A stretch of DNA of 64,000 nucleotides from assembly GCA_041484665.1 (NCBI GenBank), contig JBGPIA010000021.1:1-64000 (forward strand), in the 5' to 3' direction. Of the stretch, positions 1 to 64,000 are shown one piece after another; the first letter of the stretch is position 1; the number at the start of each line of letters is the position of its first letter. The notes beneath the pieces are model-generated. The model searched no databases and had not been told where the DNA came from. It worked only from the letters and a program-made list of their open reading frames with translations. A program made the position numbers and the translations under genes. This stretch comes from Candidatus Krumholzibacteriia bacterium (GTDB taxonomy: Bacteria > Krumholzibacteriota > Krumholzibacteriia > JAJRXK01).

Positions 1-451
<451 letters not shown>

Positions 452-555
452 ACTTCCTCAGCGCCCTCGCGCTGGGAAGCGCTCCCAAGGCGCCTGTTGC
501 TTACCCGAATGCGGTTGTCAAAGAACGGACCTGGTCGTACGGGCCAGACGAGGCT

Positions 556-673
<118 letters not shown>

Positions 674-683
674 TACATTTGGA

Positions 684-722
684 GCGCCCCGCCTGCGAGC
701 CGCAGGCGGGGCGCGTTCGTTC
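684..722 (+). terminator. Intrinsic terminator of rRNA operon
   Basis: Perfect 14-bp stem GCGCCCCGCCTGCG-AGC-CGCAGGCGGGGCGC followed by T-containing tract GTTCGTTCT just after 5S. Confidence 0.75.
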
Positions 723-800
723 TGTGGCTGCCGCACCAAGGGGGCTCCGCGCTCCACGGCGGGGGACGCGGCTTGAGGGCCAGCTCACTCGCCACCCGGC

Positions 801-1243
801 TCACCCGACGCTCGGCTCGCCCTTCGCCTCGACGTAAGGTGCCACGCGCTCGCGGATGGTGGCCGGGATCTCCTGGACGCGCAGCGATCCCCGCCCACAA
901 AGGCATGGGCCACGGAGCCTGCGGCGCTCGGGAGCGCCCGGGGCGCGGCGGCGGGGCGCAGCTCGAACTGCCACGTCCACGAATGGCGGCCCAGCTGGCT
1001 GATCCAGGCCCCGATCTCGATTTCGTCGCCGTGATGCAGCGGCGCGCGGAACGCCGCCTTTGCGGAGACGATCGGCACGCCGATGCGACCCTGGTCGAAG
1101 CGCTCCTGGAACGGTACCCCGAGCGCGTCGTGGAAGAAGCTCTCGTAGGCCAGATGCAGGTAGTGGAAGATCCGCAGGTAGTACACGAGCCCGGCGTGAT
1201 CGACGTCGCCGAAGGGGACGCGCATGCGGAAGCGGTGGCGCAC
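801..1243 (-). CDS. Acyl-CoA thioesterase (4HBT/YbgC hot-dog family), apparent 1-nt frameshift near 891-897
   Basis: RVPFGDVDHAGLVYY motif and ...AAFRAPLHHGDEIEI; the natural C-terminus GSLRVQEIPATIRERVAPYVE lies in a shifted frame ending at TGA 801; start uncertain. Confidence 0.8.
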
Positions 1244-1651
1244 GATGGCTCCGCAGGGACTGGCGGGGGCATCTCTGGCTCGGGCCGCCGTTGATCGCGC
1301 TGCGAGCCGCCCGACAGCCATCGGCAAGGGTCGCGGCGCGCGCCGCGCGTGTGGTGCCCGGTCGAAGCGTGGCCGACCAGGTTTGCCGGCGCCGCGCAAG
1401 CTAGAGCGGCGGACGGCGATGCAGCTGGCGTGGGGGACGCGGACTTGCCGGGCGATCCGACCGGCGAGCCAGGCAGCTTCTGGACGTGGGGCCATGGCCG
1501 CGAGCGCTCCGCTGTGTTAGGTTGCGCGCACCACGGTGATCGAGCCTGCACGGCGGGGCCGCAGGATGGGGCCGCCATGGCGCGACCCTCGCGTGCGCGA
1601 GGCAGCCGGCGGAGTCGCAACCCCCTGCGACCGCCCCACGATCACCAGCTC

Positions 1652-4600
1652 ATGCCGCAGCCCGCTGGGTTCGTCGTTCGTGCCATACGCGCAGCTCACG
1701 CCGTGCGCGCCTCCCGGCGATTCGTCTGGCTGACCGTTGTGCTTGCCGTGCTGGCGCTCTTGGCGCCGCGCGCGGGCCAGGGCACGCTCGCGCAGCCGAC
1801 TGCGGGGACGCCTTCAGGCGCCGCCCCGGCCCTGCGCCCGGCGGACCCGCACGCGGCAGCAGGAGCCACCGCCCCCGCCCCGCGGGCGGCGGACATGCAC
1901 TCGGGACAGGTCTACGTGCGACTTGAAAGCTTTGCGCTCGCCGCGACCACCGGCGCGCAAACGCAGGCCGCCACGCCGGGCGCCGAGGCTCCCGCGCGCT
2001 CCCTGCAGCAGTGGGAGGCTCTGGCCACGAGCTGCGGGCCGCTGGAGCTGTCGGGGCGCCTCGCCCGACAGGGGCTCGCGCTCGTGCCCATCCTGCCCCG
2101 CGGTGCGGCGGCCATCGCGGTGGCGCGCGGGCAATCGGCCGCGCGCGGTCGCTTCGCGCGTGCCCGCACGGCGGCGAGCTTCACACCGCTGCAGGCCGAC
2201 GCGGCCCAGGGTGTGCCCGCTGCGGTCGAGCGCCTGCTGCGCTGGCGTGCGGTCCGGCCGCTCTCCTCGAGGGCGGCGAGGGCGGGGCTGCCCAACGTCG
2301 ATGCGCTGGTGTCGTGGCTGCGTACGGTGCGCGGCATCGAGGCGGCCGAGCCGGGCTATCTGACGGCGGTCTGCGCGGTGCCCGGCGACCCGTGGGTCGG
2401 CTCACAGCCGTACCTGGGGCTGGTGGACGCCTTCAGCGCCTATGACCGCGTGCGCGGCGCCGATGGAGACGTGGTGGTGGCCATCGTCGATGGCGGGACC
2501 GACTGGCACCACGAGGACCTGTGGGCCAACGTCTGGGACCGCCCCGGGGAGATCGACGGCAACGGCGTCGATGACGATGGCAACGGGTACGTCGACGACG
2601 TCCACGGCTGGAACTTCGCCGACAACACGCCCGACCCGACGGGGCTGCCGCAGACGCCCGCCAGCGCCCGGCACGGCACGCACATCGCAGGGCTGATCGG
2701 CGCGATCAGCGGCAACGGGATCGGCGTCGCCGGCATGTCGTGGAACGCGCGCCTGCTGCTGGTGAACGCGGCGTTCCCGGACGGCGATGGCCTGCTGGCC
2801 TACGGTTATGATGGCCTCGTGTACGGCGCCCTCAGCGGCGCTGCGATCCTCAATGCGAGCTGGGGGCGCGGCGTCCCCCAGCGGTGGTCTCAATACGAGG
2901 CCGACGTGGTCGCGGCCGTCACCGCCATGGGCTCGCTGGTCGTGGCCGCCGCGGGGAACGACGGCACCTCCGAGCCATTCTATCCGGCGTTCTACCCGGG
3001 GGCGCTCTCGGTGACGGCGGTCGATCCCAACCTGCAGCTGATGACCTTCACCAACCACGCGCCCTGGATCGACGTGGCGGCCCCCGGCCTCAGCCTCTTC
3101 TCCACGCTGCCAGGCAACACCTACGGGTCGTTGACGGGGACCTCGCAGGCGGCAGCGATCGTCAGCGGCGCGGCCGCGCTCGTGGCCACGCTGCGCCCCG
3201 ATCTGGGACCGCTGCAGATCGGCGAGCGCCTGCGCTGGACGGCTCGCCCGCTGGACGATCTCAACCCCGGCGCGCACGGGGAGCTGGGCAGCGGCATCAT
3301 CCAGGCCGGCGCGGCGCTCGAGCAAGATCCGCCCGGGATCATCGCCGACCGGATCGTCTTGAGCGACGACGACGGCGATGGGTTGGTGGAACCGGGCGAC
3401 CTGCTCACCGTCGGCGTCGACCTCCACAACGAGCTCGCGGCGGCGGAAAACGTCACGCTGACCCTGGCTACCGCTGACCCGGCCCTCGTGCTGCTGGAGC
3501 AATCGGTGCACCTCAACCGCGTGCTCTCGGGGGAGGCGCTGCAGGTACGCCGCGGGCTGCGTGTCTGGATTCGCCCGGAGGCGGCGGTCCCCGGCGCCCT
3601 GGCGACCCTGCGTCTGCTCATCGACGCCGGAGGCCGCCAGACCCACACCGCCTTCTACCCCGAAATCCACCCGCTGCACGCCACGCTGCGCTCGCAGCGG
3701 GTCGATCTGACGGTGACCTGCACGGGCAAGATCGGCTACAGCGCGCTGACGCGTGCCATCGATCCCGGTGGCGAGGGGTTGCACGCGCCTGGCGCACCAT
3801 CGCGCCTGCTGCTCGGCTCGCTGCTCGTGGGGGATGGACCGCAGCGCGTCGCCGACGCTCTGATCCCCCCCGCGCCCGACGATCCATTCGAGGACTTCTA
3901 TCCGCAGGCTCAGGAAGCCCTCGTGCGGGAAACCGGCCCCGGAGCGCAGGAGACGATCGTCGCGAACTACTCCGACCGCGCCTCCACCATGCCGCTGGAC
4001 GTCACGGTCCGACAGGTCTCCCGCGCCTTCGGCGACGACGCACGCGGCGGCTTCGTGCTGTGTCGCTACGAGGTCTCGGCCGCGCGCGACGCGCGGCCGG
4101 GCGTGCGCCTGGGCGTCCTGCTCGACTGGGAGATGCGGCCTGACCCCAGCGGGGTCGACCAGGCCTTCCTCGACCCGCAGCGCCGGCTGGCCTGGGCCGT
4201 TGACGCCACCGGCGACGCGCGTGCCGGCGCGGCCGCCGGGGTGCTCGTGCTGGAGGGTCCGGGGAGCTTCACCGGCGGCTGGTTATACGATGAGCCGGTG
4301 GAGGGAACCACGGGCCCCACTCTGTTCGGCCCGCCGCCATTCTACGCGTCGATCGACGACGCCGCGCTGTGGGAGATGATGCTGCGGCCTCCGATCACGC
4401 AGCCGAGCCCGCTCGGCGAGGTTGCGAGCGTCGTCGCCATGGGCCCAGTCGACCTGCTGCCCGGCCATGCAGCGGTGCTCTCGCTGGCGTTCCTGGTGGC
4501 GCCCGACGCCTTGACCCTGCTGCGCGAGGCCGAGGCGGCGCGGGTGCAGTACGCGGCCTTTCAGGCTGGCTTCTCCGAGGGCATGCCGATGCGGCCCGAG

Positions 4601-4867
4601 CTGCTCCCCAACGGGCCAAATCCCTTCAACCCGACGACGGAGCTGCGCTTCACGTTGCCGGCGGCCGCAGCCGTGCGGCTGCGCCTGTTCGACACGCGCG
4701 GCCGGCTGGTGGCCGTTCCCCTTGACGCCACGCTGCCGGCCGGGTTCTATCGCATCCCATGGTCCGGGATCGACGTACGGGGGGCAGCAGTGGGCAGCGG
4801 CATCTATCATGTCGTCCTGGAGACGCCATGGGGCACCCGCAGCGGCGCCTTGACGCTCTTGCGCTAG
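1652..4867 (+). CDS. Secreted S8 (subtilisin-like) serine peptidase with C-terminal FlgD-Ig/T9SS-sorting-like domain
   Basis: Triad motifs VAIVDGG, HGTHIAG, GTSQAA, oxyanion AAGND; Ca-binding EIDGNGVDDDGNGYVDD; tail PNPFNPTTELRF...DTRGRLV...W.G.D..G..VGSGIY; signal-like hydrophobic stretch after ATG 1652. Confidence 0.92.
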   Translation: MPQPAGFVVRAIRAAHAVRASRRFVWLTVVLAVLALLAPRAGQGTLAQPTAGTPSGAAPALRPADPHAAAGATAPAPRAADMHSGQVYVRLESFALAATTGAQTQAATPGAEAPARSLQQWEALATSCGPLELSGRLARQGLALVPILPRGAAAIAVARGQSAARGRFARARTAASFTPLQADAAQGVPAAVERLLRWRAVRPLSSRAARAGLPNVDALVSWLRTVRGIEAAEPGYLTAVCAVPGDPWVGSQPYLGLVDAFSAYDRVRGADGDVVVAIVDGGTDWHHEDLWANVWDRPGEIDGNGVDDDGNGYVDDVHGWNFADNTPDPTGLPQTPASARHGTHIAGLIGAISGNGIGVAGMSWNARLLLVNAAFPDGDGLLAYGYDGLVYGALSGAAILNASWGRGVPQRWSQYEADVVAAVTAMGSLVVAAAGNDGTSEPFYPAFYPGALSVTAVDPNLQLMTFTNHAPWIDVAAPGLSLFSTLPGNTYGSLTGTSQAAAIVSGAAALVATLRPDLGPLQIGERLRWTARPLDDLNPGAHGELGSGIIQAGAALEQDPPGIIADRIVLSDDDGDGLVEPGDLLTVGVDLHNELAAAENVTLTLATADPALVLLEQSVHLNRVLSGEALQVRRGLRVWIRPEAAVPGALATLRLLIDAGGRQTHTAFYPEIHPLHATLRSQRVDLTVTCTGKIGYSALTRAIDPGGEGLHAPGAPSRLLLGSLLVGDGPQRVADALIPPAPDDPFEDFYPQAQEALVRETGPGAQETIVANYSDRASTMPLDVTVRQVSRAFGDDARGGFVLCRYEVSAARDARPGVRLGVLLDWEMRPDPSGVDQAFLDPQRRLAWAVDATGDARAGAAAGVLVLEGPGSFTGGWLYDEPVEGTTGPTLFGPPPFYASIDDAALWEMMLRPPITQPSPLGEVASVVAMGPVDLLPGHAAVLSLAFLVAPDALTLLREAEAARVQYAAFQAGFSEGMPMRPELLPNGPNPFNPTTELRFTLPAAAAVRLRLFDTRGRLVAVPLDATLPAGFYRIPWSGIDVRGAAVGSGIYHVVLETPWGTRSGALTLLR

Positions 4868-4895
4868 CGCCTGCGCCGCGCTGCCGCTTCCAATC

Positions 4896-6728
4896 ATGAC
4901 CGGCCTGCCTCCCTACTCGTCCTTGCCACCCGCTGCCGCTTCCGGGCCGGGCACGCCACCCGATCCGGGCGCGCGCCGTCGTCGCCGCGGCTCGGTGCTT
5001 CCGCTCATCCTGCTCCTCGTTCTGCTCTGCATCCCGATTGTCCTCGCGGTCGTGCTCCTGCTGGGCCAGGCAGCGCCGGCCGTCGGCGAGGGGACCTGGC
5101 TACGCGTCGTGCTGGGGAGCCCGTTTCCCGAGGCGCGTCCGGAAGGGGTCGGCTGGCGCGCCGCGCTGCAGGCCGATGTGCTCAGCGCGCAGGACCTCGC
5201 CATCGCGTTGCGCCGGGCGGTGGACGATCGCCGCGTCTGCGGCGTGCTGGTTTGCCCCGATGGCTTCGATGGTGGCTGGGCGCAGGCCCAGGAGATCGTC
5301 GGGCAACTGCAGGCCGTCCGCGACGCAGGCAAGCCCGTGTGGGCCTACGTCCAGTCTCCCAGCCCCGCAGGGTACTACATCGCCTCCTGCGCCGAGCGCA
5401 TCGCGCTGCCGCCGGAGGGAGGGCTGTACATCCTCGGGCTGGAGGCGCGCCTCACGCACCTCAAGGGCACGCTCGACAAGCTGGGGATCCAGGCGGACTT
5501 CGTGGCCGTGGGGGAGTACAAGTCGGCCCCGGAGCAGCTCACCCGCGACAGCGCCAGCGATCCCAGTCGCCAGCAGGTCTCCGAGTATCTCGACGACGTC
5601 TACGAGGCCTGGCTGCAGAGCATGGCGCAGGGGCGCGGCCTCTCGCTGGATCGCATGGAGGAGCTGGTGGACCGGGGCTACTTCGACGCGCACACCGCAC
5701 TGGCGGAGGGCCTGGTGGACACGCTGCTGGACGAGACGCAGCTGTGGGAGCATCTGCAGCCCGACCGCGACGAGCCCCGCCTCGTGGAGCCCCTCGACTA
5801 CGTGCGCTCTCCCTCGCGAGCGCCGGCGCTCGACCGCCGCGGCCGGCTTGCGCTGATCTACGCCACGGGCGAGGTCGGGCTGGGCGACAGCGGTGAAGGC
5901 GGCCTCTCAGGCAACGTCATGGGCAGTGACACCATTGTCAAGCGGCTGCGGCGCGCGGCCGACGACGACCGGGTGAAGGCGGTGGTGCTGCGCGTCGACT
6001 CGCCGGGCGGCTCCGCGCTGGCTTCCGACATCATCTGGCAGGAGATCCAACGACTGCAGGAGCGCAAGCCGATGGTGGTCTCCATGGGCGATCTGGCGGC
6101 CAGCGGGGGTTACTACATCTCGATGTCGGCCGACCAGATCCTCGCCGATCCGCTGACGTTGACCGGATCGATCGGGGTGTTCCTGGGCAAGATGGACGTG
6201 GCCGGGCTCTACAAGAAGATCGGCGTCTCGGTCGAGGTGTTGCGCCGCGGCGAGAATGCTGGCGCGTTCAGCGAGCTCGCGCCCTTCACGCCCAAGCAGC
6301 GCGAGGACCTCCAGCACAACCTCGCGGACTTCTACCAGCGCTTCCTCCAGAAGGTGGCCCAGGGGCGCTCCCTGGAGGTGGAGAAGGTCGACGAAGTCGC
6401 GCGCGGCCGCGTCTGGTCGGGCGAGCGCGCGCTGGAGGCCGGCCTGGTGGATTCCCTGGGCACGCTGCGCGACGCGCTGCGGGTGGCCAAGCAGCTGGCG
6501 GGGCTGCCGCCCGACGCGCGTGTGCCGGTGGACACCTATCAGGAGCAGCCCGGCGTCTTCGAGCGGGCGGTGGCGAACTTCCTGCGCAACGCCTCGGCCT
6601 GGACGCGGGCCGAGGACGCGGTGCTTCCCGTCGAGTTGCGCGCGACGCTGCAGCGGTTGCGGGGACTGGCGCTGGCTATGGATGGCTCGCCGCAGTTCCG
6701 GCTGCCATGGACTCTGCGGATCGAGTGA
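4896..6728 (+). CDS. sppA: Signal peptide peptidase SppA (protease IV, 67K type, S49)
   Basis: N-terminal TM helix, GEYKSAPE (Lys), LRVDSPGGS, AASGGYY (Ser), TGSIGV, GRVWSG. Confidence 0.95.
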   Translation: MTGLPPYSSLPPAAASGPGTPPDPGARRRRRGSVLPLILLLVLLCIPIVLAVVLLLGQAAPAVGEGTWLRVVLGSPFPEARPEGVGWRAALQADVLSAQDLAIALRRAVDDRRVCGVLVCPDGFDGGWAQAQEIVGQLQAVRDAGKPVWAYVQSPSPAGYYIASCAERIALPPEGGLYILGLEARLTHLKGTLDKLGIQADFVAVGEYKSAPEQLTRDSASDPSRQQVSEYLDDVYEAWLQSMAQGRGLSLDRMEELVDRGYFDAHTALAEGLVDTLLDETQLWEHLQPDRDEPRLVEPLDYVRSPSRAPALDRRGRLALIYATGEVGLGDSGEGGLSGNVMGSDTIVKRLRRAADDDRVKAVVLRVDSPGGSALASDIIWQEIQRLQERKPMVVSMGDLAASGGYYISMSADQILADPLTLTGSIGVFLGKMDVAGLYKKIGVSVEVLRRGENAGAFSELAPFTPKQREDLQHNLADFYQRFLQKVAQGRSLEVEKVDEVARGRVWSGERALEAGLVDSLGTLRDALRVAKQLAGLPPDARVPVDTYQEQPGVFERAVANFLRNASAWTRAEDAVLPVELRATLQRLRGLALAMDGSPQFRLPWTLRIE

Positions 6729-7719
6729 GCGGCGCCGGCCCGGCCGGCCGCACGTAGAACGAGAGATCGCAGTCGTTGGGCAGCGCCCACAGCCAGCGCG
6801 CTACCCGCCGCTCGTCGGCGTGGATGCTGTCGCTCGTCACTGCGACGCCGTTCATGATGTGTGCGCGGTCACGGGAGTGCCCCCACAGCCCCAGCACATG
6901 CCCCAGCTCGTGCAGATAGGCGCGGCGTACGTAGCGCTCCGCGCCGACGACGTAGCGCGGGCTGACGTGGACGCGCATGGCCAGGGGATGTCCCCACTCG
7001 TCCTCGCGCTCCAGCTGCGTGAACGCCAGCTGCGCCTCGGGCGCAACGGTCGTGCGCACCTGTGCGTCGGCGCCGGTGGGCACCGCCTGCAGGCGCGGCT
7101 CTCCCAACGCCAGATTCCACGCCGCGATCGCCTGTTCGCAGGCCTGGGCGTAGCGCACGGTGAAGGTATCCGGGGGCAGCGCCACGCGCAGCTGCGCCGG
7201 CGGCCACCGCCGGATCGTCGCGCCGCCGAAGGGCCGCACCAACTCGACGAGCAGATCGAAGGCCTCGGCGTACACGCCGTCCGCCAGGGCGACGCGGGGC
7301 AGGAGCCCGACGCTCAGCTGTGGAGGAGGGGGTCCGACGAAGGTCGCGCGCATGGGATAGCACCCGGTGCCGCCCGCCTCCACACGCAGCGTCGCGCCGC
7401 GCGGTGGTGGGTACGGCAGCCATGCACTCCAGCCCTGCTGCGGGCCGAGCCAAGCGACCGCACGGCCGTAGGTCACCTGCGTGCCGGCGGCCGCGCGCTG
7501 CGGATCCACGACCAGCGCGCTGAGCTCCCACAGTGCGGCTTGCGGGGACAGCGGCGCCGGCCGCGGTTGCCGCCAGGGTGCGGCCTCCTGGGCGGTGGGG
7601 CCCGCCGTCGTGCGCGCCGCATCGCAGCCGTGCAGCAGCATCGCCACGGCGGCGGCGGCGGCCAGGGCCAAGGCGTGGTACGCGAGGGCGCGTGCGCGAG
7701 CCATGACCGTGGCGCGCAT
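6676..7719 (-). CDS. Putative lipoprotein with C-terminal matrixin-like (metzincin) Zn-protease domain
   Basis: Lipobox-like LLHGC; HELGHVLGLWGHS plus downstream Met-turn (HIM); start 7704-7719 uncertain; overlaps sppA 3' end convergently. Confidence 0.75.
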   Translation of the reverse strand: MRATVMARARALAYHALALAAAAAVAMLLHGCDAARTTAGPTAQEAAPWRQPRPAPLSPQAALWELSALVVDPQRAAAGTQVTYGRAVAWLGPQQGWSAWLPYPPPRGATLRVEAGGTGCYPMRATFVGPPPPQLSVGLLPRVALADGVYAEAFDLLVELVRPFGGATIRRWPPAQLRVALPPDTFTVRYAQACEQAIAAWNLALGEPRLQAVPTGADAQVRTTVAPEAQLAFTQLEREDEWGHPLAMRVHVSPRYVVGAERYVRRAYLHELGHVLGLWGHSRDRAHIMNGVAVTSDSIHADERRVARWLWALPNDCDLSFYVRPAGPAPLTRSAESMAAGTAASHP

Positions 7720-7955
7720 GCAGGGAATCTGCCGCGCGCATCGGCACGCGCGCATCTGCTGCCTGTGCCGGAGCTTGGCCAGAGGCTGCGGCGCCACGGC
7801 GCGCCGCACGCGACCCCGGGCGTGGACAGTCGCCGTCCCCGCTGCCGTGCAGCGGAACGCGGGCGGGCGGGCGCGTGGCACGACGCGCAAGGGCGAGCTC
7901 GTGGGCGGGGGTGCCCGCGCAGCACGGCAGGCCGCAGCGAGGGGGGCGCGGCGCG

Positions 7956-7983
7956 TTGACTTCCCCCGGTGCTTTGTTAGATT
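7956..7983 (+). promoter_or_regulatory. Sigma70-type promoter for thiGHS
   Basis: TTGACT - 16 nt - TAGATT with TG extended -10 in otherwise very GC-rich DNA. Confidence 0.65.
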
Positions 7984-8073
7984 GCACCTGCGCCCTGGGG
8001 GTTTGCACCGGGCGGGCAGCTGTCACAGGCTGCCACCCTCCCGCGCTCGATCCGCCGAGGCCCCCGTCCTGCC

Positions 8074-8862
8074 ATGCACGAAACCGACGCGCTCATCATT
8101 GCCGGCCGCACCTTCGCCAGCCGCCTGATCCTGGGCACCGGCAAGTTCCCTTCGGGACTGGCCATGAAGGCGGCCATCGAGGCCAGCGGGTGTGAAATCG
8201 TGACGGTGGCGCTGCGGCGCGTCGATCCATCGGCCCACGGCGACGACATCCTGGACTTCATCGACACCGAGCGCGTGCTGCTGTTACCCAACACCAGCGG
8301 CGCACAGACCGCGGCGGAAGCCCTGCGGCTGGCGCGCCTGGCGCGCGCCGCGGGCATGCCCAACTGGGTGAAGCTCGAGGTGACGCCCGACCTGCGTTAC
8401 CTGCTTCCCGATCCGGTGGAAACGCTGCGGGCGACTGAGCTGCTCGTGGCGGACGGATTCACGGTGCTCCCATACATGCCCGCCGACCCCGTCCTGGCCA
8501 AACGCCTGGAGGAAGCCGGCGCGGCCACGGTCATGCCGCTGGGCAGTCCCATCGGCAGCAGCCAGGGGTTGCAGACGGAGGCCGCGCTCTCGATCATCAT
8601 CGAGCAGGCGACAGTGCCGGTGATCGTGGACGCCGGGATCGGGGCCCCCAGCCACGCCGCGCGCGCGATGGAGATGGGTGCTGCGGCGGTGCTGGTGAAC
8701 ACGGCGATCGCCGTCAGCGGCGACCCGGCGCAGATGGCGGCCGCGTTCCGGGGCGCCGTCGAGGCGGGGCGGCGCGCTCACCGCGCCGGGCTTGTCCCCC
8801 GCCGTCAGCTGGCGCAGGCCAGCAGCCCGCTCACGGGGTTTCTCGAGGGGATGGGGTCGTGA
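8074..8862 (+). CDS. thiG: Thiazole synthase
   Basis: [24 protein letters not shown] (Schiff-base Lys), [29 protein letters not shown]. Confidence 0.97.
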
Positions 8863-9995
8863 CGTTCCAGGCAGTGCTCGAGGCGACCGATCTGGCGGCC
8901 TGGCGGCGGCGCGCGCTGGACGCGACGGCCGACCAGGTGGACGCGGCGCTGAGCGCGGCACCCGGCGCGCCGGCCTTGGAGCAATTGCTGGCGCGCTTCG
9001 CCGTTCTGATCGGGCCCTGCGCGAGCGAGCGCCTGGAGACGCTTGCCGCGCGCGCCCACGCCCTCACCGTGCACCGCTTCGGGCGAGTCCTGCAGCTGTA
9101 CGCTCCGCTGTACGTGAGCAACGAGTGCATCGACACCTGCACCTACTGCGGCTTCTCGCGGGAGAGCGGGATCCGGCGCATCACGCTCCCCGTGGAGCGG
9201 GCCGCCCGCGAGGCGGAGATCCTGCGCCGGGATGGATTCCGCCACGTCCTGCTCGTGAGCGGAGAACACCCACGCATCGTGTCCACCGGCTACCTCGTCA
9301 CGGTGGTGCGCCGGCTGCGACCGCTGTTCGCATCCATAGGGATCGAGGTCGCGCCGCAGTACGAGGACGGCTACCGCGAGCTGGTGGCCGCCGGGGTCGA
9401 CACGCTGGTGGTCTACCAGGAGACCTATGACCGCACGGCCTACGCGCGCTATCACCTGGCCGGCCGCAAGAAGAACTTCGACTGGCGTCTGGCCGCTCCC
9501 GAGCGCGCGGCCCGCGCCGGCGTGAAGCGCATCGGGATCGGAGCGCTGCTGGGTCTGGCCGATTGGCGCGCCGATGCGCTGGCCACCGTCCTGCACGCTG
9601 CCTGGCTGCAGCGTCACTGCTGGCGCAGCGTCATCACCGTCTCGGTGCCGCGGCTGCGCAAGGCTGCGGGCGCCATCGATGCGCCGTGCCCGGTGGCCGA
9701 TCGCGATCTGGCGCAGCTGGTCTGCGCGCTGCGCCTCTGTCTGCCCGATGTGGGACTGGTGCTCTCCACGCGCGAGGCAGCGCCGCTGCGCGACGGGCTC
9801 TTGCGCCTGGGCATTACCCAGTTATCGGCCGGCAGCCGGACCGAGCCGGGCGGATACGAGACTCCCGCCGAGGACTCCGAGCAGTTCGAGGTGGCCGACC
9901 AGCGCACGCCTGCCCAGGTCGCGGCGCGCCTGCGCCAGCTGGGCTACGATCCGGTGTGGAAGGACTGGGAGGCGACGCTCCATGGCTGCGCCTAG
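8859..9995 (+). CDS. thiH: 2-iminoacetate synthase (radical SAM tyrosine lyase)
   Basis: [18 protein letters not shown] (CxxxCxxC), [37 protein letters not shown] overlap with thiG. Confidence 0.95.
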
Positions 9996-9999
9996 CGCC

Positions 10000-10203
10000 A
10001 TGATCCGCGTGCGCCTCAACGGCGAGGAGCGGGCGCTGCCCCCGGGTACGACGTTGCCGTCGCTCTTGGAGAGCCTTGGCCTGGACCGCCGCTTCCTGGT
10101 GATCGAGTACAACGGCGAGGCGCTCAGCCGCTCCCAGGTGGGAGCGGTGGTCCTGCATCCGGGGGATCGCCTGGAGTTGGTGCGCCCGGTGGCCGGCGGC
10201 TGA
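10000..10203 (+). CDS. thiS: Sulfur carrier protein ThiS
   Basis: MIRVRLNGE...EYNGE...GDRLELVRPVAGG, C-terminal GG, 67 aa, after thiH. Confidence 0.93.
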   Translation: MIRVRLNGEERALPPGTTLPSLLESLGLDRRFLVIEYNGEALSRSQVGAVVLHPGDRLELVRPVAGG

Positions 10204-11563
10204 GCTGCGCGTCGGCAGCGCGCCGCTCGCGTTTGGGGCGTGGCGGGCGGGGGATTCCCGCCAGCGCGAGCAGCAGCGGCAGGATGGGCCGGTCGAGCCC
10301 CAGCGCCGGGGGCCGCAGCGGCGGCAGGCGCAGCGGCCGCGGCAGAGGCCCCACCACCGGCAGTGGCATCCGCCAGAACAGCATCACCACGAGCAGGCGC
10401 GCCGCAGACGAAAGCGCGAACAGCGTGGCGTACGCGCGGTGGCCTGCTCCCAGCCGCGAAAGCAACAGGCCGCCGAGTAGACTCCCCACCGCCAGCGCGA
10501 TCGCGTTGGCGAGATTGAAGGAGGTGAGGATGCTCGTGCGCTCCTCCTCGGCCACAGCCTCCAGGAAGTGCAGCGCCATACCCAGCTCGTATGCCGCCCA
10601 GACCGTGCCCGCGCTGAGCTGCAGCGCCAGCAGGTAGGGATACGCGTCGGACACCATCCACAAGGCGGCCAAAGGGACGATCCCCAGCCCGCCCAGACGC
10701 AGCAGCGCTCGCGCTCCCGAGCGGCGGGCCAGCTCTCCCAACAGCGGCAGCGCCGCGATGCGCGCCACGTACGCCGACGCCACCAGCGCCATGTAGCGGG
10801 CGTAGGAGAGGCGCAGCTGCTGCAGCATATAGGGGTTGAAGTAGGGGCCGCAGATCTGCACCGAGATCTGGATGCCCAGCAGGTACAGCAGCAGCCGCTC
10901 GGGGCGGCGGCGCACCAGCCGCCGTGCGAGCTCGCGCCAGGCCACCTGGCGGCCGATATCCGCCGGCAATCCGGGCTCGCTCTGGCGGGCCAGCAGACGA
11001 GCCGACACCAGCCGGCTCGCGCCGGCCACGGCGAACAGAACGGCGAAGAGCCGCAAGGCCCCGCTGTGCCGCGCGCCCTCGTGCAGCAGCAGCCCGCCCA
11101 ACAGCACTCCGCCGAGCAAGGCCGCCTGCCCGGCGCGGGCGCGCCGCGCGAAGAAGCGCGCGCGCACCACCGGAGGGATGATGCGGCCGATCCACGTGTT
11201 CCACGCCGGGCCGGCCGCCATTCCGAAGCCCCAGTAGAGCGACGCGCACAGGAAGACCAGCGGCAATGGCAGGCGCCCGGCGAGGGCGGCGGCCATCAGC
11301 GGCAGGAAGCTCAGCGCCTGGATCGTGGCGCTGAGCACGACCCAGCGGCGGTGTGACTGCATGCGCCGCACCGCGGCGGGTCCACACAGCTGCAGCAGCG
11401 CGCCCGTGACCGGCGGCAGCGTGGCGATCAGCCCGGCCGCGACGCGTCCGTGGCCCAGCGCCAGCACGAAGGCGGGCAGGTAGGTCTCCCCGATGCCCAC
11501 CATCACGCTGAACGAAACGCCGTCCAGCAGGCATGCCTTCAGATCGTCGCGCAGCCGGGACAG
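10124..11563 (-). CDS. MFS transporter
   Basis: About 12 hydrophobic segments; N-terminal LRDDLKACLLDGVSFSVMVGIGETY; homology-like sequence extends upstream of GTG 11506, so a CTG start at 11563 is proposed. Confidence 0.85.
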   Translation of the reverse strand: MSRLRDDLKACLLDGVSFSVMVGIGETYLPAFVLALGHGRVAAGLIATLPPVTGALLQLCGPAAVRRMQSHRRWVVLSATIQALSFLPLMAAALAGRLPLPLVFLCASLYWGFGMAAGPAWNTWIGRIIPPVVRARFFARRARAGQAALLGGVLLGGLLLHEGARHSGALRLFAVLFAVAGASRLVSARLLARQSEPGLPADIGRQVAWRELARRLVRRRPERLLLYLLGIQISVQICGPYFNPYMLQQLRLSYARYMALVASAYVARIAALPLLGELARRSGARALLRLGGLGIVPLAALWMVSDAYPYLLALQLSAGTVWAAYELGMALHFLEAVAEEERTSILTSFNLANAIALAVGSLLGGLLLSRLGAGHRAYATLFALSSAARLLVVMLFWRMPLPVVGPLPRPLRLPPLRPPALGLDRPILPLLLALAGIPRPPRPKRERRAADAQLSRRPPGAPTPGDPPDAGPPLPPGSG

Positions 11564-11579
11564 GGCAGGTCCGGGGCGT

Positions 11580-11744
11580 CTAGAAGAGCGTGTAGATGAA
11601 TGGCGCGGAGATCTGCCCGACTACGATCAGCCCGATCATCAGCGCCAGCACCAGCACCAATGGAATGATCCAGTAGGCCTTGTGCGCGCGCGCGAACCGG
11701 AAGAACTCGCGCAGCAGGGTGGCACCGTATCGCAGCTTGCTCAT
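11580..11744 (-). CDS. DUF5989-family small membrane protein (54 aa), absent from the ORF track
   Basis: MSKLRYGATLLREFFRFARAHKAYWIIPLVLVLALMIGLIVVGQISAPFIYTLF*; characteristic KxYWxxP and APFIYTLF end; GAAGGA RBS upstream. Confidence 0.9.
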   Translation of the reverse strand: MSKLRYGATLLREFFRFARAHKAYWIIPLVLVLALMIGLIVVGQISAPFIYTLF

Positions 11745-11784
11745 CGCTGATTCCTTCCCGGGGCCGCACGCAGCGCCCTGGCCC

Positions 11785-13614
11785 TCAGTCCAGGGTGAAG
11801 ACCTCGCGCCAGTTCTCCTTGTCCTGCCAGTTGGGCTGGTCGGGCTTGTTCAAGACGAACGGGCCCAGCACCAGTCGGTCCATCTCCGTGCGCATGAAGC
11901 AGCGGTAGGCGTCCTGTGGCGTGCAGACGATGGGCTCCCCGCGTACGTTGAAACTGGTATTGATGATGACCCCACACCCCGTCATGCGCTCGAACTCCGT
12001 GAGGATGGCGTGATAGCGCGGGTTGGTCTCGCGGCTGACCGACTGGATGCGCGCCGAGTAGTCCACGTGCGTGATCGCGGGCAGGTCGGAGCGCGGGCGG
12101 TTCACCCATTGGTGCACGTCGAGGTCGCGCTCGTCCCCCGCCGGGCGCAGGCACCGTTCCGGGCGCACCTGCGCTACCAGCAGCATGTACGGGGACGGGC
12201 GGTCCAGCTCGAAGTACTCCGCAATGCGCTCCTGGAGGCAGGAGGGCGCGAACGGACGGAAGCTCTCCCGGAACTTGATCTTCAGGTTCATGATGGACTG
12301 CATCTTCGGCGAGCGTGCGTCGCCGACGATCGAGCGGTTGCCCAGCGCCCGCGGGCCGAATTCCATGCGACCGTGCACCAGCCCCACCACGTGCTGGTCG
12401 GCGATCAGGCGTGCCACTGCGCGCGGCCACTGCGCGTCCGGGACCTCCGTGTAGGGATAGGCGTGGGCGTCGAGGAACTCCTTGATCTGGTCCCGGGTGA
12501 ATTCCGGCCCCAGATAGGCACCCTGCATCGCGTCGCGCAGCCCGTCGCTGCGCCGCGCGTTGCCCATGGCATTGTGCCAGATGGTCAACGCCGCGCCCAC
12601 CGCGCCGCCCGCATCGCCCGCCGCGGGCTGGATCCAGAGGTCGTCGAAGATCCCCTCGCGCAGGAGCCGTCCGTTGGCCACGCAGTTGAGCGCGACGCCT
12701 CCCGCCAGACACAGGTTCCGCTTGCCCGTGACCTCGCGGGCGTGGCGCGCGATGCGCAGGACGATCTCCTCGGTGACCTCCTGGATCGAGCGCGCCAGGT
12801 CCATCTCGCGGCGCGTAACCGGCCCCTCGGGCGGGCGTGGCGGACCGTCGAACAGCTCGGCGAAGCGACCACTGGTCATCACCAGGCCGCTGAGGTAGTC
12901 GAAGCAGTCCATCGCAAGGCGGAAGGACCCGTCCTCCTTCAGGTGGAGCAGCTCGCGCAGGATCGTGTCCTTGTAGGTCGGCTCACCGTAGGGCGCCAGG
13001 CCCATCAGCTTGTACTCCCCGGAGTTCACCCTGAATCCCGTGTAGTACGTGAACGCGGAGTAGAGCAGGCCCAGGGAGTGTGGGAAGCGGATCTCCTCCA
13101 GCAATCGCAGCCGGTGCCCCTCGCCCACGCCGATGGTCGCTGTCGACCATTCGCCGACGCCGTCCAGCGTCACGATCGCGGCCTCCGGAAACGGTGAGGG
13201 GTAGAAGGCGCTCGCCGCGTGCGACTCGTGGTGCTCCGGAAAGTACACGCGCCCCGGCGCGTCGACGCCGCAGTCGCGCAACGCGTCCTGGATCTGCGGC
13301 GTGACCCACAGACGATCCTTCAGCCACAGCGGCAGGGCCTTCATGTAAGGGCGCAAGCCGCGCGGGGCGACGGAGAAGTACGTTTCGAGGATGCGGTGGA
13401 ACTTCAGCATCGGCTTGTCGTAGAAGGCAACCGCGTCGAGCGCCGCGCCGTCCCCGGACTCTGCCAGGCAGTAGCGGACGGCGTGGTGGGGGAACCCGGC
13501 GTCGTGCTTCTTGCGCGTGAACCGCTCCTCCTGCGCGGCGGCCACGATCACGCCGTCCTCGACCAGACAGGCGGCCGAATCGTGGTAGTAGGCGCTGATA
13601 CCCAGGATCCGCAT
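11785..13614 (-). CDS. Carbamoyltransferase, NodU/CmcH family
   Basis: MRILGISAYYHDSAA, QEERFTRKKHD, EHHESHAASAF, DGVGE, GEYKLMGLAPYG, GGVALNCVANG, EFGPRALGNRS, KFRESFRPFAP, NTSFNVRGEP. Confidence 0.96.
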   Translation of the reverse strand: MRILGISAYYHDSAACLVEDGVIVAAAQEERFTRKKHDAGFPHHAVRYCLAESGDGAALDAVAFYDKPMLKFHRILETYFSVAPRGLRPYMKALPLWLKDRLWVTPQIQDALRDCGVDAPGRVYFPEHHESHAASAFYPSPFPEAAIVTLDGVGEWSTATIGVGEGHRLRLLEEIRFPHSLGLLYSAFTYYTGFRVNSGEYKLMGLAPYGEPTYKDTILRELLHLKEDGSFRLAMDCFDYLSGLVMTSGRFAELFDGPPRPPEGPVTRREMDLARSIQEVTEEIVLRIARHAREVTGKRNLCLAGGVALNCVANGRLLREGIFDDLWIQPAAGDAGGAVGAALTIWHNAMGNARRSDGLRDAMQGAYLGPEFTRDQIKEFLDAHAYPYTEVPDAQWPRAVARLIADQHVVGLVHGRMEFGPRALGNRSIVGDARSPKMQSIMNLKIKFRESFRPFAPSCLQERIAEYFELDRPSPYMLLVAQVRPERCLRPAGDERDLDVHQWVNRPRSDLPAITHVDYSARIQSVSRETNPRYHAILTEFERMTGCGVIINTSFNVRGEPIVCTPQDAYRCFMRTEMDRLVLGPFVLNKPDQPNWQDKENWREVFTLD

Positions 13615-13631
13615 CTCAGCTCCGCGCTGGC

Positions 13632-14156
13632 TCAGAACTGCCGCTCGTAGGCGGAGAGCGACGGCTCGCGTTGCGACCGCGTGTGCCAGTAGGTGGGTGC
13701 AGCCGGGTCGAACCAGCGCTGCAGGCCGTCGCGGCGCCCGCGCCGCAGCAACAGCCCGAAACCCAGGAAGAAGACGTAGAAGAGCGGCACCAGCAGCGCG
13801 TAGGTCAGCACGCGGCCCACCATGTGCCCCACGGCGTCCAGACCCGCCTGCAAGCGCGCATAGGCGCCCAACGGCGATGCAAGTGCGCAGCCGAGGTTGA
13901 CCACCGCCACGACGGCGATGATCCCGCCCATCGCCGAGTGGCGCAGCGCGAGCGCTGCTGTCATGGCCAGTGCCGCCACCAGCGTCTGCAGCGCGGCGCG
14001 CCTGCGCGCGTGGCGCATACGCTGCGGGGCGTCGCCCGCCCCGGCGGTCCGGCGCCAATGCCAGATTGCGGCGGCTGCCTCCGGGCGGCCGGCGCGGGAC
14101 TGCGGCGCCGGGCAGACGTCGTTGGGGGTCAAGGCGGTGGTGGTCACGATGGTCAC
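13632..14156 (-). CDS. SxtJ-family membrane protein
   Basis: Hydrophobic helices, G.LLRR...D.L, TYW, C-terminal YERQF; adjacent to carbamoyltransferase; start uncertain. Confidence 0.75.
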   Translation of the reverse strand: MTIVTTTALTPNDVCPAPQSRAGRPEAAAAIWHWRRTAGAGDAPQRMRHARRRAALQTLVAALAMTAALALRHSAMGGIIAVVAVVNLGCALASPLGAYARLQAGLDAVGHMVGRVLTYALLVPLFYVFFLGFGLLLRRGRRDGLQRWFDPAAPTYWHTRSQREPSLSAYERQF

Positions 14157-14468
14157 GGGATCGGCGGGGCAGGATCCAGGCTCGGCTCGGCCGTCTCGCC
14201 CGTCACGCGGGCATCGAGCCGGCGGGGAGGGCCGGGCCACTCGCGGCGTTGCCCACGAGTCTAGCAGAGCGCCCGGACCTGCGGCAAGCGACGACAGATC
14301 AAGGACATCCTGGCCCCGTCCCGAGCGCGTTCGAGAGCGCTGCAACGGCGGGCGGGGCTCGCTGGGGGTGGCGACCGCGCGCGGCGGGCTCTGGCGTCTT
14401 TGGCGCTCCGCCAAGCCAGCGATCCGGGGCGGCGCTGCGGCGGGGTGCCGCTGCGCCAAGGCGGCGCG

Positions 14469-15155
14469 TCACTTGACCGCGGTGTTGTGCGTGTCGTGGT
14501 TGCGGACGACGAGCATCAGGACCGCAACGGCCGCACCGCCCACGACCCAGGCTGCGGGGGAGCCCACCGTCGCGGCGAGCACACTGGGCCGCTCCACCTC
14601 CAGCGAGGCGATCTCGGTAAGCGCCACGCGTCGGGTGCCTCCGCCGCGGAGCGGCAGGTCGACCGCCGTATCGCCAAGCGCCCGGCGCGGCCCTGGGCCT
14701 GCGGTGTCCAGTGCCAGCGCCGTTCCATCGCGCAGCAGAACGTGGTCGACCCGGGGCTGTCTCTCCACCAGCAGCAGGTCCTCGGGCGTCAGGACGTCGA
14801 CGCGCGCGGTGCCTCCGGAGGGCTCGGCCAGCTCCACGCGTTTGACCGCTGAGATCTCCCAGGACTCCTCCGGCAGTGCGGGGGCGTCAGCGCCGCGCGC
14901 TCGTGAGGCGGCGGTGGTGCGCAGCACGGTCCCGTCGCGCAGCCGCAGCGAGTCCCCCGGCTCCAGATTCACCGCGCTGCCGTCCTCCAGCGTGAGCGCC
15001 TGTACGCGCTCCCACACCAGCGGCCTGCCCCGGCGGTCCACGGGATCGAGGCTGTAGATGCGCTGCGCCGGGCTGCAGCCGGCGAGCGCCACGGCCAACG
15101 GAGCGGCGAGCACGGTGGCGCCGCGGCGCAGCCACAGATGTGGGAGGAGGATCAT
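14469..15155 (-). CDS. Hypothetical lipoprotein with C-terminal TM helix
   Basis: Lipobox LAGC after hydrophobic signal; internal repeat-like (V..L.L.DG....L) halves; hydrophobic C-terminus. Confidence 0.65.
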   Translation of the reverse strand: MILLPHLWLRRGATVLAAPLAVALAGCSPAQRIYSLDPVDRRGRPLVWERVQALTLEDGSAVNLEPGDSLRLRDGTVLRTTAASRARGADAPALPEESWEISAVKRVELAEPSGGTARVDVLTPEDLLLVERQPRVDHVLLRDGTALALDTAGPGPRRALGDTAVDLPLRGGGTRRVALTEIASLEVERPSVLAATVGSPAAWVVGGAAVAVLMLVVRNHDTHNTAVK

Positions 15156-15363
15156 CGGTACGTGCGCGCCAGAACGTGCGGGCTGAGTCTGCGCGGGGAA
15201 GCCGTGCGCGCGGCAGGCTCCGCGCGGTGAGGCTAGCATCCCACGGCGCGTGGGGCAACGCCGCCGGCCGCCCTCCGGTCGGTGGCCCCGTGGGGGGCGA
15301 GTCGCGGCAGCCCCCCGGGGCAGCGCGCGCACCCCGCCCGTCGGGCGGCAGGCTGATCCGGGG

Positions 15364-15393
15364 TTGGCATCGGCGAGGGCTGGGGATTAGCTT
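15364..15393 (+). promoter_or_regulatory. Possible promoter of gap-gap-glgP operon
   Basis: TTGGCA - 18 nt - TAGCTT; strong GAGGAGGGAGG RBS before ATG 15474. Confidence 0.4.
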
Positions 15394-15473
15394 CACGGAC
15401 GCTGGCGCCGGTCCGCATTCGCGGCCGTGGCCGCCGGCGCTGACCCTGCAGCCAGGGAAGAGGAGGGAGGACC

Positions 15474-16502
15474 ATGGCGGTCCACATCGGACTGATGGGC
15501 TTCGGCCGCATCGGTCGCAACATCTTCCGGATCGTCTACCCCCACACCGACATCGAGATCAAGGCGATCGTGGATATCGCCGATGTGAAGGCGCTGGAAT
15601 ACCTGCTCAAGTTCGACACCGTCCTCGGGCGGTTCAAGGAGCCGGTCACGGTCAAGGGCGATGCGATGTACGCCAAGGGGCGCCAGATCCGCATGCTCAA
15701 CGCCCGCGAGCCCGGGGAGGTGGACTGGGCGGCGCTGGGCGTGGACGTAGTGGTGGAGGCCACCGGGCAGTACCGCACGCGCGAGCATCTGCAGCGCCAC
15801 CTGGACCGGGGGGCGCAGACGGTGATCCTAACCGTGCCGCCGCGCAACCCCGAGGACGTCGACGCGCTGGTGGTGTGTGGGGTCAACGACGAGTCCCTGA
15901 CCGCCGGGCATCGTATCGTGAGCAACGGCTCCTGCACGATCAACGCGGTTGCCCCCGTCCTCAAAATCCTCGACGACAGCTTCGGCGTGCAGCACGCGTT
16001 CATGACGTCCGTGCATGCCTACACCAACGACCAGCGGCTGGCCGACGTGCCGGGCAAGGACCTCCGCCGCAGCCGCGCCGCCGCCGAGAACATCATCCCC
16101 ACCCACACCTACTCGCCGCGCGGGATCGGGCGCATCCTGCCCCAGCTCGAGGGCAAGCTCAGCGGGATGGCGCTCAACGTGCCGGTGCCCGATGGCAGCA
16201 ACGTGGACCTGACCACGCTGCTCGCGCGCCCGGTGACCCGCGACGAGGTGAACGAAGTCGTACGCAGCGCCGCCGCGACCACCTATCGCTCCATCATCGA
16301 GTTCAGCGAGGACCCGCTGGTCTCCAGCGACGTCATCGGCAACGAGCACTCGGGGATCTTCGACAGTCTCAGCACCATGGTGGTGGGCGGCAACCTGGTG
16401 AAGACGGTCATCTGGTACGACAATGGCTGGGGCTACGCGAGCCGCGTCGTGGAGCTGATCCGCAAGGTGGACCAGCTCCACGCTGCCGTCGCGTCGCGCT
16501 GA
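15474..16502 (+). CDS. Divergent type I GAPDH-family protein
   Basis: GFGRIGR, SNGSCTINA, VHAYTNDQ, WYDNGWGY; several canonical active-site residues substituted. Confidence 0.92.
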   Translation: MAVHIGLMGFGRIGRNIFRIVYPHTDIEIKAIVDIADVKALEYLLKFDTVLGRFKEPVTVKGDAMYAKGRQIRMLNAREPGEVDWAALGVDVVVEATGQYRTREHLQRHLDRGAQTVILTVPPRNPEDVDALVVCGVNDESLTAGHRIVSNGSCTINAVAPVLKILDDSFGVQHAFMTSVHAYTNDQRLADVPGKDLRRSRAAAENIIPTHTYSPRGIGRILPQLEGKLSGMALNVPVPDGSNVDLTTLLARPVTRDEVNEVVRSAAATTYRSIIEFSEDPLVSSDVIGNEHSGIFDSLSTMVVGGNLVKTVIWYDNGWGYASRVVELIRKVDQLHAAVASR

Positions 16503-16533
16503 GGGCACCAGACGGCTACCGCAGGGAGAAGCC

Positions 16534-17541
16534 ATGATCAACATCGCGATCAACGGGTTCGGCCGCATCGGGCGCAGCGTGTTCCGCATCCTCAGCGCCC
16601 GTGATGACGTGTCGGTGGTGGCCATCAATGATGTCGCGCCCATCGAGAGCCTGGCGTACCTGCTCAAGTACGACACGGTGATGGGAACGTTCGCGGGCGA
16701 TGTGCGCATCGAGCACGGTACGCTGCGCGCCGGGACGCAGGTGTCGCGCATGACCGAAGTGCGCGAGATCGAACGGCTGCCCTGGAAGGAGCTGCGCGTC
16801 GACGTCGTGATCGAATCAACCGGGAAATTCACGACACGCGAGCAGCTGGAGAAGCACCTGGTGGCCGGGGCAAGGAAGGTACTGCTGACCGTGCCCGCCA
16901 AGGACTCCATCGACGCCACGATCGTGCGCGGCGTCAACGACTCCGACCTGCTCGCGACGCACCGTATCGTGAGCAATGCCTCGTGCACGACCAATTGTCT
17001 CGCGCCGGTGGCGAAGGTCCTCGATGACGCGTTCGGGATCCGCAAGGGAGTGATGACCACCGTCCACGCCTACACTAACGACCAGCGGCTGGCGGATGTT
17101 CCGCACAAGGACTTCCGTCGCAGCCGCGCCGCCGCCGAGAACATCATCCCCACCTCGACCGGCGCCGCGAAGGCGGTGGGGAAGGTGCTCCCCAAGCTGG
17201 CCGGAAAGCTGGACGGGATGGCCATGCGCGTTCCGGTCCCCGACGGGTCCATCGTGGACCTGGTGGTGGAGCTGGAGCGCCGCGCCGACGTCGCGGCGAT
17301 CAACGCTGCGGTGCGCAAGGCTGCCGAGGGGCCGATGCGCCGCGTACTGGAGTACTCCGAGGAGGCGCTGGTGAGCAGCGACATCATCGGCAACTCCCAT
17401 TCCAGCATCTTCGACGCTCCCAGCACGCAGGTGGGTGGCTTCAATCTTGCTCGCGTAGTGAGTTGGTACGACAACGAGTGGGGCTACAGCCACCGGGTCG
17501 TCGACCTGCTGGAGCGCATGGCCCAGCTGGGCGCCGCCTGA
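16534..17541 (+). CDS. gap: Type I glyceraldehyde-3-phosphate dehydrogenase
   Basis: INGFGRIGR, SNASCTTNCL, STGAAKAVG, GMAMRVP, WYDNEWGY. Confidence 0.97.
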   Translation: MINIAINGFGRIGRSVFRILSARDDVSVVAINDVAPIESLAYLLKYDTVMGTFAGDVRIEHGTLRAGTQVSRMTEVREIERLPWKELRVDVVIESTGKFTTREQLEKHLVAGARKVLLTVPAKDSIDATIVRGVNDSDLLATHRIVSNASCTTNCLAPVAKVLDDAFGIRKGVMTTVHAYTNDQRLADVPHKDFRRSRAAAENIIPTSTGAAKAVGKVLPKLAGKLDGMAMRVPVPDGSIVDLVVELERRADVAAINAAVRKAAEGPMRRVLEYSEEALVSSDIIGNSHSSIFDAPSTQVGGFNLARVVSWYDNEWGYSHRVVDLLERMAQLGAA

Positions 17542-17571
17542 CGGCGCGGACCCGGCCTCCGCGGAGAGAAC

Positions 17572-19806
17572 ATGCAGATTCCCTGTCTGCCCATCGCCGA
17601 CATCGAGCTGCCGCGCGACGTGCGCAAGCTCTACGACCTCGCCTACAACCTCTGGTGGACATGGACGCCCCGCGCGCGGCGGCTGTTCAGCGCCATCGAC
17701 AGCGTGGCGTGGACGCTCTACGCCAACCCGGTACAGCTGTTGATCAACATCGACCGCGCGCACTGGGAGCCACTGCTGGGCAGCGAGACCTTCATGACGA
17801 CCTATTCGTCGGTCATCAAGGAGTTCGAGGCGTACGTGCAGGGGGAGGACAGCGCCTGGTTCCACCAGACCCACGGCAAGCAGGCCGGCGGCCCCATCGC
17901 CTACTTCGCCATGGAGTTCGGCGTGCACGAGTGCTTCGCGGGCTACTCGGGCGGTCTGGGGATCCTCAGCGGGGACCACCTCAAGAGCGCGAGCGACGTG
18001 GGGCTGCCGCTGGTGGGTGTGGGGTTGCTCTACCGCCGCGGCTACTTCCGGCAGACGATCGATGCCGACGGCCGGCAGCAGCACATGTATCCCCACTACG
18101 ACTTCACGCGCCTGCCCATGCGTCCCGCGGCCGGACATACCGGCCGAGACGTGATCGTCAGCATCGACTTCCCGGACCGCGAGGTGTTCGCCAAGCTGTG
18201 GGTCGCCCAGATCGGCCGCGTGCCGCTGGTGCTGCTGGACACCGACATCTTCCAGAACGACCCCTCGGATCGGCCGATCACCAGCATCCTGTACGTGCGC
18301 GGGCGCGAGATGCGCATCGCCCAGGAGCTGGTGCTGGGCGTGGGCGGCGTGCGGGCACTACGCGCCCTGGACATCGAGCCGGGCGTCTGGCACATGAACG
18401 AGGGGCATAGCGCTTTCCTGCAGCTGGAGCGCCTGCGCGAGGAGATCGCGGCCCATGGCGGCACCCTGGCGCAGGCGCAGGAGCGCATCACGTCGTCGTC
18501 GGTGTTCACGACCCACACGCCGGTTCCGGCGGGGAACGAGACGTTCGACGAGGCCCTGGTGCGCAAGTACGCGGTGCTGTGGGCGCGAGCGCTCGAGGCC
18601 CCGGTCGACGACGTGCTGGCCCTGGGGCGCGCGGACGGGAGCAGCGGCCAGTTCAACTTGACGGCCTTTGCGATCCGCACCAGCCGCACGACCAACGCCG
18701 TGAGCCGCCTGCACGGCGAGGTGAGCAACAACATGTGGCGGCATCTCTATCCCTCCGCCGGCCCGCTCGACGCGCCCATCCGCGCCATTACCAACGGCGT
18801 CCACACCAGCACGTGGCTGGGCATGGAGATGCTGGAGCTGTTCAACCGCCGGCTGGGGCTCAGCTGGAGGGACATGCTGCTGGCGGGGGAGGTGTGGCAG
18901 GCAGCGCTGGCGTTGCTCGACGACGAGCTGTGGGCCGCCCATCAGGCGCAGAAGGAGCGCCTGGCCCGGTTCATGCGCCTGCGGCTGCGCGAGCAGTTCG
19001 CGCGACACGGCTGCTCGCCCGACGAGCTGCGTGCGATCGAGCAGCTGTTCAGCACCGAGGTGCTCACCATCGGCTTCGCGCGGCGCTTCGCCACCTACAA
19101 GCGGGCCGACCTTATCTTCCGCGACCTCCACCGGCTGCGCGCCATCGTGGGCGACGCGCACAGGCCAGTCCAGATCCTGCTCGCCGGCAAGGCCCATCCC
19201 GCTGACCAGCCCGGCCAGCAGCTGATCCAGCACATCTACCAGCTCACCCAGTCGGATAATCTGCGCGGGAAGGTCTTCTTCCTGGAGGATTACGATATCC
19301 GCGTGGCGCGCATGCTGGTGCAGGGTGTGGACGTCTGGCTGAACACGCCGCGCCGGCCGCAGGAGGCCAGCGGGACCAGCGGTCAGAAGGCCGCCTGCAA
19401 CGGGGCCCTCAACCTCAGCGTGCTCGACGGCTGGTGGCCCGAGGCGTTCAACGGCCGCAACGGCTGGGTGATCGGCACCGAGTCGCAGTACGGCGATCCC
19501 GAGCTGCACGACGGCGCGGACGCCCAGTCGCTCTACCAGCAGTTGGAGGAGCAGGTCGTTCCCACGTACTACGAGCGCAACGAGGGGGGACTGCCGGCGC
19601 GCTGGATCGCGATGATGAAGGACTGCATCGCGACCATCACGCCTCGCTTCTCCTCCAGCCGGATGGTGCGCGAGTACGCCGAGCAGGCGTACCTGCCCGC
19701 GCGATCGCCCGCCCCCCCCGCGCCCGCACCCGTCTCCAGCACGCCGCCGGCTCCACCGCCCGCGGGTGTATCCGACGAGCAGCCCGCAGCGGCGCCCGGC
19801 CGCTGA
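17572..19806 (+). CDS. glgP: Alpha-glucan (glycogen/maltodextrin) phosphorylase
   Basis: LAYNLWW.W, YSGGLGILSGDHLK, HMNEGH, ITNGVH, GFARRFATYKR, AGKAHP, EASGTSGQK (PLP Lys). Confidence 0.96.
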   Translation: MQIPCLPIADIELPRDVRKLYDLAYNLWWTWTPRARRLFSAIDSVAWTLYANPVQLLINIDRAHWEPLLGSETFMTTYSSVIKEFEAYVQGEDSAWFHQTHGKQAGGPIAYFAMEFGVHECFAGYSGGLGILSGDHLKSASDVGLPLVGVGLLYRRGYFRQTIDADGRQQHMYPHYDFTRLPMRPAAGHTGRDVIVSIDFPDREVFAKLWVAQIGRVPLVLLDTDIFQNDPSDRPITSILYVRGREMRIAQELVLGVGGVRALRALDIEPGVWHMNEGHSAFLQLERLREEIAAHGGTLAQAQERITSSSVFTTHTPVPAGNETFDEALVRKYAVLWARALEAPVDDVLALGRADGSSGQFNLTAFAIRTSRTTNAVSRLHGEVSNNMWRHLYPSAGPLDAPIRAITNGVHTSTWLGMEMLELFNRRLGLSWRDMLLAGEVWQAALALLDDELWAAHQAQKERLARFMRLRLREQFARHGCSPDELRAIEQLFSTEVLTIGFARRFATYKRADLIFRDLHRLRAIVGDAHRPVQILLAGKAHPADQPGQQLIQHIYQLTQSDNLRGKVFFLEDYDIRVARMLVQGVDVWLNTPRRPQEASGTSGQKAACNGALNLSVLDGWWPEAFNGRNGWVIGTESQYGDPELHDGADAQSLYQQLEEQVVPTYYERNEGGLPARWIAMMKDCIATITPRFSSSRMVREYAEQAYLPARSPAPPAPAPVSSTPPAPPPAGVSDEQPAAAPGR

Positions 19807-19891
19807 GCGCGCGCGAGCGCGCCGGCAGGTCACCTCGCGCTTGCCGCCGGCGCGCCAGGCGCGCCAGGCAGTGTGCTAGACTCGGTGCTTC

Positions 19892-21253
19892 ATGCGCCGT
19901 CTCCGCCGCCGCTTCCCGCTCCTGCTCGTCGTCGCCGTTTCCGCCGCCACCATCGCCGCGTTCGCCGCCGGGGCCGCTGGCGCGGCGGTGCCTACGTTGT
20001 CGGTGCGCGCCAGCCGCAGCGTCGGCTCCGCGGCCGTGACGGCGTCGCCGACCGCCGCCGACCCGGTGGAGCGGGCGAGGACCCTGGGCTTCGAGCTGGT
20101 CGAGACGCGCACCGCGCGGCTGTGGATCGCCGATCGCGAGCGGGTGCATCCGGCGGCGGTCGACTCGCTGGACGCCTTCGTGGACCGCGCGGCGCGGCTG
20201 CTGGGCTTCAGCCGCGCGCAACGTGCGCGGCTCGCCCAGGAGAAATTCGACTATCTGCTGTGCGCCGATCCCAACGAGGTGGCTGCCCTCAGCGGCCGCG
20301 AGTCGGAGGGTGTGACGCTCCTGGAGCAGGGCGCGATCGTCACGCGCTGGCTGCCCCACGACCACGAGGTCGTGCACCTGCTGGTCTACCGGCGGCTGGC
20401 GCCCCTTCCGCCCGTGGCCGAGCCCTTCCTGCAAGAGGGGCTGGCCAGCGCGCTGGGCGGCCGTCACGACGAGGACGCCGCGGCGCTGCAGGCGGAGGGT
20501 GAGCGGCTGCTGGCCTGTGGCGAGGTCTCGCTGGAGACGCTGTGGGGCTTCCCGCGCTTCCACGCCCTGGCCGGGCCGGCCGCGCGTTCTTATCCCGTCG
20601 CCGCGCGATTCGTCGCCTTCCTGCTGGACGAGGGCGGGCCGCAGCGGCTGTTGCGCCTCTACCGGCTGCTCGCCTCCGGATTCGAGGACGTGGTGCTGCG
20701 CCCGGCCGGCGTGGTTCTCCAGCAAATCGAGGGCGAGTACGGCCGAAGCTGGGATGCGCTGCAGGCGGATTTCGCCGCGTGGCGGGCAGCGCACACGCCT
20801 TTGCGATTGTCGGCCGCAGTGGCGCCGCGCCGCAGCCCGGACCTGGTGGCGCGCGACCGCGGCCGGTCGGTCGCGCTCTGGCGCGACGCCGACGGCTCGG
20901 TGATCGTGCGCCTGGCGGGCGGAAGTGGTACGCCCGACGGCGTAATCCTGTGGGGGGACGTCCTGCCCCGCGGTTACCGGTGCGGCCTGCTTCCCGCCGG
21001 GGTCGATCCGGTCGGCCGCCGCTACGCTCTGCGCGTGGAGCCCGAGGGTGCCGAGCTCTGCGACTTCGCGCTGGACCGCGTGCTCGCCCGCCACGACGCG
21101 GCCCACGGTCCGTGCGGCGACCCAGCCGAGGGGATGTTCGATCCGCGCGCCCGCACCGTCACCGTGCGCATCCCCGCGGCGCTGGTGCGGCGCACCGGGC
21201 CGATCGGTCCGCTGCGGCTGCGCGCGGCGCTGGCGTTGCCCTCGGGGGAGTGA
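19892..21253 (+). CDS. Secreted hypothetical protein with gluzincin (peptidase MA-like) motif
   Basis: Signal peptide (RRLRRR...AAGA); HEVVH...LQEGLA and downstream Y. Confidence 0.65.
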   Translation: MRRLRRRFPLLLVVAVSAATIAAFAAGAAGAAVPTLSVRASRSVGSAAVTASPTAADPVERARTLGFELVETRTARLWIADRERVHPAAVDSLDAFVDRAARLLGFSRAQRARLAQEKFDYLLCADPNEVAALSGRESEGVTLLEQGAIVTRWLPHDHEVVHLLVYRRLAPLPPVAEPFLQEGLASALGGRHDEDAAALQAEGERLLACGEVSLETLWGFPRFHALAGPAARSYPVAARFVAFLLDEGGPQRLLRLYRLLASGFEDVVLRPAGVVLQQIEGEYGRSWDALQADFAAWRAAHTPLRLSAAVAPRRSPDLVARDRGRSVALWRDADGSVIVRLAGGSGTPDGVILWGDVLPRGYRCGLLPAGVDPVGRRYALRVEPEGAELCDFALDRVLARHDAAHGPCGDPAEGMFDPRARTVTVRIPAALVRRTGPIGPLRLRAALALPSGE

Positions 21254-21298
21254 GCGGGCCGGGCGCCGCGCCCTGCGGCGCCGGCGTGCGCTCTCGTC

Positions 21299-22180
21299 TC
21301 AGCGCAGGGGCGCCGACCGGGCGTCTTCGACCAACGCACGGTACGCCTCCTGCAAACGTCGGGTCCACCGTCCGGGACGCCCGTCGCCCACGCTGCTGCG
21401 GTCGATGCGCACGACCGGCACGAGCTCCTTCACCGAGCCGCTGAGGAAGACCTCTTCGGCCAGCAGCAGGTCGCGCAGATCGCTCGCCACCTCCTGGACC
21501 TCCAGGCCAAGCGTGCGTCCCAGCACGAGCACCCGCCCGCGGGTGATGCCGGGCAACAGGCCCAGGCGGGCCGAAGGGGTGCGCAGCACCTTGCCCGTGA
21601 TCAGGAAGATGTTGCTGGTGGCTCCCTCGAGCACCTTGCTCTGCCGGTTCAGCAGGACAACCTCCTGGAAGCCCTGCGCGAATGCGAAGCGCTGGGCCAT
21701 CAGGCTGGGCAGGTAGTTGAGGGTCTTGATCTGCGGGAAGTTCCCCCGCGCGAAGCTGCTCTGCAAGGGTAACGCGTGCACGCCGTCGCGCTGCCATCGC
21801 TCGACCTCGTCGGACACGGGCAAAGCACTCGTGAACACGACGGGCGGGATCGTCTCGGGCTCCGCCCGCACCTGGTCGGTCCTGGCGCCGCCGCCGCGGC
21901 TGATCTGGATCCGCACGCGGGCGTCGATCTCCGCCAGGCCATTGGCCGAGAGCAGGCGTTCGATCCGCTCGCGCCACGGCGCGAGAGCGGCGTCGAAGGG
22001 AATCTGCAGCAACTCGGTCTCGCGCGCCAGGCGCTCGATGTGGTCCTCGAGGCCGAAGGCGAAGCCGCGGTACGTGCGCAGCGTATCGAAGACACCGTCC
22101 CCATACTGGTAGGCAGCGTCGAAGGGAGAGACGCGAGCCTCCTCCGCCGCCACCAGCTCCCCGTCGAGGTCCACGATCAT
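21299..22180 (-). CDS. Aminotransferase class IV (PabC / IlvE-like)
   Basis: [21 protein letters not shown] (PLP Lys), [14 protein letters not shown]; coupled to pabB-like gene. Confidence 0.9.
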
Positions 22181-23718
22181 GGGCGGCGCTCCGGTGCAGG
22201 GGTGGTCGATGGCTGCGAAGGCTGCAGGGCGTGCGCGGGCTGGAGCGGCTGCAGGGGCGCAACGGCCGCTGTTGCTGCGAGGCTATCAAAGAAGGACCGT
22301 GCCTTCAAGGCAGCCTCCTCGTGCTCGCGGCCGGGGTCGCTGTCCAGGACGATGCCACCGCCGCAGCCGAATGCGACGCGCCCGTCCTGCCACACCGCGG
22401 TCCGGATAGCGATGTTCCAGTCCGCGTTGCCGGCCCGGTCCACGTATCCGATGGACCCGGTGTACGGTCCGCGGCCGGTGCGCTCCACCTGCGCGATCAG
22501 CTCCGTGGCGCGCCGCTTGGGCGCGCCCGTGATGCTCCCGCCGGGGAACAGATCGGCCAGCAGCTGCGCGCGCTGCCGCGGCCGCACGCGCCCCTCGATC
22601 CGGCTGACCAGATGGACCAGGCCGGCCAGGCGCAGCGGCGCCATCAGCTCCACCAGCCGCACGCTTCCGTAGGCGCAGCAGCGGCCGAGATCGTTGCGCA
22701 CCAGGTCGACGATCATCACGTGCTCGGCGCGGTCCTTGTCGCTGGCCAGCAGGCGCGCAATATCGTCGGTCGCCAGCGGCGCCGTGCCCTTGATGGGCGC
22801 TGACTCCGCCCGGTTACCGGTGAGACGCAGCAGCCGCTCCGGGCTGTGGCAGGTGATGGCAGCGTCGTCCAGGCGCAGGAAGGCCGCGAAGGTCACGGGG
22901 TTGACCGTGGCCTGATGCAGGAACGCGCGCCAGGGGTCCACCTCCGTGCACGCCGTGGCGAAGCCTGTGAGGTTGATCTGGTAGACATCCCCGGCGCGCA
23001 GGTGGCGCTGGATGCGCTCCACCGCCTGCCGGTGCCACGCGGGATCCAGCCCGTCCACCGCCGGCGCGCGCGGCGGCGCTGTGGTCGCGGCAGAGGACCG
23101 CAGCGCGCGCTCGCCGTGCTGCGTGGTGCGCAGCGTACGCCCGACCGCACGGAGCCCCGCGGCCAAGGCGCGTTGCGCCATCACCGCCGCGCGCAGGATG
23201 TCGCGCGCCTCCTGCAGCCGCTCGGGCAGCGGCCGTCCCACCGGCACCAGGGGGAACAGGTCGGCGACGATCAGCTCGGGGGGCGCCGGTGGGCCGAACA
23301 CCAATGCGCAGTCGTAGGCGCCCAGCCAGGCATCGGGAAGCTCGAACGGTGGCGGAGCCGGTCGGGCTGCGCCGATCTGCACGGTGCCCAGGTCGTAGCC
23401 GAGGTACCCGGCCACTCCGGCGAAGCACGGGCGCGCGACCGCGCCTGCGGGCAGGCGTTGCGCCAGCGCGAAGGGCAACTGCGACGGCGCATCCTCGGGC
23501 GGCGCGCCCGCGGGTACATCGCCGCTCCAGGTGGGGCGCTCTCCGGCGCGGGCGGTGAGCGTCCAGCGCGGAGCGAACAGCAGAGCGGAGCGCCCCGTGC
23601 CGTGCCACGGACGCTGCGTGTGCAGCAGGAGGGTCCCGGGCACATGCGCGAGCGCGCCGGCGGCCTCGAGGGGGTCGACGTCGAGCGCGAGCGATCGGAG
23701 CAGCGGTGGCGTTCCCAT
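22177..23718 (-). CDS. pabB: Chorismate-binding protein, aminodeoxychorismate synthase component I-like
   Basis: GYLGYD, GDVYQINL, SPERLL, PIKGT, KDRAEHVMIVDLVRNDLG, FPGGSITGAPK, NIAIRT. Confidence 0.85.
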   Translation of the reverse strand: MGTPPLLRSLALDVDPLEAAGALAHVPGTLLLHTQRPWHGTGRSALLFAPRWTLTARAGERPTWSGDVPAGAPPEDAPSQLPFALAQRLPAGAVARPCFAGVAGYLGYDLGTVQIGAARPAPPPFELPDAWLGAYDCALVFGPPAPPELIVADLFPLVPVGRPLPERLQEARDILRAAVMAQRALAAGLRAVGRTLRTTQHGERALRSSAATTAPPRAPAVDGLDPAWHRQAVERIQRHLRAGDVYQINLTGFATACTEVDPWRAFLHQATVNPVTFAAFLRLDDAAITCHSPERLLRLTGNRAESAPIKGTAPLATDDIARLLASDKDRAEHVMIVDLVRNDLGRCCAYGSVRLVELMAPLRLAGLVHLVSRIEGRVRPRQRAQLLADLFPGGSITGAPKRRATELIAQVERTGRGPYTGSIGYVDRAGNADWNIAIRTAVWQDGRVAFGCGGGIVLDSDPGREHEEAALKARSFFDSLAATAAVAPLQPLQPAHALQPSQPSTTPAPERRP

Positions 23719-23911
23719 GGCGGCCACGGGGCCGTGGGGGGACCGGCGCCGCGACCCCAGGAGGGTAGCCGCCCGCGCGGCGCCTGACCAGGGGACGCCG
23801 GGTCCGGCGCGCAGCCCGCGGGGTGGCGGCGCCCGCGCCGGACACGCCGTCGGCCGGCAGCTCGCCAGTGCGACGGCGGGGCGGGATCCGCGGGCGGCGG
23901 CGCGAGCAGCG

Positions 23912-24673
23912 CTAGCTCGCCGCTCCGGTCAGCAGTTGTCGCGCGCGGACGATCTGGCCCAAGCGCACGCGCAGGTCCTCGAGCCCGGGGTGTTGCTCCA
24001 GCGTGGTCTCACACAGGCGCGCGGCCTCGTCCAGGGCGTCCTGGCACTGGCGCATTGCGCATTCCACGAGCTTGGTGAACACCTGCGGATCGTCGGAGCG
24101 CACGCTCAGCGCCTGGCAGCGCTCCAGGGCGCGCGCTGTGTCGCCTTCCGCCAGGTCGACGTCGGCGAGGTTCAGCATTGCGGAAAGATATTCCGGCGAC
24201 TGGGCAAGAGCTGCCTCAAAGGCCCGCCGGGCATCGCTCCAGCGCTCGAGCTGGAACAAGGTCACGCCGAGGTTGTTGGCCACCTCGGTGTCGTCGGGCG
24301 CCAGCGCGTACGCGCGCTCGAAGTCGGCGAGGGCCCCGTGGTAATCGCCGCTATGGAAGCGGACCAGCCCCCGGTTGTGGAGCAGGTTGAGGGAGTCCGG
24401 AAGCAGCAGCAGCGCGCGCGTGAAGGCCTGCTCGGCCTCATCACGGCGACCCACCGCGGCGCAGACGGCGCCGAGATTGTTGAATACCTCGGGCACCGCG
24501 GGGAAGTGCTCGGTGATCTCGCGGAATGTGGCCAGCCCGCCCTCCAGATCGCCGCTCTCCAGCCGTGCCTTCGCCGCCTCGATCAAGGCGCCCAGGGCCT
24601 CGGCCGGCCCGGCGGCGGGGGCGGACGATGGGGTCGTGGACTCGATGGGAGCCGTCTGCGTCTGCTCGGTCAT
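23912..24673 (-). CDS. Tetratricopeptide repeat protein
   Basis: Repeated NNLG/HNRG...A...F..AL...P units; GAAGGA RBS before ATG 24673. Confidence 0.85.
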   Translation of the reverse strand: MTEQTQTAPIESTTPSSAPAAGPAEALGALIEAAKARLESGDLEGGLATFREITEHFPAVPEVFNNLGAVCAAVGRRDEAEQAFTRALLLLPDSLNLLHNRGLVRFHSGDYHGALADFERAYALAPDDTEVANNLGVTLFQLERWSDARRAFEAALAQSPEYLSAMLNLADVDLAEGDTARALERCQALSVRSDDPQVFTKLVECAMRQCQDALDEAARLCETTLEQHPGLEDLRVRLGQIVRARQLLTGAAS

Positions 24674-24814
24674 GCCGGTTCCTTCGCTGGGGTTGATCGG
24701 GATCGAAGGAAGGCCTAACAAGGTCCATACCACTTGCGCGTGCGTATGGCCCGACTCCAGTCGCCGGCCCGCTCGGCAACGCGGGGCGGGTCCCCCGCTG
24801 CCGCCCGGCCCGGG

Positions 24815-24843
24815 TTGACACCCGCTCCCTGCCGCATTAGGGT
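24815..24843 (+). promoter_or_regulatory. Sigma70-type promoter of nuo operon
   Basis: Consensus TTGACA - 17 nt - TAGGGT, 8 nt before GTG of nuoA. Confidence 0.7.
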
Positions 24844-24851
24844 TCCGCACC

Positions 24852-25220
24852 GTGAATCCCTACGTTCCAATCCTGCTCGTCGTGGGCATCGCGGCGGCGT
24901 TCGCGCTGCTGTTCGTGCTGCTCTCCCGGGCGCTGGGCCCCCTGCACGAAACGCCGGCCAAGCTCGCCACCTACGAGTGCGGTGTTCCGTCCCGGGGGAC
25001 GACCAACCTGCGCTTCTTCATCCGGTTCTACGTCGTGGCGTTGCTGTTCCTCCTCTTCGACCTCGAGACCACCTTCCTGCTCCCCTGGGCGGTCCGCTTC
25101 CGGGACTTCGTCGCTCGCGGCGAGGGCGGATCGATGTTCGTCACCATGCTGATCTTCCTCGGCCTGCTCCTGGTCGGCCTGGTCTACGAGTGGCGGAAAG
25201 GGGCCCTGGAGTGGGAGTGA
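24852..25220 (+). CDS. nuoA: NADH-quinone oxidoreductase subunit A
   Basis: K...YECG, FYVVALLFLLFDLE, YEWRKGALEW. Confidence 0.95.
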   Translation: MNPYVPILLVVGIAAAFALLFVLLSRALGPLHETPAKLATYECGVPSRGTTNLRFFIRFYVVALLFLLFDLETTFLLPWAVRFRDFVARGEGGSMFVTMLIFLGLLLVGLVYEWRKGALEWE

Positions 25221-25717
25221 CGCTCGACCATCCCCAGAACTACGTCACCACCAAACTCCGCCAGGCGATCAACTGGGGGCGCAAGTACAGCCTTTTCCCC
25301 ATGCCCTTCGGCACGGCCTGCTGCGCCATCGAGTTCATGGGCGTCGTGGGGTCGTTCTCGGACATCTCACGCTTCGGCGCCGAGGCGGTCCGCTTCTCGC
25401 CCCGCCAGAGCGACTTGCTGATCGTGGCCGGCACGATCAGCTACAAGCAGGCGCCGATCCTCAAGCGCATCTACGAGCAGATGGCCGAACCCAAGTGGGT
25501 CATCGCAATGGGCGTGTGCGCCAGCTCGGGCGGTTTCTACAACAACTATGGAACGCTGCAGGGCACCGACCGCGTGATCCCCACCGACCTCTACGTCGCT
25601 GGGTGCCCACCCAGCCCCGAGAACCTGCTGCACGCGTTGGTGCTCCTGCAGAACAAGATCGAGCGCGAGGGGCTGGAGACCGTCAAGGAGCGTCACCGTG
25701 TCGCGGCGAGCACTTGA
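25217..25717 (+). CDS. nuoB: NADH-quinone oxidoreductase subunit B
   Basis: FGTACCAIE, SPRQSD, MGVCASSGG, GCPP. Confidence 0.96.
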   Translation: MTLDHPQNYVTTKLRQAINWGRKYSLFPMPFGTACCAIEFMGVVGSFSDISRFGAEAVRFSPRQSDLLIVAGTISYKQAPILKRIYEQMAEPKWVIAMGVCASSGGFYNNYGTLQGTDRVIPTDLYVAGCPPSPENLLHALVLLQNKIEREGLETVKERHRVAAST

Positions 25718-27413
25718 CCGCCTGGCAGAGCGCTTCGGCCCCGATGTGCTCGAGACCCAAAGCCACCTCGGGGACGAGAGCGTCACCGTGCGCCGGCCGG
25801 CGTTGCGCTCCGTGCTGCAGTTCTGCAGGGACGATCCGCAGCTGCACATGCACCTGCTCCTGGATGTCGTGGGCGTTGACTACCCGGGCCGCCCCCAGCG
25901 CTTCGACGTCGTGTACATCCTGCGGTCGCTGTCCACGCGCGAGCGCGTGCGCGTGAAGGTGCAGGTGGCCGAGGGGGAGGCGGTCCCCAGCGTCTCGGAT
26001 CTCTGGTACTCGGCCAACTGGGCCGAGCGGGAGGTCTACGACCTGTTCGGCGTGCGCTTCGACGGTCATCCCGACCTGCGGCGCATCCTCTGTCACCACG
26101 AGTTCCAGGGGCATGCGCTGCGCAAGGACTACCCCATCGAGCGCGGCCAGATGTGCTACACGGTCGAGCACTTGCTCAGCGACGCCGAGATCGCCCACGG
26201 CCGCGAGCTCGTGGGCTCCGCGGCGCAGGGCGACGCCGCCGAGATCAAGTCGGACTTCCTGTCGGTGAACATCGGCCCCAGCCATCCGGCCACGCACGGC
26301 GCCCTGCGCATCGAAGCGTTGCTCGACGGCGAGACGATCGTGCACTCCAAGGCCGAGATCGGCTACCTGCACCGTTGCTTCGAGAAGGAGGCCGAGGACC
26401 ACACCTGGACCCAGATCATCCCGTACACCGACCGGTTGAACTACGTCAGCGCGCTCACCAACAACGTCGCGTACGTACTGGCGGTGGAGAAGCTGCTGGG
26501 CATCGACGTGCCGGAGCGCGCGCGGGTGATTCGCGTGATCGTGGCCGAGATGGGCCGCATCATGGACCACTTGGTGTGCGTGGGCGCCAACCTCGTGGAT
26601 ATCGGAGCGCTCACCAACTTCTGGTACTTCTGGAACGCTCGCGAGCGCCTCTACGGGGTCGTGGAGCGCCTGTGTGGCATCCGACTGACCACGAACTACA
26701 CGCGGATCGGTGGACTCTACCGCGACCTCTACGAGGGGTTCGAGCAGGACCTGCGCGACGCGCTGGAGCACGTCGAGCGCGCCATCCAGGACGTGACCGG
26801 ACTGGTGCAGCGCAACCGCATCTTCTTCGACCGCACGGTGGGTGTCGGCGTCGTCAGCGCGCAGGACGCCCTCGACTGGGGCTTCACCGGACCCTGCCTA
26901 CGGGCCTGCGGCGTCGACTACGACGTGCGCAAGGCGTTTCCCTATAGCGGCTACGAGCAGTACGAGTTCGACATCCCCGTGGGTGAGAACGGCGACGCGT
27001 ACGACCGCGTGCTGGTGCGCATCGAGGAGATGCACCAGTCGATCGGGATCCTGCGCCAGGCGCTCGGCCGCCTTCCCGACGGCCCGATCCAGAGCGCCGA
27101 CCGCCGCGTCGCCATGCCCTCCAAGGACGAGGTCTACAACTCGATCGAGGGCATGATGAACCACTTCAAGCTGGTCTTCGAAGGCATCCAGGTGCCGGCG
27201 GGCGAGGGGTACGGGTTTACCGAGGGGGCCAACGGGGAGCTGGGGTTCTTCATCGTCAGCGACGGCAGCGGCCGTCCCTACCGGATCAAGGTGCGGCCGC
27301 CGTGCTTCCCGATCTTCTCGGCGTACACGAAGATGATCCAGGGGCAGATGCTGGCCGACGCCGTCGCGATCCTGGGTGGGCTGAACATCATCGCGGGGGA
27401 GCTGGACCGGTGA
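25698..27413 (+). CDS. nuoCD: NADH-quinone oxidoreductase fused subunit C/D
   Basis: C part WAEREVYDLFG...GH.LRKDYP; D part NIGPSHPATHG, GYLHR, YTDRLNY, GELDR. Confidence 0.96.
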   Translation: MSRRALDRLAERFGPDVLETQSHLGDESVTVRRPALRSVLQFCRDDPQLHMHLLLDVVGVDYPGRPQRFDVVYILRSLSTRERVRVKVQVAEGEAVPSVSDLWYSANWAEREVYDLFGVRFDGHPDLRRILCHHEFQGHALRKDYPIERGQMCYTVEHLLSDAEIAHGRELVGSAAQGDAAEIKSDFLSVNIGPSHPATHGALRIEALLDGETIVHSKAEIGYLHRCFEKEAEDHTWTQIIPYTDRLNYVSALTNNVAYVLAVEKLLGIDVPERARVIRVIVAEMGRIMDHLVCVGANLVDIGALTNFWYFWNARERLYGVVERLCGIRLTTNYTRIGGLYRDLYEGFEQDLRDALEHVERAIQDVTGLVQRNRIFFDRTVGVGVVSAQDALDWGFTGPCLRACGVDYDVRKAFPYSGYEQYEFDIPVGENGDAYDRVLVRIEEMHQSIGILRQALGRLPDGPIQSADRRVAMPSKDEVYNSIEGMMNHFKLVFEGIQVPAGEGYGFTEGANGELGFFIVSDGSGRPYRIKVRPPCFPIFSAYTKMIQGQMLADAVAILGGLNIIAGELDR

Positions 27414-28021
27414 GCGAGCAGGGCACCACCGAGGCGGCCGGGCCAGGGAAGGGACAGGCGGCTGGGCGAGCAACCGCGTCCATTGCCGGGCCGGCGGGCG
27501 CAGACGCGGCCGGGCAGACCGCCCGACAGACCGCCGGGCAGCCGTACGCCTTCACGGCGGAGAACGAGGCGAAGTTCCAACGCATCATCCAGCGCTATCC
27601 GGACAAGTTCACCGCTCTGATGCCCACGCTGTGGCTGTGCCACGATCAGTGGGGCTGGATGCGGCCGGGGCTGCCCGAGTGGGTGGCTGGCAGGCTCGAC
27701 GTGCCGCTGGTGCGCGTCTACGAGTTGCTCACCTTCTACACGATGTTCTACCTGGAGAACCCGGGGCGGTACAACCTTCAGGTCTGCCGCAACGTGAGCT
27801 GCCATCTGATGGGCGCGCGGCGCATCATCGACCACCTACGGGCGAGGCTCGGGGTGGAGCCCGGCCAGACCGACCGCGAGGGGCTCTTCCGCCTCGAGGA
27901 GGCCGAGTGCCTGGGGGCCTGCGGGTACGGGCCCATGATGCTGGTGGGCAAGGACTACTACGAGAACCTCACCATCGAGCGGGTCGACCGCCTGATCGAG
28001 CAGTGGAGGCGCGGTGGCTGA
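27410..28021 (+). CDS. nuoE: NADH-quinone oxidoreductase subunit E
   Basis: TFYTMF, VCRNVSC, ECLGAC; Ala-rich N-terminal extension. Confidence 0.93.
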   Translation: MSEQGTTEAAGPGKGQAAGRATASIAGPAGADAAGQTARQTAGQPYAFTAENEAKFQRIIQRYPDKFTALMPTLWLCHDQWGWMRPGLPEWVAGRLDVPLVRVYELLTFYTMFYLENPGRYNLQVCRNVSCHLMGARRIIDHLRARLGVEPGQTDREGLFRLEEAECLGACGYGPMMLVGKDYYENLTIERVDRLIEQWRRGG

Positions 28022-29366
28022 TTCCGCCCGCTGCCCCAAGATTCTCACCGCCAACTTCGGCGTGACGGACAGCCATACGCTGGCCGTGTACCGCTCCCGC
28101 GGAGGCTTTACGGCGCTGGCGAGAGCATTGTCGTCGATGAAGCCGCAGCAGGTGCTCGAGGAGGTCAAGGCCAGCGGTTTGCGCGGCCGTGGCGGCGCCG
28201 GGTTCCCTGCCGGGGTGAAATGGGGATTCGTGCCGCAGGGCACTGGCAAGCCCGTGTACTTCCTGGTCAACGCCGATGAGAGCGAGCCCGGCACCTTCAA
28301 GGACCGCCACATCATGGACTTCGATCCGCACCTCATGATCGAGGGGACGATCCTGTCCTGTTACGCCGTCAACTGCCACGACGCCTTCGTCTATATCCGC
28401 GGCGAGTACGGCTGGCTGGTCGACCGCGTGCAGGTGGCGGCCGACGAGGCCTACGCGGCCGCGCTGCTGGGTCCCAACATCCTAGGCTCGGGCTTCGGCC
28501 TGGAGCTAATCGTCCACAAGGGGGCGGGCGCCTACATCTGCGGCGAGGAGACCGGGCTGATCAACAGCCTGGAGGGCAAGAAAGGCCAGCCGCGCATCAA
28601 ACCGCCCTTTCCGGCGGTGGTCGGCTTCTTGAACTGCCCCACGGTCGTCAACAACGTGGAGACCGTCGCTGCCGTCCCCTGGATCATCAACCACGGCGCG
28701 CCGGCCTACAGAGCCATCGGCACCGAGAAGAGCACCGGCACCAAGCTGATGAGCTTGAGCGGACCGGTGTGCCGGCCCGGCAACTACGAGATCCCCTTGG
28801 GGCTCCCCTTGCGCGAGCTGATCTTCGGACCGGAGTACGGCCGGGGGCTCTTGCCGGGCATTGAGCTGAAGGCGGTGATCCCCGGCGGCAGCTCCGTGCC
28901 CGTGCTCACGGCGCAGGAGGCCATGGAGGTCAACCTCGACTACGAATCGCTGGCAGCCAAGGGCTCGATGCTGGGCTCGGGCGGCTGCATCGTGATCGGC
29001 GATGACGCCAACATGGTCGACGTGCTCAGGGTCATCCTGCAGTTCTACCACCACGAGTCGTGCGGGCAGTGCACGCCCTGCCGCGAGGGGACCGGTTGGT
29101 TGGACGCGCTGCTGGAGCGCATGCTCGACGGGCAGGGGCGGCCCGACGATCTGCAGCTGATCGAGCGCATCTGCGCCGGGATGATCGGCACGACCATTTG
29201 CGTGCTGTCCGACGCGGCCGTGATGCCGGCGCGCAGCTTCATCGCAAAATTTCGGTCCGAGTTCGAGGCGCTCCTGCCCAAGGGTGACGAGCTGGAGGAC
29301 TACGTGCCGCTGGCAGTCCAGGCGGAGCTGCCCCGCTCCTGGGCCGAGCCGGCGAGCGCCGACTGA
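28014..29366 (+). CDS. nuoF: NADH-quinone oxidoreductase subunit F
   Basis: GLRGRGGAGFP, NADESEPGTFKD, GAGAYICGEET, ESCGQCTPCREG. Confidence 0.97.
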   Translation: MADSARCPKILTANFGVTDSHTLAVYRSRGGFTALARALSSMKPQQVLEEVKASGLRGRGGAGFPAGVKWGFVPQGTGKPVYFLVNADESEPGTFKDRHIMDFDPHLMIEGTILSCYAVNCHDAFVYIRGEYGWLVDRVQVAADEAYAAALLGPNILGSGFGLELIVHKGAGAYICGEETGLINSLEGKKGQPRIKPPFPAVVGFLNCPTVVNNVETVAAVPWIINHGAPAYRAIGTEKSTGTKLMSLSGPVCRPGNYEIPLGLPLRELIFGPEYGRGLLPGIELKAVIPGGSSVPVLTAQEAMEVNLDYESLAAKGSMLGSGGCIVIGDDANMVDVLRVILQFYHHESCGQCTPCREGTGWLDALLERMLDGQGRPDDLQLIERICAGMIGTTICVLSDAAVMPARSFIAKFRSEFEALLPKGDELEDYVPLAVQAELPRSWAEPASAD

Positions 29367-29404
29367 CGGGCGTCGCCGGCGGCGCGGCAGCGAGGGGATG
29401 CAAG

Positions 29405-31018
29405 GTGGCGAACGTCATCATCGACGGCAAGCAGCTGGAGGTCGCTTTGGGCAGCAACCTCTTCGAGGCCTGCACGCTCGCCCGGGGCGAGCTTCTGCCC
29501 CACTTCTGCTACCACCCGGGGTTGTCCATCGCCGGCGTCTGCCGCATGTGCCAGGTCGAGATCGAGGGGATGCCCAAGCTGCAGATCGCTTGCAACACGC
29601 CGGTCAAGGACGGCATGGTGGTGCGCACGCGCAGCGAGAAGGTGAAGACCGCCGTCCAGCAGATCCTCGAGTTCCACCTGCTGCACCACCCGGTCGACTG
29701 CCCCGTCTGCGACCAGGCCGGCGAGTGCGCGTTGCAGGAATTCTACATGGACCACGGGCTCTACCATGCCGACGTGGACGTGGAGGACAAGCTGCGCAAG
29801 GCCAAGGTGAAGCCCATCGGTCGGTTGGTGATGCTCGACGCCGAGCGCTGCGTGCTCTGCGCGCGGTGCACGCGGTTCCTCAGCGAGATCACCGGGACCT
29901 GGGAGCTGGGCATCTTCAACCGCGGCGACCACAGCGAGATCGACGTCACTCCGGGCATGACGCTGGACAACAACTACTCGCTCAACACCGTGGACATCTG
30001 CCCGGTGGGCGCGCTCACCAGCCGGGACTTCCGTTTCCGCAAGCGCGTCTGGTGGCTGAAGGTTACCGACAGCGTCTGCGCCGGCTGTGCCACCGGTTGC
30101 AACATGACCATCCATCACGACCAGGGTGTCGCCTATCGATTCAAGCCGCGCACCAACCCCGACGTCAATCGCTGGTGGATGTGCGACCACGGCCGGCTGC
30201 TCTACACACAGATCGCCGGACCCGACCGCCTGCGTACGCCGTGGGTACGCTCGGCCAGCGGCGGCGAGCCGGCCGCGGCGGGCTTCGACCAGGCCTACCG
30301 GCGCATCGCTGCGTGGCTGGAGCAGGCCGGGCCGGGGCGCAAGCTGGTCTTGGTGGCCAGCCCCCACGCGATGCTCGAGGAGCAGTACGCTTTGCAGGCG
30401 CTTTTGGGCGAGCAGGCAGGCGGCCGCGTGCTGGGTTACCGGCTGGCCGGCGCCGAGCAACAGCTGGCCGACGGCCTGCTCTTGTCCGCCGACCGCACGC
30501 CCAACGCTGCCGGCGCAAGGCGTCTGGGGATGGCGGAGCTCAGCGCGGCAGATCTGCAGACGCACGCCGCCGCGGACACGCTGCTGGTGATCCTGGACAA
30601 CGACCTCGCCGGGCTGTCGCCGGAGGCGGCGCAGGCGCTGACGGGCTTCGGTCTGGTCGTCTACCTGGGCACGCGCCTGGACGCCACGGCCAGGCTCGCC
30701 GACGTCACCCTGCCCGGTCTGGTCTACGCGGAGAAGGACGGCCTGTTCGTCAATGCCGGCGGCCGCGTGCAGGCGCTGCACGCGGCGCTACCGGCGCCGG
30801 GCGAGGCCAAGCCGCAGCTCGCGCTGCTGCGCGATCTGGGCGAGCTGCTCGGTCACCTGCCGGCCTGGAGCACGGTCGACGACGTGCGCTCCGCGCTCGT
30901 GGCGCGCGTCGCAGCCTTCGGCGCGCTGGCCGGCGGCGTACCGCCTGCGGGCCTGGCGCTGGATGCGCCGCCGGAAGACGCCGCTGCCGGCGCCAAAGGG
31001 GGCTCGAAGCGTGGCTGA
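29405..31018 (+). CDS. nuoG: NADH-quinone oxidoreductase subunit G (short form, 537 aa)
   Basis: CYHP...CRMC, HPVDCPVCDQAGEC, CVLCARC...CPVGAL, CAGCATGC...MCD. Confidence 0.92.
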   Translation: MANVIIDGKQLEVALGSNLFEACTLARGELLPHFCYHPGLSIAGVCRMCQVEIEGMPKLQIACNTPVKDGMVVRTRSEKVKTAVQQILEFHLLHHPVDCPVCDQAGECALQEFYMDHGLYHADVDVEDKLRKAKVKPIGRLVMLDAERCVLCARCTRFLSEITGTWELGIFNRGDHSEIDVTPGMTLDNNYSLNTVDICPVGALTSRDFRFRKRVWWLKVTDSVCAGCATGCNMTIHHDQGVAYRFKPRTNPDVNRWWMCDHGRLLYTQIAGPDRLRTPWVRSASGGEPAAAGFDQAYRRIAAWLEQAGPGRKLVLVASPHAMLEEQYALQALLGEQAGGRVLGYRLAGAEQQLADGLLLSADRTPNAAGARRLGMAELSAADLQTHAAADTLLVILDNDLAGLSPEAAQALTGFGLVVYLGTRLDATARLADVTLPGLVYAEKDGLFVNAGGRVQALHAALPAPGEAKPQLALLRDLGELLGHLPAWSTVDDVRSALVARVAAFGALAGGVPPAGLALDAPPEDAAAGAKGGSKRG

Positions 31019-32300
31019 GCTGGCGTGGACCCTCGGCAAGATCGCGTTCATGCTCCTGGTGATCGTGGGGCTCCTGCCCGTGGTGATCTGGGCCGAGCGC
31101 AAGGGGGCCGCCTTCATCCAGGACCGCGTGGGTCCCAACCGCGCAAGCCTCGGGGGCGTGCTGCGCCTGGGCGGACTCGTCCACCCGCTGGCCGACGTGC
31201 TGAAGCTGATGTTCAAGGAGGATATCGTTCCCACCGGCGTGAACCGCTTCTTCTACAACCTGGCGCCCTTCCTGATGATGACCGTCGCCCTCTGCACGTT
31301 CGCCGTGCTGCCGTTCGGCGACGCGATCTATCTGGGCGACCGGGTGATCCCGTTGCGCGTGGCCAGCCTCGACGTGGGCATCCTCTATCTGCTGGCCGTG
31401 GGTAGCCTGGGCGTCTACGGGATCGTGCTGGCGGGCTGGTCCTCCAACAACAAATACTCGTTCCTGGGCGCGCTGCGCGCGTCGGCGCAGATGATCAGCT
31501 ACGAGCTCAACATGGGGCTGGCGGTGCTGGCGCTGCTGTTGGTCTACGGCAGCGTACGCATCGATGCCATGGTCGTGGAGCAGGGGCAGCTGCTGTGGGG
31601 CTGCTTGCCACGCTGGGGCGTGGTGCTGCAGCCGGTGGGATTCCTGATCTTCCTCACGTCCGCATTCGCCGAGACCAACCGCAGTCCCTTCGACCTGCCC
31701 GAGGGCGAGAGCGAGCTGGTCGCCGGATACCACACCGAGTACAGCAGCCTGAAGTGGGCCCTCTTCTACATGGCCGAGTATTGCAACCTGATCGTGGCCT
31801 CTGCGGTGATCGCGAGCCTGTACTTCGGCGGCTGGCAGGTTCCGTGGCTGGACACCTTCCTGCTGCGCACGCACGCCGGAGGCTTGCTGACCGCAACGCT
31901 GATCGTGCTGACGCTTACCGGTTTCCTGACCGCAGCGGTGCTGGGGCGGCGCTTCGAGCGCGAGCGCGGCCGCTACGGCGACCGCCGCGAGTACGAGCCG
32001 CTGATCGAGGGCGTCGTCGCCTTCCTGCTAGGACTCGCGACGCTCTGCGCGTTGCTGTTCGCGCGGCCCTGGGCGGTCTCGTCCCCAGCGGCGGCGCACC
32101 TGGCCACGGCCTTCCAGGTGGGGGCGTTCCTGGCCAAGACCGTGTGCTTCTGCTGGCTGTTCATCTGGGTGCGGTGGACGCTCCCGCGCTTCCGCTACGA
32201 CCAGCTCATGCGCCTGGGCTGGCGGATCATGCTGCCCCTGGCGCTGGCCAACCTGCTGGCGACGGCGGTCGTGGTGCTGATCGCGGGCGGCAAGGGGTAG
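31011..32300 (+). CDS. nuoH: NADH-quinone oxidoreductase subunit H (with internal insertion)
   Basis: ERK...QDRVGPN, ISYE, AETNRSPFDLPEGESELVAGYHTEYS, LPRFRYDQLM. Confidence 0.95.
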   Translation: MAELAWTLGKIAFMLLVIVGLLPVVIWAERKGAAFIQDRVGPNRASLGGVLRLGGLVHPLADVLKLMFKEDIVPTGVNRFFYNLAPFLMMTVALCTFAVLPFGDAIYLGDRVIPLRVASLDVGILYLLAVGSLGVYGIVLAGWSSNNKYSFLGALRASAQMISYELNMGLAVLALLLVYGSVRIDAMVVEQGQLLWGCLPRWGVVLQPVGFLIFLTSAFAETNRSPFDLPEGESELVAGYHTEYSSLKWALFYMAEYCNLIVASAVIASLYFGGWQVPWLDTFLLRTHAGGLLTATLIVLTLTGFLTAAVLGRRFERERGRYGDRREYEPLIEGVVAFLLGLATLCALLFARPWAVSSPAAAHLATAFQVGAFLAKTVCFCWLFIWVRWTLPRFRYDQLMRLGWRIMLPLALANLLATAVVVLIAGGKG

Positions 32301-32304
32301 AGGC

Positions 32305-32829
32305 ATGGCGTACTCCGTTCACGGACCCAAGGCGCGCACGGGAGGACTGGGCACGCGGCTGCGAGCGGCCGAGTCGTCCTACGTGGTCGAGGTGGTCAAG
32401 GGCCTCGCCATCACCTTGCGGCACCTCGTGCGCAGCTGGTTCCACATGGAGGACCTGCCGACGCTGCAGTATCCCGACGAGCGGCCGGCCTACGGGCCGT
32501 GGCTGCGCGGCCGCCACCGCCTGATGAAGCGCGAGGACGGCTCGCCGCGCTGCGTGGCCTGCCAATTGTGTGCCACGATCTGCCCGGCCGACTGCATCCA
32601 CATCGTGGAGCAGGACGACCCGCGTCCCGACGTGGAGAAGGCGCCGCGGTCGTTCGACATCGACCTGCTGCGCTGCGTCTACTGCGGGCTGTGCGTCGAG
32701 GCCTGTCCCTGCGACGCGATCCGCATGGACACCGGGATCTTCGAGATCGCCGCCGACCGCCGGGAGGCGTTCGTGGTGGACAAGGACTTCCTGCTCAACA
32801 ACTCCACCGACGGGGTGCGCACGCTGTGA
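32305..32829 (+). CDS. nuoI: NADH-quinone oxidoreductase subunit I
   Basis: Two CxxCxxCxxxCP motifs; TLQYPDE. Confidence 0.95.
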   Translation: MAYSVHGPKARTGGLGTRLRAAESSYVVEVVKGLAITLRHLVRSWFHMEDLPTLQYPDERPAYGPWLRGRHRLMKREDGSPRCVACQLCATICPADCIHIVEQDDPRPDVEKAPRSFDIDLLRCVYCGLCVEACPCDAIRMDTGIFEIAADRREAFVVDKDFLLNNSTDGVRTL

Positions 32830-32874
32830 GGCCGCGCGGCCGGATCGCCGGCGCGAGGCAGGCGAGGGGCTGAG

Positions 32875-33516
32875 GTGATGGAAGGGCTGTTCTTCTACGT
32901 GTTCGCGACGCTGGCCACGGGCAGCGCCCTGCTGTTCGTGACGCGCCGCAGCGCCATTCCGGCGGCCTTCTGGCTGATCTTCTGTTTCCTGAACATCGCA
33001 GCGCTGTTCGCGTTGTTGTCGGCACACCTGATCGCCGTACTGCAGATCCTGCTCTACGCTGGCGCAATCATGGTCTTCTTCCTGTTTGTGGTCATGCTGC
33101 TGGGCCAGAGCGCCCGCGTGCACCGCCCGGCGGGGCGGCCGCTGGCGATGGTGGGCGCGGCCACGATCGCCGCCGCGGCGCTGCTCACGATCCGGCTGCT
33201 GCGGCGCGCGCCGGCCTCGGCGCTGCCCGCCCTGCCGGAGGGCTTCGGCGGTGTCACGCAGGTGAGCGACGTGCTGCTCACCCAGTACGTGTTCGCATTC
33301 GAGGCCACCGGGTTGCTCCTCCTGGTGGCGGTGCTGGGCGCGGTCGTGCTCGCCCGCCGCGAGCGGCCCAAGCGCGCGGCGCCCCCGGCGCGGCACGCGC
33401 CGCGCGGCATGCCGGCAGCCGACAGCCCTGCTGAGCGCCCCCCCGCAGCCGCAGCCGAACACAACGGGGCGCACGCCGACAGCGGCGCGGGGCAGCAGGA
33501 GGCGGCTCGTGTCTGA
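32875..33516 (+). CDS. nuoJ: NADH-quinone oxidoreductase subunit J
   Basis: [29 protein letters not shown]. Confidence 0.93.
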
Positions 33517-33841
33517 GCCCACGGCGGCAACGGCGATGACCGTCACGCTCAACCACTATCTCACGCTGTCCGCCATCCTGTTCTTCATCGGGGTCGCCGG
33601 AGTGATCCTGCGTCGCAACGCCCTGGTGATGTTCATGTCGATCGAGCTGATGCTCAGCGCCGCCAACATCGCCTTCGTGGCCTTCAGCCGTTATCTGCAC
33701 GACCTGCGCGGGCAGGTGTTTGTGCTGTTTATCCTGGCCGTCGCCGCCGCGGAGGCCGCCGTCGGCTTGGCGATCCTGGTGGAGATCTTCCGCAAGCGGG
33801 ACACGGTCGACGTGGACGAGTTCCGCCAGCTCATGGAGTAG
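33509..33841 (+). CDS. nuoK: NADH-quinone oxidoreductase subunit K
   Basis: RRN...[18 protein letters not shown]. Confidence 0.95.
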
Positions 33842-33843
33842 GG

Positions 33844-35928
33844 GTGATGCAAGAGACCCCCGAGACCGCCGCCGCCTTCCTGCGCTGGATCGTCTTGCTG
33901 CCATTGCTCGGCGCAGCGCTCAATGGCCTGACGAATCCCAGACTGCCGAGGCCCATCGTGGCCGGCATCGGGGTGGGCTCGGTGGTCGGGTCGTTCGCGC
34001 TGTCGCTCCTGGCGTTCTTGCGCCTCTCTGCCCTGCCGTCCGCGCAGCGCGTGCTGGTCGACCGGGTCTACACGTGGATGCCGATCGGCGACCTGCGCGC
34101 CGATGTGGCGTTCCAGGTGGACGCGCTGTCGGCGGTCATGATCCTGGTGGTCACGGGCGTGGGCGCGCTCATCCACCTGTACAGCGTCGGCTACATGGCG
34201 CAAGACCGGGGGTTCCAGCGGTACTTCGCGTACCTGAATCTCTTCGTGTTCGCCATGCTGGTGTTGGTCACCGCCGACAACCTCCTGCTGCTGTTCCTCG
34301 GCTGGGAGGGAGTGGGGCTGTGCAGCTATCTGCTCATCGGGTTCTGGTTCCAGGACCTGGCCAACAGCGTGGCGGGCAAGAAGGCCTTCGTGGTGAATCG
34401 CGTGGGCGACTTCGGATTCCTGCTGGGGATGTTGCTGATCGCCCGCGCGCTGGCCGGCCACGCCGAAGGCGGAAACCTCCTCGCCTTTCGCACCATGGCC
34501 GCGCACCGGGACCTGCTCCTGCCCGTCGCGACCGCCACGGGTCTCCTGCTGTTCCTGGGAGCCACGGGCAAGAGCGCGCAGATCCCTCTCTTCGTGTGGC
34601 TGCCCGACGCCATGGCCGGACCGACGCCGGTCTCGGCCCTCATCCACGCCGCCACCATGGTGACCGCTGGCGTCTACATGGTGGCGCGCATGCACTTCTT
34701 GTACGACCTGGCGCCTGCGGCGCTGCACGTGATCGCCGTGGTGGGCGCCCTCACGGCGCTTTTGGCCGCCACCATCGCGCTGGTGCAGAACGACATCAAG
34801 AAGCTGCTGGCGTACAGCACCGTGAGCCAGTTGGGCTACATGTTCCTGGCCTGCGGTGTCGGTGCCTACGCCACGGGGATCTTCCACGTGATGACCCACG
34901 CGTTCTTCAAAGCGCTGCTGTTCCTGGGGGCGGGATCGGTGATCCAGGCGCTGCACCACGAGCAGGACCTGCGGCGCATGGGCGGACTGCGGGGTGCCAT
35001 GCCGGTCACCTTCCGCACGATGGCCGTAGCGACCCTGGCGATCGCCGGGATCTTCCCGTTGGCGGGATTCTTCTCCAAGGATGAGATCCTCTACGCGGCG
35101 TTCCGCCAGAGCCCGCTCTTGTGGCTGGTCGGCCTGCTGGTGGCCGGACTCACCGCGTTCTACATGACGCGCATGATGGTGCTGGCGTTCCTCGGGCAGC
35201 GCCGCACGAGCGCGGCTGCGGCCGGTCACGACGCGGCGGGAAGCGGTCATGGGATCCACGCTGCGGGCGCAGTCGGCCAGGGGGCCCACGACACCGAGGT
35301 CCACGAGTCGCCGGCACTCTTGACCGCGCCGCTGGTGGTGCTCGCGCTCTTGTCGGTGATCGGCGGCTGGATCGGATGGCCCCAGTTCCTGGGCGGTGGC
35401 AACCCATTCCACCAGTGGCTTGCCCCGGTCTTCGAGCGCGGCACGGCCGTGGAGGCAACTGCAGTGGCCGGGGCGGCAGCGCCCGCAGCCGTGGCGCACG
35501 CGGTGGCGGAGGGCGCCGGGGCTCACGTTGCGACAGCGGAGTGGACGCTGGCGCTGTTGTCGCTGGCCGTCGCGCTGGCGGGGCTCACGGTCTCGCTACG
35601 CATCTATACTCGCGGCGCGCGGGCGGCGGGGCGGGCGCAGGCCTTCGCGGGTGGGGCGGTCTACCGGTTGCTCGCTGGGAAGTACTTCGTCGACGAGCTC
35701 TACGACGCCGCCATCGTGCGGCCGGTCCACTGGGTCAGCGACCGGGTCCTCTGGCGCACGGTCGACGCGGGCCTGATCGACGGAGTCGCAGTCAACGGGA
35801 TCGGCCGCCTGCTGGCGCTGATCGGTGCCCTGGTGCGCACGGTCCAGAACGGCCTGCTGCGTTGGTACGCGTACTCGTTCGCCGTCGGCGTGATCATGAT
35901 CCTCGTCTACCTGGCCCGACGCTTCTAG
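33844..35928 (+). CDS. nuoL: NADH-quinone oxidoreductase subunit L
   Basis: GWEGVGLCSY, GKSAQIPL..WLPDAMAGPTPVSALIHAATMV, THAFFKALLF. Confidence 0.97.
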   Translation: MMQETPETAAAFLRWIVLLPLLGAALNGLTNPRLPRPIVAGIGVGSVVGSFALSLLAFLRLSALPSAQRVLVDRVYTWMPIGDLRADVAFQVDALSAVMILVVTGVGALIHLYSVGYMAQDRGFQRYFAYLNLFVFAMLVLVTADNLLLLFLGWEGVGLCSYLLIGFWFQDLANSVAGKKAFVVNRVGDFGFLLGMLLIARALAGHAEGGNLLAFRTMAAHRDLLLPVATATGLLLFLGATGKSAQIPLFVWLPDAMAGPTPVSALIHAATMVTAGVYMVARMHFLYDLAPAALHVIAVVGALTALLAATIALVQNDIKKLLAYSTVSQLGYMFLACGVGAYATGIFHVMTHAFFKALLFLGAGSVIQALHHEQDLRRMGGLRGAMPVTFRTMAVATLAIAGIFPLAGFFSKDEILYAAFRQSPLLWLVGLLVAGLTAFYMTRMMVLAFLGQRRTSAAAAGHDAAGSGHGIHAAGAVGQGAHDTEVHESPALLTAPLVVLALLSVIGGWIGWPQFLGGGNPFHQWLAPVFERGTAVEATAVAGAAAPAAVAHAVAEGAGAHVATAEWTLALLSLAVALAGLTVSLRIYTRGARAAGRAQAFAGGAVYRLLAGKYFVDELYDAAIVRPVHWVSDRVLWRTVDAGLIDGVAVNGIGRLLALIGALVRTVQNGLLRWYAYSFAVGVIMILVYLARRF

Positions 35929-35938
35929 GGAGGACCGC

Positions 35939-37588
35939 ATGGCTGCCCCGACCCACCATCTGCTGAGCTGGGTGATCTTCCTGCCGCTGTTGGGGTCGGC
36001 GGCGTTGCTCCTGCTGCCCCGCCGCGTCAACGCCCTCGCGAAGGCGGGGGCGCTGATCATCGCGCTCGGCGACTTCCTGCTGTCGTTGCGGCTCCTGTCT
36101 GGATTCCACGCCGACGCGTCCTTCCAGTTCAAAGAGCTCGTCCCCTGGGTGCCGCAGCTGGGGATCAGCTACTCGATTGCCATCGACGGCATCAGCCTGT
36201 GGCTGGTGCTGCTGACGACGTTCCTGGGGCCGGTGGTGATCCTCTCCACGTGGAACGCGGTGCAGGAGCGCGTGCGGGAGTTCATGATCGATCTGCTGCT
36301 GCTGCAGGCGGCCATGCTCGGGACCTTCTGCGCGCGGGACATGATCCTGTTCTACGTGTTCTGGGAGGCGATGCTGATCCCGATGGCGTTGATCATCGGG
36401 ATCTGGGGTGGCCCACGGCGCATCTACGCCGCGGTGAAGTTCTTCCTCTATACGATGGTCGGCAGCGTGCTCATGCTGGTGGCCATCCTGTACATGTACG
36501 GCCGCACCGGCGGCAGCTTCGCCATGGCCGACTTCGCCGCGCTCAAGCTCACGGCGCCCGAGCAGCTCTGGCTGTTCGGCGCCTTCGCGCTGGCGTTCGC
36601 GATCAAGGTCCCGGTGTGGCCACTGCACACCTGGCTGCCGGATGCCCACGTCGAGGCGCCCACCGCCGGCAGCGTGATGCTGGCGGCCGTGCTGCTGAAG
36701 ATGGGCACCTACGGCCTCCTGCGACTGGCGATCCCCATGTTCCCGCTTGCGGTTGCGCGCTGCGCCCCGCTGATGGCGGCGCTGGGCGTGATCGGCATCA
36801 TCTTCGGCGCGCTGGTGGCCATGGTGCAGCGCGACATCAAGAAGCTGGTGGCCTACAGCTCGGTCAGCCACCTGGGCTTCGTGGTGCTGGGGCTGTTTGC
36901 GCTGAGCACCGAGGCGATCGCCGGTGGCGTGGTGATCATGCTCGCCCACGGACTGGCCACCGGCGCGCTCTTCCTTCTGGTGGGTGTCCTCTACGAGCGG
37001 CGCCACACGCGCGAGATCGCCGAGTTCGGCGGGCTCGCCCATGTGATGCCCCGCTATGCCACGGTCTTCATGATCGTGACGCTGGCCAGCATCGGACTGC
37101 CGGGCCTCTCGGGGTTCGTGGGCGAGTTCCTGGTGCTGCTGGGTACGTTCAAGAGCGGCACGCTGGCGGGCGCTGCGTGGCTGACGGCCCTGGGCGCTAC
37201 CGGGGTCATCCTGGGCGCGGTGTACATGCTCTGGATGGTCCAGCGGGTGTTCTTTGGGCCGTGCAGCAAGGAGCAGAACCAGCGTCTGCCCGACCTGAGC
37301 CTACGCGAGGCGGCGGTGCTGCTGCCGCTGGTGGTCATGATCTTCTGGCTGGGCCTCTTCCCCAAGCCGTGGCTCTCGCGCATGGAGCCCGCGATTGCCG
37401 GGGTGGTGACCGCCCACGCCGAGCGCGTGGCGCAGGCGCGGGCGCAGAGCCGGTTCGCAGCCGCCGGGGGGGCCGCGGGCGCGCCCATGGCGGTGCCGGC
37501 GGTGGCGCCGGCCGTGGCGGTTGCGCCGGCATCGGCGCAGGAGTCCGCGCAGCGCCTGGCCGCGGCGCCTGCGGAAGTGGTGCGATGA
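35939..37588 (+). CDS. nuoM: NADH-quinone oxidoreductase subunit M
   Basis: FYVFWE, PLHTWLPDAHVEAPT, LKMGTYG, AYSSVSH, GLPGLSGFVGEF. Confidence 0.97.
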   Translation: MAAPTHHLLSWVIFLPLLGSAALLLLPRRVNALAKAGALIIALGDFLLSLRLLSGFHADASFQFKELVPWVPQLGISYSIAIDGISLWLVLLTTFLGPVVILSTWNAVQERVREFMIDLLLLQAAMLGTFCARDMILFYVFWEAMLIPMALIIGIWGGPRRIYAAVKFFLYTMVGSVLMLVAILYMYGRTGGSFAMADFAALKLTAPEQLWLFGAFALAFAIKVPVWPLHTWLPDAHVEAPTAGSVMLAAVLLKMGTYGLLRLAIPMFPLAVARCAPLMAALGVIGIIFGALVAMVQRDIKKLVAYSSVSHLGFVVLGLFALSTEAIAGGVVIMLAHGLATGALFLLVGVLYERRHTREIAEFGGLAHVMPRYATVFMIVTLASIGLPGLSGFVGEFLVLLGTFKSGTLAGAAWLTALGATGVILGAVYMLWMVQRVFFGPCSKEQNQRLPDLSLREAAVLLPLVVMIFWLGLFPKPWLSRMEPAIAGVVTAHAERVAQARAQSRFAAAGGAAGAPMAVPAVAPAVAVAPASAQESAQRLAAAPAEVVR

Positions 37589-39051
37589 GCTGGTCAGAGC
37601 TTCCGTCCATCGCTCCCATGCTCTGGCTGACGGTGGGCGGGTGCGTACTGCTCCTGGTCGACGCCTTCGTGGAGCGTGAGCGCAAGGGGCACCTGGCGGT
37701 GCTTGCTGGGATCTTCCTGTCGATCGCGGCGCTGTCCGCCCGCGATCAGTTCGGGGATCACGGCGGCTCGCTGCTCTCGGGGGCGCTCAACGCTGATGCC
37801 TTTGGCTCCTATTTCCATCTCACGTTCATCCTGATCGCGCTGCTCACGGTCGCGCTGGGCGCCGTCTACTTCCGACGCGAGGAGCGGGAGACCGCCGAGT
37901 TCTATCCCCTGGTGCTGTTCGCCACCGTGGGAATGATGATCATGGCCAGCGCCACCGACATGATCTCGATCTTCATCGGGCTGGAGCTCATGTCTGTCGC
38001 GATCTACGTTCTGGTGGCCAGCCAGCGCCACTCGCTCTTCAGCGTTGAGGCCGGTTTCAAGTATCTGCTGCTGGGGGCGTTCTCCTCGGCGTTCCTGCTA
38101 TACGGCTTGGCCCTGCTCTACGGTGCGATGGGCACCACGAGCTTCACCGCCATGGCGCAGCAGGTGCGCCAGGGAGCGGAGGTGACCGCCAAGCCCTTCT
38201 TCTGGATGGGCTGGGGGCTGGTGCTGGTGGGCCTGGGCTTCAAGATCGCGATGGTCCCGTTCCACATGTGGACGCCCGACGTCTACGAAGGAGCGCCCGC
38301 GCCGGTGGCGGGCTTCATGGCGGCGGGCGTGAAAGCCGCCGCGTTCGCCGCGCTGCTGCGCGTGGCGTGGGTGGGGCTTCCCGCCATGGCGCCAACCTGG
38401 ACGGCGCTCTTGTCCGGGGCCGCTGTGGTGACCATGACCTTCGGCAATCTCGTGGCCATCGCCCAGTCGAGCCTCAAGCGCATGCTCGCCTACAGTGCCA
38501 TCGCTCACTCGGGATACCTGCTGGTCGGCGTGATCTCCGTGGGCGGGCAACCGTCCGATCCCGCCACGCGCGGCGTGCTGTTCTACCTGGCGACGTATGC
38601 GATCATGAATGTCGGAGCCTTCGCGATCGTGACATTGGTCAGCCGGCGCGGAGAGGAGCTCACCCAGCTGGCCGGCTATGCCGGGCTCGCCCGGCGCAGC
38701 CCGCTGGCCGCGGTCGCGCTGACGGTTTGCATGTTGAGCCTGGCCGGCGTCCCGCCCACGGCGGGCTTCTGGGGCAAGTTCTACGTGTTCGAGGCAGCGG
38801 TGCGCGCGGGGCGCGTGCCTCTGGCGGTGATCGCCGTGCTCAACAGCGTCGTCGCCGCGTACTACTACCTGCGCGTCGTGGTGCAGCTCTTCATGCGCGA
38901 ACCTGGCGAGGAGGCCTATGCCGGCTCGGATGTGCAGGCCAGCGTGGTGCTCACGGCCGCCGCGGTGCTGCTGCTGTGGATCGGCCTTTTCCCCGCGCCG
39001 GTGGCTGAACTGGCGCTGCGCGGTGCGCAGGCTCTGGCCGCCTCCTTCTAG
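37585..39051 (+). CDS. nuoN: NADH-quinone oxidoreductase subunit N
   Basis: EAGFKY, FKIAMVPFHMWTPDVYEGAP, KRMLAYSAIAH, SLAGVPP; ATGA overlap with nuoM. Confidence 0.96.
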   Translation: MSWSELPSIAPMLWLTVGGCVLLLVDAFVERERKGHLAVLAGIFLSIAALSARDQFGDHGGSLLSGALNADAFGSYFHLTFILIALLTVALGAVYFRREERETAEFYPLVLFATVGMMIMASATDMISIFIGLELMSVAIYVLVASQRHSLFSVEAGFKYLLLGAFSSAFLLYGLALLYGAMGTTSFTAMAQQVRQGAEVTAKPFFWMGWGLVLVGLGFKIAMVPFHMWTPDVYEGAPAPVAGFMAAGVKAAAFAALLRVAWVGLPAMAPTWTALLSGAAVVTMTFGNLVAIAQSSLKRMLAYSAIAHSGYLLVGVISVGGQPSDPATRGVLFYLATYAIMNVGAFAIVTLVSRRGEELTQLAGYAGLARRSPLAAVALTVCMLSLAGVPPTAGFWGKFYVFEAAVRAGRVPLAVIAVLNSVVAAYYYLRVVVQLFMREPGEEAYAGSDVQASVVLTAAAVLLLWIGLFPAPVAELALRGAQALAASF

Positions 39052-39078
39052 CTGGGCGAAGTCGAAGGCCGCCTGAGC

Positions 39079-41100
39079 ATGGGCGCGCACCCAACCCCCC
39101 GTCGCATCCGCACCGCAGGCGGCCTGGTCGTGCTGCCGGTGATTGCGCTGACCGGCGCGGCTGTGGGTCTCGCCGAATGGGGCTACCACACGCTGGGGCC
39201 GCTGCCCGCGGCAGGGGAGCCGGGGGCGGGCGGTCCGAGCCTGATGGGGTTCCTGGGATTGGGGATCACCGAGATCGCCGTGCCTGCGCTGCTCGTGGCG
39301 CTGCTCACCCTGGGCGCCTGGCGCTGGCTGGCCGTGGGCGCCACCTGGTTGGCGGCGTTGCTGCCATCGGCGGTGGTCGCGCTGGCCCACCTGGCCTTCC
39401 AACGCCGCTGGACCTGGTTCGCGCCCGAGGATCTCCACGAGCACTACCTCAAGCTCTTCGGCCTCGCCGGCGCCGGCGCGCTGCTGGGCGCGTTCTGCGG
39501 CGCTCTGGTCAGCTACCGGCTGCTCGGCCGCAGCGCCCGCGCGCAGTCGCGGGGGTGGAGCCTGGCAATTGCATGCGCGGGCACCGTGCTGACGCTGGCC
39601 GGCCCCTGGCTGCTTTGGACGTCCCTGCGGCGGCCTGCGCCGGCGCCCGCCAGCGCGCCGGGAGCGCTGCCCGACGTCCTGTTGCTCACCGTCGACACGC
39701 TGCGACGCGACGCCGTGGGCGCCTACGGCGGTCCGGCGACTCCCGCCATGGACGCGCTGCTGGCGTCGGGCGTGCGCGCTGCGGGCTACAGCCCGGCACC
39801 GTGGACGCGGCCGGCGATGGCGGCGCTGTTCTGCGGGCTGGCCACGACGGGCAACGGAGCTGCGCGGATGCACGGCGTCAACCCGCAGGCCGACTGGTGG
39901 CCGGAGCACCTCCAGCAGGCGGGCTACGCCACCGCGGCGTTCATCTGCAACCCGCACCTCAAGCCCCAGTCCGGCTTCCGGCGCGGATTCTCCACCTTCG
40001 ATCACGCGGGCGAGCTCGAGCTGCTCGATCCCATCGCGCAATCGGTGTGGGCGCGCTGGTTGACGCGCCAGGTTGTGGAGCGCCTCGAGCTCGACCGCGG
40101 CGACCAGATCGCCGGGCGCGCGATTCGCTGGCTCAAGCGCAAGCCGGCGGGGCCCTGGCTCTTGTGGGTGCACCTGGCCGACCCGCACATGCCATATTTC
40201 TTGCGCGGGCCGCACGGCGAGATGTCCGACCCGCAGCCCGGCGCGTGGCTCGATCCGCTGCGGCCCGATCTGGAGCGGGGCGCATTCCGGGCCGTGCAGC
40301 GCGCCCGGCGCGGCGAGGCCGCCGCCTCGCCGCAGGCGCGCGCGGCGGTACGCATGCTCTACGAGCGGGAGGTGCTCTTCGCCGACCGCCAGGTGGGCCG
40401 GCTGGTCGAGGCTGCGCGTGCGGCTTCCGCTGAGCGTGGGCTCGTTTGGGTGCTGACCAGCGATCACGGCGAGGAGTTCTGGGAGCACGGCGGCTTCGAG
40501 CACGGGCACGCGCTGCACGACGAGATCCTGCAGGTGCCGTTCGGTGTGGGCGGGCCCGGCCTGCCCGCCGGCGGCTGGATCGGGGGAATGAAACTCCAGG
40601 ATATCGGGCCCACGCTGCTGGCGCTGCTCGCATTGCCACCTATGGACGTACGCCAGGGCAGCCGGCTCAGGGCCCCCGACGATCTGCTCGCGCCCATGGC
40701 CCTGGGGGCCGATCGCTCCGCGGAGCTGCGCGGTGCCGGCCCTGTGGCCCCCCGGTGCGCACCTCCGCCGCTGCTCGCCGAGGGCATGCTCTACGGACCG
40801 CCGCAGACTCGCCTGATCTTCCCCGGCGGGCTGAGCGTGACGCGCGCCGACAGCACGGGTCATGCCTGGGCGGAAGACGACTGCGACCCGAGCGTGCCCT
40901 CGGCGGAGGGTGAGGTCTGGTTCGCCGCGTCGGTGGGCCCGTCCGTCTCCCCCCAGCTCGCCGCGCTGCTGCCGCCCGACCGCATGCGCGTCTTCGAGCA
41001 GTTGTGGGCCTGGCGCGACGCCGCGCAGGACCTCGGAGCGCCGGTGCACGTCGACGAGGCGACGCGGGAGCGGCTGCGGGCGCTGGGCTACACCGAGTGA
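39079..41100 (+). CDS. Membrane-anchored sulfatase-like (alkaline phosphatase superfamily) protein
   Basis: About 5 N-terminal TM helices; LLLTVDTLRRD, APWTRPA, DPHMPY, TSDHGEEF.EHG...HG, C-terminal LRALGY. Confidence 0.85.
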   Translation: MGAHPTPRRIRTAGGLVVLPVIALTGAAVGLAEWGYHTLGPLPAAGEPGAGGPSLMGFLGLGITEIAVPALLVALLTLGAWRWLAVGATWLAALLPSAVVALAHLAFQRRWTWFAPEDLHEHYLKLFGLAGAGALLGAFCGALVSYRLLGRSARAQSRGWSLAIACAGTVLTLAGPWLLWTSLRRPAPAPASAPGALPDVLLLTVDTLRRDAVGAYGGPATPAMDALLASGVRAAGYSPAPWTRPAMAALFCGLATTGNGAARMHGVNPQADWWPEHLQQAGYATAAFICNPHLKPQSGFRRGFSTFDHAGELELLDPIAQSVWARWLTRQVVERLELDRGDQIAGRAIRWLKRKPAGPWLLWVHLADPHMPYFLRGPHGEMSDPQPGAWLDPLRPDLERGAFRAVQRARRGEAAASPQARAAVRMLYEREVLFADRQVGRLVEAARAASAERGLVWVLTSDHGEEFWEHGGFEHGHALHDEILQVPFGVGGPGLPAGGWIGGMKLQDIGPTLLALLALPPMDVRQGSRLRAPDDLLAPMALGADRSAELRGAGPVAPRCAPPPLLAEGMLYGPPQTRLIFPGGLSVTRADSTGHAWAEDDCDPSVPSAEGEVWFAASVGPSVSPQLAALLPPDRMRVFEQLWAWRDAAQDLGAPVHVDEATRERLRALGYTE

Positions 41101-41230
41101 CCGCTGCGCGACACAGAGGGCCTTGAGCTCCGCGCCGGCCCGCGGCCGATGCCGGCCGATGCGTTGCGCCCACCCAGGGCCGGCGCCGCAGAATGCGTTG
41201 CGCCGGCGATCGCCGAGGGTGGCGTACGGC

Positions 41231-41259
41231 TTGCCAGCTCGCGGCGTGGTTCCTATGGT
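41231..41259 (+). promoter_or_regulatory. Sigma70-type promoter of AMMECR1 operon
   Basis: TTGCCA - 17 nt - TATGGT, 6 nt before in-frame GTG 41266. Confidence 0.6.
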
Positions 41260-41265
41260 GACGAT

Positions 41266-41874
41266 GTGATGAGTGCCGACGCGGAGCGAGCTCCGCAGCC
41301 CCTGTCCCCCGAGACGCTCGCCGCCCTGCTGCGTCTGGCGGCGCATGCCGTGCGCGCGGCCGTGCTGGGGCAGCCGCTTCCCCGGGACGCCGAAGCCGCC
41401 ATTGGCCCGGCGTTGGGGGGTGGGGCATTCGTGACGCTGCATCGCGCCGGTCAGCTCGCTGGCTGCGTGGGGTACGTGAGCGCGCCTCCCCCCTTGTCCG
41501 CCACCGTGGTGCGCGCCGCCCGCGCGGCGGCGCTGGACGATCCCCGTTTCGATCCGGTCGCACCCCAGGCGCTCGCGGAGCTACACGTCGAGATCTCGGT
41601 CTTGAGCGATCCTGCGCCCATCGACCCCGCCGCCGTGATCCCCGGTGTCCATGGACTGATGCTTGAGCACCAGGGACGTCGGGGGCTGCTCCTGCCGCAG
41701 GTGGCCACCGAGCACCACCTGGGCCGCGAGGCGTTTCTGCGCGCGTTGTGCGACAAGGCTGGCGTCTCGCGCGAAGCGTGGCGGGACGCCGGCGCGACGC
41801 TGCTGGCATTCTCCGCGCAGGTCAAAGGCGCTCCTCTGCGCGAGCTCACCCTGGGCGAGCGGGGCCGCGGATGA
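41266..41874 (+). CDS. AMMECR1-domain protein (AmmeMemoRadiSam protein A-like)
   Basis: GAFVTL, GQLAGCVG, AA..DPRF, EISVLS, GLLLPQVA.E, C.KAG. Confidence 0.9.
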   Translation: MMSADAERAPQPLSPETLAALLRLAAHAVRAAVLGQPLPRDAEAAIGPALGGGAFVTLHRAGQLAGCVGYVSAPPPLSATVVRAARAAALDDPRFDPVAPQALAELHVEISVLSDPAPIDPAAVIPGVHGLMLEHQGRRGLLLPQVATEHHLGREAFLRALCDKAGVSREAWRDAGATLLAFSAQVKGAPLRELTLGERGRG

Positions 41875-42773
41875 GCCACCCGGATCCCGCCAACGAGGAG
41901 CGGGCGTTCCTGCGCGACCTAGCCTTGCGCGTCGGGGCCATGATGTTGGCGGCGGCCGAGCGCACCGATCAGCGCCTAGTCCAGCACAAGGCCGGCGAAT
42001 GGGACCTGGTCACCGACACCGACCGCCGCCTCGAGGAGATGGTGTTCGGCGAGCTGGTGCGCCGCTTCCCGGGGGACGGAGTGGTCGCCGAAGAGGGCGC
42101 GCGGCGGGATGGGGCAGGGCAGGGGGAGGGGGGTGTCTGGTACATCGATCCCCTGGATGGCACCACGAACTTCGTGCACGGGTATCCCTTCTATGCCGTT
42201 TCCATCGGTCGCTGGGTGCAGGGAGCCCCGCAGTTGGCCGCCGTCTACGCCCCGGCGTTGGACGAGCTCTACCTCGCCCAACGCGGCCAGGGCGCTTTCC
42301 TGGAACGCCCGCAGCGAGGCGCGCCGCCGCTCGCGCTGCATGCGTCGGCGTGCGTGCGGCTGCAGGACGCGTTGCTTGCCACCGGCTTTCCCTACGTGCG
42401 CGGCAGCGCCGCTCGCGTCAATCTCGCCTGCTGTGCCCACGCCCTCGCGCAGACGCGTGGCCTGCGTCGCGGCGGGGCGGCTTCGCTGGACCTGTGTCAC
42501 GTCGGGGCAGGGCGCCTGGACGGCTTCTGGGAGCTCACGCTCAAGCCGTGGGACGTGGCGGCGGGCGCGCTGGTGGCTCTCGAGGCGGGCGCGCGCGTGA
42601 CCGACTTCACCGGCGGCGGCGCTTACCTCTATGGCGAGCGGCTCTGCGCTGCCGCTCCCGGCGTGCACGGCGCGTTGCTGCAGATGATCGCCGCGGCGCA
42701 CCGGGCGCCCGAGGTCTGGCCGCTGGGCAAACCGCTGGCCGGGAGCTTCCCCCTGACGAAAGAGGAAGGATGA
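41871..42773 (+). CDS. suhB: Inositol monophosphatase family protein
   Basis: DLVTDTD, EE, WYIDPLDGTTNF, TGFPY, DGFWE..LKPWDVAAG. Confidence 0.92.
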   Translation: MSHPDPANEERAFLRDLALRVGAMMLAAAERTDQRLVQHKAGEWDLVTDTDRRLEEMVFGELVRRFPGDGVVAEEGARRDGAGQGEGGVWYIDPLDGTTNFVHGYPFYAVSIGRWVQGAPQLAAVYAPALDELYLAQRGQGAFLERPQRGAPPLALHASACVRLQDALLATGFPYVRGSAARVNLACCAHALAQTRGLRRGGAASLDLCHVGAGRLDGFWELTLKPWDVAAGALVALEAGARVTDFTGGGAYLYGERLCAAAPGVHGALLQMIAAAHRAPEVWPLGKPLAGSFPLTKEEG

Positions 42774-43195
42774 CGAGCCCCAAGCACGGTGCGGGCAGCC
42801 ACGGCAGCCCCCCGGCAGGTGCGCGCAAGCGCGCCGCCACCCGCCCGCGCGCCCGCGCGCTTGTCCGGCCCGCCGCCATCGTCGTGTTTTGTGCCTGCCC
42901 CGACGCCAAGACGGCCGCGCGGATCGGGCGCACCGTGGTGGAGGAGCGGCTGGCCGGGTGCGCGCAAGTGCTGACGGCGCCGATCCGCTCGATCTACCGC
43001 TGGCAGGGCCGCGTGCAGGACGAGGCGGAAACGCTCCTGCTGGTCAAGGCGCAGGCTGCGGCCTGGTCGCGACTGCGCGAACGGATCGCCAGCCTGCACC
43101 CCTACGCGGTCCCGGAAATCCTGGCGTGCGCTGCCAACGGCAACGAGCCCTACCTGCGCTGGCTGGCGCAGTCGCGGCGGGAATCCACACGGTGA
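42770..43195 (+). CDS. cutA: Divalent-cation tolerance protein CutA
   Basis: VEERLAGC, SIYRWQG....E, HPYAVPEI, YLRW; N-terminal low-complexity extension. Confidence 0.88.
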   Translation: MTSPKHGAGSHGSPPAGARKRAATRPRARALVRPAAIVVFCACPDAKTAARIGRTVVEERLAGCAQVLTAPIRSIYRWQGRVQDEAETLLLVKAQAAAWSRLRERIASLHPYAVPEILACAANGNEPYLRWLAQSRRESTR

Positions 43196-44240
43196 GTCCG
43201 CGGCCCGGGGACCCTACGCGCCGCCCCCGCGCCGGCCGTGCCACGACTCCCGCCCGCTCTAAGGCCGAGGACGACGCCCACGCGCCCGCGCGGCGCGACG
43301 GTCCCGTGATTACGCTGCTCACCGATTTCGGCGTCCAGGATTGGTACGTCGGCGCGATGAAGGCGGTGCTCGCCCGCATGGCTCCTCGGGCGCGGATCGT
43401 GGACCTCTGCCACGGCGTGCCGCCGTTCGAGATCCCCGGTGCCGCATTCGTGCTCCACCAGAACTACCAGCTCTTTCCCCAAGGTAGCGTGCACGTTGCG
43501 GTCGTGGACCCCGGCGTGGGTGGGGAGCGCCGGGCTATCGCCCTGCGCGCGCAGGGGCACGCCTTCGTCGGACCAGACAATAGTCTGCTTACCGGAGCAC
43601 TCTGGGGGGGCGGCCCGCCCGACGGAGAAGCTGCGGCGAAGGCGCCTGGGCAGGGTGCGCGCGTGCCGGGCGGCGCCCGCCGCGGCATGCCATCGCGGGC
43701 GCGAGGGAATGGAGAGCCCCCCGAGGCCTGGGAAGCGGTGGAGCTGGATCCGGCACGCCTGGCGCTGCGGGAGCGCTCGGGACGCTCGCCAGCGCGACGT
43801 TCCACGGCCGCGACGTCTTCGCCCCGGCCGCCGCGGCGCTCGCGCGAGGAGAGCCGCTGCGCCGGCTCGGGACGCCCGTCGAGCAGCTCGCCCCTGCCGC
43901 TCCCTGGTGGCGCCGCGAGGGGGAAATCCTGCGCGCTCGGATCCTGTGGATCGACCGCTTCGGCAACCTCATCACCGGCGTACCCGGTCACGCCGTGGAG
44001 CAGCTCGCGGCTGCGTCCGGCGCCGGACCGGCGGACCTGCAGGTGGAGGCCGGGCGCCTACGGACCGCGGGTCTGCGCAGCACTTTTTCCGACGCAGCGC
44101 CCAAGATGCCGGTGGCATACCTGGGAAGCTGCGCTACTCTGGAGGTCGCTGTGCGTGAGGGGAATGCCGCGCAGCAGGCGCAACTGGCCGTAGGGGACGA
44201 GATCGAGATCCGCCCTGGGCCGCAGGGAGGCACACCGTGA
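43192..44240 (+). CDS. SAM hydrolase / SAM-dependent halogenase family (DUF62), 1-nt frameshift near 43780
   Basis: ITLLTDFG..D.YVGAMK, VVDPGVG..RR, GPDN in one frame; SATFHGRDVFAP, IDRFGNLIT, LEVAVREGNA in another. Confidence 0.88.
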
Positions 44241-44986
44241 AGCTGATCATGCTGGGGACGGGCACCGTGGTCCCGGAGGCGCACAAGGCCTCGGCCGGGG
44301 TGGCCATCGAGCACGACGGGGAGGTCTACCAGTTCGACCTGGGGCGGGGCGTGCTCAACCGCATCGCCGAGGCGGGGCTGGACCCCCTGCAGCTGCGCTA
44401 CCTGCACTTCACGCACCTGCACCCCGACCATTCCTGCGACCTGGTGCCGTTCCTGTTCGCTCTCAACTACGCGCCGGGGGCTGCGCGCACGGAGCCCCTG
44501 CACGTCACAGCGCCGCAAGGCTTCCAGGAGTTCTACGAGCACCTGCGCCGCGCCTGGCGCTGGATCGTGCCGGAGTTCCCGCTGCACGTGCGCGAGGCAG
44601 AGGAAGGCGTGTTCCAGGAGGGCGCTGCGACCATCCGCACGGCCTTCATGAGCCACGGCGCCATGGCGAACCTGGGCTATCGTGTCGAGATCGGCGGCAA
44701 GATCGTCGTCTACACCGGTGACACCGGTCCGGGGGACGCCCTCTTGAGCCTGGCGCGCGGCGCCCATATCTTGGTGTCAGAGTGCTCGTTCCCTGACGCC
44801 AAGGCGCAGGCGGCCCACATGTCTCCCACCTACCTGGGCCAGGTCGCGCAGGCCGCCGACTGCCCGCGGCTGGTCGTCACGCATATGTATCCCGGCACCG
44901 AGCCGGCGGAGGTCGAGGAGGTCCTGCGCCGCCACTACGGCGGAGAGGTCGTGATCGCCCGCGACGGGATGCAGCTGGAGGTCTGA
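44237..44986 (+). CDS. MBL-fold metallo-hydrolase (RNase Z-like)
   Basis: LGTG, D.G.G, THLHPDH, YTGDTG, ECSF, HM, THMYP. Confidence 0.9.
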   Translation: MKLIMLGTGTVVPEAHKASAGVAIEHDGEVYQFDLGRGVLNRIAEAGLDPLQLRYLHFTHLHPDHSCDLVPFLFALNYAPGAARTEPLHVTAPQGFQEFYEHLRRAWRWIVPEFPLHVREAEEGVFQEGAATIRTAFMSHGAMANLGYRVEIGGKIVVYTGDTGPGDALLSLARGAHILVSECSFPDAKAQAAHMSPTYLGQVAQAADCPRLVVTHMYPGTEPAEVEEVLRRHYGGEVVIARDGMQLEV

Positions 44987-45016
44987 GCCTCTCGCTGGGT
45001 CGAAAGCTGCGCGGCG

Positions 45017-45190
45017 GTGCTCTTCCTCGTTGCCAAGGTCGTGCAGTTGATCGGCATGGCCACGGTCGCTTTCGGCCTGTACCTCGGGCTGACCAGCGAT
45101 CAGGCCATGGTGGACGAGCTGCGGCTCTTGCTGTCCGGCGCCCTGATCTTCCTGGCCGGCTGGCTGCTGCAGCGCCGGTCGCAGCGCTGA
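45017..45190 (+). CDS. Small two-helix membrane protein (57 aa), absent from the ORF track
   Basis: MLFLVAKVVQLIGMATVAFGLYLGLTSDQAMVDELRLLLSGALIFLAGWLLQRRSQR*; GC3-rich codons; fills the gap in the operon. Confidence 0.7.
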   Translation: MLFLVAKVVQLIGMATVAFGLYLGLTSDQAMVDELRLLLSGALIFLAGWLLQRRSQR

Positions 45191-45249
45191 ATCCCACCGC
45201 CGGCTCCTCGCGCTACGATGGTGCTGGCGCGTTTGCAGGAGGTTGGCCC

Positions 45250-46032
45250 TTGGCACGACTGCGATTGCTGGCCCCGCTCGCGCTGGGGGCGGTCGGCCTG
45301 CTGGCGGCATGCAACAATTACCGCGTGAGCGTCCTCTATCCCTCGGAGGGCGGCGGCAACATCTTCGTGGAGCGGCCGCAGGCCGCGATCTACGTCGCCG
45401 AGCCCGTCGACGTGCGACCCAGCGCCGACCGGGAGGGGCGGGGCATGATCGTCACCCTGCACTTCCCCTCCGACGACAAGCTGGACGTGCCCGCCACCGG
45501 GATCGTGCGCCGCGCGTTGCTGCAGGACCTGGCGACCACGAAGGTCGCCAAGCTCGTCAGCAATCCGGAGCTGGCCGACTACGTCCTGGACACGCAGCTC
45601 CTGCGCATGACCACCACACAGCGGCGCAGGGGCGGGGCGTTCGCCATCCCCCTGATGGCGGGGGTGGCGCTGGGCACGCTGGGGACTCTCGACGTGAGCG
45701 CGGAGCATGGCTTCAAGCTTGGGATTGCCGGCGCGGTGCTCGGCACGCTGATCCCGGGCCCCAACCTGGTCGGCGGCCTGGTCGAGATGCACCTGGAGCT
45801 CAAGGACCGCGTCACCGGCGAGGTCGTCTGGGAATCGGTCTGCACCGGCAGCTACGAGAAGAGCAAATCCCTGGGCCTCTCGGCGCGGGAGGACAAGAAG
45901 CTCGCCGAGGAGTTCCTGCCCAGAGCGCTGAAGAAGGCCAACGCCTGCGCGATCGGCCAAATCTATCAAGTGCTCCAGCAACGCGCTCAGCCCGCCGCGG
46001 GGGCGACCAGCCAGCCCGCCGCCGGAAGCTGA
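45250..46032 (+). CDS. Hypothetical lipoprotein
   Basis: GGAGG RBS, TTG start, lipobox LLAAC; internal Gly-rich hydrophobic hairpin. Confidence 0.75.
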   Translation: MARLRLLAPLALGAVGLLAACNNYRVSVLYPSEGGGNIFVERPQAAIYVAEPVDVRPSADREGRGMIVTLHFPSDDKLDVPATGIVRRALLQDLATTKVAKLVSNPELADYVLDTQLLRMTTTQRRRGGAFAIPLMAGVALGTLGTLDVSAEHGFKLGIAGAVLGTLIPGPNLVGGLVEMHLELKDRVTGEVVWESVCTGSYEKSKSLGLSAREDKKLAEEFLPRALKKANACAIGQIYQVLQQRAQPAAGATSQPAAGS

Positions 46033-46206
46033 GCGCACGCCGGCTCGGCGCACGTACCGCCGCCGGATGCCGAGCTCATGGCGAATCCGTGCTGCGCCGC
46101 CGCGGGGCGGGCGAATCGCCGGCCGGCCAGGGCCGGCGCGCGACATGCCTGTGGGCCCGCACCGGTGGGCCGCACACAGAACATCAACGACCTGCGAGTC
46201 CAACCG

Positions 46207-49812
<3,606 letters not shown>

Positions 49813-49821
49813 GCGCACCCG

Positions 49822-51159
49822 ATGGCGCAGCCCGGAAGGTCGTCTCTTACGGTCCCCGGCCGGGCGCTGCGCAGGCTATATCCGGCCATGGCGTTGATCC
49901 TCCTGAACACGGTGCTACTGCTACTGCTCATCGAGATCGCCTCGCGGGGGACGCTGGCGGTGCTCGCACGCCGCGGCGATCCCTCGGGTCTGGTGCCCGG
50001 CGAGGACGCCATCGCCCGCCTGCGTGCCGCGTATCCGGGGCGCGCCGACCCGGAGATCATTGCGCTGCGCAGCGCCATGGAGCACCGGCTGGTCTACGAG
50101 CCGTGGGTACAGTTCCGCATGCCCGACCGCAGCGGCGACTTCGTGAATGTCCAGGGGCTCTGCCGCCGCAGTGACCCGGCCGTGGTCCGTGGCACTGCGA
50201 TTGGTGGTGAGGGTGCGCCGGTTGGCGGCGCCGGGTCCGGGAACGCGGCGCGCGGCCATGCGGTGGCCGGCAATGAGACAGGCGTTGGCATCCAGACGCG
50301 CGTCGGCATCGCGGCGGGCGTCGGAGTCGCGCTCCCGGAAACGACCGTCACCGTGGCGTTCCTGGGCGGCTCCACCATGTTCGGCTTCAACGTGGCGGAC
50401 GACCAGACCATCGCGTCCTGCTTCGCGCGGCAGGGACCGGCGCATCTGCGACCGAACCAGCGTCTGGTCGTACGGAACCTTGGGCAGCCCTACTACTACA
50501 GCGCGCAAGAGGCGATCGCGCTGGCGGCCATGCTGTTGCGTGGCGAGCGTCCCACGGTCGTGGTTTTCCTGGACGGGCTCAACGACGTGATCCAGCCGCT
50601 GTCCAGCTACCGGCAGGTTCCGTTCTGGACCTTCAAGCTGCAGGACCTGATGCAGCAGGAGGCGAGCTGTAGCGCAAGCCGGCTGTGGTCGATGCTGGGC
50701 TGCACCTCCACGTACGGGTTGCTGGCGCGCATGGGGGTCGTGCAGTGGGGAGGGCCCGCAGGCCAGGCGAAGCGCTGGGAGGCAGGCTACGCGATGCCTG
50801 AGGGCATCGACCTGGAGCGGGTCGCCACGGCGATCGCGGAGAACTACCTGCGCGCCGCCGAGCTCGCCCGAACGCTGGCGCGGGGCTATGGAGTGCGTTG
50901 CTGGTTCTTCTGGCAGCCGGTTCCGTACGTGGGCTACGACCGATCAGCGGATCCCCTTTGCGACCAACGGGACCTGCCGCTGTTCGGCCGCGTCTACGCC
51001 CTCGTGCGGCAACGCCTGCCCGAACACGGCGACATGCGCGATCTCAGCGACTTGACCGGCAAAGAGGTGGCCTTGCCCTTCGTGGACGCCGTTCACTACT
51101 CACCAGCGCTCAACGCTCGGCTGGCGCAGCGCATGTGGGAGGTGGTGGGGGAGCGGTAG
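49822..51159 (+). CDS. Membrane-anchored SGNH/GDSL hydrolase-like protein
   Basis: N-terminal TM; FLGGSTMFG, NLG, DGLND, DAVHYS. Confidence 0.75.
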   Translation: MAQPGRSSLTVPGRALRRLYPAMALILLNTVLLLLLIEIASRGTLAVLARRGDPSGLVPGEDAIARLRAAYPGRADPEIIALRSAMEHRLVYEPWVQFRMPDRSGDFVNVQGLCRRSDPAVVRGTAIGGEGAPVGGAGSGNAARGHAVAGNETGVGIQTRVGIAAGVGVALPETTVTVAFLGGSTMFGFNVADDQTIASCFARQGPAHLRPNQRLVVRNLGQPYYYSAQEAIALAAMLLRGERPTVVVFLDGLNDVIQPLSSYRQVPFWTFKLQDLMQQEASCSASRLWSMLGCTSTYGLLARMGVVQWGGPAGQAKRWEAGYAMPEGIDLERVATAIAENYLRAAELARTLARGYGVRCWFFWQPVPYVGYDRSADPLCDQRDLPLFGRVYALVRQRLPEHGDMRDLSDLTGKEVALPFVDAVHYSPALNARLAQRMWEVVGER

Positions 51160-51292
51160 GTTCGAGCCGGACACTGCGGTTGCGGCGGGTGCCGCCGAAC
51201 CGGCGTCGAGGACGATCCGTCGACCCGCTGAAGTGATGGCCCGCAGTGATGCCGCGTCGTCTGGAGCGGCGCCATCAACACTCCTGCCACCC

Positions 51293-53383
51293 TCAGCTGC
51301 CGCCGCGGGCTCGGGCATCCCGGATCGTGGAGGCCAATTGGATCGACTGGAATGGCAAGGCGCGCAGCCTGTCCTGTCCGCCCGCCGCGCGGTCGCGTCG
51401 CTCGAAGCGGAGGGTGACGTCGCAACCGTCCGGTGTTTCGCACCGGCCGACCAGTGCGATCCGGTGCTGTTCCCAGGTCCATGGTCGCCCAGCGACGACG
51501 TACTCTCCGATCGGCCGCCCGGCGGCTTCCACGACACAACGCTGGGGGAGGACCAACTGCTCAAACGAGGCCGCGCTGACTACGAGGGTATCGTACGCGG
51601 CTGCGGGGAAGATCCGCAGGTGCGCTTCGCGCTCCAGGGCCCACCGCCCCCACGGTTCGCGAGGTCCCCACCCCGCGCCGAAACGGATGCGACCTTGCGG
51701 AAGCTCGGATGCTGCCAGTGCCCGCCAGCGAACGCAAAGCCCCTCGTCCGATGCCAGGAGCACGCCGTCGGCATCACGGGGGACGCCGGCGGGGGCCCCC
51801 GCTGCGTCGAAGATCAGCTCCGACCTCTCCTCCCCGGTCGCAACCATCGTGCGCCCGAACATGAAGAGCCAGGCGTCCTCGATGGCCAGTTTCGCTCCGC
51901 GCTTGCTCAGGGCCAGCAACACGCCGCTCGCTTTGGGCCACGCGTCTGCGTCAGCGATCCGGACCAGGATCCTCTCCGTCACGTGCCGGGACCTCCACTC
52001 TTCAAGCTGCGAGAGCACTCGACCGACCGAGTCCGATCGCCTGTCGGTCACGATGGCTCGGGTCGCCGCGTCATACGACCGGATCCCCGCCAAGGCCATC
52101 AACCCAGCCACCGCGAGCCCGACCACGATACGGCGGACCCAAGCTGGAGCACTCCACCGGGAAATCGCCGGCATGACGAGCCACGTGTTGGCAATCGCGA
52201 TCCACGATACAAGGCCGATGATGGAAACCCAGATCACGAGGTACCGATGCATTCCGCCTGGGATATGGGCGAGGCTCCAGGGGGCAATGGCGGCACCCAA
52301 CAGGGAGAGCGCCGCTAACCCGACCGAACTCCTGCACCGCGACCTCCATCCACGTACGAGACTCGCGAACAACAAGCAGAGCTGACCTGCGGCCACGGCG
52401 AGGATGATGGAAGATGCCGATCGCGTGACGACATCATGATCGCGGTCGGGGAAGGGAGATCCGATGATCCCGCCGCACTGCAGGGGAAGGCTGGCGAACT
52501 CCCTGGCGAACGCCTGCGCGACGAGGTCCTGACGTTGGAGAGATGCCGGCTGATCGCGGAAGTAGCGCCACAGCTTCATGACGTTTCCGCCGTCCGGCTG
52601 GAACTGCTCCACCAGTGGCCCAATCCACATGACCAGAGTCACTGCGCCCAGGAAAACGAAGGCGAGGCGAGCGCCCCGCCGTCTGGGCTTCTGCTGTGGT
52701 CCACTGGAGGAGGGGGAGGGGAATTTCGCTTGCCCCGCGCGTCGCAGCCGCAGGCGAAGGGCGGCGCCTGCGACGATGACAGCCAACACGACCGGGGCGT
52801 AACCCAGATGGCTCTGCACGATCAACGTTGCGAGGCCCACGAGGGCCATTCGGAGCGTGTTGCCCCCCCCCGCGATGAGTGCCGTGGCCGCCAGAAAGAG
52901 CAGCAGCAGAGGCATGAGCACGGCATACGGGTTCCAGGGGCTGGCGATGGTTGGGGGCGTCAGGTACCCGAGGTAGAGCAGAATGAGCACGGCGCAGGCC
53001 CAATACGCTCCGCGGGAGGGGGCCAACCGTCGCAGCAACAGCAGACACCCGGCGGCAGACAAGGTGTTGATGACGGTGGCCCCGATGTAGAGGCCACCCG
53101 AACTGCCGCGTGACACCGCGTACCAGGGGAGCAACAGGTACAGCAGTGCCGGTCCCGGATGGTTCCAACCGAAGCGCGAGTAGGGGCCGAGGAGGATGGG
53201 AGCCTGCGTGAGTTGGCGCAGCTGGAGCTCCAGCACGGCAAGGTCGGCGATCGGCAGGCCCCGGCGCGGAGCCCCAAGCAGCTCGCTGAACGAGAGGGTG
53301 ATGAACGGGAGCAGCGCAGCGATGAACACGGCGAGGTCGAAGGCCTGCCAGCGTGCCCGTCCCGCCGCTGCTGTGCCTGCCAC
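51293..53383 (-). CDS. Polytopic membrane protein, possible GT-C (ArnT-like) glycosyltransferase
   Basis: About 11 TM segments; AD.AVLE, LLGPYSRFGWNHPGP, WNPY, QSH; C-terminal soluble beta domain (GWGPREPWGRW). Confidence 0.6.
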   Translation of the reverse strand: MAGTAAAGRARWQAFDLAVFIAALLPFITLSFSELLGAPRRGLPIADLAVLELQLRQLTQAPILLGPYSRFGWNHPGPALLYLLLPWYAVSRGSSGGLYIGATVINTLSAAGCLLLLRRLAPSRGAYWACAVLILLYLGYLTPPTIASPWNPYAVLMPLLLLFLAATALIAGGGNTLRMALVGLATLIVQSHLGYAPVVLAVIVAGAALRLRLRRAGQAKFPSPSSSGPQQKPRRRGARLAFVFLGAVTLVMWIGPLVEQFQPDGGNVMKLWRYFRDQPASLQRQDLVAQAFAREFASLPLQCGGIIGSPFPDRDHDVVTRSASSIILAVAAGQLCLLFASLVRGWRSRCRSSVGLAALSLLGAAIAPWSLAHIPGGMHRYLVIWVSIIGLVSWIAIANTWLVMPAISRWSAPAWVRRIVVGLAVAGLMALAGIRSYDAATRAIVTDRRSDSVGRVLSQLEEWRSRHVTERILVRIADADAWPKASGVLLALSKRGAKLAIEDAWLFMFGRTMVATGEERSELIFDAAGAPAGVPRDADGVLLASDEGLCVRWRALAASELPQGRIRFGAGWGPREPWGRWALEREAHLRIFPAAAYDTLVVSAASFEQLVLPQRCVVEAAGRPIGEYVVAGRPWTWEQHRIALVGRCETPDGCDVTLRFERRDRAAGGQDRLRALPFQSIQLASTIRDARARGGS

Positions 53384-53413
53384 CGATCGTCTCCTGCCGC
53401 GGCTGGCGCAGCG

Positions 53414-54268
53414 TCAGAGGCGGCGTTGCGAACGGCGTTCTCCAGTGCCGGGCGCTGAGCGTTGCCGCACCGCCTCGAACAGCACGATCGTTGCCGCCGC
53501 GGCGACGTTCAGGGAGTCCGCATGACCGGCCATGGGGATCGAGATCGCTGCGACATCGGCAGCGCGCCACGACGGACCCAGTCCCGCGTGTTCCGCGCCG
53601 ACCACCAGCGCCAACGGACCCGTCAGGTCCGCGGAGGTGTAGACCAGCGGGGCCTCGGGCGTGACGGCAACCGCTCGGATGCCGCGCTCGCAAAGCCAGG
53701 CAGAGGCGTCGCTGGCGCTCGCGAGGGCGAGCGGCACCGTGAAGAGCGTGCCCAGGCTGGCCCGGACGGCGTTGGGGTTGGAGGCGTCTGTCGCCGGATC
53801 GCAGACGATCACCGCCTGCACCCCTGCGGCGTCAGCAGTCCGCAAGAGCGCACCGAGATTTCCGGGCTTCTCGATCGCCTCGACGACCAAGAGTAGCGGT
53901 ACGTTGGACATGCCCTGCGCGATCTCTTCGAGGGTGCGCGAGCGCCAGCGCACCACCGCCAACAGACCCTCCGCTCGCTCGCCGAACGACAGCTTCGCCA
54001 TGACCCTGTCGGTGACGGGTTGTACGGCCATGGCGATCTCCTGTGCGGATGCCAGTGCCCGCTGCGCCGCGTCGCTGCGCACGAGCCCGTCGCACACGAA
54101 CAGCTCCTCGATGACGACGCCGCCGTCCAGCGCCCGCAGGAGCTCGCGCGCACCATCGACGAGCGTCAACCCGCTGCGTTCGCGGGCGCGGCGGCTGCGC
54201 AGGCTCACGACTTCCTTCACCCGCGGATTCTGCAGGCTGCGCAGGGTCTCGCGGCGGGCCCCGCTCAC
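53414..54268 (-). CDS. TrmH/SpoU family RNA 2'-O-methyltransferase
   Basis: SLQNPRVK, EKPGNLGALLRTADAAG, VVGAEHAGL, IPMAGHADSLNVA. Confidence 0.93.
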   Translation of the reverse strand: MSGARRETLRSLQNPRVKEVVSLRSRRARERSGLTLVDGARELLRALDGGVVIEELFVCDGLVRSDAAQRALASAQEIAMAVQPVTDRVMAKLSFGERAEGLLAVVRWRSRTLEEIAQGMSNVPLLLVVEAIEKPGNLGALLRTADAAGVQAVIVCDPATDASNPNAVRASLGTLFTVPLALASASDASAWLCERGIRAVAVTPEAPLVYTSADLTGPLALVVGAEHAGLGPSWRAADVAAISIPMAGHADSLNVAAAATIVLFEAVRQRSAPGTGERRSQRRL

Positions 54269-55386
54269 GGAAATCTCTCCGCTTCGGGGAGCACGCCGTC
54301 CGCTGACCAGGCCGCCCACGTCCCGCTGGGCAGCGCGCGGGGCGCTGGCTGCCCACCGTCCTGCTCCGGGATGAGCAGCTCGCCGCACCCCAGTGCCCCT
54401 GCGCGTCCGCCTACGCACTCGGCCAGCAGATTCCGCAGACAAAGCGGGCCGATGCCCGGGGTGTGCGCGCTCAGCACGACGAAGCGCCCCTGATCGTCCA
54501 GCAGCGTCCGGCAGGTCGCCAGCAGCTTGGGGAGATCGTCCTCGAGCTTGAACACCTCACCCTTGGCGCCGCGTCCGAAGCTGGGCGGGTCGAGGATGAT
54601 GGCTCCGTAGCGGTGACCGCGCCGCTGCTCGCGCTGCGCGAACTTCACGGCATCGTCGACGATCCAGCGGATGGCTGCGGCACCCAGCTGCGAAAGCTGC
54701 GCGTTCTCGCTGGCCCAGCCCACGATACCGCGCGAGGCGTCGCAGTGCGTCACGCTGGCGCCCCCCGCGGCGGCGGCCAGGCTGCTGCCGCCGGTGTACG
54801 CGAACAGATTGAGGACCTCCAAGCGCGCGGGGACCGGCGCTCCGGTAATTACATTGTGCATACGGCCCGCTCCGGTCGCGACCAGCTCGGGCGCAGCGCT
54901 AGCTACCCCGCTCGCGCCGCCGGCCGCCGAGCCGGTTGACGCCACGCCGCTCGACCCCACGCATCGCTCCCGGATCCACCGCCAGAAAGGCGCCTGCTCG
55001 GGGAAGAGGCCCACGTGCCCGAATCCGGTGGGCTGGATCTTCCAGCAGAGGCCCTGCCACGCGATGTTCCAGCTGGCCGGCAGCGCGCGGCGGAACTCCC
55101 AGTGCCCACCCCCGCTGGAGCTGCGCACGTACTCTCCGTAGGCGCGCGCCCACTCGCCGGCCGGCAGCTGCCGGCGCCACAGGCATTGCGGCGAGGGACG
55201 GTGCAGCAGGATGTCGCCGAAGCGCTCGAGCTTGGCACCGTCCCCGCTGTCCAGGAGAGCGTAGGGTGAGGGCCCGTGCGCCTCGGCCGCGGTCGCATGC
55301 GGATCGTGCGCGCCAGCCGTGGTCACGCCCGAGCGAGCAGCCGCAGCAAGGGCGTCGCGCCGGAGCATGATCCTAGGTCGATCCAC
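54265..55386 (-). CDS. Class I SAM-dependent methyltransferase, RlmI/RlmK-like
   Basis: YALLDSGDGAKLERFG, HVGLFPEQ, VLNLFAYTGG, ILDPPSFGRG. Confidence 0.9.
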   Translation of the reverse strand: MDRPRIMLRRDALAAAARSGVTTAGAHDPHATAAEAHGPSPYALLDSGDGAKLERFGDILLHRPSPQCLWRRQLPAGEWARAYGEYVRSSSGGGHWEFRRALPASWNIAWQGLCWKIQPTGFGHVGLFPEQAPFWRWIRERCVGSSGVASTGSAAGGASGVASAAPELVATGAGRMHNVITGAPVPARLEVLNLFAYTGGSSLAAAAGGASVTHCDASRGIVGWASENAQLSQLGAAAIRWIVDDAVKFAQREQRRGHRYGAIILDPPSFGRGAKGEVFKLEDDLPKLLATCRTLLDDQGRFVVLSAHTPGIGPLCLRNLLAECVGGRAGALGCGELLIPEQDGGQPAPRALPSGTWAAWSADGVLPEAERFP

Positions 55387-56227
55387 GCGGTCGCGGGGCT
55401 TGCTGACGCGGGGCCTGCTGACCCGGGGCTGGCTGGCGCGGGTCGGGCGCGCGCCGATCGGGCGGGCGAGCGTCAGGCATGGGCGGATCGGGCTTGCGCA
55501 CCGCGAGGATCAAGAGGCCGGCCGCCACGGCGACCAGAGCGGTCCACTGCGCCACCGACAGTCCCAGCGCATGGAAGGAGTGGACGCGCACGAATTCCGC
55601 GAGAAACCGCTCGGCGCCGGCCAAGGCGAGATAGAGCCCGAACAGGCGCCCCTGGGTCGCCCACGGGCGCGCGCGCAGCCGCCACAGCAGCAACGCGACC
55701 AAGCCCATCGCCAGCGTCTCGTACACGGGCGTCGGATGCACGCGTGCCAGCGTGGGCACGACGCCCTTGGGGTACGCCATGGCCCATGGCAGGTCGCTGG
55801 GCGGACCGTAGTCCCCGTCGCCGGCGAGCTGGCAGCCGATGCGCCCCACGGCGTAGGCGGCCGCGAGTCCCGCCCCGAACGCATCGCACACCGACCACAG
55901 CGGCTGCCTGCGCCGGTGCGCCCAGAAGAGAACCGCGAGCGCTCCGCCAGCGGCGCCGCCGTACCAGGTCAGCCCCGAGCCCGTGAACAGCGATCCGATG
56001 GGATCGTGCAAGAGCTCCTGCCAGTGCTCGATCAAATAGTAGATGCGGGCCCCCAGGATCCCGCCCACCAGCGCCAGCAGGGGCAGGCCCTCCAGGTGCG
56101 CCGGCTCCAGACCGCGCCGCATCAGCTCGCGCGAGGTCATCCATCCGCCCAGCAGGAACGCGAGCACGACCATCAGGCCAAAGCTGTAGAGCTTGACGGG
56201 TCCGAGGTCGACGAGGACGGGGTGCAT
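55373..56227 (-). CDS. lgt: Prolipoprotein diacylglyceryl transferase
   Basis: MHPVL, GARIYY, GLTWYGG, GRIGC...GD.DYG, HPTPVYE. Confidence 0.92.
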   Translation of the reverse strand: MHPVLVDLGPVKLYSFGLMVVLAFLLGGWMTSRELMRRGLEPAHLEGLPLLALVGGILGARIYYLIEHWQELLHDPIGSLFTGSGLTWYGGAAGGALAVLFWAHRRRQPLWSVCDAFGAGLAAAYAVGRIGCQLAGDGDYGPPSDLPWAMAYPKGVVPTLARVHPTPVYETLAMGLVALLLWRLRARPWATQGRLFGLYLALAGAERFLAEFVRVHSFHALGLSVAQWTALVAVAAGLLILAVRKPDPPMPDARPPDRRAPDPRQPAPGQQAPRQQAPRPRGST

Positions 56228-56302
56228 GGTGCGGACGGGTCGGTGGCCGCGGTGGGGATCAGCGGACCGGGGGCAGCGCAAGCTCGTGGCGCGGCCTGGC
56301 TC

Positions 56303-57604
56303 TCACAGCAGCTCCGCGGCGAGCGAAGCGAGCTCGCTGCGCTCGCTGCGCTCCAGCGTGACGTGCCCGAAGATGGGCTGCTCCTTGAATCGATCGACCA
56401 GGGTCGAGAGCCCGTTGCTGCTGGCGTCCAGGTAGGGATTGTCGATCTGGTAGGGGTCGCCCGTGAGCACGACCTTGCTGTCGCGCCCCGCGCGGCTGAC
56501 GATGGTCTTGATCTCGTGGGGCGTGAGGTTCTGCCCCTCGTCGATGATGATGAACAACTTAGGCAGGCTGCGGCCGCGGATGTACGTCACGGCCTCCACC
56601 TCGATCCAGCCCTTCTCGAACAGGTAACCCACCTTGTCGTCGACGCTCTCCAGGCTGGGATCCACCAGGAATTTCAGGTTGTCGAAAATGGGCTCCATCC
56701 AGCTCTCGAGCTTCTCGTCCTTGGTGCCGGGCAGGTAACCGATGTCGCGCCCCAGAGGGAAGATGGGACGGCTCACCAGGATCCGGTGGTAGATTTGCCG
56801 CTCGGCGACCTGATCCAGTCCCGCCGCCAGCGCCAACAGCGTTTTGCCGGTGCCGGCCTTGCCCAGCAGCGAGACAAGCTGCACCGAGGAATCCATGAGC
56901 AGCTCGATGGCGAAGTGCTGCTGGACGTTGAGCGGCCGCACCTTCCACGGGTTGCTCTCGCCGAAGCGCAGCGGGACCAGCGCGTGCGCCGCCGCGTCGT
57001 GGCGGGCGAGGCCGGTGTGTTTGGGGTTGGCCGCGCTCTTGAGCAGGGCAAACTCGTTGGGATACATCCCCTCGAGCGCGGGGATCTTGCGCTCCTTGTA
57101 GAAGTGGTCGATCACCCCGCTCTCGACCTCGACCTCCCGGAACCCGGTGTAGAGCTCGTCGAAGTGGACCTTGGTCGGCTCGTAGTCGACGGTCGTGAGG
57201 CGCAACGCGTCGCTCTTGACGCGCGCGTTGAGGTCCTTGGAGACGAAGACGACGTCCCGTCCGCCCTCTGCCTTGAGCGCAAGGGCGCAGGCGAGGATCC
57301 GGTTGTCGGGGATGGTGGGATCCATCGTGATCGGCAGCGCCTGGAGGTAGCCGTCCATGCGAACGGTCAGGCGACCGCCGGTGGGCAGGCCGATCCCGCT
57401 GCTGAGGTCGCCCACCTGGCGCAGCACGTCGAGCCTGCGCACGACCTCGCGCGCGGTGCGTCCCAGATCGTTGCGGGCCGTCTTGAACTCGTCGAGCTCC
57501 TCGAGCACGTCGAGCGTGATGACGACCTCGCCGTCGGGGAACGCCGTCAGCGACTGGGCGTCGTGCAGGAGGACGTTGGTGTCGAGCACGTAGGTTTTGG
57601 TCAT
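56303..57604 (-). CDS. PhoH-family ATPase with N-terminal PIN domain (YlaK-like)
   Basis: YVLDTNVLLHD, DNRIL, SKDLN.RVK, GKAGTGKT, YIRGRS, IIDEGQN, GDPYQID. Confidence 0.94.
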   Translation of the reverse strand: MTKTYVLDTNVLLHDAQSLTAFPDGEVVITLDVLEELDEFKTARNDLGRTAREVVRRLDVLRQVGDLSSGIGLPTGGRLTVRMDGYLQALPITMDPTIPDNRILACALALKAEGGRDVVFVSKDLNARVKSDALRLTTVDYEPTKVHFDELYTGFREVEVESGVIDHFYKERKIPALEGMYPNEFALLKSAANPKHTGLARHDAAAHALVPLRFGESNPWKVRPLNVQQHFAIELLMDSSVQLVSLLGKAGTGKTLLALAAGLDQVAERQIYHRILVSRPIFPLGRDIGYLPGTKDEKLESWMEPIFDNLKFLVDPSLESVDDKVGYLFEKGWIEVEAVTYIRGRSLPKLFIIIDEGQNLTPHEIKTIVSRAGRDSKVVLTGDPYQIDNPYLDASSNGLSTLVDRFKEQPIFGHVTLERSERSELASLAAELL

Positions 57605-58095
57605 GGTCGCCGCGGTTGGTGGGGTCACCGTAGCCCCGGGGCGGGTCGGCGCTCAAGCGGAATATTGGCCGGTTCGCACAGCCCCCTCGTGCCGTACGGC
57701 GCGCCGCACTCCCTCCCTGTCTGTGCTGCCCCCCGGCCACGCTGCCGCTGAACGCACCCAGCCCGGCACGCGCACCGGCTGCGCCACTTTTGCCCCCGGC
57801 GCCAGCCCGCGGCGCGCGCCGCCCAGTCGTGACCAGGGCACCCCGGGATGCCCCCAAGACACCCCAGCCCCACCGCTGGGAGGACGTCAGGACGGTGGCC
57901 GGACGGCGCCCGCCGACAGTGGAGGCGCGCGCCTGCGCGGGGGGCGTTGCCAGCCGTGAGGCGCGCTGCAGCCCCCCTGCGCGGGCGTGTCGCGATCGGC
58001 CTGTCGGGCAGTTTGCGCCCGGGAGCTGCGGGGATCGCAGGCCGGGCGCACGCGCGTCTTGCGCCCCCGTGGCGGTGGCCTACTATGGGGTGGCC

Positions 58096-59040
58096 ATGGC
58101 CTTCCGCTTCATCCTCACCGATGTCTTCACCGAGGCTCCCTTCGGGGGCAACCAGCTGGCGGTTTTTCCAGACGCTGCCGACATCGACCCCCGGCTCCTG
58201 CAGCCGATCGCCCGCGAGCTGAACTTCAGCGAGACGACGTTCGTCTACCCACCGCACCGGCCCGGATCCCTCGCCCGCCTGCGGATCTTCACGCCCAACG
58301 CGGAGATTCCGTTCGCGGGCCATCCGGTCGTGGGCGCCGCATTCGCGTTGGAGTCCGACGGGCGCGTTCCGGCCAGCGTGGACCGACTGGTGTTCGATCT
58401 GGAGGGCAGTGCGGTTCCCATCGACCTGGTGCGCGATCGCAACGGCAAACTGGCAACGGCCACCATGACCCAGCAGAAGCCCGTCTTCCTCGGTCAGTAC
58501 CACCAATGTGATCTGGTCGCGGAGGCGCTCAGCCTCGATCCGGCCGACCTGGCGATCACCGGTCTGCCCTGCGAGGTGGTCTCTACCGGGCTGCCAATCC
58601 ACATCGTTCCGGTGGGCAGCCTGATGGCGATGTCGCGGATCCGGCTGCGCCCGGGCAAGCTGGCGGAGATCGGCAAGACGCTGGGCTTCGGCGATCTTTT
58701 CGTGTTCACGCTCGAGACGGTCGATCCCACCGCCACCGTGCACTGCCGGATGTTCGCGCCGAGCTTTGGGATCCCCGAGGATCCGGCGACCGGCAGCGCC
58801 AGCGGCTGTCTGGGGGCCTACTTAGTGAAGAACCGAGCCGTGCAGGTGGGTCCGTTGACGCGCATCGTGAGCGAACAGGGGCTGGAGATGGGCCGGCCCA
58901 GCCGCGTCATCATCGAGGTCGAGCGCCAGGGCGAGGCGATCACCGCCGTGCGCGTGGGCGGCAGTGCCGTCGTCGTGGGCGACGGCCACCTGCGCGCGTT
59001 CAATGGAACCCCGGCGGTGGCGGGCAGGGCCACGGGCTGA
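58096..59040 (+). CDS. PhzF-family isomerase/epimerase-like protein
   Basis: DVFT..PFGGNQLAV, IARELNFSETTF, RIFTP..EIPFAGHP, EDPATGSA, EQG.EMGRPS. Confidence 0.93.
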   Translation: MAFRFILTDVFTEAPFGGNQLAVFPDAADIDPRLLQPIARELNFSETTFVYPPHRPGSLARLRIFTPNAEIPFAGHPVVGAAFALESDGRVPASVDRLVFDLEGSAVPIDLVRDRNGKLATATMTQQKPVFLGQYHQCDLVAEALSLDPADLAITGLPCEVVSTGLPIHIVPVGSLMAMSRIRLRPGKLAEIGKTLGFGDLFVFTLETVDPTATVHCRMFAPSFGIPEDPATGSASGCLGAYLVKNRAVQVGPLTRIVSEQGLEMGRPSRVIIEVERQGEAITAVRVGGSAVVVGDGHLRAFNGTPAVAGRATG

Positions 59041-59122
59041 CGCGCGAGTCCGGGCCAGCCGGGCCGGCTGCCGCGGGCCGCGCGGATGCGCGCAGCGGCC
59101 GCAACGCGGAGGGGGGAGCGCC

Positions 59123-60436
59123 ATGCGACGGGCCAGGGAGGCGCTGATCGCCGGGTGGCTGGCCAGTGCGCTGGTTGCGTCCAGCGCCCGGGCCGCCGCC
59201 GTGCGGGTGTTGCCGCTGGACGGCGCCATCACGCCCATCTCGGCGGAGTACCTCGTGCAAGGCATCGAGCGCGCGGAGCGGGACGGTGCCCGCGCGGTGG
59301 TCATCGAGCTCGATACACCGGGCGGGCTTGCCGATTCGATGCGCCGCATCGTGAAGGCCCAGCTCAATGCCGGCATTCCCGTCGTCGTCTACGTGGCCCC
59401 GGCGGGCAGCCATGCCGCGAGCGCGGGCGTGTTCATCACGATGGCCGCCCACGTGGCCGTCATGGCGCCCGGGACGAACATCGGCTCGGCCAGCGTCGTT
59501 TCCATCGGCGGCGCGGGTATGGACTCGGTCATGGCGAAAAAGGTCAACAACGATGCCGTGGCGTACTTGGAAGGGATCGCCACACAGCGCCACCGCAACG
59601 CGGCGTGGGCCGCACGCTTCGTCCTGCACGCCGAGAACGTCCCCGCGCAGCGCGCGGTGCAGGAGCACATCGTCGATTTCATGGCGGCGAGCTTCGCCGC
59701 GTTGCTCGACAGCCTGCAGGGCAGAACGGTGCAGCTGTCGCAGGGTCCAGTCACCCTCGACCTGAAGGACGCGCCCGTGGAACGCGTCGGGATGGGCCTG
59801 CGCCAGCGGCTGCTCAGCGTGCTGGTGGACCCCAACGTCGCGTACATCTTGATGCTGCTGGGCGTCTACGGCCTGTTCTTCGAGTTGAGCAACCCCGGCG
59901 CGGTCGTCCCCGGCGTCCTGGGCGGCATCTGCATCCTGCTCGCGTTCTTCGCCTTCCAGAGCCTGCCCACCAATTACGCCGGAATCGCCCTCATTCTGCT
60001 GGGGATCCTGCTCCTCATCCTGGAGGTGAAGGTCACGAGCTTCGGGCTGCTGACCATGGGCGGGCTGACCGCCCTGGTGCTGGGGTCGCTGATCCTGTTC
60101 GACACGGCGCAAGCCTGGGCCAGGGTCTCGTGGCGCGTGATCGCGCCGATGGTGCTGGTCTCGGCGGGCTTTTTCATCACCTGTGTCTGGCTCGGCGTGC
60201 GGGGCCATCGCCGGCCCGTGAGTACGGGGCGCTCCGCCATGATCGGCAATATGGGCCGCGTGGTGACGCCGCTCGGTGGAGCGGACGCGCCGGGCAAGGT
60301 GGTCTTCCACGGTGAGATGTGGGACGCGTTGGCGGACAGTCCGCTGCCGACCGGCACCCGGGTCGAGGTCGTCGGCTTTGATGGGCGCGTCGCCCGGGTG
60401 CGGCCTTGTGCGGAGAGCGGCCGCGGGGCAGTTTGA
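59123..60436 (+). CDS. nfeD: NfeD-family membrane-bound serine protease
   Basis: [12 protein letters not shown] (Ser), [14 protein letters not shown] (Lys), TM domain, C-terminal OB-fold with GEMWDA. Confidence 0.93.
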
Positions 60437-60470
60437 GATCGGCTTCCAACTCAAGCGAAGGGTGTCGGCC

Positions 60471-61241
60471 ATGATCTTCTCCGGCATAGTGGTCTTCTTC
60501 GTTGCGGTCATCCTCATGAACTCGATCCGCGTGATGCGGGAGTACGAGCGCGCCGTCGTCTTCCGGCTGGGCCGCTACGTGGGCAGCCGCGGCCCCGGGC
60601 TCATCATCCTCGTCCCATTCATCGAGCGCATGGTCAAGGTCAGCCTGCGCACCGTGACCATGGACGTCCCGCCACAGGACGTGATCACCCGCGACAACGT
60701 CTCGGTGCGCGTCAACGCCGTGGTCTATTTCCGCGTGCTGGAGCCGCACAAGAGCATCATTGAGGTGGAGGACTTCCTGTTCGCCACCAGCCAGCTGGCC
60801 CAGACCACGCTGCGTAGCGTTGTGGGGCAGGCGGAAATGGACGAGCTGTTGTCCGAGCGCGACAGGCTCAACACGCGCATGCAGTCGATCCTCGACGAGG
60901 CGACCGATCCATGGGGGATCAAGGTGAACCTCGTGGAGATGAAGGACGTCGAGCTGGGCCCCGAAATGAAGCGCGCCATGGCCCGCCAGGCCGAGGCCGA
61001 GCGCGAGCGCCGCGCCAAGGTGATCCATGCCGAAGGCGAGTTCCAGGCCAGCGAGCGTCTCGCGCAGGCCGCCCACGTCATCGAGGCCCATCCCATGGCG
61101 TTGCAACTGCGCTACCTGCAGGCGCTGGTCGAGATCTCCTCCGAGCACAACTCGACCACGATCTTCCCCGTGCCCATCGACCTGATCTCGTCGTTCTTGA
61201 AGGGCCGCGGTGAGGGGCCGCCCCCGCAGCCCGCGCGCTAG
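60471..61241 (+). CDS. SPFH/stomatin (slipin) family protein
   Basis: [48 protein letters not shown]; paired with nfeD. Confidence 0.95.
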
Positions 61242-61284
61242 CAATCATCGCCGCTGGAGTTCCCCAGCCCTCACGCAGGAGAGC

Positions 61285-62295
61285 ATGATGGATGATGGAC
61301 GTAGCTGTGCCCGCCAGACGTGCCTGTTGGAGGTGCTCCTGGTGCTCCTGGGGGTGCTGGTGCGCGTCGGCGCGGCCCAGGCACGGGACGAGGCGTGCGC
61401 GCGGACCGCAACGGTCGCGACGAGTGCGGCGGTGCCGCTGCGAGGGGCTACGGCAACGAGCGGCGTGGTGACACGAGGCGATGCGGTGGCGCTGGGCCAG
61501 GTGGCGTCTCGCGGGCGCGCTGCGGCGGGCAGCGATGCGGGAGACAGGCAGGCCGCGGAGGGCAGCGACACGGAAAACAAGCAGGCGGCGGTGGGCAGCG
61601 ATGCGGAAGCCAGGCAGTCGGCGGTGGGCAGCGACACGTTGGCGCAGGGTGGAGCGCCAGTGCCCACGGAAGACGTCGCACAGATCCAGCCTCACGCGTT
61701 TGCCATCGAGGTCCGCGCAGGCGCTCTCGCGGCAGGACGGCTGTTCCGCGCGGTCGCCGACGCGAGCCAGAGCTGGGTCTCCCCGGCCGGCACGCTGTTC
61801 GGAACGGAAGTGGAGACCGAGATCGACGAGAATGTCCTGGGTGGGTTGGGATTCGAGTACCGGCCCGTGCCGCGTCTCACGCTGGGGGCGGGGCTCTCGG
61901 TGACCACCCTCAATCTCACGGCGCACGTGCGCAGCGCAACGGACGAGGTCAATCTCTTCGATTATGACAAGGCAACGGCATTCTTCGTCGACGCCACGCT
62001 TTCCTACGACCTCGTCGCGACCCGCTCGACGCCCTACGTGACGGCGGGCGGCGGCCTGGTTACGCTCAATTTCGACCACGGCGGCGACTTGAACCAGACG
62101 ATCCCCCATATTGCCGTCGGCGGCGGCTACCGCTGGCGGCTCGGCGGCGACCTCGAGGTCACCGCAGACGTCCGCGATGCCTTCTGCTCGTTCGATTTCA
62201 GCAATGAGCCCTTGCGCCGGCAGGCCACCAGCTACGACGGGACCAGCCGGCTGCAGTTGTGGCAATTCGGGCTTGCCGCGAGCCTTTGGTTCTGA
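61285..62295 (+). CDS. Outer-membrane beta-barrel protein with repeat-containing N-terminal linker
   Basis: Signal-like LLEVLLVLLGVLVRVGAAQA; amphipathic strands, PYVTAGGG; terminal aromatic SLWF. Confidence 0.75.
   Translation: MMDDGRSCARQTCLLEVLLVLLGVLVRVGAAQARDEACARTATVATSAAVPLRGATATSGVVTRGDAVALGQVASRGRAAAGSDAGDRQAAEGSDTENKQAAVGSDAEARQSAVGSDTLAQGGAPVPTEDVAQIQPHAFAIEVRAGALAAGRLFRAVADASQSWVSPAGTLFGTEVETEIDENVLGGLGFEYRPVPRLTLGAGLSVTTLNLTAHVRSATDEVNLFDYDKATAFFVDATLSYDLVATRSTPYVTAGGGLVTLNFDHGGDLNQTIPHIAVGGGYRWRLGGDLEVTADVRDAFCSFDFSNEPLRRQATSYDGTSRLQLWQFGLAASLWF
61519..61650 (+). repeat. Four degenerate 33-bp tandem repeats in coding sequence
   Basis: Units AAAGSDAGDRQ / AAEGSDTENKQ / AAVGSDAEARQ / SAVGSDTLAQG with shared GGCAGCGA core. 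Confidence 0.85.
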
Positions 62296-62364
62296 GCCTG
62301 CGCGAGTGGCGCTTGCGGACCGCACACGCGTCACCAGCGCGAGCCGTTGAGGAGTGACCGTCGC

Positions 62365-63008
62365 GGGTCGCTTGGCCTGATGTGCGCAAGCCCCTCATCC
62401 GTGCAGCGCGTGCGGCTTCTTCGCGCCTGCGATGCGCCAGGCCGGTGGCGTCGTTTGGCCTGCGGCGTCGTCTTGGATCTTTGGAGCTGTGGGCGCTCTC
62501 TTGGTGCGCGGCGGATCGTGCAGACCTGTCCTGATGGCCGTGACGTGCACGGTTTCCAGGACACCTGCGATCCGATTGCTTGCATTCGAGTTGCGAGCTT
62601 TGCGCCAAAACGTGTCCTGATCGCCGGGCATCGGTGTCAACGACCTGCCGCACGCCGCGCTGCTACCTCGCGCGCAAGTCGTTGCACCGGATGCTTGTGC
62701 GCGTGTCCTCCATGCGCGAGCGCCTGGCGGCTGAGGTCGCGGCGATGCAGGCGCGTGAGCTCACGCTGCCCGAGGCGGACCACCTGATGGTCGAGGCGAT
62801 CCGCAATGGGCTGCTGCCAGCCTCAAGGCTCCCGAAGGTCTTGGAGGCCTGGGGGCGGCCGCGACACCAGGCAATTCAGCCTCGCACTGCGTGGTCCTTC
62901 TACAACGCCTTCACCGACCTCGCAAGGTGCACGCGCCCGCGGGCGCCGGTACAGGACACGATGCTCCTCACGCACGTATACCGCAGGGAAATCCTGCTGG
63001 GGGGGTAG
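62365..63008 (+). pseudogene. Decayed DUF932-like (phage/plasmid/ICE-associated) gene
   Basis: C-terminal LPKVLEAWGRPRHQAIQPRTAWSFYNAFT resembles the DUF932 W..P.H..F.PRT.WSL.NAFT motif; upstream part is split across frames. Confidence 0.5.
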
Positions 63009-63079
63009 AAGTACGAGAGGTTGCCCGGCAGGGCTGGGCAGCCTCGTTTCACACCTGGCGCGACGTCAAGCGTTGAACC

Positions 63080-63847
63080 CTACCCGTTGCGATTACCTGG
63101 GCCCGTGGTTGGCCACGGCGGAGGGCTGCATCGCGCCTCCCACTCGGCCAACGCGTCACGCACGGTCGTTCGGTCGAGACCGAGCACCGGACGAGCAAGA
63201 CCCAACGGACACCTCAGCAGTAGGCACGGGGACGCGTGGCGGAGCGCCAGCGGCCGGCACTGTTGCCAAAACCTCCGCGGCGTGACCCCGGTCGCTCCCT
63301 TGAACGCCACGAAGGCATGGGCCCTGCTCTGGTACCCCATCGCATCGAGCGCATCCCCGGCCCGAAGCGCTGACTGCCGCCATAGCTCATCCATAGCCCG
63401 CAGCACGCTGCAGGAGCGGATGAGTCTTCCTGGAGATGACCCCGGCGTTAGGTCGAGGGCGAGACCTGCGCGCGGGACGCGAAGTTCAGTCGCCCACACC
63501 TTGACGGACATCACCGGATCGCGTTCCCGCAGCAAGGCACCCAGCGCTGCATCCACGAGAGGACACCGGGCTCGATGCCGAATGGCACGAAGCAACGCCG
63601 GCCAGCAGCGCTCAAGGCACGGGAGCTCGTGGATGGACGCCGACGAACTCGAGGCAGAGTGGGGACGATTGTGCGACATGCACCCTCCCCAGCCGCGCAT
63701 CAGGGCAAAAGCCTGCCGTCGCGCGGGCAATGTTGCCAAACTGGGGAGAGTGCGCGAGCAGCGTTCACATCCTGCATCGCCGACCGACGCGGCGCAAGTC
63801 CCAAAGATGCCGGGCAGCTGATATCGCGCGCCAGTGTCAAATATCAC
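63080..63847 (-). CDS. AraC-like helix-turn-helix regulator (divergent, possibly degenerate)
   Basis: SVKVWATEL...SPGRLIR...R...A.DAMGYQSRAHAFVAFKGATGVTPRRF matches the AraC C-terminal signature. Confidence 0.6.
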   Translation of the reverse strand: MIFDTGARYQLPGIFGTCAASVGDAGCERCSRTLPSLATLPARRQAFALMRGWGGCMSHNRPHSASSSSASIHELPCLERCWPALLRAIRHRARCPLVDAALGALLRERDPVMSVKVWATELRVPRAGLALDLTPGSSPGRLIRSCSVLRAMDELWRQSALRAGDALDAMGYQSRAHAFVAFKGATGVTPRRFWQQCRPLALRHASPCLLLRCPLGLARPVLGLDRTTVRDALAEWEARCSPPPWPTTGPGNRNG

Positions 63848-64000
63848 GTTTCCAGATGCCTACTACGGACTTGGCTCCAAAGTCACGACCGAGATCTCCG
63901 CGCATGACTGAGGCTATGGCCAATTGAAAATCATTATCGAACTGGTACGGGTCGCTGCTTGTGCGGATGTTACTGGCGATGTTGCCTGCCTCTCTGACTA

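Follow-up and report, generated by a model that had tools for sequence, protein, structure and literature searches.

The window, a 64,000-nt stretch of a Candidatus Krumholzibacteriia contig (JBGPIA010000021.1), carries two GAPDH-like genes in tandem on the plus strand. The first (copy 1, 15474..16502, 342 aa) encodes a GAPDH paralogue that its open reading frame, Pfam matches, alignment, tree position and AF2 model place in an "upstream" family. The second (copy 2, 16534..17541, 335 aa) encodes, as judged by its reading frame, profile scores and tree position, a canonical type I GAPDH of a "downstream partner" clade. Gp_dh_N and Gp_dh_C were found by Pfam in both, and the two proteins share 54% identity (180/336, E 4e-130). 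Two full-length type I GAPDH-like genes 31 nt apart had been called in the original prediction, and the reading frames confirm them. The spacer (16503..16533, plus strand) has AGGGAG at 16523-16528 and, from the sequence and a terminator scan, is free of terminator-like sites. A Shine-Dalgarno-like GAGGAGGGAGG can be read directly 3 nt 5' of the copy 1 start codon (15460..15470, plus strand); set against the AGGGAG before copy 2, the "stronger RBS" attributed to copy 1 is reasonable as far as the sequence goes.

Thirty nucleotides 3' of copy 2 lies a gene for an alpha-glucan phosphorylase (17572..19806, plus strand; profile matches to TIGR02094 and DUF3417), which, from its position, is probably in the same operon. 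The ORF upstream of copy 1 is without a Pfam match. A promoter and terminator scan of 14800-20200 found nothing promoter-like and, on the minus strand, a single terminator-like site, a number within chance expectation. The source genome, which is 93.65% complete, has copy 1 and copy 2 as its only GAPDH-like genes, and copy 2 is its sole canonical gap. Over 15300-17700 the contigs of four other sediment runs agree with the window, with no differences listed, and the junction between copy 1 and copy 2 is spanned by one of the contigs; the tandem pair is therefore no assembly slip.

Residue numbers such as Cys149 are given in B. stearothermophilus GAPDH numbering. The motifs of copy 2 (SCTTNC, STGAAK, MRVP and DNEWGY) are canonical, and those of copy 1 (GFGRIGR, SCTINA, VHAY, HTYSPR, LNVP and DNGWGY) include the departures HTYSPR, LNVP and DNG, as originally described. 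In the alignment copy 1 keeps the Rossmann GxGxxG, Asp32, Cys149 (its Cys154, codon 15933..15935), His176 (its His181, codon 16014..16016), Thr179, Arg195 and Asn313. The loop HTYSPR (16104..16121) stands in place of STGAAK (residues 207-212), with His for Ser207, Tyr for Gly209, Ser for Ala210, Pro for Ala211 and Arg for Lys212. Asn235 (codon 16176..16178) occupies the place of Arg231 and Gly318 (codon 16425..16427) that of Glu314, both codons lying where they had been predicted; all of these codons are on the plus strand. Further replacements are Ala for Cys153 and Met (Met8 in copy 1) for Asn6. Arg231, Gly209-Ala210-Ala211 and Glu314, all replaced in copy 1, are invariant in 109/109 aligned canonical sequences, and the canonical TGAA is present in every one of these 109. 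The tail of copy 1 has no cysteine, and the protein is 7 aa longer than copy 2.

The stretch Thr208-Gly209-Ala210 forms the anion loop of type I GAPDH. That the anion sites of copy 1 are dismantled, as first proposed, appears from the alignment to hold for Arg231 and Gly209, which are replaced; it does not hold for Thr208, since this residue is retained (HT-Y-SPR). Arg231 contributes to both anion sites (Ps/Pi) of GAPDH, according to a review (PMC12041015). Among the 120 nearest relatives of copy 1, Cys149, His176, Ser148, Thr150, Asn152, Thr208 and Asn313 are present in 120/120, Thr179 in 119 and Arg195 in 118; position 209 is always W, Y, H or F, followed by Ser at 210 and Pro at 211.

Copy 1 scores 105.7 bits against Gp_dh_N and 182 bits against Gp_dh_C. 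Its AF2 model has a pLDDT of 91.8 and superposes on GAPDH structures with TM 0.91-0.93 (Foldseek); the Foldseek search of the PDB returned canonical GAPDHs only, with no solved structure of the upstream family among them. The equivalog cut-off of TIGR01534 is 367.2; copy 2 lies above it with 440.4 and copy 1 about 6 bits below with 361.1. Copy 1 as an Epd enzyme can be ruled out by scores far below the cut-offs of both Epd models (315.7 against 530.55 for TIGR01532, 309.7 against 539 for NF010058). An arsenate-linked GAPDH was likewise ruled out by the score against the ArsJ-associated model NF033735 (310.8, cut-off 450), and no ArsJ-type match was found among the neighbours of copy 1 and copy 2.

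The original prediction had suggested looking in homologues for adjacency to a canonical gap. A copy-1-like gene is the upstream member, directly before a canonical gap, in 49/49 tandem pairs (window included), a count that is not a random sample since the loci were gathered by similarity to copy 1. A frame change interrupts one of the upstream genes, and another runs off the end of its contig. The pairs occur in MAGs labelled as Eisenbacteria, Acidobacteriota, Desulfobacterales, Bdellovibrionales, Actinomycetota, Planctomycetota and Pseudomonadales. Of the 46 pairs with inferable starts, 33 have a stop codon that overlaps the next start by 8, 4 or 1 nt; copy 1 and copy 2 are on the same strand without overlap.

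For the tree, upstream genes, downstream genes and lone gaps were grouped by gene order only. The 49 upstream rows fall on one side of a branch with an SH-aLRT of 100, the 49 downstream rows form one clade (86) and the 24 lone gaps another (99). The upstream and downstream subtrees repeat the same sub-clades as mirror images, and copy 1 sits inside the upstream clade, within a clade of nine rows (SH-aLRT 99). By gene order and tree, this is a conserved and old paralogue family which, in the pairs examined, is strictly linked to its partner gap and mostly translationally coupled to it. The neighbours 3' of the pairs vary, those that are informative belonging to central sugar metabolism; the alpha-glucan phosphorylase is no conserved part of the two-gene unit, and no third conserved gene pointing to a special pathway was seen in the neighbourhoods of the pairs.

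No convincing natural fusion of an upstream with a downstream member was found among 47 long relatives. Three of these (P0271, P0272 and P0273), each a single-member cluster, contain two GAPDH-like parts; the one of the upstream type is incomplete in every case, ending at profile position 251, 238 or 144, and we read them as frame-shifted gene calls. P0121 and P0135, multi-GAPDH-domain proteins with complete catalytic residues, were set aside as unrelated to the family.

Copy 1 and copy 2 have nearly identical S-loops, and the S-loop of copy 1 differs from that of partnerless gap genes. Leu186, Ala187, Val189 and Ser197 (copy 2 numbering) are common to the S-loops of upstream and downstream members and absent from lone gaps; within the same class, this signature is found in 17/17 downstream genes and is missing in 11/12 lone gaps. 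The S-loop arginines 194 and 197 are invariant in all 50 aligned upstream rows.

The same 50 rows have Asn231 in 46, Gly314 in 46 and Met6 in 41, with Ala for Cys153 as a further hallmark of the family; GxGxxG is kept in 48-49 and Asp32 in 46 (plus 3 with Glu). Sporadic substitution, which had been named as grounds for rejecting the prediction, is not what these rows show. The catalytic Cys is kept in 17/49 upstream members and replaced by S, N, A, P, I or V in the other 32, with at least 4 changes between Cys and another residue needed on the tree. Among the 18 real variant-like 50%-cluster representatives found within the best 150 of a profile search, a single one keeps it. Since so many members have lost this residue, the role shared by the family cannot be thiol catalysis, and on these comparisons the family as a whole can do without the catalytic Cys. 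Copy 1 is a Cys-retaining branch of it.

Relaxed selection, the other sign of decay considered beforehand, was not found either. The dN/dS of the paralogue is 0.03-0.38, similar to that of the housekeeping partner, with upstream/downstream values of 0.070/0.095 and 0.096/0.107, of 0.032/0.082 in an Ala149 clade and of 0.216/0.193 in a Ser149 clade. As estimated from these ratios, purifying selection on the paralogue is as strong as on its partner.

The original prediction had left three options for copy 1, namely a pseudo-enzyme, a heterotetramer subunit or a new dehydrogenase. Because of the linkage in 49/49 pairs, the loss of Cys149 and the purifying selection, the comparative evidence favours the first two jointly; the third may still hold for the clade of copy 1, because few if any of the 120 nearest relatives depart from its catalytic residues. 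Copy 1 is likely to be no second ordinary GAPDH enzyme but a partner subunit. In its specific form, a phosphate-site-deficient subunit of a mixed GAPDH tetramer with copy 2, this is the reading we hold to be on balance probable, if only just. Copy 1 would still bind NAD(H), would lack the ability of GAPDH to hold inorganic phosphate and the phosphate of the substrate, and would take positions within the GAPDH tetramer. Its anion site would be plugged by the aromatic residue at position 209, in front of the Cys-His dyad. GlgD, as the partner of GlgC, and the large subunit of plant ADP-glucose pyrophosphorylase tune or stabilise catalytic subunits, and copy 1 may by analogy do the same for the canonical GAPDH subunits. 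As the Cys-His dyad is strictly kept in the clade of copy 1, the protein may still go through a covalent intermediate or act as a redox sensor.

Several observations weigh against a partner subunit. Adjacency, coupling and mirror-image trees are equally expected for two separate enzymes that are co-inherited in an operon, the common S-loop may stem from shared ancestry alone, and the active-site invariance in the near clade is the pattern of a working site rather than of a dead subunit. The 31 nt without overlap between copy 1 and copy 2, the lack of a convincing fusion among the long relatives and the similarity-based collection of the loci count on the same side. The active-site invariance would suit a dehydrogenase of its own, homotetrameric and altered in its chemistry, in which Cys149 would still be acylated and NAD reduced; without Arg231 and the Gly209 loop, the acyl group would be released by hydrolysis (a non-phosphorylating oxidation of G3P on the GAPDH fold), or the substrate would be a non-phosphorylated aldehyde. 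An aromatic residue at 209 followed by Ser-Pro resembles a designed pocket rather than decay, dN/dS is low, and neither the Rossmann motif nor Asp32 has been lost. A change of substrate in a GAPDH paralogue has a precedent in E. coli Epd, according to the review (PMC12041015). We regard such an enzyme as a serious but rather improbable alternative, in view of the sister clades that occupy the same gene position under the same selection without the nucleophile, the strict pairing with a canonical gap clade dedicated to it, the absence of a conserved third gene hinting at a distinct pathway, and scores that fall far short of the cut-offs of the Epd and ArsJ-associated models.

Nucleotide-binding motifs that persist while the substrate sites are lost across the family, together with the co-expression with gap expected from the operon structure, could also describe a non-catalytic NAD(H)-binding protein outside the GAPDH tetramer, such as a free sensor, a regulator or a moonlighting factor. 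The S-loop arginines and many canonical-invariant core residues stay invariant, however, and the S-loop is common to the partner, all of which is more easily explained if a GAPDH-type assembly has been kept; the neighbourhood suggests no target, and we judge this reading unlikely. An ordinary second phosphorylating isoenzyme, for example for gluconeogenesis or another cofactor, would agree with the full-length GAPDH fold and with a TIGR01534 score so close under the cut-off. It is very improbable, as copy 1 has replaced Arg231, Gly209-Ala210-Ala211 and Glu314, and family members without Cys149 cannot be GAPDH. As to a decaying duplicate on its way to a pseudogene, the loss of canonical active-site residues speaks for it, but the frame is intact, the replacement residues Asn231 and Gly314 are conserved in turn, the family is spread across MAGs of several phyla and the sequence recurs identically in contigs of four further runs. 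The selection data contradict this reading, and we give it a negligible chance.

The partner-subunit reading can be carried further, as a tentative proposal that we think may well be wrong. The housekeeping GAPDH of glycolysis might be an obligate two-gene hetero-tetramer in bacteria whose MAGs carry the labels of at least six phyla; its second subunit would have a plugged pocket where the phosphate sites should be and, in the clade of copy 1, a reactive Cys-His dyad. This subunit could then sense the redox state or NADH from within the tetramer that it shares with the canonical subunits, or provide a non-phosphorylating bypass site there.

Few enzymes have been studied as much as GAPDH, and in bacteria it is taken to be a homotetramer. 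Should the only glycolytic GAPDH of many uncultured lineages depend on an obligatory, catalytically remodelled paralogue subunit, "two GAPDH copies" in metabolic reconstructions would be wrong and automated annotation of the paralogue as "type I GAPDH" would mislead. The pair would also be a new partnership of an enzyme and a pseudo-enzyme in central metabolism, testable with two small soluble proteins. Copy 1 adds a Cys-retaining branch, and its contrast with the Cys-less branches could reveal the actual role of the partner. Prior characterisation of the subfamily, a further ground for rejection named in advance, was not found: the literature searched, with most subscription journals outside its coverage, held no description of a bacterial GAPDH paralogue of this kind. 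Within that coverage, the gap-coupled upstream family defined in the present analysis appears to be undescribed. The term "pseudoenzyme" is used only for ALDH16 in the consulted part of the 2025 review (PMC12041015).

Among known systems, type I phosphorylating GAPDH (EC 1.2.1.12; 2EP7 from Aquifex aeolicus, 1GD1 from B. stearothermophilus) has the two domains and the fold in common with copy 1. Solved GAPDH structures share 45-47% identity with it, and the best two PDB sequence matches keep Arg231 and Glu314, both of which copy 1 lacks. Epd/GapB of gamma-proteobacteria is a GAPDH paralogue too, but its substitutions differ from those of copy 1. The Epd gene is not known to be tied to a canonical gap gene. 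Epd has partly changed Ps/Pi sites and an altered specificity, as given in the review (PMC12041015). The PDB sequence matches include the chloroplast GapA/GapB-type structures 2pkq and 7q53. Chloroplast GapA/GapB (A2B2) is a mixed tetramer of two paralogous subunits, one with a regulatory role; each of the two is catalytic and has its phosphate sites intact, and a C-terminal regulatory tail is present on GapB. Copy 1, in contrast, has neither such a tail nor Arg231, and it is bacterial and comes from a separate duplication according to the tree. The flagellar "GAPDH-like protein" of Trypanosoma brucei is GAPDH-derived and has reportedly been discussed as a protein that is no standard enzyme; unlike copy 1, it is eukaryotic and without a tandem operon partner. 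GlgD with GlgC in Firmicutes and HisZ with HisG, which belong to protein families unrelated to GAPDH, are non-catalytic paralogues that have lost catalytic residues, are encoded beside the active enzyme and act as its partner subunits, the same mechanism as that proposed for copy 1.

Copy 1 (15474-16502, plus strand) and copy 2 (16534-17541, plus strand) are open reading frames of 342 aa and 335 aa, with 54% identity over 336 residues (E 4e-130) and two Pfam GAPDH domains each. Against TIGR01534, the curated type I GAPDH model with a cut-off of 367.2 bits, copy 2 scores above that value at 440.4 bits and copy 1 slightly under it at 361.1 bits. Every motif that the original prediction reported for the two copies was found in the sequence, and its codon positions for copy 1 (Asn at 16176 and Gly at 16425) are exact. 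Of the two anion-loop residues that it names, Thr208 and Gly209, only Gly209 is changed in the HTYSPR loop of copy 1: the aligned loop carries Ser207His, Gly209Tyr, Ala210Ser, Ala211Pro and Lys212Arg, and the Thr208 equivalent is retained. Residue numbers follow the B. stearothermophilus scheme, and the positions themselves are derived from alignment.

The sequence GAGGAGGGAGG precedes copy 1 and AGGGAG precedes copy 2. No terminator-like site was found in the 31-nt spacer between the copies or in the 30-nt spacer that leads from copy 2 to an alpha-glucan phosphorylase gene with a DUF3417 N-terminal domain (17572-19806, plus strand). Contigs of 4 other sediment metagenome runs match the region 15300-17700 with no differences listed, and one of them spans the junction of the two copies. 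A search of the same genome (54 contigs, 93.65% complete) found no further GAPDH-like gene, and copy 2 is therefore, within the limits of this assembly, the sole canonical GAPDH. Two related genomes, G005 and G007, hold the pair plus a third, distant GAPDH-like gene on another contig, with 38% identity to copy 1.

Two sources supplied loci similar to copy 1: 40 relatives of the window's genome, and a scan that took one genome per prokaryotic species and in which the best 80 of 596 confirmed relatives were used. In this set, gathered by that similarity, there are 49 tandem GAPDH-like loci including the window, and the copy-1-like gene lies upstream in 49/49. By record title, the carriers are Candidatus Eisenbacteria, Acidobacteriota (Thermoanaerobaculia, Holophagales), Desulfobacterales, a "delta proteobacterium", Bdellovibrionales, Actinomycetota (Acidimicrobiia), Planctomycetota and a Pseudomonadales MAG. 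Among the 46 pairs with inferable starts, the genes overlap by 4 nt in 21, by 1 nt in 11 and by 8 nt in 1; they are separated by 2-3 nt in 4 and by 11-88 nt in 9, among them the window (31 nt). A contig end cuts the upstream gene of L056. At L012, from genome G009 of the window's family (~1060-3016, minus strand), two frames share the upstream paralogue, one with the N-terminal ~100 residues and one with the rest, beside an intact downstream gap, which reflects either an assembly frameshift or a real inactivation.

When 121 genomes of the window's phylum were sampled evenly, at least 40 had two adjacent matches, all in three families: f1, to which the window belongs (7/8), f6 (at least 7/9) and f2 (at least 26/49). 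Motifs were inspected in 17 of these pairs, at loci from relatives of the window's genome. Among the matches listed, families f3, f4, f5, f7 and f8 have no adjacent pair and at most one match per genome.

The conserved unit is the GAPDH pair alone. In the window it is flanked by a 287-aa ORF (14469-15332, minus strand) and a NodU/CmcH-type carbamoyltransferase gene (11785-14058, minus strand) on one side, and beyond the phosphorylase gene by a 453-aa ORF (19892-21253, plus strand); neither ORF has a Pfam match. The phosphorylase gene lies 3' of the pair in the window, L007-L009 and L039 and follows it at none of the other loci. The informative downstream contexts are those of central sugar metabolism, with PGK and aldolase in L038, glycerate kinase in L040 and L078, glucokinase in L043 and PFK in L048 and L050. 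A PPIase gene follows in L004-L006, and unrelated or unassigned genes at other loci.

A tree of 122 rows, grouped solely by gene order, was built from 49 upstream genes, 49 downstream genes and 24 lone gaps (a random draw from 60, with 36 excluded) by the IQ-TREE quick search under LG+G4, which gives no bootstrap and flagged 4 long or compositionally odd rows. A branch with SH-aLRT 100 separates the upstream genes from all other rows; the downstream genes group in a single clade (SH-aLRT 86) and the lone gaps in another (SH-aLRT 99), and FastTree, run on all 158 rows, recovered the same split. The same sub-clades recur in the upstream and downstream subtrees, as is expected of any two adjacent genes. 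Split and matching sub-clades together indicate that the pair arose from one duplication and has since been passed on as a unit, apparently by transfer as well as by descent. In the window's class, genomes that lack the paralogue (L022-L032) have a single gap in the lone clade, not one of the partner type, so the two-gene unit has seemingly displaced an ordinary gap or been displaced by one, which again suggests transfer as a unit. L021 (genome G035, family f2) carries a gap of the downstream-partner type on its own, with no upstream-type paralogue within the 4-kb locus; most f2 genomes carry the pair, and L021 may represent a secondary loss of the partner.

Across the upstream family (n=50 rows), the GxGxxG glycines are kept in 48-49, Asp32 in 46 (plus 3 Glu) and His176 in 45; Arg194 and Arg197 are present in all 50, and several core Asp, Ser and Trp residues are fixed as well. 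Other positions that are invariant in canonical enzymes have been relaxed: Arg231 gives way to a conserved Asn in 46 and Glu314 to a conserved Gly in 46, Thr151, Asn152, Gly209, Ala210 and Ala211 vary, Arg195 occurs in 32 and His190 in just 3. The review PMC12041015 assigns Arg231, lost in copy 1, to both anion sites of GAPDH. Cys149 is present in 17/49 upstream genes, namely those of family f1, two Eisenbacteria-related loci and some Thermoanaerobaculia and Desulfobacterales; the others have Ser (14), Asn (8), Ala (5), Pro (2), Ile (2) or Val (1). On a tree with column 149 omitted, the Cys/non-Cys distribution implies no fewer than 4 changes, and that of the individual residue states no fewer than 12. 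When the family profile was searched against 1.84 billion cluster representatives, the best 150 matches comprised 123 canonical proteins, 7 mixed or truncated ones and 20 that, by the rule applied, lack Arg231 as well as Glu314; 2 of these 20 are truncated canonical proteins, and 1 of the 18 real ones has Cys149. The upstream family as a whole does without the nucleophile Cys149, and a large branch of it retains the catalytic dyad.

Pairwise dN/dS values (Nei-Gojobori, upstream/downstream) are 0.070/0.095 for L008/L009, 0.096/0.107 for L004/L005 and 0.032/0.082 for L017/L018 of an Ala149 clade; the Ser149 pairs give 0.216/0.193 (L014/L016) and 0.260/0.254 (L019/L020). Against the window, where dS is near saturation, upstream values are 0.19-0.33 and downstream values 0.16-0.20. 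The match between the two genes indicates that the paralogue is constrained about as strongly as the housekeeping enzyme, cysteine or not. The copy 1 family is old, widespread and under selection, and a dedicated canonical gap accompanies it.

Its members closest to copy 1 were taken as the best 120 relatives (64-100% identity) from 5.8 billion proteins. Cys149, His176, Ser148, Thr150, Asn152, Thr208 and Asn313 each occur in 120/120, Thr179 in 119/120 and Arg195 in 118/120. Gly314 is likewise found in 120/120, position 231 is Asn (107), Cys (8) or Ala (5), and position 209 is always aromatic (W 54, Y 29, H 23, F 14), accompanied by Ser210 (117), Pro211 (119), Ala153 (117) and Met6 (116). In the window's own clade the dyad and much of the pocket are therefore strictly retained, and both anion sites have been remodelled in a single, fixed manner. 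Human Cys156 is described in PMC6325607 as one residue of the proton relay underlying the H2O2 sensitivity of GAPDH; it corresponds to Cys153, which is Ala in the window's clade, and any relevance here is speculation.

Upstream and downstream genes have Tyr42 and Leu139 (copy 2 numbering) in common, as well as Leu186, Ala187, Val189 and Ser197 of the S-loop, all absent in lone gaps. In GAPDH tetramers, the core contacts come from the S-loop. In the window segment HAYTNDQRLADVP-x-KD-x-RRSRAAAENIIPT, copy 1 equals copy 2 but for two positions. Within the window's class, the S-loop signature occurs in 17/17 downstream genes and the alternative in 11/12 lone gaps, the one exception being L021, whose S-loop is partly different (Ile187, Ala189, Ala197). 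The shared S-loop fits co-assembly of the two proteins, and common ancestry may explain it too. An AlphaFold2 model of copy 1, computed with 96 family sequences, has a mean pLDDT of 91.8 and low confidence solely at residues ~181-210, the S-loop region. In the PDB, the model is most similar to canonical GAPDHs (TM 0.91-0.93, at most 47% identity), and the two best PDB sequence matches have Arg231 and Glu314; no solved structure of the upstream family was found among the PDB sequence and structure matches of copy 1.

Several unusually long GAPDH-like proteins were also noted. P0121 (2089 aa) opens with a signal-peptide-like stretch and contains four complete GAPDH domains plus a PGK domain, and in P0135 (1455 aa) two complete GAPDH domains precede HEAT repeats. 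Every GAPDH domain of both contains Cys149, Arg231 and Glu314; in each domain pair the first lacks the S-loop residues Arg194 and Arg197 and the second lacks Asp32. Three single-member gene calls of 673-703 aa (P0271, P0272 and P0273) consist of a truncated upstream-type GAPDH, ~90 unalignable residues and a downstream-type GAPDH. They were rejected as true fusions, as they look like frame shifts running into the overlapping partner gene.

The most economical reading, towards which we lean, is that copy 1 would be a partner subunit in the canonical GAPDH tetramer. Such a subunit would still have the fold of GAPDH along with its dinucleotide-binding motifs and assembly elements, would be produced together with the canonical subunit, and would sit in the same tetramer, which it might modulate or stabilise. 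For the window's member, the conserved pocket is in real tension with a partner-subunit role. The invariant or near-invariant Cys149-His176, Ser148, Thr150, Thr179, Arg195 and Thr208 argue that the pocket of this clade is still in use, which could mean a covalent intermediate, redox sensing or an altered reaction such as phosphate-independent oxidation. Retention of the dyad and pocket residues with almost no exception would also suit a separate enzyme; we consider this, the main rival, less likely for copy 1. It gives no account of the sister clades that do well in the same genomic position though they lack the cysteine.

Searches of full-text literature, largely outside subscription journals, and passages of a 2025 review of aldehyde dehydrogenase superfamilies (PMC12041015) yielded no account of a bacterial GAPDH paralogue of this type. 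Copy 1 differs from type I phosphorylating GAPDH in its curated score, at Arg231 and in the 209-211 loop. Assignments as Epd or as an ArsJ-associated GAPDH were rejected, with scores far under the model cut-offs. Copy 1 resembles chloroplast GapA/GapB solely in the idea of a mixed tetramer, and in their logic copy 1 and copy 2 are akin to pairs of the GlgC/GlgD type.
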